Source: Squalus acanthias | Taxonomy: Eukaryota | NCBI GenBank assembly: GCA_030390025.1 | Contig: CM059428.1 | Location: 68,820,001 to 68,884,000, forward strand | Direction: 5' to 3' | Length of the DNA stretch: 64,000 nucleotides | Shown here: piece after piece, positions 1 to 64,000 of the stretch | Numbering within the stretch: the stretch's first letter is position 1 | Layout: every line of letters begins with the position of its first letter | Translations under genes and position numbers: made by a program | Notes under the pieces: generated by a model | What the model was told of the DNA's origin: nothing | Seen by the model: the letters and a program-made list of their open reading frames with translations, nothing else | Databases searched by the model: none

Positions 1-349
1 TGGGGGTCATATGGCGCACTGGTTGCCAAGGAATGCATCGAGTTTGCATATCCTCCTGCAGCTGATGGTGGGATGGGGCTTCTGCAGGGCGACTGTCCTC
101 CAGAGGAAGTTAGCATGCCTTTTGCTTTCTGATCCTTTTTGTATTTCATTCTACGATTCTGGAACCAGATTTTAATCTGTCTTTCAGTGAGGTTTAACAG
201 GTTGGCCATTTCGACCCTCCGGGGCCTGCAAAGGTAGCGGTTAAAATGAAACTCCTTCTCCAGTTCCACGAGCTGGGCACTGGTGTATGCTGTGCGTGCC
301 CTCTTGGAGGCTGGACCAGGAGGACTTTTTTCACCAGCAGAACTTTCAA
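1..349 (-). CDS. HOXA3: HoxA3 homeobox exon, truncated at the window start
   Basis: Acceptor ttacag at 351-350. Phase-1 join reads (V)[74 protein letters not shown], a paralogue-group-3 homeodomain. Not in the ORF track because it lacks a start codon and runs off the edge. Confidence 0.97.
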
Positions 350-1646
350 CTGTAAATAATGAAAACAACGATTAATCTATTTATAGGCATTATAGATGTT
401 GAAAATATAACATATCTATATATATAAAATTATCTCTGTGACCTATTCTAATATATTCTCAAGAAGTTACGTTGACATATTAGCCCCTATTATTAAAACC
501 TTAATGGCTCATTCTCCACCCCTCAAAAAAATACTCAATCTTTACTCCTTTACTGAATTATTATACTTAGTAATAGAGGCATAACCATACATAAACCATC
601 ATCGAGTATCTCATTATTTAATATTAAAATCTAATAATGTACATTTGATAAAGCTAAGTAGTCTTTTATTAAAATGCACCATTGAAAATAAATCTGAAAC
701 TACACTTTAAATTACATTGTTTAAAAGTTATCGCGCCTTATTTTTATAAGCACATTTCCAATCAAAATGTTTTGAACCGGTAATGCCGAAACGGTGTGCG
801 AATTTGACCCAAGTTGTAATCAGTAGAACAGCCTTTTAAAAACCACGATGCGTGCCAATAACATTGAATTACCTACAGATAGACATATCTAATCATAATG
901 TTTGGGTATTACTTATAAATGTAAACCGATTTCTTGCTACCGGAGCCATTTTACATACAAATACAAACAAACCCCTTTGCAGTGCCCTTCCCCCATTCCA
1001 AGAATTACACTTGTTCATGTCACAATGGTATCAAACACGATGAGAAAGATCGTTTTCCAGCTATTGAGTGATAGCTAAGAAAACATTTGGCTCGAGATAT
1101 TTTATTATATGTTAAATACAAGTAACGATCATTCAAATCCACTCATCGTGATTTTGAGTTACGTTACCATCTGCTCTTATGGTTTATAGATAATTTATCA
1201 AAGCTCTTTATAAACATAGCTCTCTCTTTCTCTGTCAATACAAGTATATGTTTGTGTATTTGCCGTTGCAGCCACATATGCAAATCTGATATCTAAATAT
1301 TATCAAATCATTTTGACTAGTACAAGCAGTTCAGTTGCCTGCAAATCTGGTTATCACTAGTTAATATTTTATTTTCATCAATTAGAATTGCGTGCATGCA
1401 TATATTTCCATATTTGCACACGAACAATAGACAGTACAAGTCCAACCATATATACACTGGTCATTAAAACTGAAAATTAGGTGAAGAATATGCAGTTCAT
1501 CTCCCAAAACCTGGGCCTTTAAGATATGGTTAACTATCCATAGGTAGAGTATAGGCACATTATTGAAGATTTATATATGTATGTTATATAAATATGTATT
1601 ATATCTTATTATTAATTTAGGTAATTTAGGTATAATTTAGGTAAAT

Positions 1647-1808
1647 NNNNNNNNNNNNNNNNNNNNNNNNNNNNNNNNNNNNNNNNNNNNNNNNNNNNNN
1701 NNNNNNNNNNNNNNNNNNNNNNNNNNNNNNNNNNNNNNNNNNNNNNNNNNNNNNNNNNNNNNNNNNNNNNNNNNNNNNNNNNNNNNNNNNNNNNNNNNNN
1801 NNNNNNNN
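1647..1808. other. Assembly gap (N run) in the HoxA3 intron
   Basis: 162 N characters, flanked by a short taatttagg tandem and a GA-rich tract. Confidence 0.99.
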
Positions 1809-1934
1809 GAGAGAGGGAGAGGGGGAAAGAGATGGGAAATGGGGAGAGAGGGAGAGGGGAGAGAGAGGGAGAGAGATGGGAGATAGCGAGAGAGCGAGAG
1901 AGAGGGGAGAGAGAAAGAGGGAGAGAGGGGGAGA
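1809..1934 (+). repeat. GA-rich low-complexity/purine microsatellite
   Basis: Almost pure G/A tract next to the gap; it explains the spurious L/S/P-rich ORFs. Confidence 0.9.
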
Positions 1935-2221
1935 TGCACTCTCTCAACTGTTTCCAGATAATATATATTTAAATTGCCTAACCTACATTTAGGAAATATT
2001 AGTGCTTATGTTTATAGATTACTTGCCTAATCACTGTTTGATAATGACCCCTACATTATTTTTAGGACAGGGTTGCTCAACTTTTGAAATTATTCAGTTG
2101 TTCGTATATTATAGAGATGAGGGCGATCACTATGCAGTTCCAATAGTTCATTAGCAACTTTACCCACTGTAGCAATGACATATCGATTGATAATCAAAAG
2201 GTAAGACAGGACGCCATATAC

Positions 2222-2690
2222 CTGAACTGGAACTGCTGGTTTTTTGCTTGGCGTTTTGACGCGACTCTTTCATCCAGGGGAATATTTGTTTACTAATGGT
2301 GGTTTGTGAGGTAAGAGTGGGGTTTTTGCTTGTGCTGGACTGGGTCGAGTTGCTGCTGGTATTTTGGGGTGGTGAGACAGACGGTGGTGGTGGAGGTGGT
2401 GGAGGTGGAGGTGGTGGCTGCTTCTGTTGCTGTTGCTCTGCAATAACTGGGTGGTGGCTCGGTTGGCTGGCACTGGTTCGCATGCAACTTTCATTGATAT
2501 CGTTGGGTTTGTGATGGGAGACAGTGCTAGCAGGTGATTGCAGAGAGCAGGCGGGTCGATGATAGTCGCTTTCCACGTGGGACGAAGGCGGATATTGCTG
2601 CTGACTGGCATTGTAGTTAAAACCATTTGCTCCTTGGTATGTGTAACCACCGAAAATTGCAGAGCTGTCGTAGTATGTCGCTTTTTGCAT
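2222..2690 (-). CDS. HOXA3: HoxA3 first coding exon
   Basis: ATG at 2690 gives [16 protein letters not shown]..., with hexapeptide IFPWMK and donor TCAG|gtatat at 2221. The 469 nt are in phase with exon 2. A splice acceptor (ttcttctaaccccag) just above 2806 implies upstream non-coding exons. Confidence 0.96.
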
Positions 2691-5600
2691 CTCGTTGTTT
2701 CCCAATATTTATTTCGCAAACTGACAGGGTCTTGACACCCTTATAGAATAACATTGGCACCCTGTGTCACGTGACTCTCTTCTTCCAATGGCCTCTTCGG
2801 GTAGATCTGGGGTTAGAAGAAACAAAACCATAATGGCGAAATGGTACAAATCCATCTTACTCTCAATAGCAACTGACATGAAAAGGCATAAAAAAAAGTG
2901 TGCAGCAATATTTGGTCACACAGCTTAGCCCTGGGCAATCTGAGTATAACAGCTGTTTAAAACTGATTCTCAGCGGTAAATGCTCAGTGTGGCTGAGCAG
3001 CAAACGATCGGTAGCTGCAGATTCCAGCTTTTTATTTTATTTTGTCTCATCGGGGAAATACAATACTACATAAGGGCTCACGTGAGATGGATTTCGGTAG
3101 GTTAAACTAGGAGCAGCCTTCTTCTTGGGTAGTTGAAAAGAAGAACCACGATACGTTTATATAAAAACAATTTTCAAACGGAATGTTATAGTTTTGCGAT
3201 CTCTGTACATCTGTGGAAACCGGACTCAATTGTAAATATGTGATTCGTTAGTTACATCTCAAGCAGATCTAATGAGATGAAATTCAAATGATGCAATCAC
3301 TGTGACAAGTTAATGATTTGTTAAAAAGTGAAACCGAATGAAACCAAATTTAGCAGCTAAAACTTTCTGCAAAGAAAACCAAAACAAAAGCAAAATCTAA
3401 TTTATGTATGGGTTTATTTTAATGTTATATTCAAATCATAACTAGCAGGTTAATTGCGGCACCGTGTGAAAACGCTATCATTTAAATATCATTTAAAAAT
3501 ATTGGCAGATTTTGCCGCTGACTGTTTAGTAGTGTTAGCTCGTATTTGTGCATTCCTCTCATGTAACAGGCACCACTGGTATTGTAATAAAGATGTTTCT
3601 TTGGAAAAGAGTGTTAAAATACTGTTCTCGTCATTCTCAACCCCGAAACGTGGAACAAACATTCAGTATGTGCCCTAAGTGGACATTAAGTGCTGTGTTT
3701 GATATCATTGCATTTTAACTAGTGTTTGTTTTGGCTCTCCAGATTTATACAGACTGGCGGGTAGAAATGTCTTGCTTTTTGTTGGTTCCACTTTTAACAG
3801 GTCACCATTTGGTCTGGCGGAAATTTCCAAGGGTTCCTTTTACTGCTTGAATTCTACCTGCTAAAAGCATGATGGATCGGAAAGCACCAGGAACCTGAAA
3901 AACTGGCGTTCTTCTTCATGACCACGGTGTGAACTTTTCTTCCAACCAAACGATAATAGGCTCTGTCTCTGAAACTGCTCGTAATTTGATGTATGGGGGT
4001 CACTGGGCCGGGGGAAGAGTTGGGAGCCCAGCCCACATAAAGCGCCTGCATCATGAGAAACCGGCAGTAAACATAGCACTATTCTATTCAAGTGTTTCAG
4101 TTAATTATCATCTTCCTGAAAATCCAATAATCCTTATATCTTAGTTAAAGAATAATTTTAAACTGCATCTCGCATGGAATAAAAATCAATTGAAAGGACA
4201 ACATCGAATTATTTTCGGTTCGGATATACAAAGCTCATTCTGGGCCTGCAGATCTTTTTTTAATCTACAAAAAATATTCGGATATTTTGTCACAAACGCG
4301 CACTTTCTGTAGTTTAAGATATCTATAGATCGGTTATTATGAAGAGATTTTTTTTATTTTGAAAACCTAGTCGAGCAAACCATTGTTTGCTAGGCCTTTC
4401 TTTGCCCCAGTCACACTAATACAAAGGAAAATACACTTTTAAAGCGAGCCCTTCCATTTTGTGGGACTGCTAAGAAAATAGATCAAGCTTCTGGTAAACA
4501 AAGCTTTACTGCTCATTTTAAACCTGATTGTTTCAAAATGTTTTCTGTGTGTTTCGTACAATTTTGTTGACCGGCCAAATGTACTGCATTGTCCTTTTCT
4601 AATCTTGTACATTCTTAGGCTTCTGTAAAACATACTTTGCAACATCCCATTGAATATGACCTGAACTTCAAGGCTGCTGTAATTTTTTTTAGAGCTGTAA
4701 GCGAAAGCGAAGCTGCTAAGGTCAGCAAAGGAGGACAGAGTTGTGCTAAGTACAGGTTTTAAATAACATTTTTGTGTGTTTCTGAAACTGGACGCTCCAA
4801 GCAACAAAACATGCTTTTGAAAGATAATTGTAACGTCCTGCCCTTAGAATCTGCCATTGTTGTTGTTCGCAGCACTTAAAGTTCCCGAAGCATTTTCTAA
4901 AGCTGAAATCGTTAAATAATGAGTGATGCACAGCAAACTGTCCAGTGCTGCGCCTGAAACCACAGGCCCTTGGATAAGTTTAAGGAGCTGGTTACCACCA
5001 TAGGCGACAGTAACATAAAAGTTATTGAATTATTGGGTTTGACTGTTAAGGAGTTGTCAATAATTTGCATTGTTTCGAGTTATTCTTGCTATATTATCAA
5101 AACTTGTTCTCAAGCAAGCAGAAATAAACTATTAGGAAAACGCTGTGTTTTACTCCTTCCATTATGAAAAATAATTATTGGAAATCGTTGATAATCGGAG
5201 CTCACACATCAAAATCTTCATTTGGTTTCTCAGATCTGCGTGCTGTCCGCCATTTTTCTTTCAACAACAAATACAACCTCACTCACCTGTGTAACGCTCT
5301 GCGTCTAATTCTACGCCATTACACTCAGTAACCCTTCAGTATTTTGTAAACCAATTTCTTCAATTTTCCTAATCTTTTAAAAAAAATACACCTTGGAGTG
5401 CTATTCTTTCTCATTCTGTTCATATGTTTTAGTACAAAGATGGTTTGTGACTGGAAACTGAGACAGTGTACAGATAATACAGAAGCTGTTTTATTCTTAC
5501 ATAAATATATATATTTTTACTGCTAATCGGACAGCACAGCAGAAGAAAAATGTTATCTATTGGAGTGAAATATGGACTCATGACTAACAAACTTTCCTCC

Positions 5601-5993
5601 ACGTTAGATATTTGTTAAATTAATGCCAATTTTTTCCAACTAATGATACAGATAAGCCCAGGCGTAATTGCATGTTTGCAAATAAATTGCCACCATAAAC
5701 AACCTTCCGCGTTCCCTCTAACATCTCTAAATGTAAGAAAGGTAGAAAAAGTTGAAAAAGAAAGCACTGGAACCCAGATTCCATCAAGAGCAACAGTGTT
5801 TCTTAGTTCATGTGTATAGATTTGCCTTAGGCGGCATTATAGGCAACAATAAATTCACAAAACTTGGAAAATGTAGAGGAAAATATCTCAAAGAAACCGA
5901 TCAACGGCGAAGGAGAAGCAGAAAATAGAAATAAAAGACTTGAATTCGAAGCCTACGGGTATCAGTCACGATGTGAAAGGAAGCTATAGCATG

Positions 5994-6010
5994 TGAACTC
6001 TTCTTGAACC
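5994..6010 (-). promoter_or_regulatory. DR5 retinoic acid response element upstream of HoxA3
   Basis: Minus strand GGTTCA-AGAAG-AGTTCA is a perfect DR5 in the Hox3/Hox4 interval, where such RAREs are conserved. A Hox/Pbx site TGATTTATGA lies beside it at 6029-6038. Confidence 0.88.
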
Positions 6011-7009
6011 GAGATTTAAGTCATATGGTCATAAATCACTGGGACATAAACTCCGCCATTCACGAGTGATAGCCTATTTGTGTCCAGCTTACCTTAGCCT
6101 CTGACGATAGACGCAGACCACGGCACAATATTTTCAGAATCACCGGGGAAATCGATAAGCAGGAGTTTCAAAACTTCCAAATTAAGTAGAATGAAGGTAA
6201 ACAGTTACTCTTATGCGCTGAAATTCACTCGTTGGCGACAACGGCAAATGGGGAAAGGAAAATGGTAGAGCTGCAAAGAACTGGAGAGAAGGCTCTAGCT
6301 TTTCGATAGACAGCCCTGTGATTATGGTAGCGCGCCCTGGTCAGGGAGATAAGACTACTATCAGCTTTCCTGGCTGCTCTTATCTAATACCAAAGAAATG
6401 GGGTATGTTTCTTATGAATATTGAATGCTAAAAGCGCGGATTTTAAGATTGCTGTCTGGGAGTACTGAACAGACAGGCTGGGTAAACTCCCCCGAAACAT
6501 AGCGTCACAAGTGAAAAATTATGCAAATTAACCAACGCGGAGGACACAAGCGCTTGGGTTTGGCAATCATTGAATCTCTGCAATCATAACTTGAACCGAA
6601 CTCGGCCCATTTCAATCAACTCACATTTTAATAATTATTATATTAAAATTATATAAAGGTAAACATTCTTTAAACATGCTTTTAATCTTCCGCGTTAAAA
6701 GTACTGCCTTAACTTTTATTAACTCCTTGTTGCAAAGAAAGGCCTTTGTTTGAAGTACAGCATGAGAATAGTTCGGAGGAAATATGGCACAAGGGTGAAA
6801 TTACAGCCGGTTTCAAACAGGTTCAATTGGTTCTAAAGCAGAGCCAATTTCTTAGTATTCAGGGAACTAAAGGTGTTAAAGATGCTGAAGTAAAAGTGTT
6901 TCAGGCACAGGAGTGAAAAGTTACACTTCAGAAGAAAAACCGAGGCTGAAAGGCGAGGAGTGAAAGAGTATATGAGCTATAGTCACCCCTTATGCATACC
7001 AATGCTTCT

Positions 7010-7270
7010 GTCGTTTATGGCTACGTAAGATTTATGACTTCATGCACTCAGGCTGTAAACAGAGCACTAAAGAGAAAACACTTGCTCCTATCGCTTATTG
7101 CGATGCAACTACATGAAAGGGGAAGCCAAGCAGCGTAGGAGGGAAGATAGGGGCAAAAATTCACTCGTATGCAACTTTTCAAGTAAGCCGCTCAATGTTC
7201 TATCTGTAGTGAAGTACTTTATTGTCAATGATCAGCCCGTACACTTTTCTTAAAGTGCTGACTCCAACTT
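7010..7270 (-). promoter_or_regulatory. HoxA3 rhombomere 5/6-type enhancer (MafB/kreisler + Hox/Pbx + Meis/Prep)
   Basis: Hox/Pbx-like AGATTTATGA (7028-7037) and TGATCATTGA (minus, 7225-7234), Meis/Prep-like TGACAA (minus, 7222-7227), and Maf half-site GTCAGCA with AT-rich flank (minus, 7256-7262). The motif set matches the described Hoxa3 r5/r6 enhancer. Confidence 0.7.
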
Positions 7271-10200
7271 TTTCTCTTTCTCTTGAGGTCGTAGGAAGAT
7301 GGCATAAAAGTAACGCCAACGGGTGCTGGATTTTTAAAAAAACTTTCTATAACTTAGTTTGGCTCAGTGGGTTTCAGTTAAGAAGCGGCTGGATAGAAAT
7401 TGAAAGCGCCCGGTTTATGTCAGCGCGCCTTCTAAAATCATCGCCAGGTCGTTGGGTGCAGCGAACTAAAATACTGGATAAGAAATGTTTTACGCCTTCG
7501 TGATTGACGACTCTCCCTGCAGCTAGTTGCTAAGTTTTACAAAGAGAAAGTAAACGAAGAGAGAGAGAGAGAGGGCGAGAACGTTTGGCTTAATCTAAGC
7601 GATAGATCCCACTGCTTTTTTACAAGGTGTTGATATTTTATTGCAGCAGTCATAACTTCCATTTCTAAGATAGCTTGCTCGAAATTCGAAGACCATAACC
7701 AAAAGTTTACATTTCCGCCAGCCATCTTTAATACTTAACTAATGTTATCTGCAATGAATTCGCATCCATTTTACGACCTATAATGTATGATTTATGTAAC
7801 TTCCTCTATAGTTAATATATTTGTGTTTATTTATCGGACTATTCTAAAACCCACTTGTGATTTAAATTGTAATAGCCTATTGTGGTTCTTTTATTAGATG
7901 CTCAGCATCGCCCACCGACTGCACTGGGGCTAATAAATATGACACTTTGCAATGATTGCATTTCGAGCTTTTAACGACCATATGTATTTTTAAAAATCAT
8001 AATAGTTCAGAAAACTCACCGAAAGTTTGTTCAGTCTCACTGAAAAGCCTCTGGTCGTAGAATTGTTATTTAGGATAAAGTCTGGAACGGAAACGAGAAA
8101 CCATTAATTTCCACGGAGTAAAAGAAAAGGCGCCGGAGAACTGAGATCCTTGTTTTAAGTACATCGACTAATTCTACATGGATTATTAACGGACAGAAAC
8201 CAACCTAACATCTTCAATCAATTATACACATATTATAACATTCCAATAAATGAGAAAATACTCTCTGAACTACGTTAGGATTTTTGTTGAATATTGAACG
8301 AAATCTTGCAAGCTAAGGATTTATCATATAAAACCTTGTAGATTTTCTGTGCGCCATAGCTAATAAGGTACTTTGTGTAAGTATCTTTTTCAAATGCATC
8401 TGCACTAATCCAATTCTCATTTGCTCTCAAACACTGTAAAACAATTGTATTATTTATGTGTGTTTCAGCCTTGTCAAATTTGCGCCAAGACTTGATAATA
8501 AATCAGAAAGAAACAGTGACGTGTAACCGAACTGCAATTAATTTTTTTAATGTATTTACCAAAAATCTTTGCCCAGTTTTTGCATTTAACGTTGGGAGGG
8601 TGGGGGTGGGGGGGAGAGACTAAAAACTGCAGATGTAATGCAAGATTTTAAATAGAGGAAAAATCGAGCCTTCAAAGTCCAATGGGACAAAAAATAACAA
8701 CAATGTTTAAAGTACGGGCATGATGCATTTTGCGACAAAATAGTTTGCAAAGTAGTGATATCCTCCAATAAATATATTTTGTTCATATACATGTAGCGTA
8801 GGACTGAATATATCGCAGAAATTAACTTAGCTTATTTACAATAATCCCCCCCCCCCCCCCCAACCCCTCCACACACACACATATTTAGCTTTATTTTACG
8901 CGATTGGTAGAATTACGGTAGGGTACTGATCTGGCTATCAATAATTGCCAATGTGATTTGTCATATATAAAAAGAAGTAAAACATTCGTTAAAGCAGATT
9001 GCACTGGCACGGCTGTCCCAGCATACCGAAAACATAAATCAAATCGCAACACTCTGACCTTTCCTGAGCAGGACTCAGTGGTGGGTGCAATTTTATATAA
9101 CATTTGCACCCCCAGCATAACATAACCAGTCTTTTCCTGCCTTTTATTCATCGCGCATGTATTCTTTTTTTAAAATGGCAGTATTGGTTTAGGTTCTATC
9201 ACCTTTTAATTTATTTCGTTAAATTCTCCAGGCAATCAATATTCCAACGCAATGATGGCCTGCTAGTAAATAATCCCCCGATTCAACCTGCTTTATGTCT
9301 TGCATTAATCAAATACTACCACTGTGAAGATGAACAAATATGGACAATTTTTAGACAACAATGATTTTTTAAAAATCAACCATTGAAGAACTGTCTTAAT
9401 CTTTTTTTCATAAAATCACTGTACGTCATATATAGAAACATAGAATTTAATGCCCATCCATTAAGCGATGTGTTTCATTGAGAGTTCAGCATCGCACACA
9501 TAGTAACGAAAAACCTAATAACCTAATTCCAGAGACAGCACAATTCACAAACTAGCTGACTGGATTTCTAAAATGGACGAAGAACCTTTCATTGGAGCAC
9601 ATTATATAATGAATAAAATGTCAGAATAGGTAAATGTATATTTATGCCCATGTGATATAATAATCATTTTTATTATCGGCTATTGCAACCAGATATATTG
9701 GCGTCGAATTTTATGTGATAAACATGCGATGTTTTGTTTGTACATAATCGGCAGAGAGCGGCCATTGACAGGATTTCAATATTCGATTGTTCGTGTTTTA
9801 AGGAACAACACATGCATGTGATCCGCACAGTATTCTACAAAATAACTTATTTTGTATTTACCATATGGAGAGAAATATTATTGGAAATGGATTATGTGCC
9901 GAAGCAAGCAGAAAAAAAGGAAACTAAGCGTGTTCTGGCACAATCTGACACCCGTAAGCCTTTCCACTGACCTTTGCCTTGAACAGCAATAACTCACCAT
10001 ATTAATGAACAATCAACGGAAGCATTTGAAATACCTCAAAATAAAATCCATTCCGCTAAATGCAGCATCTCTCCCTGCTCGCATATATTCCTTCATGTGA
10101 AATCCAGCGCCCAGAGTGCAATCTCTTTAGAAGAAAATAGCTGGCTCTTAACAGAAAGTGGAAAAGCGTAATCACAGCCGAAGCCAGCATAGGTCTCCGA

Positions 10201-11871
10201 TCCAAATGCCACAATAATGCGCTGTATTATGTGCTCACGTGGTCATACGTCAACTTAAATCCTTTTATTTGAATTTGGGAGATAATTAAAGGAACACTTT
10301 TTTCAAGCAAACCCTAACTTTTTACCCAACAAAACCTAAGAAGTTTCTTAAGCAGAGTTTTGTTGGTGTTGCAGAAGGTTGTTCCGCGATAATTCTTTGC
10401 AGGAAATCCACGATAAGGTAAGTTGTGTTGTCTGTATCTCATAGTGTGAAAGACCTCTATCCGGAGCCTGTCGACTGAACAACTTGGAACAGATGAATAG
10501 CTGTTTGTAACGCATTAAAACCAGGAACGGGAGTTTAAATCGATCTATGAAGAAGGGAGCGCCTCACATTTTCGACCAAAACAGTCAGACAAGCAGGGAA
10601 GCCCCACAGTGGTTAAGCTTCCACGCGAATCTCCCTTTTCAGAGCGTGCTTTTTAGAGCGCTATTGTACTGGGCTTGCTTAACACCCACACGTTACACCA
10701 TGCTAGTTATGGAAACTAGAAAAGGTTTATAATTACCTGACAAAGGCAAAGCAGTGTCACAGAAAGCTTAGGTGATTTTAGTCAGTGTAACGCAGGATGA
10801 GGAGTGGACTTGACAGCGATGTGATGATTCTGATTTTTTTTCCAGTGGAATGGTAAATCGTGTCTGTAGGGACCCTCATGCAAAATGTGTGCTTACACGT
10901 TTTCTGCCAATTGAGTGATGCACGGAATTTCTTGTGGTAGAAAGTGCAAAATAGGTTCAATGTAATATATGTTAATAGTGATGCGGAACCATTGATGAGA
11001 AATTGGCCAGTGTGTATTAATGAAATAGAATTGAAATCACTGGGTCACAGGGTTGTTTCTCTACGGGATGTACGTTACTTTAGTGCAACACGTATTGAAA
11101 GTTTGGGGGCATAGCGAAAGTATGTAAGAGAAAATATCAATACACCTACTATTTCCATATGACTGAAGTTGTTAAAATACATTCCATGTAAGAGAATAGT
11201 AATTAATTTGCCTCTATTCTAAGCACGTAAGTTCTTTAATTTAAATTTAATTATAAAACGCCCCTTCCTCTTGTAAATTCTGTCCTGAACTGTCCCTTCA
11301 TCCTGTTTTACATTCTTGCGCCCCTTCCACTTCCACCCTCGCTTCCTTCTACTTATTGTCATTTTTATTTCTTGAACGTCCCTAAGAGTCGTTATATAAA
11401 TATTCACTACAATCTATTTTAAATCTACACACGTTTTCTTAAAACACTATTCTGACATGTAAGCATTGTTTAGTGCCACAAATGATCGAAAGTTGCTTGA
11501 CATGTCCCACTCTACAGTTTTAGAAAAACTCACATACATCAAAAGTTTTCAGCTGGACAGCTAAGTATAGCCGGTAATGAATTGAGTTAAAATATAATCA
11601 TTACAGTAACTTCAAATGTCAGGGTACAAAAGTAAGGCGAGTTTATTGGCCTTTCAATGTCAGCAAACTTTAGACGCACTCCATATTCTTTACTCTGAAC
11701 AAATCCGTGCAATCGTCTTACAAAGGCCACAGTTAAACTTTCAACACAGAGTCAAATATTAATGAATCATTGATGAACGCCACGAATTGAAGTTCGACAA
11801 TTTGACGCTGAAACTATTAAATGCACACACATACATAAATATATGTACATAAATATAAGTACACACATATC

Positions 11872-11935
<64 letters not shown>
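11872..11935 (+). repeat. (GATA)16 microsatellite
   Basis: Perfect tetranucleotide repeat seen directly. Confidence 0.97.
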
Positions 11936-14900
11936 TACAGAAACTTACGCCAGGTTTCTTTGAAATGTGCAAGAAACCTTCTGAAATTGGGACATAGACG
12001 AAATCGACTATTCGACGACTAAAGTTAAAACATGTCTTTTGGACACTATTGGACAAGTGGATCCCATCAAGCCAACAAATCGCTCTCACGGCTCACAGAT
12101 CTATCTTAATGCTAAAATTTCCAAAGTTAAATACTCTTCTGTTCTATCAACTAATAGCCATTTCTGCAATATCAGCACAAACTTTAAAAACAATACAAAA
12201 TTCAACCATAAAAGGTTCGAGGACATAACTACAATCGACGTGTGCATTATAAAGATAGGAGAATCCGAGTAAAGGGCCATCGGGCTTGGCGATAAGCAAT
12301 GACTTCCCTTTCCTTAGGTCAAATTTTGTGCCATTAATTACGAACTGAGCTGGAATTTATCCTGTGTGCAAATAGATAGAGCTACAAAGAAGTCTTATAG
12401 CTTACCTGAGAATTCAGCCAAATCCAAACCAGCCTCAAAGGACTGATAAAGGCTGCTGTGAAATTGGTAATGTGCTTTACTGGGGCAAAGTTTCAAAGCA
12501 CACTGAAGATTCTACATTTTCCAGTCTATCCGGCTGTTTTAAATATATTGCTTTGTGCTTACTCCAGGCAGCTTTCCTTTCTGCAAAGCCTTTTCAAATC
12601 AGAAAGGCCAGAGAATGAAGTTTCGCTCCTTAATACTGATTCGGCGCCCTACAAATACTGAACTGTTTGCCTTATAGGTTTTTGCAGACGTCTGGGGTAC
12701 TGGTTTTCTGTGAGATCTATGTATTGAAGAGAGAGAGAAAAAAAAACCAGCCCGACAAACAAGCAGGGCCAAGTCGAGGGGGGAAAAACCTTATGGAATC
12801 CGTTCACGTGACTTAAAAATAATTGTTAGCAGAATCTGGATCAAATCTGGTTATTAGCCACATACAATAAAGTTTCTGTGGTTCATTGTTAGGCTAGTAT
12901 GCTTGCAAACTGGCATTGCATTTAGGCGGTGTTGGTTTAGGAAACAGCTGCACCAGACTTGAGGAGAGCTAAGTCCCAATGCATTGCAAAGGTAAGGGTG
13001 AAGCCGTGCAGCATGGCAGAGCAAATGGGGTTTGCACTTTAAGCACTAACCACTGCTACACGTTTCATTTTAATCTTCATTGATGTTTTTAAACATCCAT
13101 TTATTAGTATGTAACAAATGTAAAACTACGGATAAGGGGACTATTGTCTTGGAATCAAACGATAAGGTTTTTATTGGTGTTCAACCACGTTTAAACATAA
13201 TTTCGTTCAGTTTGCTCCCTAGAACAAATACACTCTTTAGGTAGAAATATTAGACCCTGAAACTGGTGAATAAACTTAAGAAACAGGATTTGGTGCAAGA
13301 TTTAGGCTAACGCTGATCTGAATAAAATTAGGGTGATAGCTTGGAGCATTAGAAAACGTTCCAGCAATCGAATGGCCGCAATGAAACAATCGTTTTTGTT
13401 TAAATCTAAATGATATAAACTTTAAACTGAAACTATCTGAAAGATAAAGCAGCCAAATATCAGTAAAATTCTGTTTGTTTTCATGTTAAGAGTGGCCCTC
13501 TAAGAAACTCATTTCAGCATGCGGGTGCAATTGACAAACCCATCACAACAAAGCATTAAGGCCGAGTAATTTATTACACTCCTCATTCCACGCCATAAAA
13601 CTACTCTAGTTATCAAACGGCACTTTAAACTAACCAGAAAATTTGAGCTTTCTTACCACTCCGGTATTTCAAAAAGTCTAGCAACACCATTTACTCGTAT
13701 TCACTGCGGGCAAACCAACACATTGTTCAATATACTGTTTATGGAATGGTGTGCAGATTAAAGGTGCCTTTGCCGTTCTTTCCTACATTCCTTTCCTTAG
13801 TCGATTCTTACTTGTGGATTTATTTTTCTTTATTAACATGTTATTTTTTTTTAGAATATTTAGATGTGATTTTCCATTTCACGTGCTATAAAAGATATCA
13901 CACCCATAACTTCTATTTGTACTGGATTTCCAATGTCGTAACTCGAGAAGGTTGAAAATAAATATTTATTTTTAAACTTTGCTTTCTGTCTTTTAATAAA
14001 ATTGCACATCAAATCGGAAAGTCCGTGTATTTAGATATTTACACTAAGCAGAAAGATGAAGGGAAACGGAAACAGTCGGATGGTTCTTCGATTTTTGTTG
14101 TCAGTCTCATAATAATAAAACAAAGAAACCTGATATATTTTACGCTCACTTCCAGCCAAGGGATTTCAGACCCCTTCACTGTATTTTGTTGATTACAACA
14201 GCAGAATCGCGGGTTAGCTTTAATATATAAACGTAAATGGGACAAAATTGCATGCTAACGTTATAAATAGGCATTGAGGAAGATTACATTGCGGTTATAT
14301 TTGGTTCCTATTCAAAATAAATAGGTAGCTGTACAAAGTATGCCAACCTTCAAATATGGTTACAAGCACTTTTATTTTGGCAATCTGTAAGACTACAAAT
14401 TAACATGCAAAAGAACATAGCTGCTCTACACGATTGCAGTAAATCTTTTAATAATAGTTTTCCCTGCCAAGTTTGTTTTTCAAATTCATACTAAGTTGAA
14501 AGTGACAAATATATTATTTGCTAGCATCACAGACAAAGTTGTCTTTCCTTTAAAAAAATGATAATTATTGTATTCTATTTTAAATAAATCAAGCTGTATG
14601 TTTGTAGCTCCAGTGAATTCTTTGAGGTTGCTGTGAACCCCAAACAAAGGAAGTACCCTAGGCTTTTGTTCCCTTAAATAACCACCGAATTGACACTCTC
14701 AAATGGCTCCATGGCTACCTTTTGCAGCTGGCTAATACATTTCAACGTGGAAGGAATCAGCTCTGCGGCGTGCACGCAACCTCTCATCTTATAACAGAGT
14801 TGGAAAAATAAATTACATTTTCATTTAGTGCTCACTGATTCCGATGAACTGCAGCATTAAACCACCTGTTACACTAAAATAAAACAAGTCCACCTGAAAC

Positions 14901-17900
14901 CTGACATTCGATTTCAGCAGTGCAACCAAATCAAAATGTTTTACCTCTTAATTTCGGACTCTAGCCCATCTCAATGCCCAATTAGACTATTCTGGAACGA
15001 CTCCTGTTTCAGTCTAGACCTAAAAGGAGCACATTTATTGTCGTTAAAATAAAACATCGTGAATCGGTTGCCAAATAGTTACTCATAATGGATTTGTGTT
15101 GTTCTTATTTTAGGAGGTGGATCCAATTACAGAAGTGTTTTATTGGAATGCCAGCCCGGAAGCTGAAGACATTGTACCAGCCGTTATACTATTGCAATTA
15201 TCTTGTTTTGATTGATCATAGCCAATAGTAAGAATAATAAAATGTACTTGACTGGAGCGATGAGACATTTAATTAAGTGCTATGTACTTTTACTAATGAT
15301 CTTTTATTGTAAATATTAGGAGCGGTACTTAATTATGAGTGCAAACAATGCACGCTTTCTGGATGTACTTTCGTCAGGTACCAACATCAAATGCATCTAT
15401 TAAATAAGAGCAAGAACATTGCAAAGAAAAAATGCATTCTTTCACGAGGACAAACTGCGTCCAAATAAGTTCAAAGTTTATATCAGCAACACTATGGAAA
15501 TATATGAATAACATATTTTGACAATAAACAGGGCCGGAAATTTGTCTTAAAACACAACAATAAAGACAGGTGTTTCTGTACAACTCTTTGGTGTTATGTG
15601 TATTGTCCGGCTCATAGTTGCACATTATTTCCACGCACAAGACAAGCAGTACATAGACAGAATAAGTGCTGCACTTTGCTCAGAATTACATATGTTAGTG
15701 CATTTGCTGGAGCACCATAACTCTGCCACTTATTGTAAATCGCTCAAATTAATGAATCATAGAGGAATTTAGCTTGTGCCTCTTCATTTACAAACGCTGC
15801 TGCCTACAGTTGCCTCTCAGCCCTGCGCATGTAAGAGATGGTGATTTATTAACGACAGGAAAATTGAACAAAGCAGCACAGCTACACCGTGGTATCCAGG
15901 CATACATACTGTGAACTAGAACATCATCATATGTGTTTGTATTTGTTGCAATTAATCATGAAAAAAATCTAAAATATTACTGACACGCGAGAGACTGACT
16001 AAACACCATCACAGACATGCCGTGATTTAAATCTGAATACTAAAGGGCGCTATTCATCACATTTATGACAGTTTTAAGAAATAAAAATATTGTAAAAATA
16101 TAAACAGAATAAAGCCAGGATCATAAAGACACTACTCACCACAATTCTTGCCTGATTTGTGCCTCTCCCCTTTCTGAGACAGGTCTTCCAATTATAGACT
16201 TATTTTTTAAGGAAAGTTCATTTTCACATCAGACTGAAACAGATCTAGTGCGAATACTGACGACTACATATCTATTCCGGACCGGCTGCATTAATTATTT
16301 AATGAGTCACGTGACTAGGGAGATTAAAATTTCAATACATACACAGAGGAGACGCGTGACCCTTTATCTTGGAGTGTGGAGTTTTTTTTCTCTTTGCGCC
16401 CCTTCTTACTTGAATCTTTATTGTTCTGGCTTTCTTTTAGTCTTTGGATACTTGCTGGTAAGTGGTAATACAAAAATGACTGGCCTATGCTGATCCCAGA
16501 TTTGACAGGTCTGCCATTTATGTCACCTATAGTTCGAACTGCCTCAGTCCAATATTCTTGGGCATTTCTTCAAGCTGTCTTTATTGTCCGCCTGACAGTT
16601 TGATATTGAAGCTCAGTGTTACAGGAGCCCGCATATATAACAGTCACATGTAAGGCAAACTCTTTCATATATGACTTTACATCCCCGCAAGGCTGCTAAA
16701 TTTGACACCGAATCGACCCTCACTAGCCACAGTCGATATTTTATTATACCACCCAAATGTGTATTAGTTTTTGTATTGTGTCTGTTAGTCTTAGGAAGCC
16801 CACGATTACCATAGTGCATAGGCTAGTTCATTTAAGGGTGACAAGGAACATTGTGTTGTACAAACAGTTGATTAAAAAATACTCCCAGTGAATGTAATGG
16901 TTGGTGGCAATTTTGCTTATTGTATTAGTTGTGCTTTAAACTCAAACTGTAGTGTTTTGAGTTTGATGAAATCATACATCTACACATTAGTTTACATATT
17001 TTTAATGAATAAAATAAACGTTGCATCATTTTGTAAATCAAATACGAATACATTTCCAAAATACTAGCTGCAAAGAACTACGGACGCAGATATAGTTTCT
17101 CGAAAGCAAGCATGTGTTTGATGGAAAAAATACCAGTTACTCCTCTATTCAATAATCAGAACAATAGAGGCCCCCTAATAGGTGAATTATCTCACAGTAA
17201 CAACTGAAGGATTGGATCCATTCTTTTAAATCGTGACGACCATTAACTACAAAAATGTTATTAACTAAACCATTTAAAATAAGCATTGTTTCTTACCACG
17301 TACGAAGATTGTATTTAAACGGACTTTTCGAGCTTACGTATAAATCAATAAATCATCGCCAAGTATTCTATACACAAGCACATACCACACAGTAAAATGC
17401 GCTATATATAAACCTTTCTCTCAGTATCGCCGTATACTTAAACATTAGTTTTTAAAATATATTATTTGGACTTTTTAAAAGACATTTTTGATGACGAGGT
17501 ACATTCTTTAAACTCCTATCTGCAGGCATAGGAAATGGTGGAAAGAGCACTGTCCATCTTTTTAAAGGTCAAGGGTTTGAGGGGTCAGTCTGCACCGCTA
17601 AAAACGGCTAATCGGTCAGAAAATTTGTCCTCTTGGTGAACTCACTCTGGTTGCCCAGCCGTTGACAAACAATGCAACTTTTTATTACAAAAGACCGTTC
17701 GATTTACAATAAACTAAAAACATCAAAGAGAAAGAAAATAAAGATGCAAACGGGTTTTCATTTGCTAAAGGCGCCTAAAGTTTGATCATATAAAGGATAG
17801 GCTTTAATAAACTTGTACTTTCCAAAACTGGCTTTAAATACTGTAAATTACCTTTGCCTTTGACAATATGCGTTTTATAATTTTCTGTGGTAATAAACAT

Positions 17901-20237
17901 TGTCCAGCAAGAAACTCCAGAACTGTTCCAAGGGGGGAAAAAACATGGTGTGCGTCGAGATGGCCACATTTTATTCGGGAGAATCCAGTGTGTCCACACA
18001 CACTTTTCCAAAAGAACGCCCTTCAGACTTGCTGTTGAAGTATACAAAGAAGTATTTATTGAATGAGGTGATTAATGATTCTGGGTAAAATCTGGTATTT
18101 TCAATCTGTTTAAAATTCCTTTTACAGATAAGCAAGCACGACTGCCTAATGGGTTGAATTTTCTCAGCGTACTATTCTTTGTCTTTCTATATACTTTTGC
18201 ACTCGTCTTAAAGCTATTATACAAAACATATTTAAGAAAGTCTATGCCTAGTAATGTTAGCAGTTGTTGTTTGCCATTTGTAAAAACAAAATATTTGTAT
18301 AGTTCGCAGCAAAATATATTTTTCTCTCTAAAGAAGCTGAAATGGAGAAATTGTGTCTATTTCGTGTAATTCCTACCGAAGGTTCTGAATACATTATTTG
18401 TGAACAATTTTACATAATTACAGAGCATTCTAGTTTTTAGACAAAATAGTTTTAGGGGGAAATACATCCAATATGTTTAATGGCAGAAGTGTCTTTTCCC
18501 ACCGCTAACGTGGTGCATTCTGTGTATTGATATTGTTTGTTCTGATTATCCATACTATTTGACGAGGAAACGAAAAGCTATGAACGAATTTTTCTGCTGT
18601 GATTTTTAACTGGTTGCTAGGACATACAGATGTATCAACATCGATAACATGGTTTTGAAGAAGTGCATTGTTTGTTGCACAAAGAAATCTCCGATGTACA
18701 CTATTTTTTTCAGGAACCCTGATACTTGTGCTGTCTTCAAGCAATCAATAACATTGATCATATTAGAATTTATCATAGTCTATAATTTTAGAACTAGAAG
18801 TTTATGTTCAGTGAAATTGTTTAGCGCCCCTTTCCCCAAGATTAACAAAATTAAGTCACAGTATATATTCGAATATTTACTCCTGCAGTTTATGTTTTAT
18901 TGGCCATATATTACAAGTAATAAAATAAGCATTGATTGTATTTTTTTATATTTAAAATGTCATTGCCACGTTAAATTCTGTAATGTATGAGAAAGCACAA
19001 CAGTATGAGAAAGTCAAGCTAAAAATAATCCCACATGACTTCACTGTATTCCAGGATCAAAAATATAACATTTAAGGCTATAAAAGGCCGTGTTCGCCAC
19101 CTTATAGATGACTTATTATTTGATCGCCTCACATTTTACTGCATTATTTACGACTTGGTGACGTAGAACTTGATGTGGAAAGGCTGTAGAAAGATGAATT
19201 GTAGATCCAGGCAGTAATTTATCCTCTTTCTCCGAGTTATTCTCCAGAACCACACGAGATATTTTGGCAGTGGGGTTTTAAATAAAATGGTTTTATTTTG
19301 AAAATAAGAAAATGAACAAAAATATAGTCAAAACAAAACACTTATATGCATAGTCACGTTTTCGAGTCGAAAAAGTCTTATTCTCTGTGTGTTTGCTAAA
19401 TCCTGACTGGAAGTAAATTATACACATAAGAACTGAGATGATCCACGAATTAACATTTTATTTAAAGCCCGGGGCTTTATTTTTACACTGTAATTTATGT
19501 CTTTCGTTTTAGCAACATTTGGCACTGCACATAGCACACTGAAATATCCACAGAAAAATACACAAATCTTACCAATGATTTGTACGGTTTCGTCACAGTT
19601 TGGACTGTACCAAAATTGTTAAATATACAATGACTCGTCTGAAATCTCTGGATAAGATCCTTGCACATTCGTTATACTGATATCAGTACCACAACTATAT
19701 AGAGGATACAGGTTTAAAATAAAAAACACCTTAAATAACGCTGGCGACATAATTTATTTTCTATATATGTAGCATCTGGACAGTTTATTCGCTCTAAAAC
19801 CATTTTCCACATCCACACATATTGCTGCCTTTCTCATTTTCTAAAACAGATTTATTCTTAAATTCTCACAAATATTCCAACAGACTACACTAGTTGAAAT
19901 TATGACGCTTACAGTTCCTCACAATATCTATTATTCACTGTCCTTTGCTCTTTTTGTTTTGAATATCATGGAAGCAGCCACTTTGACAGAACCAAGCATC
20001 GGTTCATGTGGAGGTAATGAAGGATACAGAATGTACCCAATCAAACAGAAAACACTTTGAAAGTCTGCAGAGAATGGGTTAACACAATAGAAATGCCTGT
20101 CCCTTTTGGGGTTAACAGCATCTACCCTGGAAGAAAATTCTCACTGCAAGAAATCCCTCCACATTCAAGTCAGTTATGTGGCAAACACATTTTGGTCCAA
20201 ACTATGTTGTGGGAGAGGGGTTGGAGACTCGAAGCAG

Positions 20238-20563
20238 CTATAGGCTTGATGAATTTGGTGCTGAACCATCTGGCTGTGGGCCCTGGGAGGATACTTGTGT
20301 TTGCTGGCTTGTAGAAGATGATGAGCTAGCAGAACGCATCTTAGTGTTAGGCAGTTTGTGATCTTTCTTCCATTTCATCCTTCTGTTCTGAAACCAGATC
20401 TTCACCTGGCGTTCAGACAGGCAAAGAGTGTGTGCAATCTCAATGCGTCGACGCCTGGTTAGGTAACGGTTAAAATGGAACTCCTTCTCCAGCTCTAAGA
20501 CTTGTTGTCTCGTGTAAGCAGTTCGAGACCGTTTGGGCTCTCCTCCAGTGTAATTTGGGTTCA
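20238..20563 (-). CDS. HOXA4: HoxA4 homeobox exon
   Basis: Acceptor tgttcag at 20565-20564. Reads (V)[28 protein letters not shown]...[12 protein letters not shown], a group-4 homeodomain; stop at 20238. Candidate AATAAA at 19457-19462. Confidence 0.97.
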
Positions 20564-20780
20564 CTGAACAAAACAAAAAAAGTAACCAAACATAAATACA
20601 GACACAGGCACGAATCTGACAATGGGATTAGATGCACGTGAATGAAGGTTATAAAAGACAAGACTTTTTTTTCAAAGTGTTCTGACAACGGAGAACAATC
20701 TACTGCAATAAAATGGCTCTGGGTATTTAGGTTAGAAAAGCATCAAAGACACATGGCCAGGAGCAAGAGCCAGGGCAATC

Positions 20781-20830
20781 AAATTTATGGACGCTGTAAT
20801 TACCGACCTAACAGTTAGGTGATCGTAAAT
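20781..20830. promoter_or_regulatory. HB1-like homeodomain-site cluster in the HoxA4 intron
   Basis: TTTATGG, GTAATTAC and TCGTAAA motifs cluster near the 5' end of the intron, as in the conserved Hox4 intron HB1 element. Confidence 0.7.
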
Positions 20831-20916
20831 CTCATGAAAGGGCTAGTTACAGAAAGGGTTCCGCACATCCGATTTCAAGTGAATTTTAATTGTTTCAGTT
20901 AGCTTTAGTTACTTAC

Positions 20917-21334
20917 CGGTGGTAACGTGAATTTTCTTCATCCACGGGTAAACTATGGGCTCTTTGCTGAGAGTACCTTTCTGGGCAGTGGGATTTTTCG
21001 CATTCTGGCTACACAAAGCTGGTGTGGCTATTGGGACCACTTCACAAAGCTGATTCTGTCTCGGTATGTGATTTTGGAGGCTAGCCTGCGACTGCACATG
21101 ACCCCTTTGCGACATGTCTTGGTTGCCAGTGCCTTGGACATTGTTGAAGCTGTAGGTCGGCTCTGGGTAGTTTGATTGTGGGTATAGTGCCTCATGATGG
21201 AATCCAGGGTCCCGCGGCCGCTCGTAGTATTCAGGAGATTGGCTTGGTATGTAGTTATTTTGAGAATATTCCTCACAAGGTGGAAATTTTGGCTCAACGT
21301 AGTTGGAGTTTATCAAAAACGAACTCATGGTCAT
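20917..21334 (-). CDS. HOXA4: HoxA4 exon 1
   Basis: MTMSSFLINSNYVEPKFPPCEEYSQ... with hexapeptide VYPWMK; donor ACCG|gtaagt at 20916. Joined CDS is 744 nt (247 aa). Confidence 0.97.
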
Positions 21335-24279
21335 TAATTTCTGAAGTGCAAAATACTAATTTTTCTCGCGTTGTCGTTTTTCTGTTCCATAAAACCCTCC
21401 TACTTGCTGTCAAGTGTATAAAGTTAGCTGTCCATGTGATGTAAGCAGCCAATGGGATGAGTGGCTGTGGGCCCCGGATAAGGAAATACACCAATGATGA
21501 ATGCATGGAGTCCAGTCAAAAATTCCATATTATCATTCAAAATCTCGTTTCCCCTGAAATTATGTTGTCGCATAGAAAGAAAAAAAACTGCAACAATCAG
21601 GAAAACACTAATTTTAAAATCATCTAAATGGGTAATGATGTTTTATCGAATGCTAATATTTGAAAATGTATGTTGACGGGAAAAAAAATCACAAGATAGT
21701 ATCAGCTAGAGATCTGCTACTGTCCGAAATAGTTTACTCTTTTCTGAGAATGCTTCCATACAAAACATGTTTCAGTGCTTTCTCGGGGAAAAAATTAAGA
21801 CTGTTGGGAAAATAACTACGAGAGTTCAACACACTCGCTTGCCCTTTCTGGTGTAATAGATTCTGTCAAAGGCATTCTGAGATTCAGCCCTTACAAGAAG
21901 AATTTCAATAAAATTGCGAAAATACTTGGTTTATTTTAATAAAACACGAGTATTTTTAAGTCTTAGATAAGATCGAATATCTCATTGCAGAGCTTAATGT
22001 AAATTCAAAGTATATGCCGAAGTGTTAAATAACTAAGGCAACGTTAGAGGATTTTGTCCATTTACTGCATTTATGTAATCAATTGAGATTCTTACTCGGT
22101 ATAATAAATTTTGATTACAATATACTATAATTTACTTGTTCGATTTTAATGTGACTTATTTAGCAAAATACTGTCCTGCGAGATTATTTTTAGCTCTTCT
22201 TTAATTGATCTGCATAAAATAAAATTATAGAAACGAACATTTTATTAGTCGAGATACCCAGTAAAAGTAGATGCTGATCGCATTTTTTTAAATGCACAAA
22301 CACACAACTATTTAGTAAAACGATTAATTTGAATGGAACTCTATTCTAAGGCATGTAACACACATCTTGTATTGTACATTTGAATTTTGGAACAAAACTG
22401 CTCATTTCAAACTCCTTACATAACTAAATCCTGAATACATCAATTGCATTTCAGGTGATTTTAACATATTCACACGATTAAGTCTGCATATAGTATAATT
22501 TGTTACTTCAATAAATGTAATCCGTTTCAGAAACATATAAAACACCAGCAGTAATTGGTAACGCCTTCTAATGTTTACTTCCTTTTTTCAGAAGCAAAGA
22601 TACCCTGCCGTAAAATTTTGCAAACTAATTAGCTTGTCATATTAGTTAACGTGATTAAAATTACATAATGTTTTATGTTTGATTTAATATCTACCTCAAA
22701 CGGCACGCAATATGAAATTGACTAAATAGAAAAGTGACAATTTAGGTGCACTGCACGTTATTTTTTCAAAGTAGTCATATGCAATATGCTTTCTTCCCTG
22801 AAATATAATCGATTCACAACATGAGTTCTTGTCAATCAAGGACGCATTATAAAACCCTGTTTTAATGTTTGGACGATATACTGTATCCGGACATACAAGC
22901 TAACATTTCATTAGAATGAACCCTCTTCAACCATTACAACACATAGTTTGTAGGGTACATTTACCAACCCACCCTGTTTTGCTGCCCAGTGTAATCGTCC
23001 ATTAGAACGCTTTCAACTAAATATCTAGCAGTAAAATCAATTGCCTTTCGGTGTAATGAACACGTTTATTTCCACTACTCACGATACAAAGGGACTATGT
23101 AGGGAAGATTTGCATGGTAACAGACTTAATATTTTGTACGATTTGTTTTATTCACCAAGAACATCTTGTGTAAATGTTTATATTTAGGTCAGTCATAATA
23201 TATAGTTTAAAAGGTTACGAAACTGGTTCAAATGATGTTACTAAAAACTCTCTTTTCGCAAAAAAACGCCCATAAAATTCAACTTTCCAAAAATGTGTTG
23301 TTTTTTCTCTTTGACAGGGGTGATGTGCATCGTTTTGCTCTGACCACGTAACTTGCCTGTAAATAACGCAGTCGAGCAATTAGCTGGGGCAATGTGTGTA
23401 TTTAAGCGGTTTGTAGAAAAATGGGAAATAAAGGTTCTTATCGCATAAACACAAGGCATTACTGAGAACGAGCAAATGCAGGTCAGTCGCCTCTGCAGTT
23501 TTTTCATAATAAACAGAGATGGAGCCAGGACCCCCAAGTGTTACCTCGCCTGCGTGCACATTTGACATTTTTACTGCAAGGGTAGATTTACAGCCATTTT
23601 AAAGCGAAAGGCAAAGTTAACTCTTTTTACGACATTTCGAAAACGTGTGTGTTTTAAGAGCTTGTATCAAATTTACACTTTAGAAAGTGTCGAGATTATG
23701 AAATCTGTTTTACATAAAAGATCATCGAAGACCTGAAGCATTGAAGGGAAGATTTCTTTCGCGGTTTGATAAATCAGAAATTAGACTTTACCAGTTTTAA
23801 TTCTCCTCCGAACAGCAAATCAGTAGTTTAGATGATAAAGAGTGTCATAATTTCTTCATTTACCGTCTGAATCCGTCAGCACTGCTCGGGGTTTATCAGA
23901 TAGATTGTACCATGGTGAAAATGTGATTGTTTTCCAATTCTATCTGGGACATATGGTTAAAACAGCCGGTGTCCGACTCACAAACAAAATAAAACAAATA
24001 AAATGTACATTTGGAAGATACATCTTCGAGCAGGCTTGCACCACATCCCACAGAGCTGCACAACTGTGCGTTTATTGGACTTCAACACGGGAAACAAAAC
24101 AAAAGATTTTATTCAATGAAATGAGATTTCGTAAGGGATACGCTAAGCTAAGTTTGGAAGTGACCGAAAAGTGACACCGTGTGCATTTTGTTTCTTATTA
24201 ATCTTATACATTGACAGTCTTTGTTAAGTAACAAGGCGTGCCATTCGTGAGGCGACATTTTCATATTTGTTAGACGCGG

Positions 24280-24296
24280 TGACCTGAATTTCACCT
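24280..24296 (-). promoter_or_regulatory. DR5 RARE about 2.9 kb upstream of HoxA4
   Basis: Minus strand AGGTGA-AATTC-AGGTCA; sequence and distance fit the known 5' RARE of HoxA4. Confidence 0.88.
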
Positions 24297-27200
24297 CGGC
24301 CTTGGACTTAGCCATTTCTAAAAGGCCTATAGTGCTCTTTCAAATATCAGGGTGTTTTGCCCAGGTCATTACCTTTGTGGAGGGGGAAACTAGGCAAAAT
24401 GAGTGGTTTCTATGCAGTCCTGAGTGTTTCAATAGCCCATTCGGTAACCGTCTTTAAATGTTTGTAAATAAAATGCTCACGGTTTCCAGTAAAAATCAAT
24501 AGATGTGTAATGTTTTGTTTGATGAATCACAGAAAGCAATTAAAGTGGAGACATATTGAATAACATTTAACGGCTTCTGTAATTAGACAATTTGTTTTTG
24601 GAATTTGAAATTAATTTAACTTGCAAAAAAAGTTACACAAAGGGCTGCCTTGTTTTACCAATACATCTGCATTTCATTTCAAATCTCTCATTTGTGCCTC
24701 CATCTGTGTGCTACAGGGTTCCAAACTTAAGCAGGCTGATTTTTTTTTAAAATCGAGTCCTAAAATAATTTTGTTGTTTTAGGGCAAAATTATATTTAAT
24801 TTGCAATCTTCAGTTTTAAAACATTGACAAGAATCCATATTTTTCAATTTCATCAATCTAATGACCCTAATCCATGTTTTACCGCTTATGAATACGTTTC
24901 AATGTCTTACAAACTATTCTAGTAACAAGTGTCAATTTAGCAAAACGAAATTATTCGTTTGAAATAAGTTTCCCATCTTTCTCAAGGAGAAAAAAGGTCA
25001 GATTATATATAATGGATATTTTTTTTATTATCTTCTCTACTATAAAATGCAGTACTCTTTCATCTAAATCTACGACCTTTCTATCCTTCCGTTTATTTCT
25101 CTATCAACCTCTCTCCCTATCTATCCACACATGCATACATGCTAAAGTCTGTATTTTAAATCAATGTTGTATATTTCAAGTGGAATGCGATTTTTTGGAA
25201 AATGTTCTATGGACTGCGAATAAGCAAGGCTTCTTAACCTATTGAATAATGCATTTATTGTAGCCTCAGCTATTAAATGATTGGTCTTTTGCAACTTTTA
25301 GGATATGATGTATATTTTGAACAGCTCGGAATAAACACTATTTTCGTTTATCTCTGCATATTGTGTTCTTTTTATTTACTGATCCATTACCTGCGTGCTA
25401 ATTATTATGTTTTCGAAAGTTCACATCCTCCAGTTCCACAGAGTAGAAGAACAATACTATTGCCCTACGAAATAGATATGTAAGAAATTTTGTATCTCGT
25501 TACTCGCAATATGTCTAATATAGAGAGTGAGAATGAAGTGATATGAAATTAAAACTTTATAAGCTCATATGGCTTTACACTTTCTTGTAGCATCTTTAAG
25601 TAAATTTCATTTGTCCCTTATCTTGATTGCAACTAAACGGAAAAGGTGCAGCTAAACGATTACGTTTGATATCAAATGTTATATCTGGGTTACAATAATC
25701 TGTAAAGGATTTGATGCCTCAAACAAAATTTGTCCTTGTTCTTACATGCTTAAATCTCACAACCCACGTTGAATGAGCTTCAGTCGTTTACTTTAAACCT
25801 CACGAGCCACAGCTAATTTTAAATTGTAACACTCTATTTACATTAGGAATAAAGTTACCATGGTTGTTAGGCTGACGGTTTTTTATATTATTGTTGAAAT
25901 GTATTTTAGCAGTGAGAAAATAAGAGGGAAAGGCACTGTCAGATAGTTATTAAAATGAATAAAAGCGCTTGAGGACCTATACATAAATATTATTCCTGCA
26001 TTTTAGACAAGGAACTTTTTTTTCAAATGCCAGACATTCTATCGCTGCGAGCCTGCGAGTATTCTTGTACCATTTAAACGGAACTGAAAGAAATACAAAA
26101 TAGGTCATATATATTTCAAACTAGATGATTTAAATTAGATATCAATTCAAACATATGTACTTTTGAAATGTTCATTCATTCTAAATTAGCACCAGTGTTT
26201 CGGTATTTTTAAAACGGGTTCAGAATCTGGGAAAATGTCTGTGAATCTAAACCAATTGATGCCGATCTTTGCCTTGAGTTAGACGGTGTACACTGTTGTG
26301 TGGTGTAATTTGATAGGCAGACGGCTGCTGTATTCCAATCTCTAAAAAGCGACATTCGACGCGTAAAAAGGCGAATCTAAATAAAACAATTCGATTTCTT
26401 TTTACGTGAAAAGTCTCTTAATTTTTTTGTACAGTTGCTAAATGTTTACCTGCTGCACATACACAGCAGATAGAAAAATTACCGTGGTCGATTTTTCAAG
26501 ATGAAATACAACGTGTCTCGATCATGAAAAGAATATTTTTTTCTTTCCTTTCGTCAGTAATTGAGGTCGTTCAGTCGCTAGGGTTCACCTGGAGTCCATA
26601 GTATGATACACGAGTAACTCAAAGCTATTTTATCTTTTGTGCTGATAGTCAAGATCGCGCTATAACATTGACATCAAACTCTGTCTGAGCAGATGATTAC
26701 AAGTCGTGCAAGACGTAAACTTTTGACCCTCAACTTTTTGACCTACAGTTGTACCGCCCTACCAACCACGGTACAGGGAGCCTTTTTTCAAAGCACCACT
26801 GAGGACTCAAATAATATCCCCTTTCGTTCACTATTTTCATGATGTACTGCTAATTTCAGGTTTGGGAATGGTGAAGGCATCGTCCCCACCCCCCTCCTCG
26901 TCCGCCCCCACCCTCCGTCCCCGTCCCCCCATAAGTGAAACCTTTCTTTAATCTCAAAAATGGCATGAACCTCAACTGTCTGCAAGCTGTTTATTCAAGT
27001 GCTCTTCCATTTAGTTGGATATGCCAAAGTGGGTAAGTTTTTACTGAAGCGGCCAGCCGATGTAATTATAGATAGTACAGCAAAAAAAAAACAAATTCAT
27101 TAAGCTTATGAGTCTATTTTAGTATTTCCGTCCTTTTCTGTTGCACTGATAGAACAATGGATGCGTGAGCTCCCAGTCCATGCTAATACCATATGACTGT

Positions 27201-30200
27201 GAACTTGGTCTAAAGCGAGCTCTGCTGGTGAGTCGCAGAGTGTGCAGATACATTTTCCTGTAATTCTCTCTCTCTCTTTCCTGAATACATACCCTCTTAG
27301 ATTTAAGCAACGCAAAACCCTGGAACAATGAAATAACCCACTATTCAAATTGCATATTTTGGTAAAAATGGGAAGGGTGGGTGCATATTTTTTTCTGTGC
27401 CAAAGACAGATTATTTTAATGACACTCCTCTAAGAAAAAAAGTGCAATATTAATTAGCTTATATCGTAACTGCAAGCATTAAATGAAGCAATAACAAAAT
27501 ATCAAATGAAGACGGAGAAAATAATAAATGTTGTTTAAATTTGCTTTTGTGTATTGATTCTATTTGCACTTTGTTTAAAAGATTAGCTCCAACGTGTCAA
27601 TTTCTTCAAGAGAACTACGACGTTGACAAATACAAATACATATATATATGTAATTCATATTTCTATTATTACTGTTATGTAATAATATGTTATTTAGAGA
27701 AGTAGTGTGTTGCTGATAATTACTTTTGCCCCTTATTTTATGAAACGATCTGTCTCTGATAAAAAAAATAAAACGCAATGGGTTTATTTAGTGGGTTCAT
27801 GTGTTTTTGCTCCCCATACCGACTATAGTATGATGCAATGATAGCAATGCAATCCTTCAGCTGTGTATTGCAATATCTTGCATTCAAGTAAACACAGCAG
27901 TTATTAATGAATCCATTCCAGGAAGACTTAACGAGTCCTCTATTTCTACAAAGTCATGTTGCAGCTAAAACTTTAATGCTGAGAAATTCTTGGCAGACTA
28001 TTTAGTAACAATTTGCGTCCTTACGTTGTATTTTTTTGCCTGCTGAATAGCAGTTAATTTCATAAATGGTGAGTACCAAAGGACATTATGCAAAACAAAT
28101 GCAAGAAATAAAATATGAATATGATACAATCCCTGAAACCCATATAAGTGTATTACTTTCTGTTAAAAAAAACCTTCATAGCAATATTTAGAATGCAAAG
28201 GATTCTGTATGATAACTAACTAGATCGCTAAAAGTCAGATAGATACAGTAAATATAATTAAAAAAGAAAACCAGTCTGTAAAATATTTATCCTGCTTCAT
28301 TATTGGGTAATATTAAATTATCATGTGCATTACGATATTATCACACATGCATTTCTATTTATTTTGCTCATAGTGATTTGTACTGTAACGTATCGTGTTC
28401 ATATACAAAAGAAGCAGCATTAATGCTTCCTCTTTAAGATCTTTTACTGCGCTAATGAACGCCAAATCAATTATCTGTTACTTTGCTCATAAATAGGAAA
28501 TCACAATGCTGCGGAGCCCCCTAAATTCGCTGAAAGGGGGCCCGAGAAGCTTCACCACATAATATGCAGCTGCGCAGGTTTACAAATAGGAAACTACGTT
28601 AAACTAACAGTACGTCCTGCTCTGGATTTGTTGAAGAAGCTCATTTGCAATGCTTAGGGAAAATTCTATTGTGTCCAAAAGACAAACTAGCATAGATTGC
28701 TATTGAAAAATGTGCTGTCCTTTCGGTGCCCTTAGCACAGATGAAACGTAAGCACGTCGCATTCCAGATTTTATGGCGACCACCTCTTTATTTTACTACT
28801 CACAACTTTTTAGTTGTTTTACATTTGTATTTTTTTCCCGCGATACGCTTCAGAGAATTGTTGGCGAAACCGTACAGTAGCTGCTTTTTATTTTAGCCAC
28901 TGATTAATGAGATGGCGTGTTAAAGGGTAGGTACAGATATGATATGTGATAGCTCTGGGTTAAGTGCCTCAACCAAAACTTTGGCAATAGCTTAATGTAA
29001 GAAAGAGCAAAGACCTTGCATTTATATTTAGACTGGCCAATCATATTTATTAATTGTAACAGAGATTTTGGAGGGGAAACTGATTCACTGCGATTTCAGA
29101 TTAAGCCCTCCGTTGTGACAGAAATTGAAGAATTTATTGATAATTTATGTTTGACCTATGGAACAGATGGGTTTTACACTGCATAGCATGTCTTTCTTTC
29201 GTGAAAAGGCTTCTTGAGGAAACATTTGTAAAATGCACCCCCATAACCGCCCCCCCCCCCATAAAATTCATCAGTTTACATACACGTACGATGGCAGCCC
29301 CAACCATAGAAAAAGATCTTCTGAAAGACAATTCCCCACAGTTCTCTTCAGAAAGAATTGAACTCCCTCTCTCTTTCACACACACACACAGCTTGTTTAC
29401 TAAATGCAGAAACAAGACAATCTCTACGTTTGGGGAATATATAGCTCCCTGCTTGATGAAAGAAAGGTCAGGGATTCAGTATTTCTAGAAAAGAACCCCA
29501 TAACTATACTTTATCTTTTCATCGGTTCCCACAGAATATCTACACTGTGTATACGAATATGATTACGCAGTTTAGATAAACATTTACATATTTGATCCTT
29601 TGAATATACATTGTACACCCCCCTCCGCCCCTCCCCAGCCCCCTTTGGAGTCTCGGATTTTTAGACTGCAAAGTTTTAGAGATAACATAAATATTTCGAA
29701 AGCACAAACCTTTGTGCAATTTGAAACGAAATAACACAATCATTAATGTTTAGGATAGCAATTACACGTAAATCAATTGTAAGTCTTATAACTGATATGT
29801 AATGTTAGTCTGAATGCCACTCTAGCACTGAGTGATACTAAAGATTGTTTCGTCTTGTTATAAAAGGTATTTAAGTGATTTGGACAGATGATATATTAAA
29901 CTGTCATATTTAAATGTAAACTAATACAAAGGAAATTACAACAGATTGACACGATTGACATGGCCGATCCGGAACTGCTGTACTGATACAGGGGCCGTTT
30001 CCTTTATTTACTGTTGGATCTTTATAGCACATCGTAAAACGAACCTAATTGCAGTGGAATGTTTTGAGTAGAAATTCTGGAGGGTAATTGCTTTCAACCG
30101 TGTTATCCCTTTTAACCGTGTGGCCGCCTGCTATCTCTACTTCCTATACTACAAGATTTGTCCAAATAGAGAAGCATTGAATACCCATAGAAACTAAGGA

Positions 30201-31449
30201 ACATCTTCCACATTTATTAAAATTTGCATTTTTTGTTTAGAAACACTAAATCTTCAAGCAGTCCTCCTTAAATTGCACATGTATGTCTCCATATACACAC
30301 TAGACTAGCGGAAGCTTCAAAGAATGAAAAACCGGTCATAAAGTTTATGGTTCGTCAGTCACAACTGTGGGAAATCTGCAATTCACCAAAACAATGTTGG
30401 TGTTACAACAGTCAGATTTAAAGTTACAGTAACTCTTCCGCTGGCTGTATTTCAAAGGATTTTTTTAAACTCTCAGAATGTTTCTATCGCACGTAAACCA
30501 GGCTGTTTGGATTGGGGTTTTTTTGTTCTTCTGCATTAACATGTTTATTTATAACACGTGTACTTTCATTCCTGAAGAGAATGATGATTGTCGCCATAAA
30601 AGTTTAAATTTAAAATAAGGAGGGGATTGTTTGGATGCGTGAATACATGCATGTGGTACATTGTGTGCACCTTAATCAGCTCGTGTGTGACGACAGAGAT
30701 TATGCTGTAACACTGAGAGTAACAGCAAGTTGCTAACACTTACACAATACTCATTAAAGTATTAGTGCCCTGCAACTTCCCAAAATACATGACAATGAAG
30801 ACGTCTGAAAATATATACTTTGTAATAGTACCAACTGGAGACCTGTCACAACAGAAACATAACACTACCCTCAAGCAAAACACAAATAAGCAAATAAAAT
30901 GGCACAACAGTTTGCGGGAAAAGTAACCATAAAAAGAAATAAGAATGTTCTGCCCCACAATATGAAGGTACTGAACAATACCAGTAAACTTTAATGAAAA
31001 TTAATTGAGTATCTTCTAAAAACTTGTAACACATCAAATATTTAAAAATTGGAACACACTCTTCCTTCTAAAAGTTATTTCCTTTTCTAATCTTACCCAT
31101 TCATTTTCTACCTGGTTTATAAAATAGAAGCTCTATATGAACACAGAAAGAAACCAGTCAGTAGTTTACCCAGACGCATTTCTGCCTCAGTGCACTCTGG
31201 GTGCTGCTTAAGGCCCATTTTACTGGGCCAAATTTCCTCGTGAAAAGTAAGTAACGATAATATTTCAACAAAATTTACCTTGTCTTGCAAGAAAACACAA
31301 CTTTCCTGTACACTGGAGTTGTGGAGCTGTGGATAGTCCTCTGAACAAGAAGATTAGCCATTTGAGTGGCCTGTCTGCACACGCAATCTGCAAAGGAGCC
31401 AAATGAAGTGCAGCGTCAGTGAGATTATATGTTATGTAGAATATACTGT

Positions 31450-31645
31450 TGGTTGTCAACTCCCCAAAACCATAAAACTTACTTTAATGACACCACGTGA
31501 TTTTTTATAGCCAGTGAGGCTATCAGTCTGTGCTATGGATGATTTTACGATCTAATTCATAGACAAAACCCTATTCATTTGGCACCCAAATGTCATATAG
31601 CCGGAACTGAGGTGTATAAAAGTTTACTGTTTATAACTTTAAAGA
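31450..31645. promoter_or_regulatory. Conserved-type element 3' of HoxA5 (Cdx/Hox sites; mesodermal enhancer / antisense promoter region)
   Basis: CCATAAA, TTTTATAG, TTTTACGA, E-box CACGTG and TATAAAAG in a dense block about 0.8 kb beyond the HoxA5 polyA signal. It resembles the deeply conserved block at this position in mammals (recalled, not aligned). Confidence 0.65.
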
Positions 31646-33098
31646 GCAAGCACTCAGTAAGCAGAAAGGGTAAAAGTGCTGATCCCCCTTGCTGTCAGGA
31701 ACTAAGAGGCGAATTTTCTGTCCTGCCTTCACGCGGTAAGTAAAGTTAACTCTATAAAGTGAAAAATACCTGTTGGAAAACGTTTACGCTACACTTTGGT
31801 AGAGGAGCTGAGAGAACGTGACTAACGCCTACCTGCGGAACAAAGTGGTTGAAGTGCTTCAGGGCTCATTTTTTCCTCAGACCAACACTGTAGAGTTTCC
31901 GAGAAACATGTCTATAAAGGGGGTTTGTATAAGAAAAGCAACAGCAACAACAAAGAAATTGGGTTTTAGCAGGAAATGTGTAGTTTAGCAAACGGTGTTG
32001 AAGTGCGCAACAGCCAGGGCACATGGACTGGTACTGCAAGAGGCGAACGCATTTACTTCGAATTGCGTAAATATACCAAATTACAATATAGCGCCACGTT
32101 TAAATATTGTATGTACTAATCCTTACTGAATTCCACCATTTCCAATAACCAGAGATTTAGAAATATGTTTATTCAACGTCCGACTTTATAAGTTTGCGCA
32201 ACTTGATTGCCTGTCGTAAATCCAAGCTGCTAGACTTCCATCTGAAGGAATGGTGCAAAGTTGTACAGATTAGGCCAAACTTATTGCTTTCAGTGAGAGT
32301 TTTGGACTAAAACGATGATAAACGGAAGTATTCGAAACAATTTAATTCACAGGACAACAGACGCAACAGAAATACTTATCTGAGAGGCCAAAGTCCAGGA
32401 AAGTTACTATAGAAACTTTATTTTAACTTCCAGTCAGTTTTAAAAACAAATACAAAAGCTCATCACGAATTTCTTAAACTGCCAGTCTTTTAGGCTTTAT
32501 ATTTATCCTTTGTCACAAAAAACATACACTGACGCTGCGCTAAGAGCCACTTATTGGAGTTCGTGCAAAGTCATACAAAGGCACAGCATAGACATACAGT
32601 TCAAAGTCGCAATATCCTTCACAAAATTCACTGCTCACTAATAACACAGAATAGGTAGCATCTCAGTGATTTAACACTACGATATCAATTACAGAGGACG
32701 ATGGTCTGAAATTAAATACGTATTGCAAGCTTGGAGCTATTTTGACATTTAGCAACATTAACACATACATACACATTTTTTTGCAGAGTGCAACACATAA
32801 TTACATTTTTACTGGACGATTTTATACAGTTACTTCAAGTAACACCGCTTGTGTAAATATAAATAAGTTAAAACAGCTATAATTCACAAGTCTATCCTAC
32901 TCCTAGACAATATACTGTAAGCAGATTACTTGTACAGGCAACAGTACGATCAGAAAACAGACTAACGATTCAAAGATTGGAATACAGCAACATGGAAATG
33001 ATTTTCTTCATAGAAGTAACACGGGAAAAGAGTTTTGGAAGTCAGTACTGTATTGACATTATGCTAATTGGTCAGCTACTGCCCAGCACTTCTATTGA

Positions 33099-33530
<432 letters not shown>

Positions 33531-33815
33531 TTAACTAGAACTAAATGTTGAAGTATCCACTTGGACGAAGCTGTCCCATAATTAACCACACCTTTTTCTA
33601 TCTATCATTTCCTACTTACTCTTACATTACTGATACGTAACTAAACACTAAATACCCCATCACCCAAATGGTTCCAAATATAATAGCAACTTAAAAATGA
33701 TGACCCTTACAGAGATATTAAGAAACATTAGCGTGTATATTTAGCGTTTTGATTTACAACATCCAGGGTAATTTAGGACTCCATTAATGCAAAGATAAGA
33801 GAGGAGGGATTTTAC

Positions 33816-34145
33816 CGTGACTTATGTGCAGTTTTCGCATCCAGGGGTAAATCTGAGGCTGCTGTTGTGCTGTGCTTTGCCCGTTCTGTGAACTTGGAGG
33901 GTCGCTGCTTGCCGGGGTGTCATCCTCAGTACCAGGCGACGTGCCAACCCCATCTCTGCTGATGTGACTGCTGCTGCTGCTGGAATTTGAGGAGGTAGTT
34001 GGGCTTGCTATGGAGTTTTTGATTCCGTGGTGGTTGTCGCTGGCAGGCGGACTGACCACGGCGGAGCAGGGCAGAGGGTCAGGTGAAGGAGACTGAGTGG
34101 ATGTGGCAGGTTGGTTGTACCTGGTGTCTGCTCCTGCTTCTGGTC

Positions 34146-34176
<31 letters not shown>

Positions 34177-34398
34177 AGAGTAGCTTCGAGATCTTTCACT
34201 GGCATTAAAGTGGTTAGATGCTGGACGACTAATGCTGAGATCCATCCCATTGTAACCGTAGCCGTACCTGCTGGAATGCATCGTTGCAGAATCCCTGTAT
34301 TGCTCGCTCACCGAGCTATGATCTCCATAATTATGTAACTGGTAGTCCGGGCCATTTGGATAGCGACCGCAGAATGAGTTTACAAAGTAAGAGCTCAT
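33816..34398 (-). CDS. HOXA5: HoxA5 exon 1
   Basis: [29 protein letters not shown]... with hexapeptide IYPWMR; donor CACG|gtaaaa at 33815. Joined CDS is 834 nt (277 aa). Confidence 0.98.
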
Positions 34399-34399
34399 T

Positions 34400-34620
34400 T
34401 GATTTTTTTTATTTATTTATTTTTTACTTGATTTGTGGCTCTTGGTCGTTTGTGCGTCTAGCACCCTGCACAATTTATGATGAATTATGGAAATGACTGG
34501 GACATGTACTTCGTTCCCTCCTACGTAGGCGCCCAAATATGGGGTACGACTTGGAATCACGTGCTTTTGTTGTCCAGTCGTAAATTCTCGCTGATGACCT
34601 CTAGAGGTAAATCCGTGCAC
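34400..34620 (-). promoter_or_regulatory. HoxA5 proximal promoter/5' UTR conserved block
   Basis: CATAAA TATA-like/Hox site, TTTACGA and E-box CACGTG directly upstream of the ATG. This region is known to be highly conserved in gnathostomes. Confidence 0.65.
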
Positions 34621-34719
34621 TGTGGCTACAAATTGGAAGGTTGCGTGGAAGGAAGAACGAGGAGTACGCGCACGGGGGCGCGCCGCCGGCTCCCAGCAGC
34701 AGCTTTGGGTTGTCCTTGC

Positions 34720-34733
34720 GCGCCACCCTCTGG
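34720..34733 (-). promoter_or_regulatory. CTCF motif between HoxA5 and HoxA6 (C5|6 boundary equivalent)
   Basis: Minus strand CCAGAGGGTGGCGC closely matches the CTCF core, inside a GC-rich patch at the position of the known HoxA5|6 boundary. Confidence 0.75.
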
Positions 34734-36423
34734 AGACTGAGGCTATGGATCCTGTGGTTCTGATGAACGGGGCAATCGGCCTCGGGTCGAATTAAGGCTA
34801 CCACACATTTCAAACGTAACCGTTACATTTCGTAGAATAAACCACATAAACCAGTGAGAAGGGTATCTTTCAAAAAAAATCCACGCCAGGCAACGGTACA
34901 TTTGTTCAATCCCCAAGCGCAGATTTTTTTTACGTGCTAGCGCTGATGGTGTTACAAATAGGACTCGAGGTTTTCCTGTAACTGGTTTGTTTGAATTTTA
35001 AACAAATCAGATTTAATTTTAGTTATTATGCGTTTAGTGTTTTTTCATACGCCTTGGCTGTCATCGCTGATTAGTTCAGGTGGAAAACGGTATCGTACAG
35101 CATCAAAATGCCAATTCTTTTCATATGTTACGCTTTTTAAAATTCTGTTTTGTCCGTATAGCTCATAATATTGGAGTTTTTTCGCGTATTTGTGGAAATT
35201 TCGAAGCTATCGCACACTTAAGCTATCAAACCAATCTTCGTGTTCTTAAAAATCATGTCACGTATATTGAAAATGCGTTTAAATCGTTCCAATTTACTTT
35301 ATTACACAGTACATGCTAAACCAGAACCCCTTTCCGACTGGTAAATAAACGTCGTCTTGTGCCTAATTTACATGGAAACAATTTCTTTGCACACAGTTTT
35401 GTGTCGGTTCGATTAGGAAGAAAGGCTATACTGTATCTAACAATAGAGAGCCCACTTTACAAATAGTCATTCACCTAATCAAAACAAGAGCTTTGTGTCC
35501 GATACTGTTTCTAGGATTGCTATAATAAACATTATGAAGAATGCTTCATAATTTAATCGCGGGTCTAGCTACGTCTTTAGTTGTGCAGTTAGTGAAAATT
35601 GCCGTATTTAATGGACCCAGAAACCAAATAGTCATTCCTACCACGTATACTGTCTATTTTCTTCTCTGAAACAAGGACATCTACCGATCAATTTCACAGT
35701 GCTAAGTTTCCTTTCACAGCTTATTTAATACAAAAAAGTTTCGGCAGCTTTAGTTGAAGGCTAAACTCTTAGAAATCGGGCAGCTTATTTATATATATAT
35801 TACTGTATATATTTAATATATATTTAAGAAAATTTTATTCGCGAAATTTCAATTTAGGAGCGGTAGCGTTGCCAGCCTAGCTTCATTTATCCTACGAATG
35901 TCAAGTCAAAAGCAAATATAAATGTTTTTCTTTGTAGAGAAAGCATGGCACAAGCTGACTGAACACTGTGTCCTCTTAATTAGCCAAAAACAAAAAGAAA
36001 AATTGAGGTAAAATATGGACATATACAATACAATATTTATCATTAGCAAATGGGCATACCTACTACGTTCATTTATTAGAAGAATGTCAAATTATATCTA
36101 CGAAGAAAACTATCCATTGAAACAACTGGGGTATTATTTGTGGAGCAACTCATCACATAGTAACGACTATAGAAGCAGAAACATTCACACTTCGCATTTA
36201 TAAAACAATTAATCCTATACCGTATAATTATAGCATCCTATGGAATGCAGAATTATTTGAATACTTCTTCTACCACTTATACATAGACACACGCTCAAAA
36301 AGAGGGACAACGAAAACAAACAGAATTACGAATATTTTTTTCTGCACTGTTTAGCAAAATGAGCACATAATAACTCACTACCAAACAGAAAGGCCCAGGC
36401 TAACTTCTTTTGAATTCGAGCTC

Positions 36424-36750
<327 letters not shown>

Positions 36751-36890
36751 TTATTCCATTTTCCAATTCAAGTAAGTGTGCTGCATTTAACGTAATAATT
36801 AACATATGCATGCACTCTTTACGTAAAGTTGGAACTAAGTGCTGCAGCTAAAGTTTTTTTCTTATTATTTTCTACAAAAAAAATACTCAC

Positions 36891-37320
36891 TAGAACTTGA
36901 ATTCATTCGTTGCATCCAAGGATAAATTGGAGTACTGTACTTCCGGTCGTTTCCTTCTTCACTTAAAAATTTGTTTTGCGCACAATCTGTTTTGTAATGT
37001 TGGTCTGAGGAAAAAAAGTCATCCTGGGCTCTATGCTTTCCACTACTGGATGGCGAAACACTGGTTAGATCCTTTTCAGGATAGAAACAAGAAGCTCCAT
37101 ACTCATACGATGCACGATTGCAAGCTATTACTGAGTTGGATTGTTGATAATAACAAGGTGACGAGTAACTCTTGTCCTGGAGGGTCGTTGCCCCATAGGA
37201 AGCTGGAAAGTGCCTTAGAGCATCATACCCCGCTGTATAGAGTGGGATCTGTCCGAGGAAGGAGTCCTGGCCACTGGGCAGTGAAACAGGGAAAGTAGGG
37301 TTCACAAAATACGAACTCAT
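36891..37320 (-). CDS. HOXA6: HoxA6 exon 1
   Basis: ATG at 37320 gives [24 protein letters not shown]..., hexapeptide IYPWMQ; donor TCTA|gtgagt at 36890. Joined CDS is 690 nt (229 aa). Confidence 0.97.
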
Positions 37321-40300
37321 TTGCTCCACACTCTGTAGTAATATGATTTGTTATGTATTAGTACACAATGTGGTTTAGCTATTAGTAGTCATCGAGGTGG
37401 TTTGTTTCAGGATGGCCGAGCGCCAAAGCGACAGCAGCAAATATAACCAGCTGATCAGTCTCTGGCCAATAGAAACCGACTTTGGTTCAAAAAACTCCCT
37501 GGAGATCTGGCGACTGAGCTAGCAAAGTTACAAACAACCAAATCAGTTCTGAACTATAACAGAGGTGGTTCCAATAGAATATTAGTGGCCAAATAAGAAC
37601 ACTATTAGGTTGCAGGATATAGTTGTGCATACATATTTTATATAGCCCCACATATGGAAATATGACTGTACATTACGTATCCAACAATAGCTGGATCAAC
37701 AGTGATTAGAAGATAGATGATAGGAAATGGACGATAATAAGAAATAAATCAACAACTCATTAGTTCAGTAGATGTGCGTTATAGGTAAATGCACAGGGTA
37801 GTTTAGACAGGTAAACAACAGTTGTAAGAATAGATTAATTCTATTAATTCAGCTCTCCATTTAGATTTTTCTTTTTGTAGACACAGGATTCCTTTTGTTA
37901 GCTTGTGTAGACTAGTTGAGAAACATCAGACATCAGTCTCTCCATAATATGTTTCTCTGTCCATTTTAAACTCGGTAAAGAACAATAGCGTCTACAAACA
38001 CTGAGACCCACAACACCAAGAGTCCCTGCATTCAGCATTCAGTAAATTCATACTGGTGTAAAAGAAATAGAAAGAACGTGGTGATAAGAATATATATTCA
38101 GGAAGATGATTTATAGATTTAATTTTGGTAATCTTAGAAAGAAAATCCCAACAGAAGAGCGCAACGCGATATCTCAGCTTTAAAAGATTTCACAGTAATT
38201 GTGTGTGGGAGTAATTGTTATTGCACCAGCGCTCTTCATTAAAGCATGCATGCATATACATGTGCATTTAGTATACAAATGCCACAGTACTTCTAGAGAA
38301 AAGTATTTAACCAACGTTTACGAGGTTTATTCAAACGTCCAAGCGGCCTGCAAACATACAGAGACTCAATTTTATACTTGATAAGCCTGTATATGGGCTC
38401 CCTTCCATCAGAATGTTGTTTTAATTGCATGCGATTGAAATTCGCTAATACTCCCCAAATCCCAACTTCGATTTTCCATAATTGCACACTGTTAAGGTTT
38501 TATCGACCATAAAATAGTGGAGTGTTTCTTTTGGAATAATTAGGCATTTTTGAACATCTCGATGGAGACATTTGTGTTTTGGAATAACAGAGCATTTACT
38601 GCGCCCTGAGCGCGGCATCAGATCGCAGTGAAAGGACGGAAGCCCAGGGCTCCTTGCTAAAGATCTCATTATCTCGTTAGGTTTCCTTTCCTGTCAACAA
38701 TGGTTACATCACATACTGAAATAACTAGGGTACTGTAAACAATACATATATATGATGAGTGTTTTTATATATTTTAAATAGGGCAAATATTTAAGCACTG
38801 TAGTAAATATTGTTACAGCACCTATAACCGAACTAGAAACATACCAATTATAGGACAATGATTACAAGTTAAGGCGAAATGATGAACGCGGTTGTTTAGT
38901 AGTCGGATAATTTTACATTTTTGAATGTTAAAAATGTCTATTTGGGATGGATGCTCTTTCATTGATTACAAGTTGTTAAAATAACACGAGTAGGTTAATT
39001 TTCAGTCCTAAAAGCTTATACCTGTCTTTCTTTCCTAATTATAGACTGACTAAAAAAATACCAAACCGAAAGCCGGCTGAAATCAAAAGCTATATCTGTT
39101 CGAGGTGTGAGTATAAATGCAGCACAACTATGGAGGGAAATGTGCAAGAACACGCCAGTTCGAACCCTCTTAATGAAAGGCCGACGCTTGCCGCTTTCCT
39201 CAGTTACTGTCCTAAGCCTCTTACTATGTTTTGTAATTTCTTATTTGTGCTTGTTCTTCCTATTGTACATAACATTTTAATAAATGCGAAGTTTTCTCAT
39301 CAACGTTGATCTGTTCTGTTTATGAGTTGCTTTACGTATTATTTTAAGTTTTCGTTTATTCGTGACATTCATTACACAAACCTGAGGGTTTGATTTTGAA
39401 GCCCCCACAATGGCTGTACGCTTATAACGGGTAATCTTCACAAGTTGGTGTGGTGTAAATGAGCGAAATACAGATAGTAAAATGTGATATTGAAAGATGA
39501 ACAAAAGGGCAATGCGTAACGTACAGCTATTATTTTCCAATTAGGTGAAACGGCTAATAACCACTTCACAACTGCTGCTGCATCATGTCTTAGGAAAACT
39601 GGATAAAACAAAACAATATAATTAGAGTATGAACACACAGAGTGGGGTAAATGGCAACTGAAGAGGCCATAGAATGCATTAAACAATAACTTGATCTGTA
39701 TTTATCTTTTGGACGGAAAACAACGCAGAACAAATTGAACTTTTTCATTTCTAATATAAACTTTGATACTATATTTTTCAATTCATTTTTTAAATTAACA
39801 TGGCACTTTCAGAAAGTACAGTATCAGTTAATTTTCCTTCCACCGTAGCTTACAATTAATTAGGAAATGGACTGCGGAAGGTTAAAATATTGTCATTGCG
39901 ATTTATTCCTTCCGTTGATGTATTTGTATTTCCTTGCAGATAGCAAAAACTTCCGAATGATAATATAAAATAATATATTGTAAATACTTGAATCTAGAAT
40001 TTAACGTAATGAATTTTCGCACCGTTGAAGTAAGAGAATGCCAGTCAAATTATTTTTTTAAATAAAGAAAGTTGGAATATTGTGAAATGCACAAGTATGT
40101 AAATTAGATTTTATCATGTCGTTAATAAGAGGGGATTTTCCTGGCCAAGTCTTATTTGTTCCTAGGGTGATCAGGACTGATACAGCCTAATCAGTTACAA
40201 CAGATGTAATTCCAGTCATAAATAACTTTTAGCTCTCCTGGCCTATTAGATATAACTGGGGCCCAGTTTGGAGCTATTAGTGAACTTAAAACGACATTAT

Positions 40301-42739
40301 CGCTTTCCTAACCAATACAGATTATACAAAATAGTAACATTTAAACACGCATTTAATCCACTCACCTCATTCTCCCGAAATAAAACAATGTGAAATTGTG
40401 AAATGCGACGCCGTGATTCAAGATGGCAACCCACCTGGCACTTAATATAATTATTGGTATGCTCATCTCTCGTTAACAAGTTGTCGCTTTTTAAACTACA
40501 ACTAGTGCAAGGAAGCATTATAAATCTTTCAATTACTTTGTAGTAACTGTAACACCTTCCAAAGCCGCAATGTATCCTTGAAGTGTTTAAATGATCGAAT
40601 GTTTTATTTGCAGGCTCTGGTTATTCATAGTTGTATTTTTAAGAGATTAAAATAAGCCTGCAATATTTTACCACCACAGAACGGGCCTGTCCAGTAGACT
40701 CTCGGTTAATTGACAACACTGCTTCTTGTTACACATTTGAAACTTCAGGGTTAATTCAAACTCTTCGTTAAATTCGAATTCACGTTTCTTTCGTTCTGAC
40801 ACCAGTAAGAAAAAATCTAGAAAAGCTCTCTTTGACATCTTGAATATAGGTTATTATTACAGTTTAAGAATATAATTAAGGAGACTTCGTAAATTTACAG
40901 CGAACGGATTCAATATCTCTCCGTTTTATCAACAATCACAAACTGACTTTTAAATCTAATTTTCTATTTCTAACCATAAACACGCTCGTATTTTATCTTC
41001 TAAGTTTTGCATCAATATTAATTATTTACTAACGATCAAAGAGGGCAAAATAACTAATTGTGGGGATGTATTGCAGAGGTACACATATTCCGCTCAAAGA
41101 CTTTACATATTCTTAGTACTATAGGGAGCGCACAGTGCACAGTGGTGGGGGTTATCATTTTTCTGAGCGCAGTTCAAAGCTCATACGTACAGCCGTTTTA
41201 AATTTAAACAATTAATTTAATGTAAACGCGCTCTAAATGTCACTTTAATCGAGTTCAGCACATTTAGGTATTATGTAAGCAAAATGTTGATTACTGGCCT
41301 AGTCCACAAAACAACTCAAGGAACGGTTAATTTGAGAACGCAACTCAACCATTTAATCAGCAACACATGACCAGAAGAGACGCTATGCAGCATCAACGCA
41401 AGTTTGTCCACACTCCAAACACACGGTGGCAGCAACGAGTCCAAAAAGGTTAGCAAATATCAATATCCACGCATACACACACACACACACATTTTCAGTC
41501 AGACAAGACTAACTGTCTCGGTGTCAGAAAGACAACCTCCGCGTTAAGTAAAAACAATAACAGACAAATCTGCATGCTCACACCCGCAATACGATGTCTT
41601 TGAACATTTCTCATTCTTGAACAGCATCAGCACAGGAATAAACCACAAATAATTAGGGCTAACGCCTCTGAGGTAAACGTTAGCAGTCTTTAATGTGCAA
41701 CGCGCATTAGATTGCTATCAGATAATTTTCCAAGAAAATAATAAAAATATTTTTTAAATACATAGCATCTTAAACGAAAATTATGTGTTGTAAAAACGAC
41801 GATTCAAAAGAAAGTAATCACTTGTTCAGTGAAAGATAGTCGTCGCCATCGCTGCAAAGGGCAGATTATTTATTTGCAACTGAAATAAGTGTTTTTTTCA
41901 TCCTCCATAAAAATCTGCAAACGCCTGTACTAAAATGAGACACATCCTCAGCATTCCCGCTGTATGACATTTAAAAACTCGAGCAAAGAATGCGTTTTGC
42001 TTCTTTACATTTGTTCCTTATGCAAAACACTTTGAACCAACAAGCCGGCTGTTGATCAAATCAACCAGAACGTACGACGTCAAAGCATTATTCACACTCT
42101 TTAAAAACAAATATTTCAAAAATTCAAATTCATGAAAGCTGCCCGTGAAAACGGTCAAATTATTTTAAATAAATGCATAACAAATGCAACATTTCGAGTT
42201 AATACATTCCGAAGGTGGGCGGCATTTTTGAATCATAGCCTTCAACTTTGACAAATTAAACATCTTTAAAATGCAGATTTTACAATCATTTGTTTAAAAG
42301 GTAATTTTTTATTTTTGCAGAATTGCAAAGCTGAAAATGACGAGTGGGCCTTACCTTGTTGCTGAGTCTATTTCCCGGCCTGTCTACCCCGGGTTCTGCA
42401 CAGGCCGTGTGTAGTGTTTGTAGAGCCCGTGCTAGTTTGACAGCTGTCCGTTCGGCTCTATCCCAGGCCAATGGCTCTCGCATTCCGCCAGCGGCGTTTG
42501 GTGACGACTTGCAGGAAACTGCCCTGCGGACCAGAGCCGGCGCTTTTTAATCCAATGCTCCACCTTCCGTGGAGGAATTTGTAGCTGCCAGCCATGAGAT
42601 CTGTGCTGAAAGCTTGGATTCATTGAAGCTCCATGGGCAATAATCACTGCGCTGGGAAGGGGAAAAAAGAACAAAATATGCGTTGAAAAAAGCCTGCAAG
42701 CTCTCACATCCGAACCAAGACGCGCTTAGCACAAGAATG

Positions 42740-42920
42740 CAGCTCTATAGTCGCAAGGGAAATTATAAAAAGTTCATGTTCACGGTTACACTCCACATGA
42801 CTTTCAGCGGCCAATGGAAAAACCGAACAACTCGTAAAGTTCTATTGCAAAGTTGTAAATTTTCATAAAACAACAACGGATTTATGACATTTCCCCATGA
42901 CTATTAGGAGGCAGGTCCTA
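42740..42920 (-). promoter_or_regulatory. Conserved promoter-like element between HoxA7 and HoxA6 (distal promoter of long HoxA transcripts)
   Basis: TATA-like TTATAA, E-box + CCAAT, TCGTAAA, TCATAAA and GGATTTATGA sites. The position matches the known multi-cluster conserved element / distal Hoxa5 promoter 3' of Hoxa7. Confidence 0.65.
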
Positions 42921-44342
42921 GACGCCATTTTTAACAAAGAGACAAGTTAAAATTGTGAAATTATTAAAGATTTTTTCCACGGTTTTAAACATGAATTTCC
43001 AGTTTCTGAAGTCTCATTATCCTGATAATAATATCCGGTTGCAATTTGCAGGGTTTTTTTTAACAGAAGTCAGTGTTGTTTCTGCATCCAGGCTGTTATT
43101 GTAACGGATCGAGTCGGTTTTACGTATAATCGCATCTGTTCTATCGATATTTTCTTTCTAGTTTTCTCTTTTTTTTTGATTATGCTGTAGTTAAAAATGG
43201 ACATAAACTCGCTCATATTGTGTAATCTAGCACCAAGATACAGTGCCGCACTGCATACATAAAATATAAAAGATGCGCCTGGTCGAAATTTCGTTCAAAG
43301 CTTGGCGATGACAGAACGACTCGGCTTTTTTTTCCATTTCATATATATGTTTTTACTGAATCTGAATACCACACTGGACTATGCTCTCACCTTTTCCACT
43401 TCTCTTAAACTGCTCTCAAATTGAATTATGGGCACGATTAGGAATCGGATCCGGATTGTTTAGTGGGAACTTATGCCCATCTTCGTCCCAATTCGAATCT
43501 ATTACGTTTGGATATTACCTTGCTTTAAAACATGCAATAATCTGGTCAATTATAATAAAAATTGCGCAATTTTAACAATCGATCTTTCTTATATTCGGTT
43601 GTAATTAGTATAAAGGTTGCCTATTTAGTGTAGAAAAACTATGTATCAATTTGTATATTAAAAATCAGATTAGAAGACACTGAAGGGGCTGCGGTGTATA
43701 AAGAATTATGTATTACTTTTGAAATAGTTTATATTTAATTGCTGTTAATATTGATGTAACGTGTGTCTTTATACGAGTCTTGTACCCACTCATTTGGTGG
43801 TACGTGTTTGGCTTAGACAAGAAAGCGAGACCGTGTTTATTCAAGCACCGTTTAATGTTTCTGATTTTTGTTCTCCTACAGAGATTCCATTCAAAGTATA
43901 CATGTCTGGAACGAATATATATATTTTAAATAGATTGCACCTTAAACCTTTAACATCGGTTATTATTTAACAACACATACACAGATTACAAAGCAAACTT
44001 TCGATTGACAGATACCACACCGAATATGGACCCACAATATATTCAGTCGACGATGCAGTTCGGGTTTTCTATTATTACATTTGGTTATTAGATATTTTTA
44101 TTTTATAATTTAAACAGTACACATGTATAAGACAACTGATACAACACACTTAAAGAAACACGGTTACATCATTCAGTAATACATGGTTTCTTTGCAATCT
44201 TTAGCAAGTATATATTTAATGCCACAGATCAAAAAGTAATAATGCAATTTCCCCCTTCTAATACGACTTTTTTGCTTTTTACGGCATAGTCTTTAAGCAC
44301 AATGCGAAAGGATTCCATTCGCCTCAAACGTAAACCGTCATC

Positions 44343-45419
44343 TAGGTAGTTTTCACTATTTTCGTATTATAAAGTGGCTATATACGCACCTCATTAAAAA
44401 ACATACATCAGAATATATTTTACATTTTTACTCCCATATTATGGTACTGTTATAAGTGCGAAAAGTCAAGACTCCGAGAACAACACTCTCTGTCTAGAAA
44501 CGAATTTTAAATTAAAACATTTAGGTAGTTTCCATAGACGTGCAAGATGTCCACTATTGTGGATTAGGTAGTTGTATTTCATTGCTATGTGAAAACAGAG
44601 AACTTCTTCATTCCGTTAATCGAACGGTACAACTCTGAACTAAGAGACACACTCAGAGAACAATTAAGAAAGAATGTAGAAAATAATAACAACAAAGAAT
44701 TGAACAGAAATAAATTATTTTACTCGTCGAGTTAGCTTTCTGTCAGTTTTTGCAATACATGGTAGAGTGGCTCAAATACTTGATTTCTGATTGGACTGGA
44801 AATGAGCATCTATTATCACCGCATTTTTTATTCTGTGAATAGTAAACAGAAATACTTTAAAATCTATGAAGAAGACACGTTAGCAGAGGTAAAATAAGTT
44901 TGAGAAATAGCTCAGTGCATGAGATCTATCTTATATCACATAGTGGTATAGTGAGTTTTACATTCCATAAATTACAACAATGGTTACATTTTGTTTCCTC
45001 GGCTAACATTGTTCCTTTCGTTCTATTATTGGGAGACCCAGAATCCGAATCCAATTCCCTTCAATTTACTAACACAGAACAAGGGTTCCGAATTTCAATC
45101 CCTTTCATTTTATTATTGCGAAAGAGAATCTCAATCCAACTAGGGAAAACAAGCATTCCAAATTTTGTGACGACTGCAGACAAAGGTTCTAAATCCATCA
45201 GCTTTCACTTTATTACTGAAAGCAGGGATTCTGAACCCAATTCCTACTATTTTTTACTAATGCCCGATAAAGATTCTGAATTTTTTTTGACTGAAACTAA
45301 ATCAGAGAACTTTAAATTCTAAAGGCATGATTTGGGAAGAGGTTATTAAACATATAGGTAGTATTATGAGTGCTAATGCACAGCATCTCTGTAACAGTCC
45401 ACTATTGTGGCTAGGTAGT
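44343..45419 (-). promoter_or_regulatory. Five 8mer miR-196 target sites downstream of the HoxA7 stop (3' UTR)
   Basis: Plus-strand TAGGTAGT (mRNA ACUACCUA) at 44343, 44522, 44565, 45355 and 45412. HoxA7 is an established miR-196 target. Confidence 0.85.
45012..45320. repeat. Degenerate ~42-bp tandem repeat (about 6-7 copies) in the HoxA7 3' UTR
   Basis: Recurring units like ttcc-tttcattttattactg...gattc(t/c)gaatccaa, read by eye. Confidence 0.7.
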
Positions 45420-45488
45420 CAAATGTCATCGTTAGCTGTTGAAGAACAACTTTGTATATTAGCATAGTTCAAGATTCAGCTGAGAATC

Positions 45489-45776
<288 letters not shown>

Positions 45777-46489
45777 TCATTACAAAATACAAGTAACCTG
45801 GTCAACCCATATTGCCCTTTCTAAATTTCCGCTCGTCTATCTCCGCTCTTTCATAACTCATTAAATTGTCTGTGGCTGAGCAGAATATTCAGATGTCAAT
45901 GGTCTGAGTTAAGGTGCAAATGAACATTTGGGATCGCAGCGGGATTTTTTCCTGGGAACGTATTTAAAGAGTAAGGATATTTCCCAAGGTTCAGTGGAAG
46001 TCACTATGTGTCCTTAACTATTTACTTATAGCCAAGCAGGGACCCCCAACGTTATTTCACCCAAGATAAAGGACACCAGTGCTAACATTTCAGACACAGA
46101 AATGACAGGCAACTAAAATCTTAAGCTCGCATGTATGTTTCTTAAAATGTGTTAGATTCTAACCCCCATATCCACTCTGATAGGCAGAGCTCCTGTATTA
46201 TGTTACTAATTTGATGCGTCTTAAATACGAACCTACATCTATAAGGGGGGAAGCTTTGCAAGGGCCCAAGGATCTTTCTTGAGGTGAAAATAAAATAATT
46301 TCTTCGATTCCACGACCGTACTTTATCTGTAAACATACTTTAAACCTGGAATATATCACTCTACATTTACTCAAGAATATACGGTTTTCCCGCGTATCTG
46401 TAAAAAAAAAGTTCTTATTTGATGTTGATAAAAGTGGGTAAACAAGCAATATGTGAGTTGCTGTTAACTTTAAAGGAGCGGAAGTCGAG

Positions 46490-46540
46490 TGCTTTTACGA
46501 GGATTGTACTGATTAATTGTGCAATAAAAGTTTTATGATT
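46490..46540. promoter_or_regulatory. HB1-like element in the HoxA7 intron
   Basis: TTTTACGA, ATTAATTG, CAATAAA and TTTTATGA are clustered; HB1 is known from Hoxa7 introns. Confidence 0.7.
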
Positions 46541-46686
46541 GCTATCTGCATACAATGCCACATGCGTTTGAGGAACTGTTCCTCAGCTATCATTAAAACT
46601 CTTAACTACTTTCAGGATGTACTGGCGCTCATCTTAACTGGCCATTTGCACGTCTCTCATAGCTATGTTACATTTATGTCCCATAC

Positions 46687-47080
46687 CTGCATTCCTCATC
46701 CAGGGGTAAATCCGGAAATTGCTCTCTGCTTGAGGGTGCACGTTTGTCTGATCCAATTTTTCGCAACCCTGTTTGCTCAGATCGCTGCAAAGCACTGGAA
46801 TGTTCTGGTCTAAGGCAGAGCAGCGCAGGTTGTAGGATTCTGAATTTAGGTTATAACCTGTGTTGTACATGGAAGGGCCGTGATAGATTGCACTGTTAAC
46901 ATTGTACAGCCCGGCCATCGGGGCTGGGAAGGCGCTGGCGCCCGCTCCATAGCTCGATCTCTGTGAGTTGGTAGCAAAGGCGCAAGAAGTTGCTTCTGTA
47001 AAGCCACTCGCGTTCTGGAAAACGGATGTCCCCGCCGTATATTTGGGAAAAAGAGCATTCACATAATACGACGAACTCAT
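46687..47080 (-). CDS. HOXA7: HoxA7 exon 1
   Basis: ATG at 47080 gives MSSSYYVNALFPKYTAGTSVFQN..., hexapeptide IYPWMR; donor GCAG|gtatgg at 46686. Joined CDS is 627 nt (208 aa). Confidence 0.97.
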
Positions 47081-47856
47081 AATTTTGTCTGGTGATTTGT
47101 TGGCCAAGACTCTTCAGTGTCGGTTTTACGAGATAGCGTGATATATGGCAGCATTACACCCCCGATTTACACCAAACACCCATTTTCCTTCGGCCCGACT
47201 TATTTCTATTCACGTGACTCGACCATGTGATCCCGTCACCCAATAGCATTACACATCACAGGTGGTAAATATCATGTTATCCGACTATTTGCAAAATAAA
47301 ATTGTGCAAGAATCATGAAAAAAATGTTTGCAACATTATTAATATAGATAGATTGTGGAACTTAAAAAGGAGGTATCTTATAACTACTACTTAACAAGCC
47401 ATTGCCCCACATGTATGTGAAGGTTTTAGGAGCGCAGGTATGTTTCCAATATTTTTGAAAATAAAATGTGTGATGAATTTGCAAGTGTTGTAATGAAACG
47501 TTTACTTGGACATAAAAAGGAGACACTTTGGTTTTACATAATAGAAATACGCATGTTTCATATATAGAACTTGATGGTCACATTGGATTAATATTAAGGA
47601 TCATTCTACACTTTGCGTTAAAAAGGAAACGTTTAAATGGTTTCAATTAAAAGAAAGGAGCAATTTCATTGTTTCTTTCTTTCCCTGTGCAGTTGTTTGC
47701 TGTCTTGCAGCACCATGAAAACACTGTACAACACTGGAAAACTGTAGCCCTGTTGAATTAATGGTCAATACACATCTAATCTTTAGATTATAGAATAATC
47801 TGTGTGGTTTTAGCGAGGACTATAGATACAAGATATAAACTGCATCAGCACTGCAC

Positions 47857-47904
47857 GGGGGCGGGGGTCGCGGGGGGGGGGGGGGGGGGGGCGGGGGGGG
47901 GGGG
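47857..47904 (+). repeat. Poly-G tract
   Basis: Long interrupted G run. Similar homopolymers occur near 8846 (C), 58512 (G) and 63743 (C). Confidence 0.9.
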
Positions 47905-49806
47905 CATCACTGTGAAGCCAGCTCCTGCTATTAACTCTCGGGTTTTTTTTAACATTCAAGCGTGTTTGTATATTGATTTACTGAAACGCACAATTTCACT
48001 TTGGAGACAACCACGGTTCCTCTGACGGGTTTCAGTGAAACAGCTATTTTGTGGAACCCTCTTGGAGTTGCTAGGTAATCTGACTAGACCCCCGCAGGGG
48101 ATTTACCCCGGCATCATTTCCTCCTTCTGTTTTACAACTTTTTTCTCTCTCTCTCTCCCAATCCTCTCGTTAGATCACAGAACTTGTCTCCGAAGCTGTT
48201 GTCCACAGTTTCCTTGCAAATTCTCCAGTTGCTCTACTTAGGCTGTTGGTTCCTTTCCAGTGGAACAGTTGCTTTTATGTCCAACATTAATAGAGGTATA
48301 TTTGTCGGTGTTATATGTAGACAAGGAATCCCAGACCACTGTATTTATAACAGATATACAGTCTTACAACGATGCACCTGGTACGTTGAAAGTAAAGGCT
48401 TATTACAATAAACTATGTTTCTGCATTTCCGTCTGAGATCCTTTAGGAAACATTTTCTCTAATATTAGAAAATGTTATTTTCTTTTGATCTCTGGGGTCT
48501 CCTCTGGCAAGTCACAGTCCTTGTGCTAAGCAGACAGGCTTTGCACCAGCGGGGATGTTTTATCAGGAGGTTGTTGCACTACATTCATCCCTCGCTCGTT
48601 AAAGAACAATCTTTGTTTGATATCCTTCTGGTCTATAAAACTGTCTGTAATCTCCATGTTTCCTGTACATTCCTAAAACGAAACGGCGCGCTAATGTAAA
48701 TGTTCCGGGAAGCGCTTGGGAGCACGCTCTGTATTCTAAACTTTTCCTACATTAAAATATATCCGAAGTCGAGCTGTCAAAGATTTTACCAGTGCGACCG
48801 GAGAGCAGAAAAATGTTAAGAATTTAAATAAAATTTAAATCATGACAATCCATAGCGCGCGGCTGTGTCGAGCAGAAGAGATCAATACAGAATGTGAACT
48901 TTTAAATAGGTCTAAAGATTCCTCGCTGAAAATAGGTTTACCGCTACGGATTGCTCTTTGATTGCAAGGAATAGAACTCCGACGAAAACTTGAGAAATAA
49001 AAATCAAAGGAAGGGATAAGTGGGATAAAATGCAATGTAATTGAACGGATTAGCAGTAAAGTCAGCATTTCATTCATGTATTCCTAGTTCAATAATACCA
49101 ATAAGAACGCTGTTAACTTAAGTCAAGTGTTCGCCAAGAACACCGACGCTCCGCCAAACATCCAAAATCTAATTTCATAATAATATCAAACAGATGAGTG
49201 GGAAAACTTTCTTTTCACTTCTATTTTGCCCTTTATTTCGCCATTTCCCAGGGCTGTAAGCTCCCTCGCACAGTTGTCCTGCGATCATTGTGACTGCACG
49301 GTCCCAGTTACACATGTTTATATATACAATACAGATAAATACAGATTACAACATTCTATGCAGCATTTTAATTACGCATGTATTGAATTATCACATTAAT
49401 TAATACTTTACTATTAAATCACTGGCACTAACGCACACGGTTTGTTTAACTACAATCCCAAACGCTTACTTTCTTTTATTACCAGGAATCTAAGGATGTA
49501 TTGATCACAGCAACCGTATTAACAGGTCGAACTGAAGAAAGTACAGAAGCAAAGAGAACCAGACACATGTTTAACACGAATGAATAAATTATTGTGATTG
49601 TGACTTCAAATGTTACCGTATTTTTTTGAAACAGAACACAATTGATAATTATTTGTACATATGGCTGCTCTGAAAACCATGCTGTTGTTATAAAACGAGG
49701 AGTTTCGATATTTCTGCTCATCCACGGCTGGAGACCAAGGATGTCGATATCACTAAAAAAAAAAATAATCTGATAAATATTTAGTTACACAAATTTCACA
49801 ATTGTA

Positions 49807-49847
49807 TAGATAAACAGAAAGATAGAAAGAAAGACGGACATACAGAC

Positions 49848-49900
<53 letters not shown>

Positions 49901-49939
49901 GATTGATTGATAGACAGACAGAAAGACAGAAAGACAGAT
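49807..49939 (+). repeat. Compound (GATA/GACA/GAAA)n microsatellite
   Basis: Seen directly; it gives rise to the spurious IYLS ORF. Confidence 0.95.
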
Positions 49940-51950
49940 TCACTATATTGCAACGTTATGTTATGCAGAAATTTTAAACTATAATGCAGATTTCGTAAGT
50001 TCTGAAGCCTGAGTTTCTTCTATATTTCCGGATACGGCTATATGTCAAATGATGTCTTTTTTCTATGCTATTCTAACAGATTGTCAGAATGTAATTGCAA
50101 ACTGATTACAAGCACATGAAAAGACTTTGTGCAGCATTAAGATAGTGTTGCGCAGTAACAGATCATGCTGAAAGTGCAGCTGGGAAGCTTACACTTCAAT
50201 AGACAAAGTAGCAAAGAGCACAGTGATCACGGAGCATATATTTGAAATGCGACTGAATAATAATGTAGACCATTCCTGTCAGCATATCTTGAAATACATA
50301 TATATCAATTTCGTTACACGCCATTTGCTGTGGTTTGAAATCTATTATATGGCTGTAAAAGTTCCCCATTCCTTCTGTGCAGTTTATTAAAGGAAAGAGA
50401 AGCTCGTTTTATGTTCTTTCTAAATTCTGGTTTAGTATTGTGTTGTGACAAGAAGTGCACAGATTATATTGTATACATTGCGCTGGAGTTTGGAAAGAAC
50501 ATTAATGAATCCGAGCATCGTTGTTTTGTAATATATATCGTGAAATCATTATCATTACCGTGATGGCAAATGTGTGAATGATCTCGGAGTTTTTGAATCC
50601 AATACACTGCGGTTTAGTGCGGTGAGGAACCACCTGTTCTAGTTCCAAGAGGCAAAAACTATTAAGCTACGAAAAAGGAGTTGCGCGATTTTGACTTTCT
50701 GATGTATGAGGAAGCTTAGGTGACGTTATTTCAATATACCAGTCGCACTGTAACAAAAAGAACATCCTTTGGGTTCGACCGTCGCTTTCATTCAGTCCAA
50801 GACCAATATTGGGGAGGTTTTACAGACTCTTTCCATTGACAAAAATAATACATATGAAGCATATATGCCGCAGTTTGACCCAACGAGAAAATATTATGTG
50901 GGTCCCTTTATAAAAAAAAGACATGCATTCTCCCAACTGACTTCCTTTGTTGCCATTATAACATTTGACCAAGTTATTAATGATTTTATGAAAATTCTAA
51001 AAGTTACTATACAGTTAAGCACATTCAACGTGTATTTCACGATATGCCATTATTAACGCTATCCATCTAGCCATCTATCTATCTTTAAAAGTATTTAACT
51101 TTTGATGTACTGTAATATGCATTTCGTTCTCTCTGTTTGTGTGTGCACATAAAATAAAAATAATCACCTATTTACAGATCGCTCGTTTGTGTGTGTGTAC
51201 TTAGATATATGAGATCACATATTATTCCGTGAATTTTACTTTATGACTGTTCTAAATATCCTATTTACTGTGTCCATAGACGTGTTTTTAAATTACAACA
51301 ATATGAAGCCTAGAGATAAAATATACAGAAGAATTAGTTACATTAAGTTACTTTTCCTACCTCAAGTATACGTCACATTTAACATTTGAGTCTTACTGGA
51401 ATCCCTGGAGAATTTCAGGATAAACAAATGCACGTCCACATTTATTAAGGTATGTGAGTGCACGCATGTCTGTATAAATGTATGTATGCTATATGTGTGT
51501 GTGTGGCTGTGCGTACGTATTCATGCACGTAGTTTACATATGCATAGTTGTTTTATGTACGGATGGATATATAACAGGTCACGTCATTTCGCTTTCAGAT
51601 ACTCACAACTTCTAATCGGCTTTCCCTTGTTGCACGCAGCACAGTAGACTGAGGAACAAAGTGGAAGATAATCAATTTAAATCGTGTTATTGTACATTAA
51701 AAATAAAACACTAAAGTACAAATGGATTTCTAAACCCCGGGTCAAGTGGAATTAATCTGTCCACAAATGAGTTGATGGATTCAAAATGAATATACTCCAT
51801 CGACCTCAGTCCTTTTTTACAAGTGTCATTTGCGGTAGATGTTTTCATCCTATTTACAACCTACTGTATAAATAAATCCCAGTTTATAGCAGTTATTGCA
51901 CTTTTTGGCAGCTTGGCGGCACTCTTTTTAAATTCTTCTGTGGATTAACA

Positions 51951-51983
51951 CTGCCATCTCCTGGCTATAAAGGAAAACTGCAA
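51951..51983 (-). promoter_or_regulatory. CTCF motif with upstream module between HoxA7 and HoxA9 (C7|9 boundary equivalent)
   Basis: Minus strand TTGCAGTTTTCCTTTATAG-CCAGGAGATGGCAG: a core motif plus a TGCAG upstream motif, in the same orientation as the 5|6 site. Confidence 0.7.
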
Positions 51984-54098
51984 CGAGGAAAGTGCTGTCA
52001 GAGAATGCACAGAAAACCTTGTCTAAACTGCACAGAACCTAATACCTATATTTATTTTTTGACCATGTATTTTCTTATACATACTAAATTTAATTGCAAA
52101 CAGTGTTAAACTACGCTTCAAAATAACTAAAGATCTGTTATTTTTCCACTAGACGCAATAAATTAGTAAAGAGATATTTGAGGGGCCCATGTTAGAGACG
52201 AGACTAATAAAGGTCGTTATTTCCGCAGACCCTTTTGTCTAGGCATCCAGACAAAACAAATGGATGGCCTTCTCTGGAAAAATACTGATTGTAGCTGGAC
52301 AGTTGTAAACTCATTAAAACCCGAATTCCAGACGGCTTGCCACTGCCAGACCCTTCATTTTATTGCAAGTCTCCCCGTTTAGTCTTTGAAGTTCCATCTG
52401 CAACAACAGAGGGCGTCACAACATTATAACCCTCCAGACTGAACACGAAAAAATAAAAAGATAGTTCAATTTAGCAACTGTTTTAATATTATAATAAAAA
52501 ACTATTTTAATAATTGTACTCCTATTCGAGTGTTTGCTGCCAGATACTGAAGAATACTCCAAATGTAAGATCGTCAGTATCGTGTTTATGTACTTCGCCC
52601 CTTAACCTCCAGCGTTTTACACCCCATAAATGCTTACAGCAGTCATTTTCTTTTATTGCGGTACACCACTCTGAATTTTACTAACGACAGCCACTGCCAA
52701 GACTTGCAACTACTCCGGCCTCTCTGTCTAGTTTCCAAATCACTTGAATCCCACTAAATCTATCCAAACTGTCTTCGGGGTCTTAAAAAGTTACTAGGGA
52801 TCTTACAGTTGAAAAAGAATAATGTGCCAAGCCGTGCACATTTTTTTGTTAGCGGTAAGACGCCTTACACTAATTTAACTTTCTTTGCTTCCGAAGGATC
52901 CGACTCTTTTGTGTTGCTTGGTTAAAGAAATGGCGGCAGGGATTGGTGCCAGTGCGAAATTTTTAAATTATTTACCTCTTTATAATATGATGAAATCCCA
53001 ACAACTTTGGAGCTCTTTACACGGACAAGCAGCTCAAGATCATTCATTTCCACTTTCAGCAGAAGTACTGTATTACTTGAATAAGTAACCCACAACAAAT
53101 CATATAAATAACTAGCGGCGTTGGCGCATGGCCAGGCGACAGATAGAAGTTGTTAGTGCACAGTTTTGCACGTTCTCGAGTTAGTTGGTGATAACTGGGC
53201 GTTAAGCTCAAATATATTCAGAATCTTTGTCATCAGATCCGCTGCCAAGACAACATTGTTACATCGCAGTTTACATTTTCTTCTCTTTTTCAGAAACCCC
53301 AACCTCAGTCTAATTTTAGTTGCCCACTAAATATGGTGTCATATCAGCTAAAGTGATAGCATTCGTTGCAATGTTTAGTTGAGGAAAATCCAAACTTTGA
53401 GTTACATTTTGAATATCAGAATTTTGGGGAAAATCCAATAGCTGTCGTTAAATAAATCGCTACATTTTGCAAAACTGTAAGTATTGATATTAGTGACGAA
53501 ATGTTTAAATATTAGTAAAGAAATTGGATTATTTTTATGAAAGTGATGCACTTTATTCCGTTTATTTCATTAACTCGCTGCTGTTCGCCTGAAAGTTTAC
53601 GTTTTGATTCGCATATTTGAAAAGTTATATATCTCTAAAGGGAATTGTAGTTTTTATTTTGAAAATGTTGCAGTTGGTATGGCGAGTTTTGAAAATTCTG
53701 AAATGGTAGTAGAATAAATAAAATAAAATCGTGGACAGAGTTCCAGGCGAGATCTTTGCATACATTGAGCTCCATAAAGAGAAAGTATATTGTATATGTA
53801 GTGAAACATATATTTTATTAGACAACAAATAAAATGACATTTCATTACAAACAGTATAGTTTGGTCAATATGACACGAGGTATTCATTTCAAACGTGTAC
53901 ACAAGTGTAAATGTGTTAACTCTATAGGTCTAACGACAACCCCCATTTAAAACACATTAGTGGTATGTTCTTTCTATTGCACCCAGATATTTTCCTTGTA
54001 TTGTACACATTACATTTATTGACAATATTGTTTGCTTATTTATTCCACCGCATAAATGCGTCAAAACAATATTACGGGTGACATTTACACACAAAACA

Positions 54099-54722
54099 TA
54101 GGTAGTTACTAGTTATACATATAGGTAGTTTTAAACCAAATCTTATACTTTTCTTTGCACCACAACACCGATAAATACAAAGTGTCTGAGAACGTCATTC
54201 GTGCTTTTATCACAACAGACAAGAGTATCGTGTAGCATTATGCTTAGCGCTGCTCTTTGAAATAAAACTTATATTAGCATTCTATGCAATTCAGTTTCAT
54301 ACAATTTCTGAAGAACAACACAATCGTCATGCACCCCGGGCAAGGCCGTTACTCAGTCTCACAAAGACAGCATAAAGCCCGGAGTTTCTACAAGTTAATT
54401 CACAGTGAAAATAATACAATATATGTTCCAAGTTCACCACGAAAATAACATTTCATATGCACTACACAGCCTGTTATCTTTATATTAAACATCCTGAGTT
54501 AAATTGAGATTTTTCTTTTGTTTGTTTACACGATCTTTACTCAGACACCGCCCAAGCACAGAGGCCCAGTCACAGAGATAATCACCACAACAGACACCGA
54601 TTCAAGTATATAGGCAGCCTCGTTTGCTGCATGTAAAACAAGTAAATATTAAACTAATACAGTATTACTGAATTACTGTCCACACAGAGTAGCGGTGGAT
54701 TAAGAGAAGGTAGTTTTCATGT
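54099..54722 (-). promoter_or_regulatory. miR-196 target sites in the HoxA9 3' UTR
   Basis: 8mers TAGGTAGT at 54099 and 54122, and a 7mer with extended match AGGTAGTTT(T)CATGT at 54708-54722. Candidate AATAAA at 53814-53819. Confidence 0.8.
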
Positions 54723-54962
54723 AAAGTAAGGTAGATTCCGTAGCCACAGACTTAACCTTGCCGTAAATGTCTCCCTCTTTGGTTCCCAACTAACAAGAGT
54801 ATCAGTCTTTTTTTCCCACCATATGTAGTCCAGAACTGGCATAGGAATATTTTGTGCTAATGACATGACAAAATGTTCACATAGTCTTTCTGAAGCAGGG
54901 CCTATTTCGATAGTAATTGTGAATTTAGTCCTTTTCTTTCCTCAAAAATATTCTCCTTCGTG

Positions 54963-55204
54963 TCACCGGTCGTCTTTAGGTCGTTCCTTGTTGATTTTTT
55001 TCATCTTCATCCTTCTATTCTGAAACCAGATTTTAACTTGCCGTTCGGTAAGGTTAAGGACCCTGGCGACCTCATATCTGCGGTCTCTTGTGAGGTACAT
55101 ATTAAACAAGAATTCTTTTTCCAGCTCCAACGTCTGATGTTTGGTGTAAGGGCAGCGTTTTTTTCTGGTCGACCTTGCATGCAGCCAGTTGGCGGAAGGG
55201 TTAT
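54963..55204 (-). CDS. HOXA9: HoxA9 homeobox exon
   Basis: Acceptor tttcag at 55206-55205. Reads (N)[79 protein letters not shown]. Translated by hand, since this frame is absent from the ORF track. Confidence 0.97.
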
Positions 55205-55877
55205 CTGAAAGTATAAAGGAAACACATTTAATATATTTCCCTTATCATGTTAGTCTAATATTGTAACATTCTCAGAATCAAAACACCTTAACAGATAAAA
55301 GAGGGCGAGGGAGCAGTGGATTAAAGAGGCTGGTTGCTACACTTTTATCTGTGTTTGCACAGTGCATTAAACTCTGATACGAATCGTTTTGTCCAATGAA
55401 CAAACTCTATGAATAAAGTTCAAAAACGAGTTAGAAAACTGTAATATTGTGACGATCTGTTAATCAGACATATTAATAATCCAAAGCAAAATGTTGCCTG
55501 CTTGTGTTGTATATTATGCGCATTTTATTTGTTTATCCAGTAGTCTGGTTGGCTTGGACCAGATGCACTTGAATTACAGAGTCAGTAATTACTCAATATC
55601 TCCCCCTTTTTCTTCTATAATGAATGGATATTAGTTCAGTATATACACGATTTTTGTCCATAGCAGTGCCTAAATTATACAGCATAAACCTTGAACAAAT
55701 GTCTCAAATCTATTTTTAGCTGTGTAATATAAATAAAATTAACGCTAACCTGTAAACAGATCTGTGGATTTTTATTTCGCGCGATGTAATGAAGAAAAAG
55801 GCGGGAATATAAAATAGTTCGAGTTTATAAACCTCAGCTAGAAAAGTAATATAAAAATTCGGGGTTTCCACACTTAC

Positions 55878-56418
55878 TTGGATCCATGTGTAGCTTATCT
55901 GCGTTTGTCTCAAGCTCTCCATTATTTTCAGAAAAGGAAACCTCGTTCATACGTTTGTCGCCAGGAGAAGTTCCACAAGTATATTCTGAGAGGGCTAACG
56001 TGTGTGTTTCAAACGTGGTGCAGTCACTCCTGCGGGCAGCTACAGGCTCAGGTTTGATGCCGTAGTGTCTACTGGAAGGTAACCCGGGGAAGGACAGGGT
56101 CCCCGGCATGGGATCTAGCCAGGAGCGCATGTACCTACCATCAGGCGCTGCGGCAATGGGAGCCTGGTGCATGTATGGGTGATAAACAGTGGGCATATTG
56201 GCAGAGCTCTGAGCATGAACCGGGCTCCAGGAGGTGCTGAACACTGTGGCTTTAGACTGGAAGTTGCATGGGGAGAAGTCGGGGTGCTCAGCAAGGGCTG
56301 CCTGCCTGGAAGACTGAGCCAGTGGACCCGACGCATATCGAGACGACAGCAGATCCTCGTTCTCGTGCATTATAAGGGAGTCGACATAATAATTGCTGAT
56401 AGTCCCTGATGTCGACAT
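55878..56418 (-). CDS. HOXA9: HoxA9 exon 1
   Basis: ATG at 56418 gives MSTSGTISNYYVDSLI...DGRYMRSWL...HYGIKPEP; donor CCAA|gtaagt at 55877. Joined CDS is 783 nt (260 aa). Confidence 0.97.
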
Positions 56419-59400
56419 TCTCGGCAATGACACAGCAGCGCCTCTGAAAATATGAAAGAGCAGATTTCAATGTAACAACTTATCGCCGGGACAAGTACAG
56501 TCTGCTAATATGGTGCAGACGCACTTGCACGCCATTGGATAATTTACTCACGTGATTCAAAAACAACAATAAAATATAAATCAATCCGCAGCTTGTAACA
56601 GGGTCAATCTTTTATAGTCATAATTTTATATAGCAACTCCATATGTTTTTTAGGCAAAAGGATATAATCACCTCTATATATGGAAGCTGATTTCTTTGTT
56701 GCCAGCTGAGATGTGAAAAAATATTCCGTTGCCGTTCTTTTTTTTCGGGGACTATTTTATATCATAATCAATCTTCCCATCAGATGCTCGTTTTTTTTAA
56801 CGAACACCTTATAATCGTTAACCTTCACATAAAAGATTATGGAAAGAGTGAAACTATAAACTGCAGAAAAAAACAACGAAGAAAGAGATTGGACAGGTAT
56901 TTATTATTCATGCTTAGTAAAACTAAAATTATAAGCGCATTCTTAACAAATAAAAATCGTTAACGAAGTTTTAAAGGGTACCTCTGAGAAGTGGCGTGTG
57001 TACCTGCAGTTGCTAAAGATCTTTCATTTTTAAAATGAGGCGCACATAAAACACACTGTGACAATCTCCGTTTTACAACAGTTTGAGCAATAAAACTACA
57101 TGTTAGCAAACTATAGCCATTCCAAAAAGGCTCTTTACCTACAATAAACCATAATTAATTACAACTTCCGCATTCAACGTGCTAGTTTGGTTTACAGATG
57201 CAGAAATACGGATAAAATGAATTTGTTCGGGAATCGAGGAGTTCCACCATATCTCTTCAGATTCGTGGACTTTTTGTTTCATTCAGTCAGTGGCGGATTC
57301 TGTGGAGACTAAATCGGAAAGCTTCCCCGCACAGACGGTATTCGGAAACCCAATCTGTTATATGGTTAAGATACGTTCCTTTCAATAGCAAATAAAAGCA
57401 AACGATTAGATATATAAACAGATATAAAGCATAAGGGTCGTATTTCTATAAGGTTAGAGGGTGTCCTTATTACAGTGTTATCGACATATTAAACATTGTA
57501 TGTGCAACTAAATACTGTGCCTCAAAAACTTAGTAGGCCTCTATCTCCCCCTCTCTCACACACAGTGTCGATGTTAATATATGTGTATAGCGATGAACAG
57601 TTTGGCTTAGTTACATTAAAACCAACACATAGAATGTAAGTCAGAAGGCGAGTATCCCGGTTTGATCTAGTTTTAAAGTAAATGAACTTGCAATACCTTT
57701 TTATAAAATGGATAAAACCCCAGAAACAATCCATAACGTCCGTCAGTGATTTTCTAGTTGTTGCCATTTTTCTCTTAGAATAATTTATCATTGCTATTTT
57801 AACATGTAATGTTTTATTATACGTGTAAGGTTCAGCCGTCAGTGCGTTTGTTTATAAAGATCCAGTGCACAGGTTTCACAGAGCAACAATGTTGCAATAA
57901 TGTTGCATTGTGCTATCTTTCATTGGGCTACTCTTTTAAAACATATTTGATGTATGCAGTATCTCAAAATCTGAAAGAGAATTGACAATAGTCATTCTAA
58001 TCAAATGAAACTTACCCCAGTTTATAAAACGCTTGGAACTTTAAAGGCAAGCAATAATATGATTTGGTAGCTGGTAGGCGTGTAGGTTTGCAACTGAGCC
58101 GTGTTGTTTTAATGCCAATTTATATTTCTTTGTGGTTTTTTAATAATCGATATATGGAGGTATTTTGTTTATTCCTGCTACAGAAAAAAACCTTCGGTGC
58201 ATCTCGACGTTAGCAACAGCGTATAATTGCAACGCCTATCTCCAAAATTATCGTAGAGTACTTGAGCTGTTGCGTGGATCAAATAACAGAGAAATAACCA
58301 TTAAACAAAGACAATTATCAGATCCCACATTAAACCAACATGCTGTCGCCGTCGCGTTGAATCGCTTGCTCCCCCCACCATCCGCTGCCTATATAAGTCC
58401 AGTTTAAAACCTTACAGATAACTGAAATGCAACTTCCTTTTTTCGGTGTTTGGGTTCTCTTTACCCGAATCTTTCTTTATAGGTCTGTGCATTCCCCATT
58501 GTTTTTTTTGAGGGGGGGGGGGGGGGGGGGGGGTTGATTCAGCCTGTCGCCTGCGCGCCAGCATTGAGTATCTGGTCAGCGGAGTGTTACAGCGACACTG
58601 GCGGAGTGCTGAGGTCTGGAGCAGAATCGAGAACCATTCAAGTCCAGTGTTGAGCCTCAGCAAAAAAACGTTTTGTGTTTCCTGTGCAGATGGCCTGAAA
58701 TTAGGATTCAAATGTTGATTCTATATTTACAAAGTGAAGCCATGGTGCTTTGAAACTGCACTTCGCTTAAAAGAGCCGTTCGTCTAATTGAAATTCAGGT
58801 TTTGTTTTGCCAAGAAAATATATAAAAACAAACAACCATTAAAAAGCCTGGAAGAATTTAACTACAACCTTGGAATGTGTCGCGTCTTGCTGTGATACCT
58901 AAAGATTTATAGTTTTGTACGAAATGCTTGATTTTAAATGATATAGTTGAATTCGTTACAAATAACATACTGAATTCTCAATGTCAAATGGATCACGTTT
59001 TCCCCCAAAAAGGACAGTTACGAATTTTGGTGACTTGTCCGGTTTACTTTTTCAGTTTAGACTTTTGTTTGAACGTTTCACACAGGAAGCTCGTGTGTTA
59101 TTTACAAGTTGCATCTTTCAGGCTAGGAAATGAAAAATTAAACAGAAAAATCCTTTGCGTGCGTGGATGCAATTCACCAAAGGTCTCAAAAGAAATTATT
59201 ATTATCATACAAAATCGGTGCAGATGATTCAGCAACATACAGAAATACAATAATGTACCCATTCCAATTTTAAGACGCATATTTGGGTAGCGGAATTTTC
59301 TCCTGTTTTCATTGTATGGCAAGGGGAGTGGAACGAGGATAAAGCGAAACTGCTTTTTGTGTGCTGTTTTGAGTTGGTCTTTTTTTTAACTTGGGAATTA

Positions 59401-62126
59401 TGTTTGTTACAAATAACTAACAAAATATTTTATTAATTCGTGCAACTTTTACAGCAGTTGAGTGTACCGTCAAAAGTACAGTACTCGCATTCACTCACAA
59501 ATCGTGCTTAATTGCGGAATTTACCAAGCCAGTAGGCGATTCATTGAATACACCTTGTAGCCAGAAACACTTGGCAAAAAATGTTACATATAAAAGTTTA
59601 AAAATTTTACAATACTGAGATAAAACTGGGTGATAAAAGTTTCAAGGCAGAAAAAAACCCCTCGGGCTGTGACATTTTTGGCTTTCTAATTGTATCATTT
59701 AGAATTAACTACAAATACTGACGCCTTTATTCCCGTTCAGATAACATCTGTGTGAAGTTGCAAAGCCAATTTGTGGGCATGCAGAGTGCAAGGACGACAG
59801 CGTGTTCGAAGTGCTTTCATCGTTTGCGATTCTAATTGCCGTATATTGTATAATTTGGCAAAGATTTAAAAGATATATATAAAACGTAAAATAAGACTAA
59901 CCAAATCCTCGAGACGTCTGCACGAGAGGCTTCAAAACTGGCCGCGCCGGTTCCCTGGCCGCACTCAAAGGTTTAGTTTCAGAAAAGTAATGACTGAATA
60001 TAATCTCAAACACCAAACGTTATATTGGAGTGTTGCTTGTTTACGAAAGATTGAAGCACTTTTTAGTTTATCCGCACCAGTCCGAAATTTAATGCTCCAT
60101 TTAAAACTGTGCAGATAGACCGCATGCTCCGCATTTTAAAAGCCAACCTATAATTTAACATTAAAGAAGGGAACTACAAAACTACTGGGCTTCTGTTTTT
60201 TTTTAAAGTCTATAAATCATACAAGCCTTGGGAGAAGATTGCGAGCAACGCGCAAATAATGAAATTCGAGGTGTAAACAGAATGATTTTGAAGCATTTTT
60301 TTTACCATTAGATTTGTCAAAACAAGATAAGGAGGAAATGCATGCACCTCGCATAGTCGAAGCACAGTTGAATTGAGAAAGATTATTCTTTTAATAATAT
60401 TGCCGAAATAAAATCCTTTGCGCAATTTACTCAGAAACGTAATAATTAAAGAAATATTCCCGATTTTTTGCCAAAGTATTTTATGTCAAAACTCAGCAAA
60501 TTGAAGGAAAGGTCATTAGCTAAAAGGCTGAGTAGGGCTGCATTTTAACAGGGCCTGGCTGTTACCAGAAGTGATGTTTTGAACAACACAAACTTGACTG
60601 CCCCTTTTCTTTGTGGATATTTAAACCATGCCGAAGATAGTTTTCAGGTGGTACAATCGGATTGAGGTAGAATCGCCCTTCGATTGTGTAACAGCGCACA
60701 TTTTTCCGGAAGATACTCTTTTGTATTTCACTGAAGAAAAAAAATCAAGATAAATGTTTCTAACTCGCGCAAAATGTCCTTCTACGACACGCCGTACATT
60801 TATATACCTAATAAAGAGGATGATGGAATTTAATATTGTAAATGAGACTTTATAAATTTTATTTACGTCAAATATTTGTAGGTTACTTACAAAGGTAATT
60901 TAAAACCGATTATATGAACATATGGAAAACTGTATGTAAGTACAATCACTATTACAAGTGCTTTGCATTCTCTTAGTTAATCTGATGTGATCATTTTACC
61001 ATGGAAAGGTTATCATATATATATATATATATGTATGTTATATGAAATTAATTTAGTTCTTCATTCATAAGACAGCATAAAAGCTATCCCGTTGCAATGC
61101 CTATGTTGTACAATCTCATTGAGTCCTGGATTTAAATGGTTTAATTCCAATCGGACTCTCAATTTGAATAACTGGACCAACAAACTAAAGTGCCATGGTG
61201 TTTGTTTACTTGCTATGCTTAGATTAAAGCTTCTGTTTGTCTCGTCTAAATAGCCAATATAATGGAACAAGTCTGCTTTCTGTGTTTAGTCTAGTTTCCT
61301 GCAGAGGCAGGAGCCACCGACCGAGCAGCGCTTCCACTACACTCCGCCGAGGTCGCTGTTTCCAAGAACAAAACAAATTTACGCGCCCAGGCGCCATGTA
61401 ATGATCATAACCGAGGCCTTGTGCCTTTCAAGTAATTTCTTTGTCTTGCACATGGTAGAATACATATGCTTAAAACGCGTATCCTAAATCACTTGGCGCA
61501 GTCCCTTTTTATTTCCGATTTTCACCGGGAATTATAAGATCAGCTATGTGCAGCATGCACTAAAGAAATATGTGCCGTTTAGGCGATGTTAACATGATGA
61601 TGAAATATTTATCACTAACAAAGACAAAATCTGCAATGCATCGATTACGCCGCTGTGCAGATGAAATTGCAGTCATCTGCAGTAGGATAGTGCCGACCAA
61701 CATCAGTGTTTTCAAGTAATAATTCAACAGCACATATATACTGAGAGGAAATCTAAAATTTGTCATATTTAATTTAAACGTGAACTTGATTCTTCTTAGG
61801 AAAAATAAACAAATCTAATGTAAAACATTACATTTAGGAAATCCCAATTGACAACAACGTTAGGAAAGCATGGCCCCGTGCTAGCTTGCAAAGTATAGAA
61901 GACACTCTGCTCTTTAAAAATTATTTTACAAAGTTGCATTAATTTTGGAAAAAAACTTGTCTAAGAAACAGTTGCCATTTCTTTTTATAAAACATTGTTA
62001 TTCCTGTCACAAAACGTGCCACTTTACTGTTGGCCATATCAAACCAAAACCCTTTACTTATTCGTGGTTATTGAGTAACTGCGGTTTCTTTCCAAACCAG
62101 CGACAGAACTCACTGGCGAAGACGAT

Positions 62127-62210
62127 AACTGCAGTAATTCAGGCAGTTTCGTGTTGTAGAGATAGACTTGAGCCCCAACAACATGAAACTACCTAAATCA
62201 CACATCAGTT
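62127..62210 (-). ncRNA. MIR196: miR-196 precursor hairpin at the HoxA (miR-196b-orthologous) locus
   Basis: Mature TAGGTAGTTTCATGTTGTTGGG at 62195-62174 pairs with 3' arm CTACAACACGAAACTGCCTGA; it lies between HoxA9 and HoxA10. Confidence 0.97.
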
Positions 62211-63279
62211 CTATCTCAGTTCTTTAGATTCCTATCACTGTACACACATAGGGATAATCTAAATGCACATTCAACAAACTTACTCAAATAAAAAAGGTAC
62301 AATCATTACGCTTCTCGTCACGACCTCGCATGCAGTTTACCAAAAGCGAAAGGCACTCTTTTAACGTGCAATATTGTGAATCCCTGAAATAATTTCCCAA
62401 ATAATTCAGCGTTTTGCGTTCCAGGCCGAATTTCTATTCAAATGAATAGATTGAATTGCAAATTCAGCACGAGAATAATTGTTAGTTCCCCACTAAATAT
62501 GGCGGGTTCTTCATTATCTCTGTGCAGGATTTCACGCGATCTGAATGCATGTCATTCATTCCAGTAATGATAAGCCATAGCAACTTGTCTGCACTGCAAT
62601 AATCACGAGTTCAAGGTTTGTCCGAAGAAAAGAACTAATCAGATGACATAGTCTATAGAGATGTATTTTCTTTTTCTCCTCTTCCCCCAAAAAATAGACG
62701 ATACAGTAACTTTAACTTTTATTTTCTAACAGCACTGTTTGCATTTTAAAATATACTAAAATACAAGCTTGTTAGAAATAACCTCTTACCTATTAGTTTA
62801 AAATATAGGATAATAGGCCTTAACATTCGTTCTTCTTACAGACCTCACCTTCATCGTAAATATCTCCAGAGGTTTTATCTGCTGGCTTTTTTCAAATCCT
62901 CAAACTCTTCTGAATTTTGCCGATTAAAAGATCTGGAGTGTACTGTGCTCACAGAAAATCAATTCCCTACATCCGAGCGGTGCTCTGCTTCCTCTGTCTT
63001 CGTGGCTGTTCGCTCAACTGAAACCACTCGTCCAAGACAGCAACAACCCAGATATACTAGCAAGTCATAAAACTCAACAAAAGCCGACAAACGTTACAGC
63101 ACCATTGCTATATAGCCCAGACAAATTACGACCGTCTAGGTAATATTTAAATAGATTGCAACGGTAATTGCCAGTCTTTAAACCCACCATTCCTGCTGTA
63201 AACGTCCTCAACAGATAAGGTAAGAAAAAAACCCGAACACAAATTGAAGTAAAAACAATATACATATACCTATCTCAAA

Positions 63280-64000
63280 GGACTCCGACGAAATACGTTT
63301 TATTCATCTTTCATGAAAACACAAGTTTTTGTTAACGTACACAGTGCAGCAGCAATAGGACTGAGCATAATCTGAGTCCTGCAGTAAGAGTATTTCATCT
63401 TTTCAAACCCAAATGAATCAAGTCTATTTGTTTTTTGTTTTCTTCTAAAAGTGAATCGACGGCAGTGAATAAAAGGTCCGACATTCTACTTTTTTATGTT
63501 TGCAACAATGTTTCACATTTAAATGTGCTTTGATGCTTCCGTTCATGGTTTGTGATATCTTTATGTAACAACACACTTTACAGCATATTCACATTTAACT
63601 TCTATCAACATGTCAGCATACGGTAGTTGCTTCTTTGTGGAACTATTTTAACAACATGGATCATCTGTATTTAAACATTATAAAGTTTGATTTACTTAGC
63701 TGATAATTGGTAATTAGTACAATTAAAAGATTGTTGACATGTCCCCCCCCCCCCCCAGTTGTTTGGAAAAATCATCAAACATGGCGATAACTTCTGTGCA
63801 TGCCTTGCTTATCAATGGCAACACTTATTATTAAAATTACAGAAACAGACTACCGCCACGAATAAAAACAAAACACATAAATCGTAAATATCTACAACCA
63901 GCACAGGGCTGCGAAGTCAGAGGTAAGTGGAAAAGTTTTTAGTCTTTTAGTAACTCTAGCACAACTTCCCGATGTCCCGTTAAAATCTGTAAACCAGTGT
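63280..64000 (-). other. Probable distal 3' UTR of HoxA10 (CDS beyond the window)
   Basis: AATAAA at 63299-63304 (minus) about 1.1 kb from miR-196, AU-rich sequence and gene order. No coding sequence is visible, so this is positional inference only. Confidence 0.45.

Follow-up and report, generated by a model that had tools for sequence, protein, structure and literature searches.

The HoxA7 3' UTR of Squalus acanthias is, judging from its sites and from the repression known in mammals, a multi-site miR-196 target, and we tentatively read it as a known target that also carries, at the 3' edge of a miRNA site, a plausible, unproven RNA accessory element. What is new here is that the predicted stem arms found next to HoxA7 sites recur beside a miR-196 site of HoxA9. 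The analysis covered 64,000 nucleotides of contig CM059428.1, the whole of which we call the window. By controlling central Hox genes, miR-196 contributes to the trunk body plan; its sites are generally regarded as seed matches and nothing more. If our reading is true, a flanking element present in two Hox genes would offer a natural, easily mutated test of tuning from the 3' side of the seed, and miRNA site clusters would be seen to grow through the copying of small cassettes, between paralogues as well. Should the repeated sequence prove a relic, it would remain a record of how the HoxA7 UTR gained its sites.

The HoxA7 locus and its miR-196 sites

The window contains homeoboxes of Hox3, 4, 5, 6, 7 and 9, all on the minus strand, and no Hox8 homeobox was found in the 64 kb. 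Its A4, A5 and A6 introns measure 353, 466 and 207 nt and are thus nearer to those of skate and horn shark (347-349, 469-473 and 202 nt) than to those of elephant shark (456, 460 and 224 nt; PMC2746220, Table 1), from which we infer an elasmobranch-type HoxA cluster. The gene at 47080-45489, whose stop codon ends at 45489 on the minus strand, encodes an exon 1 protein that is best matched by named Hox-A7 proteins (74 hits among 77 candidates). An assembly gap of 162 N occupies 1647-1808, near HoxA3. In an Rfam search of the window the mir-196 precursor was the sole match, and no cis-regulatory family reached its gathering score. In the mature miR-196 encoded in this HoxA cluster, position 12 is A, in agreement with the miR-196a probe given in PMC3335871; the human miR-196b mimic listed in PMC7780118 has C.

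Downstream of the HoxA7 stop there are five 8mer miR-196 sites (Table 1), arranged as twin copies of TAGGTAGT at 45355/45412 and 44522/44565, with a fifth copy at 44343. On the strand opposite to Hox sense, the sole miR-196 8mer of the window is the one inside the mir-196 precursor. The initial annotation was right both in naming the gene HoxA7 and in recognising miR-196 sites, which had already been described: PMC2746220, citing Yekta 2004 for the site family, reports four Hoxa7 sites for horn shark and five for little skate, so the site cluster itself is not new. The fifth skate site is placed at the start of the UTR, a position stated in that text for skate only (PMC2746220), and the counterpart of site 1 may be missing in horn shark. 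Mammalian HOXA7 is reported to be repressed via miR-196 (PMC6080909, PMC2148072), and 12 of 13 tested sites are reported as repressed, the failing one going unnamed in the text consulted (PMC6080909).

Two further 8mers lie in the HoxA9 3' UTR as a twin (54099-54133) spaced 23 nt apart and without a stem, one of them having 19/21 nt in common with HoxA7 site 2. A UGU stands 0-2 nt after the site in four of the seven 8mers, and likewise at one human site. Weaker 7mer-A1 matches in Hox sense occur at 32652, 14322, 13238 and 1541, the first of these some 440 nt downstream of the HoxA5 stop.

Table 1. Window positions of the features discussed, with the basis or context of each assignment
Feature	Position	Strand	Basis or context
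HoxA7 exon 1 (coding)	46687..47080	-	ORF and splice donor; best named matches Hox-A7 proteins, 60-68% identity
HoxA7 exon 2 (homeobox) to stop codon	45489..45721	-	translation, acceptor
Proximal twin-site block	45345..45450	-	seeds and alignment
miR-196 8mer site 1 (ACUACCUA)	45412..45419	-	1 nt before proximal 14-mer
14-mer, proximal copy	45397..45410	-	predicted CCAC-AAUA-GUGG stem-loop plus AC; ends in GGACU
miR-196 8mer site 2	45355..45362	-	49 nt after site 1
Five degenerate copies of ~44-nt unit	45012..45290	.	self-alignment 83 nt, 66%, E 1.3e-4
Distal twin-site block	44511..44600	-	seeds and alignment
miR-196 8mer site 3	44565..44572	-	2 nt before distal 14-mer
14-mer, distal copy	44549..44562	-	U-A pair lengthens predicted stem to 5 bp; ends in GGACA
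miR-196 8mer site 4	44522..44529	-	35 nt after site 3
miR-196 8mer site 5, single	44343..44350	-	outside the range of the initial annotation
HoxA9 3' UTR stem arms UAAUCCAC ... GUGGACA, 11-nt loop	54677..54702	-	found by eye
HoxA9 miR-196 7mer-m8 site	54707..54722	-	8 nt before stem; 7-nt match to miRNA centre
mir-196 precursor, cognate microRNA	62131..62204	-	Rfam RF00256, 78.6 bits

Twin-site blocks and the 14-mer between their seeds

An old local duplication of a single block is the most likely origin of the two twin-site blocks. The 14-mer GTCCACTATTGTGG is present in both as identical copies, with no third copy elsewhere in the window at up to two mismatches. It was the sole exact non-seed repeat of 14 nt in 40/40 tiles of 1583 nt, the others being 9-13 nt long, and a repeat of its length arose in 23/1000 dinucleotide shuffles of the UTR. 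With the seeds held in place, the alignment score of the two blocks, a region picked by eye, was reached by 18/5000 shuffles; with both the seeds and the 14-mer held, it was reached by 967/5000, so that the evidence for duplication is essentially the 14-mer and its position. Outside the seeds the blocks agree in 50/72 columns, and the aligned segments in 17/27, 23/34 and 9/10. The initial annotation had described two related copies of about 90-105 bp produced by module duplication: the twin seeds, the identical 14-mer and a collinear likeness above chance bear this out and make duplication plausible, but likeness along the full length of the copies did not hold up. The 'aaacat(a/t)' flank given in that description is matched equally well by the HoxA9 site at 54113-54133 (19/21 nt) and is therefore no marker of a HoxA7 block duplication. 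Two other accounts of the blocks were rejected. Pairing of the miRNA 3' region as the cause of the upstream likeness found only 5-nt matches, equalled in 217 and 300 of 1000 shuffles, and a distal block left over from a lost Hox8 gene is at odds with the Hox7-type gene that it follows and with the place of Hox8, which would lie on the other side.

Between the blocks, five degenerate copies of a unit of about 44 nt are laid out as three copies, a gap and two copies, with a mean column identity of 69%; a search for a perfect tandem array returned 0 rows. This separate array means that local duplication does occur in the HoxA7 UTR. Two of its copies carry a sense AAUAAA (at 45214 and 45114), and three such hexamers lie between the two blocks, the third at 44832, so short isoforms could be without the distal block; alternative polyadenylation at these putative signals could thereby remove the distal three miR-196 sites.

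The first reading of the DNA had the 14-mer unchanged in both copies at 1-2 nt from a seed, and our search confirmed it; a CCAC/GUGG stem with an AAUA loop, likewise proposed there, is predicted in both copies with pair probabilities of 0.82-0.99 at three flank sizes. Such folding was matched by only 8/3000 GC-matched 14-mers of the window, in which a 4-bp hairpin of any kind is formed by 369 of 12,444 14-mers. The blocks as a whole fold no better than their shuffles (z -0.33 and -0.29), and none of the five stem pairs varies in the three sequences, which show no covariation. Opening the seed beside the 14-mer costs 0.2-1.8 kcal/mol, with no gain over shuffled 14-mers (fraction as open 0.44-0.51 for the proximal and 0.08-0.43 for the distal copy; 150 shuffles), and we rejected the hairpin as an opener of the site because the seed is no more accessible than it is next to shuffled 14-mers.

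DRACH is an m6A-type consensus word, and the 1389-nt A7 stretch contains 24 such words, whereas the only GGACH words in it are those of the two 14-mer copies. GGACU at 45400 and GGACA at 44552, and also GGACA at 54681 in HoxA9, are all DRACH words; for the A of GGAC(U/A), pairing is predicted in the distal copy and a free base in the proximal one. No AU-rich heptamer was found in the HoxA7 3' region, and UGUANAUA, the Pumilio consensus word, does not occur in 43300-45488.

Stem arms beside a HoxA9 site and a putative 3' arm in human HOXA7

An instance that the initial annotation had not seen lies in the HoxA9 3' UTR, where putative stem arms follow a 7mer-m8 site whose 7-nt match to the miRNA centre was equalled in 7/1000 shuffles; a miR-196 6mer is found nearby at 54729. 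The pattern of stem plus seed has three matches in the window, where 100 shuffles averaged 0.00. Of the 11 CCAC...GTGG stems that the window contains, these three lie beside a seed, all with the same orientation relative to it; five of the eight strong UTR sites have no CCAC/GUGG stem. Under Markov backgrounds, and with the CCAC/GUGG stem of the initial annotation as the pattern set beforehand, the chance of finding the 8-nt arms within 12 nt downstream of any of the six other strong sites is 0.007-0.008, and that for CCAC plus GTGGAC 0.0003-0.0004, or twice as much if either side is allowed, figures that are optimistic because the HoxA9 instance was found by eye. Three pairs of the HoxA9 stem are predicted with probabilities of 0.93-0.98 at flanks of 40 and 70 nt, and of 0.06 at 100 nt. 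Over its whole length the HoxA9 region is not significantly similar to either HoxA7 block (270 and 1571 of 5000 shuffles). A fourth sense CCAC...GUGGAC (GTCCAC...GTGG) lies at 41406-41429, between HoxA7 and HoxA6, with no seed adjoining; its arms resemble those of HoxA9, and another GUGGAC follows about 100 nt further on.

For human HOXA7, a printed 40-mer has twin 8mers with a 10-nt spacer and no stem (PMC6080909). More of the human sequence can be read from probes against the antisense RNA HOXA-AS3, which crosses the HOXA7 3' end in human, opossum and Xenopus (PMC8330917); because of this overlap the probes should read in HOXA7 sense, an orientation that their overlap with the 40-mer supports. 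They contain four 8mers, three with a visible 3' flank, and the stem is present in none of these three (PMC8330917, supplementary file 4). One probe, placed after the coding end and ahead of the first seed that can be seen, retains GTGGACTG; in front of this stand a TTTT loop and two inner pairs, and what remains of the 5' arm, along with any seed before it, falls beyond the probe edge. The next probe has a AATACTACCTA site, as in the proximal block, by eye (PMC8330917, supplementary file 4). From this order, compared by eye and with no statistic attached, the first of these probes probably represents the orthologous spot. As it keeps the 3' arm and not the loop, the 14-mer as such is not pan-vertebrate, although conservation that wide is possible for the 3' arm. 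Neither HoxA9 nor the human probe has the AAUA loop, which leaves the arms as the shared unit, and an accessory element that does not depend on its loop gains support from the HoxA9 instance.

A metagenome scan for the 14-mer with a seed found 0 loci, and one with an alignment of HoxA7 exon 1 (12 sequences, 11 of them picked from the 74 hits) gave 88 pattern hits, 0 of which were confirmed. The literal 14-mer was not found in the running text of the published papers searched. At the level of abstracts no paper on this duplication or stem came up, although published alignments may show the motif, and no relevant Hox UTR sequence was present in the supplements of PMC8062999, PMC4470032 and PMC3091776.

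Readings of the stem and comparison with known systems

In the reading we favour, selection would have kept, besides the seeds, a small RNA cassette immediately downstream of a seed, made of the CCAC/GUGG stem with its 3' arm running into GGAC(U/A) and a loop free to vary; HoxA7 has two occurrences of the arms of this cassette and HoxA9 has one. The stem is predicted to fold beside the seed without covering it, and the cassette would most likely assist the miR-196-loaded silencing complex. We prefer a mechanism in which a signal for decay or repression may be added at this spot by GGAC(U/A) at the foot of the stem, either as an m6A-type word or through a protein bound there. UGGACUG, which we take to be a seed match for miR-455-3p, could explain the proximal and the human copies, not the other two. 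A more far-reaching version appears unlikely to us: the 'seed plus stem-GUGGAC' cassette would be an undescribed miR-196 accessory element and might act as an m6A-sensitive switch where the Argonaute footprint ends on its 3' side. Early in jawed-vertebrate history it would have spread both inside the HoxA7 UTR and from one Hox paralogue to another, to stay intact in cartilaginous fishes and erode in mammals.

The repeat might instead be a neutral relic, left after duplication of the blocks or the copying of a short tract from one UTR to another, with the seeds alone under selection and the 14-mer as the longest survivor, which we consider somewhat unlikely. Uniform decay to 62-71% identity left a run of at least 14 nt in 24-160 of 2000 simulations (six settings), and milder decay, to 75-81% identity, did so in 258-729 of 2000 (four settings), so that the invariance of the 14-mer taken alone is only borderline. 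A relic also accords with the observed identity between the blocks, the chance-level remainder of the block alignment, the lack of an accessibility effect and of covariation, and the slow change of chondrichthyan HoxA non-coding DNA described in PMC2746220. However, the run that survived would also have to be a strong hairpin, to recur beside a HoxA9 seed and to match the 3' arm of the human probe.

It is improbable, in our estimate, that the constraint acts off the HoxA7 mRNA, on a DNA element (a transcription-factor site within a cluster enhancer) or an antisense transcript copied together with the seeds. The 14-mer is near-palindromic, matching its own reverse strand with three mismatches, HOXA-AS3 spans the HOXA7 3' end (PMC8330917), and the copy of the arms between HoxA7 and HoxA6 has no seed, all of which would suit such a constraint; yet arms spaced 4 nt apart in one gene and 11 nt in the other are more readily explained by a stem than by a dimer site of fixed spacing, and the three seed-linked copies share a single orientation to the seed.

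Two silencing complexes cooperate at site distances of about 8-40 nt, and the hairpin might serve as a structural spacer that brings the 49-nt and 35-nt gaps of the twin seeds into this range. It does lie between the seeds in both A7 blocks with a high predicted folding probability, and synergy of multiple miR-196 sites has been reported on Hoxc8 (PMC8062999), but we rate this possibility as very low: any stem would serve, yet the sequence was kept, the HoxA9 stem lies 3' of both seed matches, and the printed human twin has a short, stemless spacer (PMC6080909). Least probable of all is the initial proposal of a protein that reads the invariant 14-mer with its AAUA loop, for which Musashi is the nearest candidate, since AUAGU fits its (G/A)U1-3AGU motif and the loop is the same in both A7 copies, but Musashi favours a single-stranded UAG (PMC6502878) where the G and U here are predicted to be paired (unpaired probability at most 0.01), its motif occurs 7 times against 6.7 expected, and the loop is changed in HoxA9 and in the human probe.

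With its multiple 8mers after the HoxA7 stop and its cognate miRNA in the same cluster, the shark locus resembles the published miR-196/HoxA7 targets (PMC2746220, PMC6080909), whereas the block duplication, the flanking stem and the HoxA9 counterpart go unmentioned in the available text of these two papers. The regulation of p27 by Pumilio and miR-221-222 likewise involves local RNA structure near a miRNA site and a proposed tuning of repression, but in that case the site is masked by the structure and freed through a Pumilio element (PMC8882679), unlike the shark stem, which leaves the seed free and is accompanied by no UGUANAUA. With 0 copies of this word in the HoxA7 3' region and a seed that is cheap to open and not hidden, we rejected a switch of the Pumilio type. 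The AUAGU of both A7 14-mers (at 45405 and 44557) recalls a Musashi binding element, from which it differs in being half paired, not enriched and absent from the HoxA9 loop. The likeness that matches our preferred reading is to m6A DRACH sites and m6A structural switches: each of the three instances closes with GGAC(U/A) at the base of a weak predicted stem, within a 3' UTR.

Follow-up and report, generated by a model that had tools for sequence, protein, structure and literature searches.

Hox dosage matters for axial patterning, and the translational control of Hox mRNAs is disputed between IRESs and short leaders that carry upstream open reading frames (uORFs). A screen that combined CAGE, conservation and footprints across all 39 mouse Hox leaders reported 13 genes with conserved uORFs, found effects of 1.2–2.5-fold for the three inhibitory uORFs tested, and gives a leader of 83–85 nt for Hoxa9 (PMC8892498). 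Inhibition by an overlapping uORF of Hoxa3 has also been published (PMC8172242), and uORFs of HOXA1 and HOXA3 are present in a human Ribo-seq catalogue (PMC10032668). For mouse Hoxa7, the annotated 1,168-nt leader is reported to be really ~112 nt long, with the upstream part being promoter: this "leader" drives a reporter without SV40, mutating both E-boxes abolishes its activity, and refTSS reads number 0 at the annotated 5' end and 379 at three internal sites (PMC9456764). Reviews of reinitiation state that after short uORFs it occurs downstream, once the ternary complex has been reloaded, and that it depends on intercistronic distance, with 79–140 nt favoured in one classic case. According to the same reviews, overlapping uORFs usually repress, UAAUG/AUGA coupling goes with long upstream ORFs and, in most cases, with TURBS or structures (with an efficiency of 3–20% per step in caliciviruses), and a few cellular mRNAs couple without TURBS (PMC10275272; PMC5972666).

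The 64-kb window, meaning the whole stretch of shark DNA that was analysed, holds the HoxA cluster on its minus strand in the order A9-A7-A6-A5-A4-A3 (Table 1). The gene downstream of the uORFs is HoxA7, as the sequence-only reading had named it: its exon 1 is 97% identical to that of Heptranchias perlo HoxA7 and 57–67% identical to tetrapod HoxA7, and it is positioned between A9 and A6. Sites for mir-196 in the 3' UTR of shark Hoxa7 have already been published (PMC2746220). An assembly gap of 162 N lies at 1647-1808, inside the HoxA3 intron.

Table 1. Features of the HoxA7 leader, its promoter and the surrounding HoxA cluster (positions in the window; offsets from the HoxA7 start)
Feature	Position	Strand	Remarks
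mir-196 precursor	62131-62204	-	upstream of HoxA9
HoxA9 start	56418	-	
Distal ORF d1	47313-47336	-	7 codons; joined to d2 by ATGA; opens the five-ORF chain
Distal ORF d2	47272-47316	-	14 codons; ends ATGA on d3
Distal ORF d3	47249-47275	-	8 codons; starts at ATGA junction, ends TAATG on d4
Distal ORF d4	47154-47249	-	31 codons; frame and stop are those of uORF1; starts at TAATG; spans the E-boxes
GTGTAATGCT, copy 1	47245-47254	-	each copy supplies one TAATG junction
E-box-like CACATG	47224-47229	-	-149; its ATG lies outside the chain
E-box CACGTG	47211-47216	-	-136; same offset as the A9 E-box in the window
uORF1	47154-47183	-	MGVWCKSGV*; 9 codons plus TAA; ATG at -103
GTGTAATGCT, copy 2	47150-47159	-	95 nt from copy 1
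Junction 1, TAATG (uORF1 stop / uORF2 start)	47152-47156	-	within the second 10-mer copy
uORF2	47077-47154	-	25 codons; ATG at -74
TCGTAAA	47125-47131	-	inside uORF2
ACAAATCA	47093-47100	-	8-mer inside uORF2
Junction 2, ATGA (HoxA7 ATG / uORF2 TGA)	47077-47080	-	imposed by the Met-Ser start
HoxA7 start	47080	-	
HoxA7 coding exon 1	46697-47080	-	3' end approximate; carries the YPWM hexapeptide
HoxA7 exon 2, homeodomain	45489-45722	-	5' end approximate
HoxA6 start	37320	-	
HoxA5 start	34398	-	
HoxA4 start	21334	-	
HoxA3 start	2690	-	

The positions, peptides and TAATG and ATGA junctions that had been proposed for uORF1 and uORF2 were all exact on the minus strand. The ATG of uORF1 (uATG1) has a strong Kozak context, with A at -3 and G at +4, and is thus not sub-optimal, whereas that of uORF2 (uATG2) is moderate to sub-optimal (G at -3, C at +4); at junction 1, the last A of the uORF1 TAA is the A of the uORF2 ATG. 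The further proposal of a leader tiled without gaps by ORFs needs a correction upstream: the 31-codon ORF that opens at 47249 contains uATG1 as an internal Met, and overlapping stop/start links go on as far as 47336. Junction 2 is forced because the HoxA7 protein starts with Met-Ser, so that an ORF in that frame reaching the start ends there; the start codon reads ATGA in four of the six Hox genes of the window (A7, A6, A5 and A4). The ATGA link is therefore supplied by the protein, and the TAATG link alone needs explaining.

Several short motifs share this DNA. The TAAT of junction 1 is presumably also a homeodomain core site, and we take TCGTAAA inside uORF2 to resemble a posterior Hox/Cdx binding site. 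The 8-mer ACAAATCA is a leader motif common to the central Hox genes A7, A6 and A5, found on the minus strand at 47100, 37351 and 34436, which is 20, 31 and 38 nt before the respective starts; the A6 and A5 leaders that carry it lack the A7-type uORF arrangement, and the three leaders align poorly. A 9-residue N-terminal extension of HoxA7 could arise from an in-frame TTG 27 nt 5' of its ATG (47107-47080, minus strand), which has G at both -3 and +4.

Of the 566 ATGA sites on the two strands of the window, 110 are preceded within 112 nt by at least one coupled ORF and 8 (1.4%) by at least two, some of these 8 belonging to the HoxA7 chain itself. Dinucleotide shuffles of the 112-nt leader gave at least two links in 747 of 20,000 cases (3.7%); the corresponding figures were 156 of 3,000 with ATG positions fixed and 545 of 3,000 with the flanks fixed too. 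The claim that the two-link chain lies beyond chance is weak on these counts.

Five coupled ORFs turned up, unexpectedly, once the search was extended farther upstream, and the full chain then reads 47336 -ATGA- 47316 -ATGA- 47275 -TAATG- 47249 -TAATG- 47154 -ATGA- HoxA7. This chain is the longest among 2,215 ATGs tested in the window, and the next independent chains have two links. At least five links were reached in 1 of 10,000 shuffles of 300 nt and in 10 of 10,000 when the proximal 112 nt was kept (ATG positions fixed: 2 of 3,000; flanks fixed as well: 30 of 3,000), and six of the eight ATGs upstream of HoxA7 overlap a stop versus 35% window-wide (p 0.026). The extra ORFs d1-d4 lie upstream of or across the E-boxes in DNA of 60–74% AT, and the five-link excess is a probable coincidence of AT-rich, TAAT-rich promoter DNA. 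With both strands counted, the window contains the 10-mer GTGTAATGCT just twice; the two copies flank the HoxA7 E-boxes and are possibly paired homeodomain sites.

Conservation was read from NCBI protein models, using 18 named HoxA7 matches and leaving out the 3 unnamed of 21. The leader is translated in two of the 18, those of Heptranchias perlo and the frog Discoglossus pictus; because a model can translate the leader only if the frame there is open, this two-model sample is biased. The Heptranchias model starts at uATG2, shows 0 mismatches to the window in 24 codons and passes into the coding frame by a 2-nt skip. The frog model has a Met at the uATG2 position followed by an open 24-codon frame, and its leader translation is identical to uORF2 at 13 of 24 residues. 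Mapped on the window, it shows indels of +1 nt (at -97) and -1 nt (at -83), both inside uORF1, with the frame corrected at a point that we infer, and the 29-nt spacing of uATG1 and uATG2 is kept. Such compensating indels are what the sequence-only reading had proposed for the human HOXA7 leader. At the uATG1 position it reads K-E-N-G, which is compatible with uATG1 (requiring AAT for Asn, N18), and at L27 a stop overlapping uATG2 is given by four of the six Leu codons, so that TAATG is compatible only. The shark stops upstream of uATG1 fall in a stretch that the frog model reads as open frame, so the frog gives no visible sign of the distal chain. An ATG with an open frame was retained in 22–49% of neutral-drift simulations, and the 13/24 identity is the neutral expectation at about 0.20–0.25 substitutions per site. 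Since the frog model keeps uATG2 and the 29-nt spacing through the +1/-1 indels, the uORF geometry is probably old, as judged from two ascertained models. Both models (P0003 and P0008) are flagged LOW QUALITY PROTEIN and are probably mis-started; to join the leader to the coding sequence, each has to skip 2 nt of the window sequence, and the skipped site differs between them. Among 23 candidates for further leader-translating models we found the same two only, a second search matched the query alone, and neither further relatives nor a Pfam match was found.

Where transcription starts determines which of the two upstream ATGs enters the mRNA. A leader of ~112 nt as in mouse would, if the shark spacing (-103, -74) applies, hold both uATGs, with uATG1 only just included. 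Only about 9 nt would then separate uATG1 from the cap, and start-codon recognition is poor that close to a cap. Applying the A9 E-box-to-start distance to A7 would instead place the start near -85, between uATG1 and uATG2.

The published uORF lists covered here do not include HoxA7. In the available text and datasets of the mouse screen, Hoxa7 is neither among the 13 listed Hox genes nor mentioned (PMC8892498). A HOXA7 row is likewise absent from the available part of the human Ribo-seq catalogue of 7,264 ORFs, in which 24 rows carry HOX symbols; the catalogue covers ORFs >15 aa, for which the 25-aa uORF2 would qualify and uORF1 is too short (PMC10032668). The mouse screen has false negatives, because it omits Hoxa3, whose overlapping uORF is in the Ribo-seq catalogue, and both absences carry limited weight. 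The available supplements of PMC11057154 contain no HOXA7 row and the primer table of PMC9456764 no Hoxa7 entry, and term searches of the accessible text of PMC13060157, PMC12048685, PMC2746220, PMC8172242, bioRxiv 10.64898/2026.10.20.760540 and 10.1101/2025.09.16.676541 returned no Hoxa7 uORFs.

Taken together, we read the HoxA7 leader as an ordinary attenuating uORF pair in which uORF1 would carry ribosomes past an inhibitory uORF2, and we put the probability of this at about 0.45. The locus would combine a conserved core promoter with a short HoxA7 leader whose two uAUGs form a cap-dependent attenuator; the geometry is observed, and we infer every later step. By analogy with mouse, transcription would start just 3' of the E-boxes, ~110 nt before the HoxA7 ATG, which would leave uATG1 close to the cap, with uATG2 well within the transcript. 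Under general scanning rules, ribosomes starting at uATG2 would end 25 codons on, atop the HoxA7 AUG, and be lost, so that uORF2 would repress. Ribosomes starting at uATG1 would terminate after 9 codons directly on uATG2, too soon to have regained the initiator tRNA needed to start uORF2; they would rescan 74 nt and could reinitiate at HoxA7. The TAATG overlap would then be a bypass guaranteeing that uORF2 is skipped, the opposite of coupling into uORF2, with the rest of HoxA7 coming from leaky scanning past both uAUGs. HoxA7 output would be damped modestly, in a way that depends on start-codon stringency and ternary-complex levels, and the uORF peptides would be without function.

The sequence-only reading had seen in the same overlaps a coupled termination-reinitiation, in which a 40S subunit ending uORF1 restarts at uATG2 and, after uORF2, again at the HoxA7 AUG. 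We consider such a true relay very unlikely. The TAATG and ATGA junctions are of the types reported for calicivirus, influenza B and SART1 coupling, a few cellular mRNAs couple without TURBS (PMC10275272; PMC5972666), and the spacing at junction 1 appears kept in the frog model. Yet of the TURBS-type traits the leader has the overlapping UAAUG/AUGA stop/start and lacks the long upstream ORF for a functional protein (9 and 25 codons, no Pfam match); UGGGA (TURBS motif 1) gave 0 exact matches and five one-mismatch sites in -300..+4. The leader folds no better than its shuffles (z 0.90; 168 of 200 shuffles fold as well), and a predicted 9-bp stem closes a leader that as a whole is not above shuffles. 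An RNA-structure element was rejected on this z value and on the lack of an Rfam match at the locus. Short ORFs moreover form the class whose reinitiation is described as always downstream (PMC10275272), junction 2 is forced by Met-Ser, and the viral efficiency of 3–20% per step would make a poor main route to a Hox protein. We regard it as unlikely that HoxA7 is reached through a TURBS-free stop/start-coupled chain passing ribosomes from one ORF to the next, with two links conserved throughout jawed vertebrates and as many as five in a shark isoform with a long leader, and that this chain sets or delays output. Selection on the five-ORF chain itself, from 47336 to the HoxA7 start on a long-leader isoform, would account for its unmatched length in the window, its rarity among shuffles and the excess of overlapped stops, but it is highly improbable: the chain was found after the search was widened, 30 of 3,000 shuffles reach five links with ATGs and flanks fixed, the extra ORFs occupy AT-rich DNA that overlaps the E-boxes or lies upstream of them, the frog model reads an open frame through the shark stops of this region and begins with a Met that has no shark counterpart, and long mouse Hoxa7 leaders are reported to be misannotated (PMC9456764). 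Least probable is a coding role for uORF2, whether for a functional peptide or as a frameshifted N-terminal extension of HoxA7. Two NCBI models do start at or run through uATG2, but these are the low-quality models that reach the coding sequence by 2-nt skips at different places; with identity at the neutral level, no Pfam match and no further relatives, both peptide and extension were rejected.

A close rival to the attenuator places the conservation in the DNA. The block, with its E-boxes, its homeodomain-type TAAT and TCGTAAA sites and their spacing, would be conserved as promoter and downstream-promoter DNA, the ORF geometry would be its by-product and the ATGs incidental, whether as parts of binding sites, at or upstream of the main starts, or rarely used; we give this somewhat less than an even chance. 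It is consistent with the promoter activity of the mouse Hoxa7 "leader", dead in the double E-box mutant, and with the refTSS reads falling at three internal sites rather than at the annotated end (PMC9456764). The A9 promoter offers a parallel: upstream of the start site it holds two in-frame ATGs 21 nt apart (56642 and 56621) in the shark, and the same pair occurs in 48 of 50 mammalian sequences among those listed, as counted by eye. Hox promoter DNA can therefore show deep conservation of ATGs together with their spacing. At junction 2, the 10-mer AAAATTATGA has a single further copy in the window, in that same A9 promoter, both TAATG links come from the repeated 10-mer GTGTAATGCT, and the absence of Hoxa7 from published uORF screens also fits. 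Against it, a transcribed AUG in strong context is rarely neutral. Both uATGs would fall within a leader of ~112 nt, the length reported for mouse (PMC9456764), and the screen that omits Hoxa7 also omits Hoxa3 and so has false negatives.

Of the uORFs from which a cluster-wide control layer had been proposed, those of A3, A4 and A6 are present in the window and that of A9 was not borne out, and a layer of this kind has already been published (PMC8892498, PMC8172242). The overlapping HoxA3 uORF (2754-2617, minus strand, 45 aa) starts inside a CCAAT box and resembles the human Ribo-seq ORF c7riboseqorf27 by eye, which suggests conservation from shark to human. The 18-codon HoxA4 uORF (21390-21334, minus strand) meets the HoxA4 start in a TAATG junction, and UUAAUGA surrounds the start of human HOXA4 as well; the ATG of this shark uORF sits in TTTATGG, which we take to be a Hox/Cdx-like site. 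The HoxA6 uORF (37392-37375, minus strand, 5 codons) is present in the shark, and the published Hoxa6 uORF has been called conserved only to tetrapods. HoxA9 has no ATG within 112 nt of its start, and the nearest uATG (56535, minus strand) is part of a CCAAT box. A 7-codon Hoxa9 uORF has been reported as conserved from mammals to fish, and a TTG near 56470 may, we presume, be its remnant.

Hox-wide uORF control is thus already published, and the HoxA7 pair is not new as a concept. The HoxA7 uORFs are described nowhere in the literature searched, which included few subscription and older papers. Upstream ORFs in homeobox mRNAs were reportedly the subject of correspondence in Nature in 1987-88, by Burglin, Wright and De Robertis and by Kessel and Gruss on Hox-1.1 (Hoxa7), and an earlier description of the HoxA7 uORFs is therefore likely. 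No citation of this correspondence turned up in the literature searched. If our preferred reading of an attenuating pair is true, HoxA7 would add a leader that the 2022 screen overlooked. Only a small effect is to be expected, given 1.2–2.5-fold in tested Hox leaders (PMC8892498). The compact geometry would allow three point mutants to separate leaky scanning, bypass reinitiation and true coupling.

Among the closest known systems are the conserved inhibitory Hox uORFs of Ivanov et al. 2022 (PMC8892498), with which HoxA7 shares a short leader, AUG uORFs of 7–25 codons and a sub-optimal uATG2. It differs in standing outside the 13 genes listed in the available text, in having two uORFs joined by an overlap, the first in strong context, and in being known here from sequence alone. 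Akirtava et al. 2022 (PMC9456764) describe E-box promoters that had been mistaken for Hoxa IRESs; these likewise have two E-box-type sites just upstream of a short Hoxa7 leader, and the available text of that paper does not discuss Hoxa7 uORFs. The overlapping uORF of the Hoxa3 TIE (Alghoul et al. 2021, PMC8172242) is similar as an out-of-frame ORF that reaches and inhibits the main start, with the AUG position kept and the peptide not; it runs well into the coding sequence, whereas HoxA7 uORF2 ends on the start codon itself. The TURBS of caliciviruses and influenza B and the UAAUG of SART1 have the same UAAUG and AUGA junctions, but these systems combine long upstream ORFs, a motif or structure and two functional proteins, of which the HoxA7 leader has none. 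Delayed reinitiation in ATF4/GCN4 is alike in geometry: uORF1 is short and permissive, and the inhibitory uORF2 after it extends to the main start. In those genes a spacer that senses ternary complex separates the two uORFs and renders bypass dependent on stress, whereas in HoxA7 stop and start overlap and the gap is zero. The bypass would therefore be constitutive, and low ternary complex would lower rather than raise HoxA7; if true, the zero-gap bypass from uORF1 to uORF2 would be a tidy variant of ATF4 logic.
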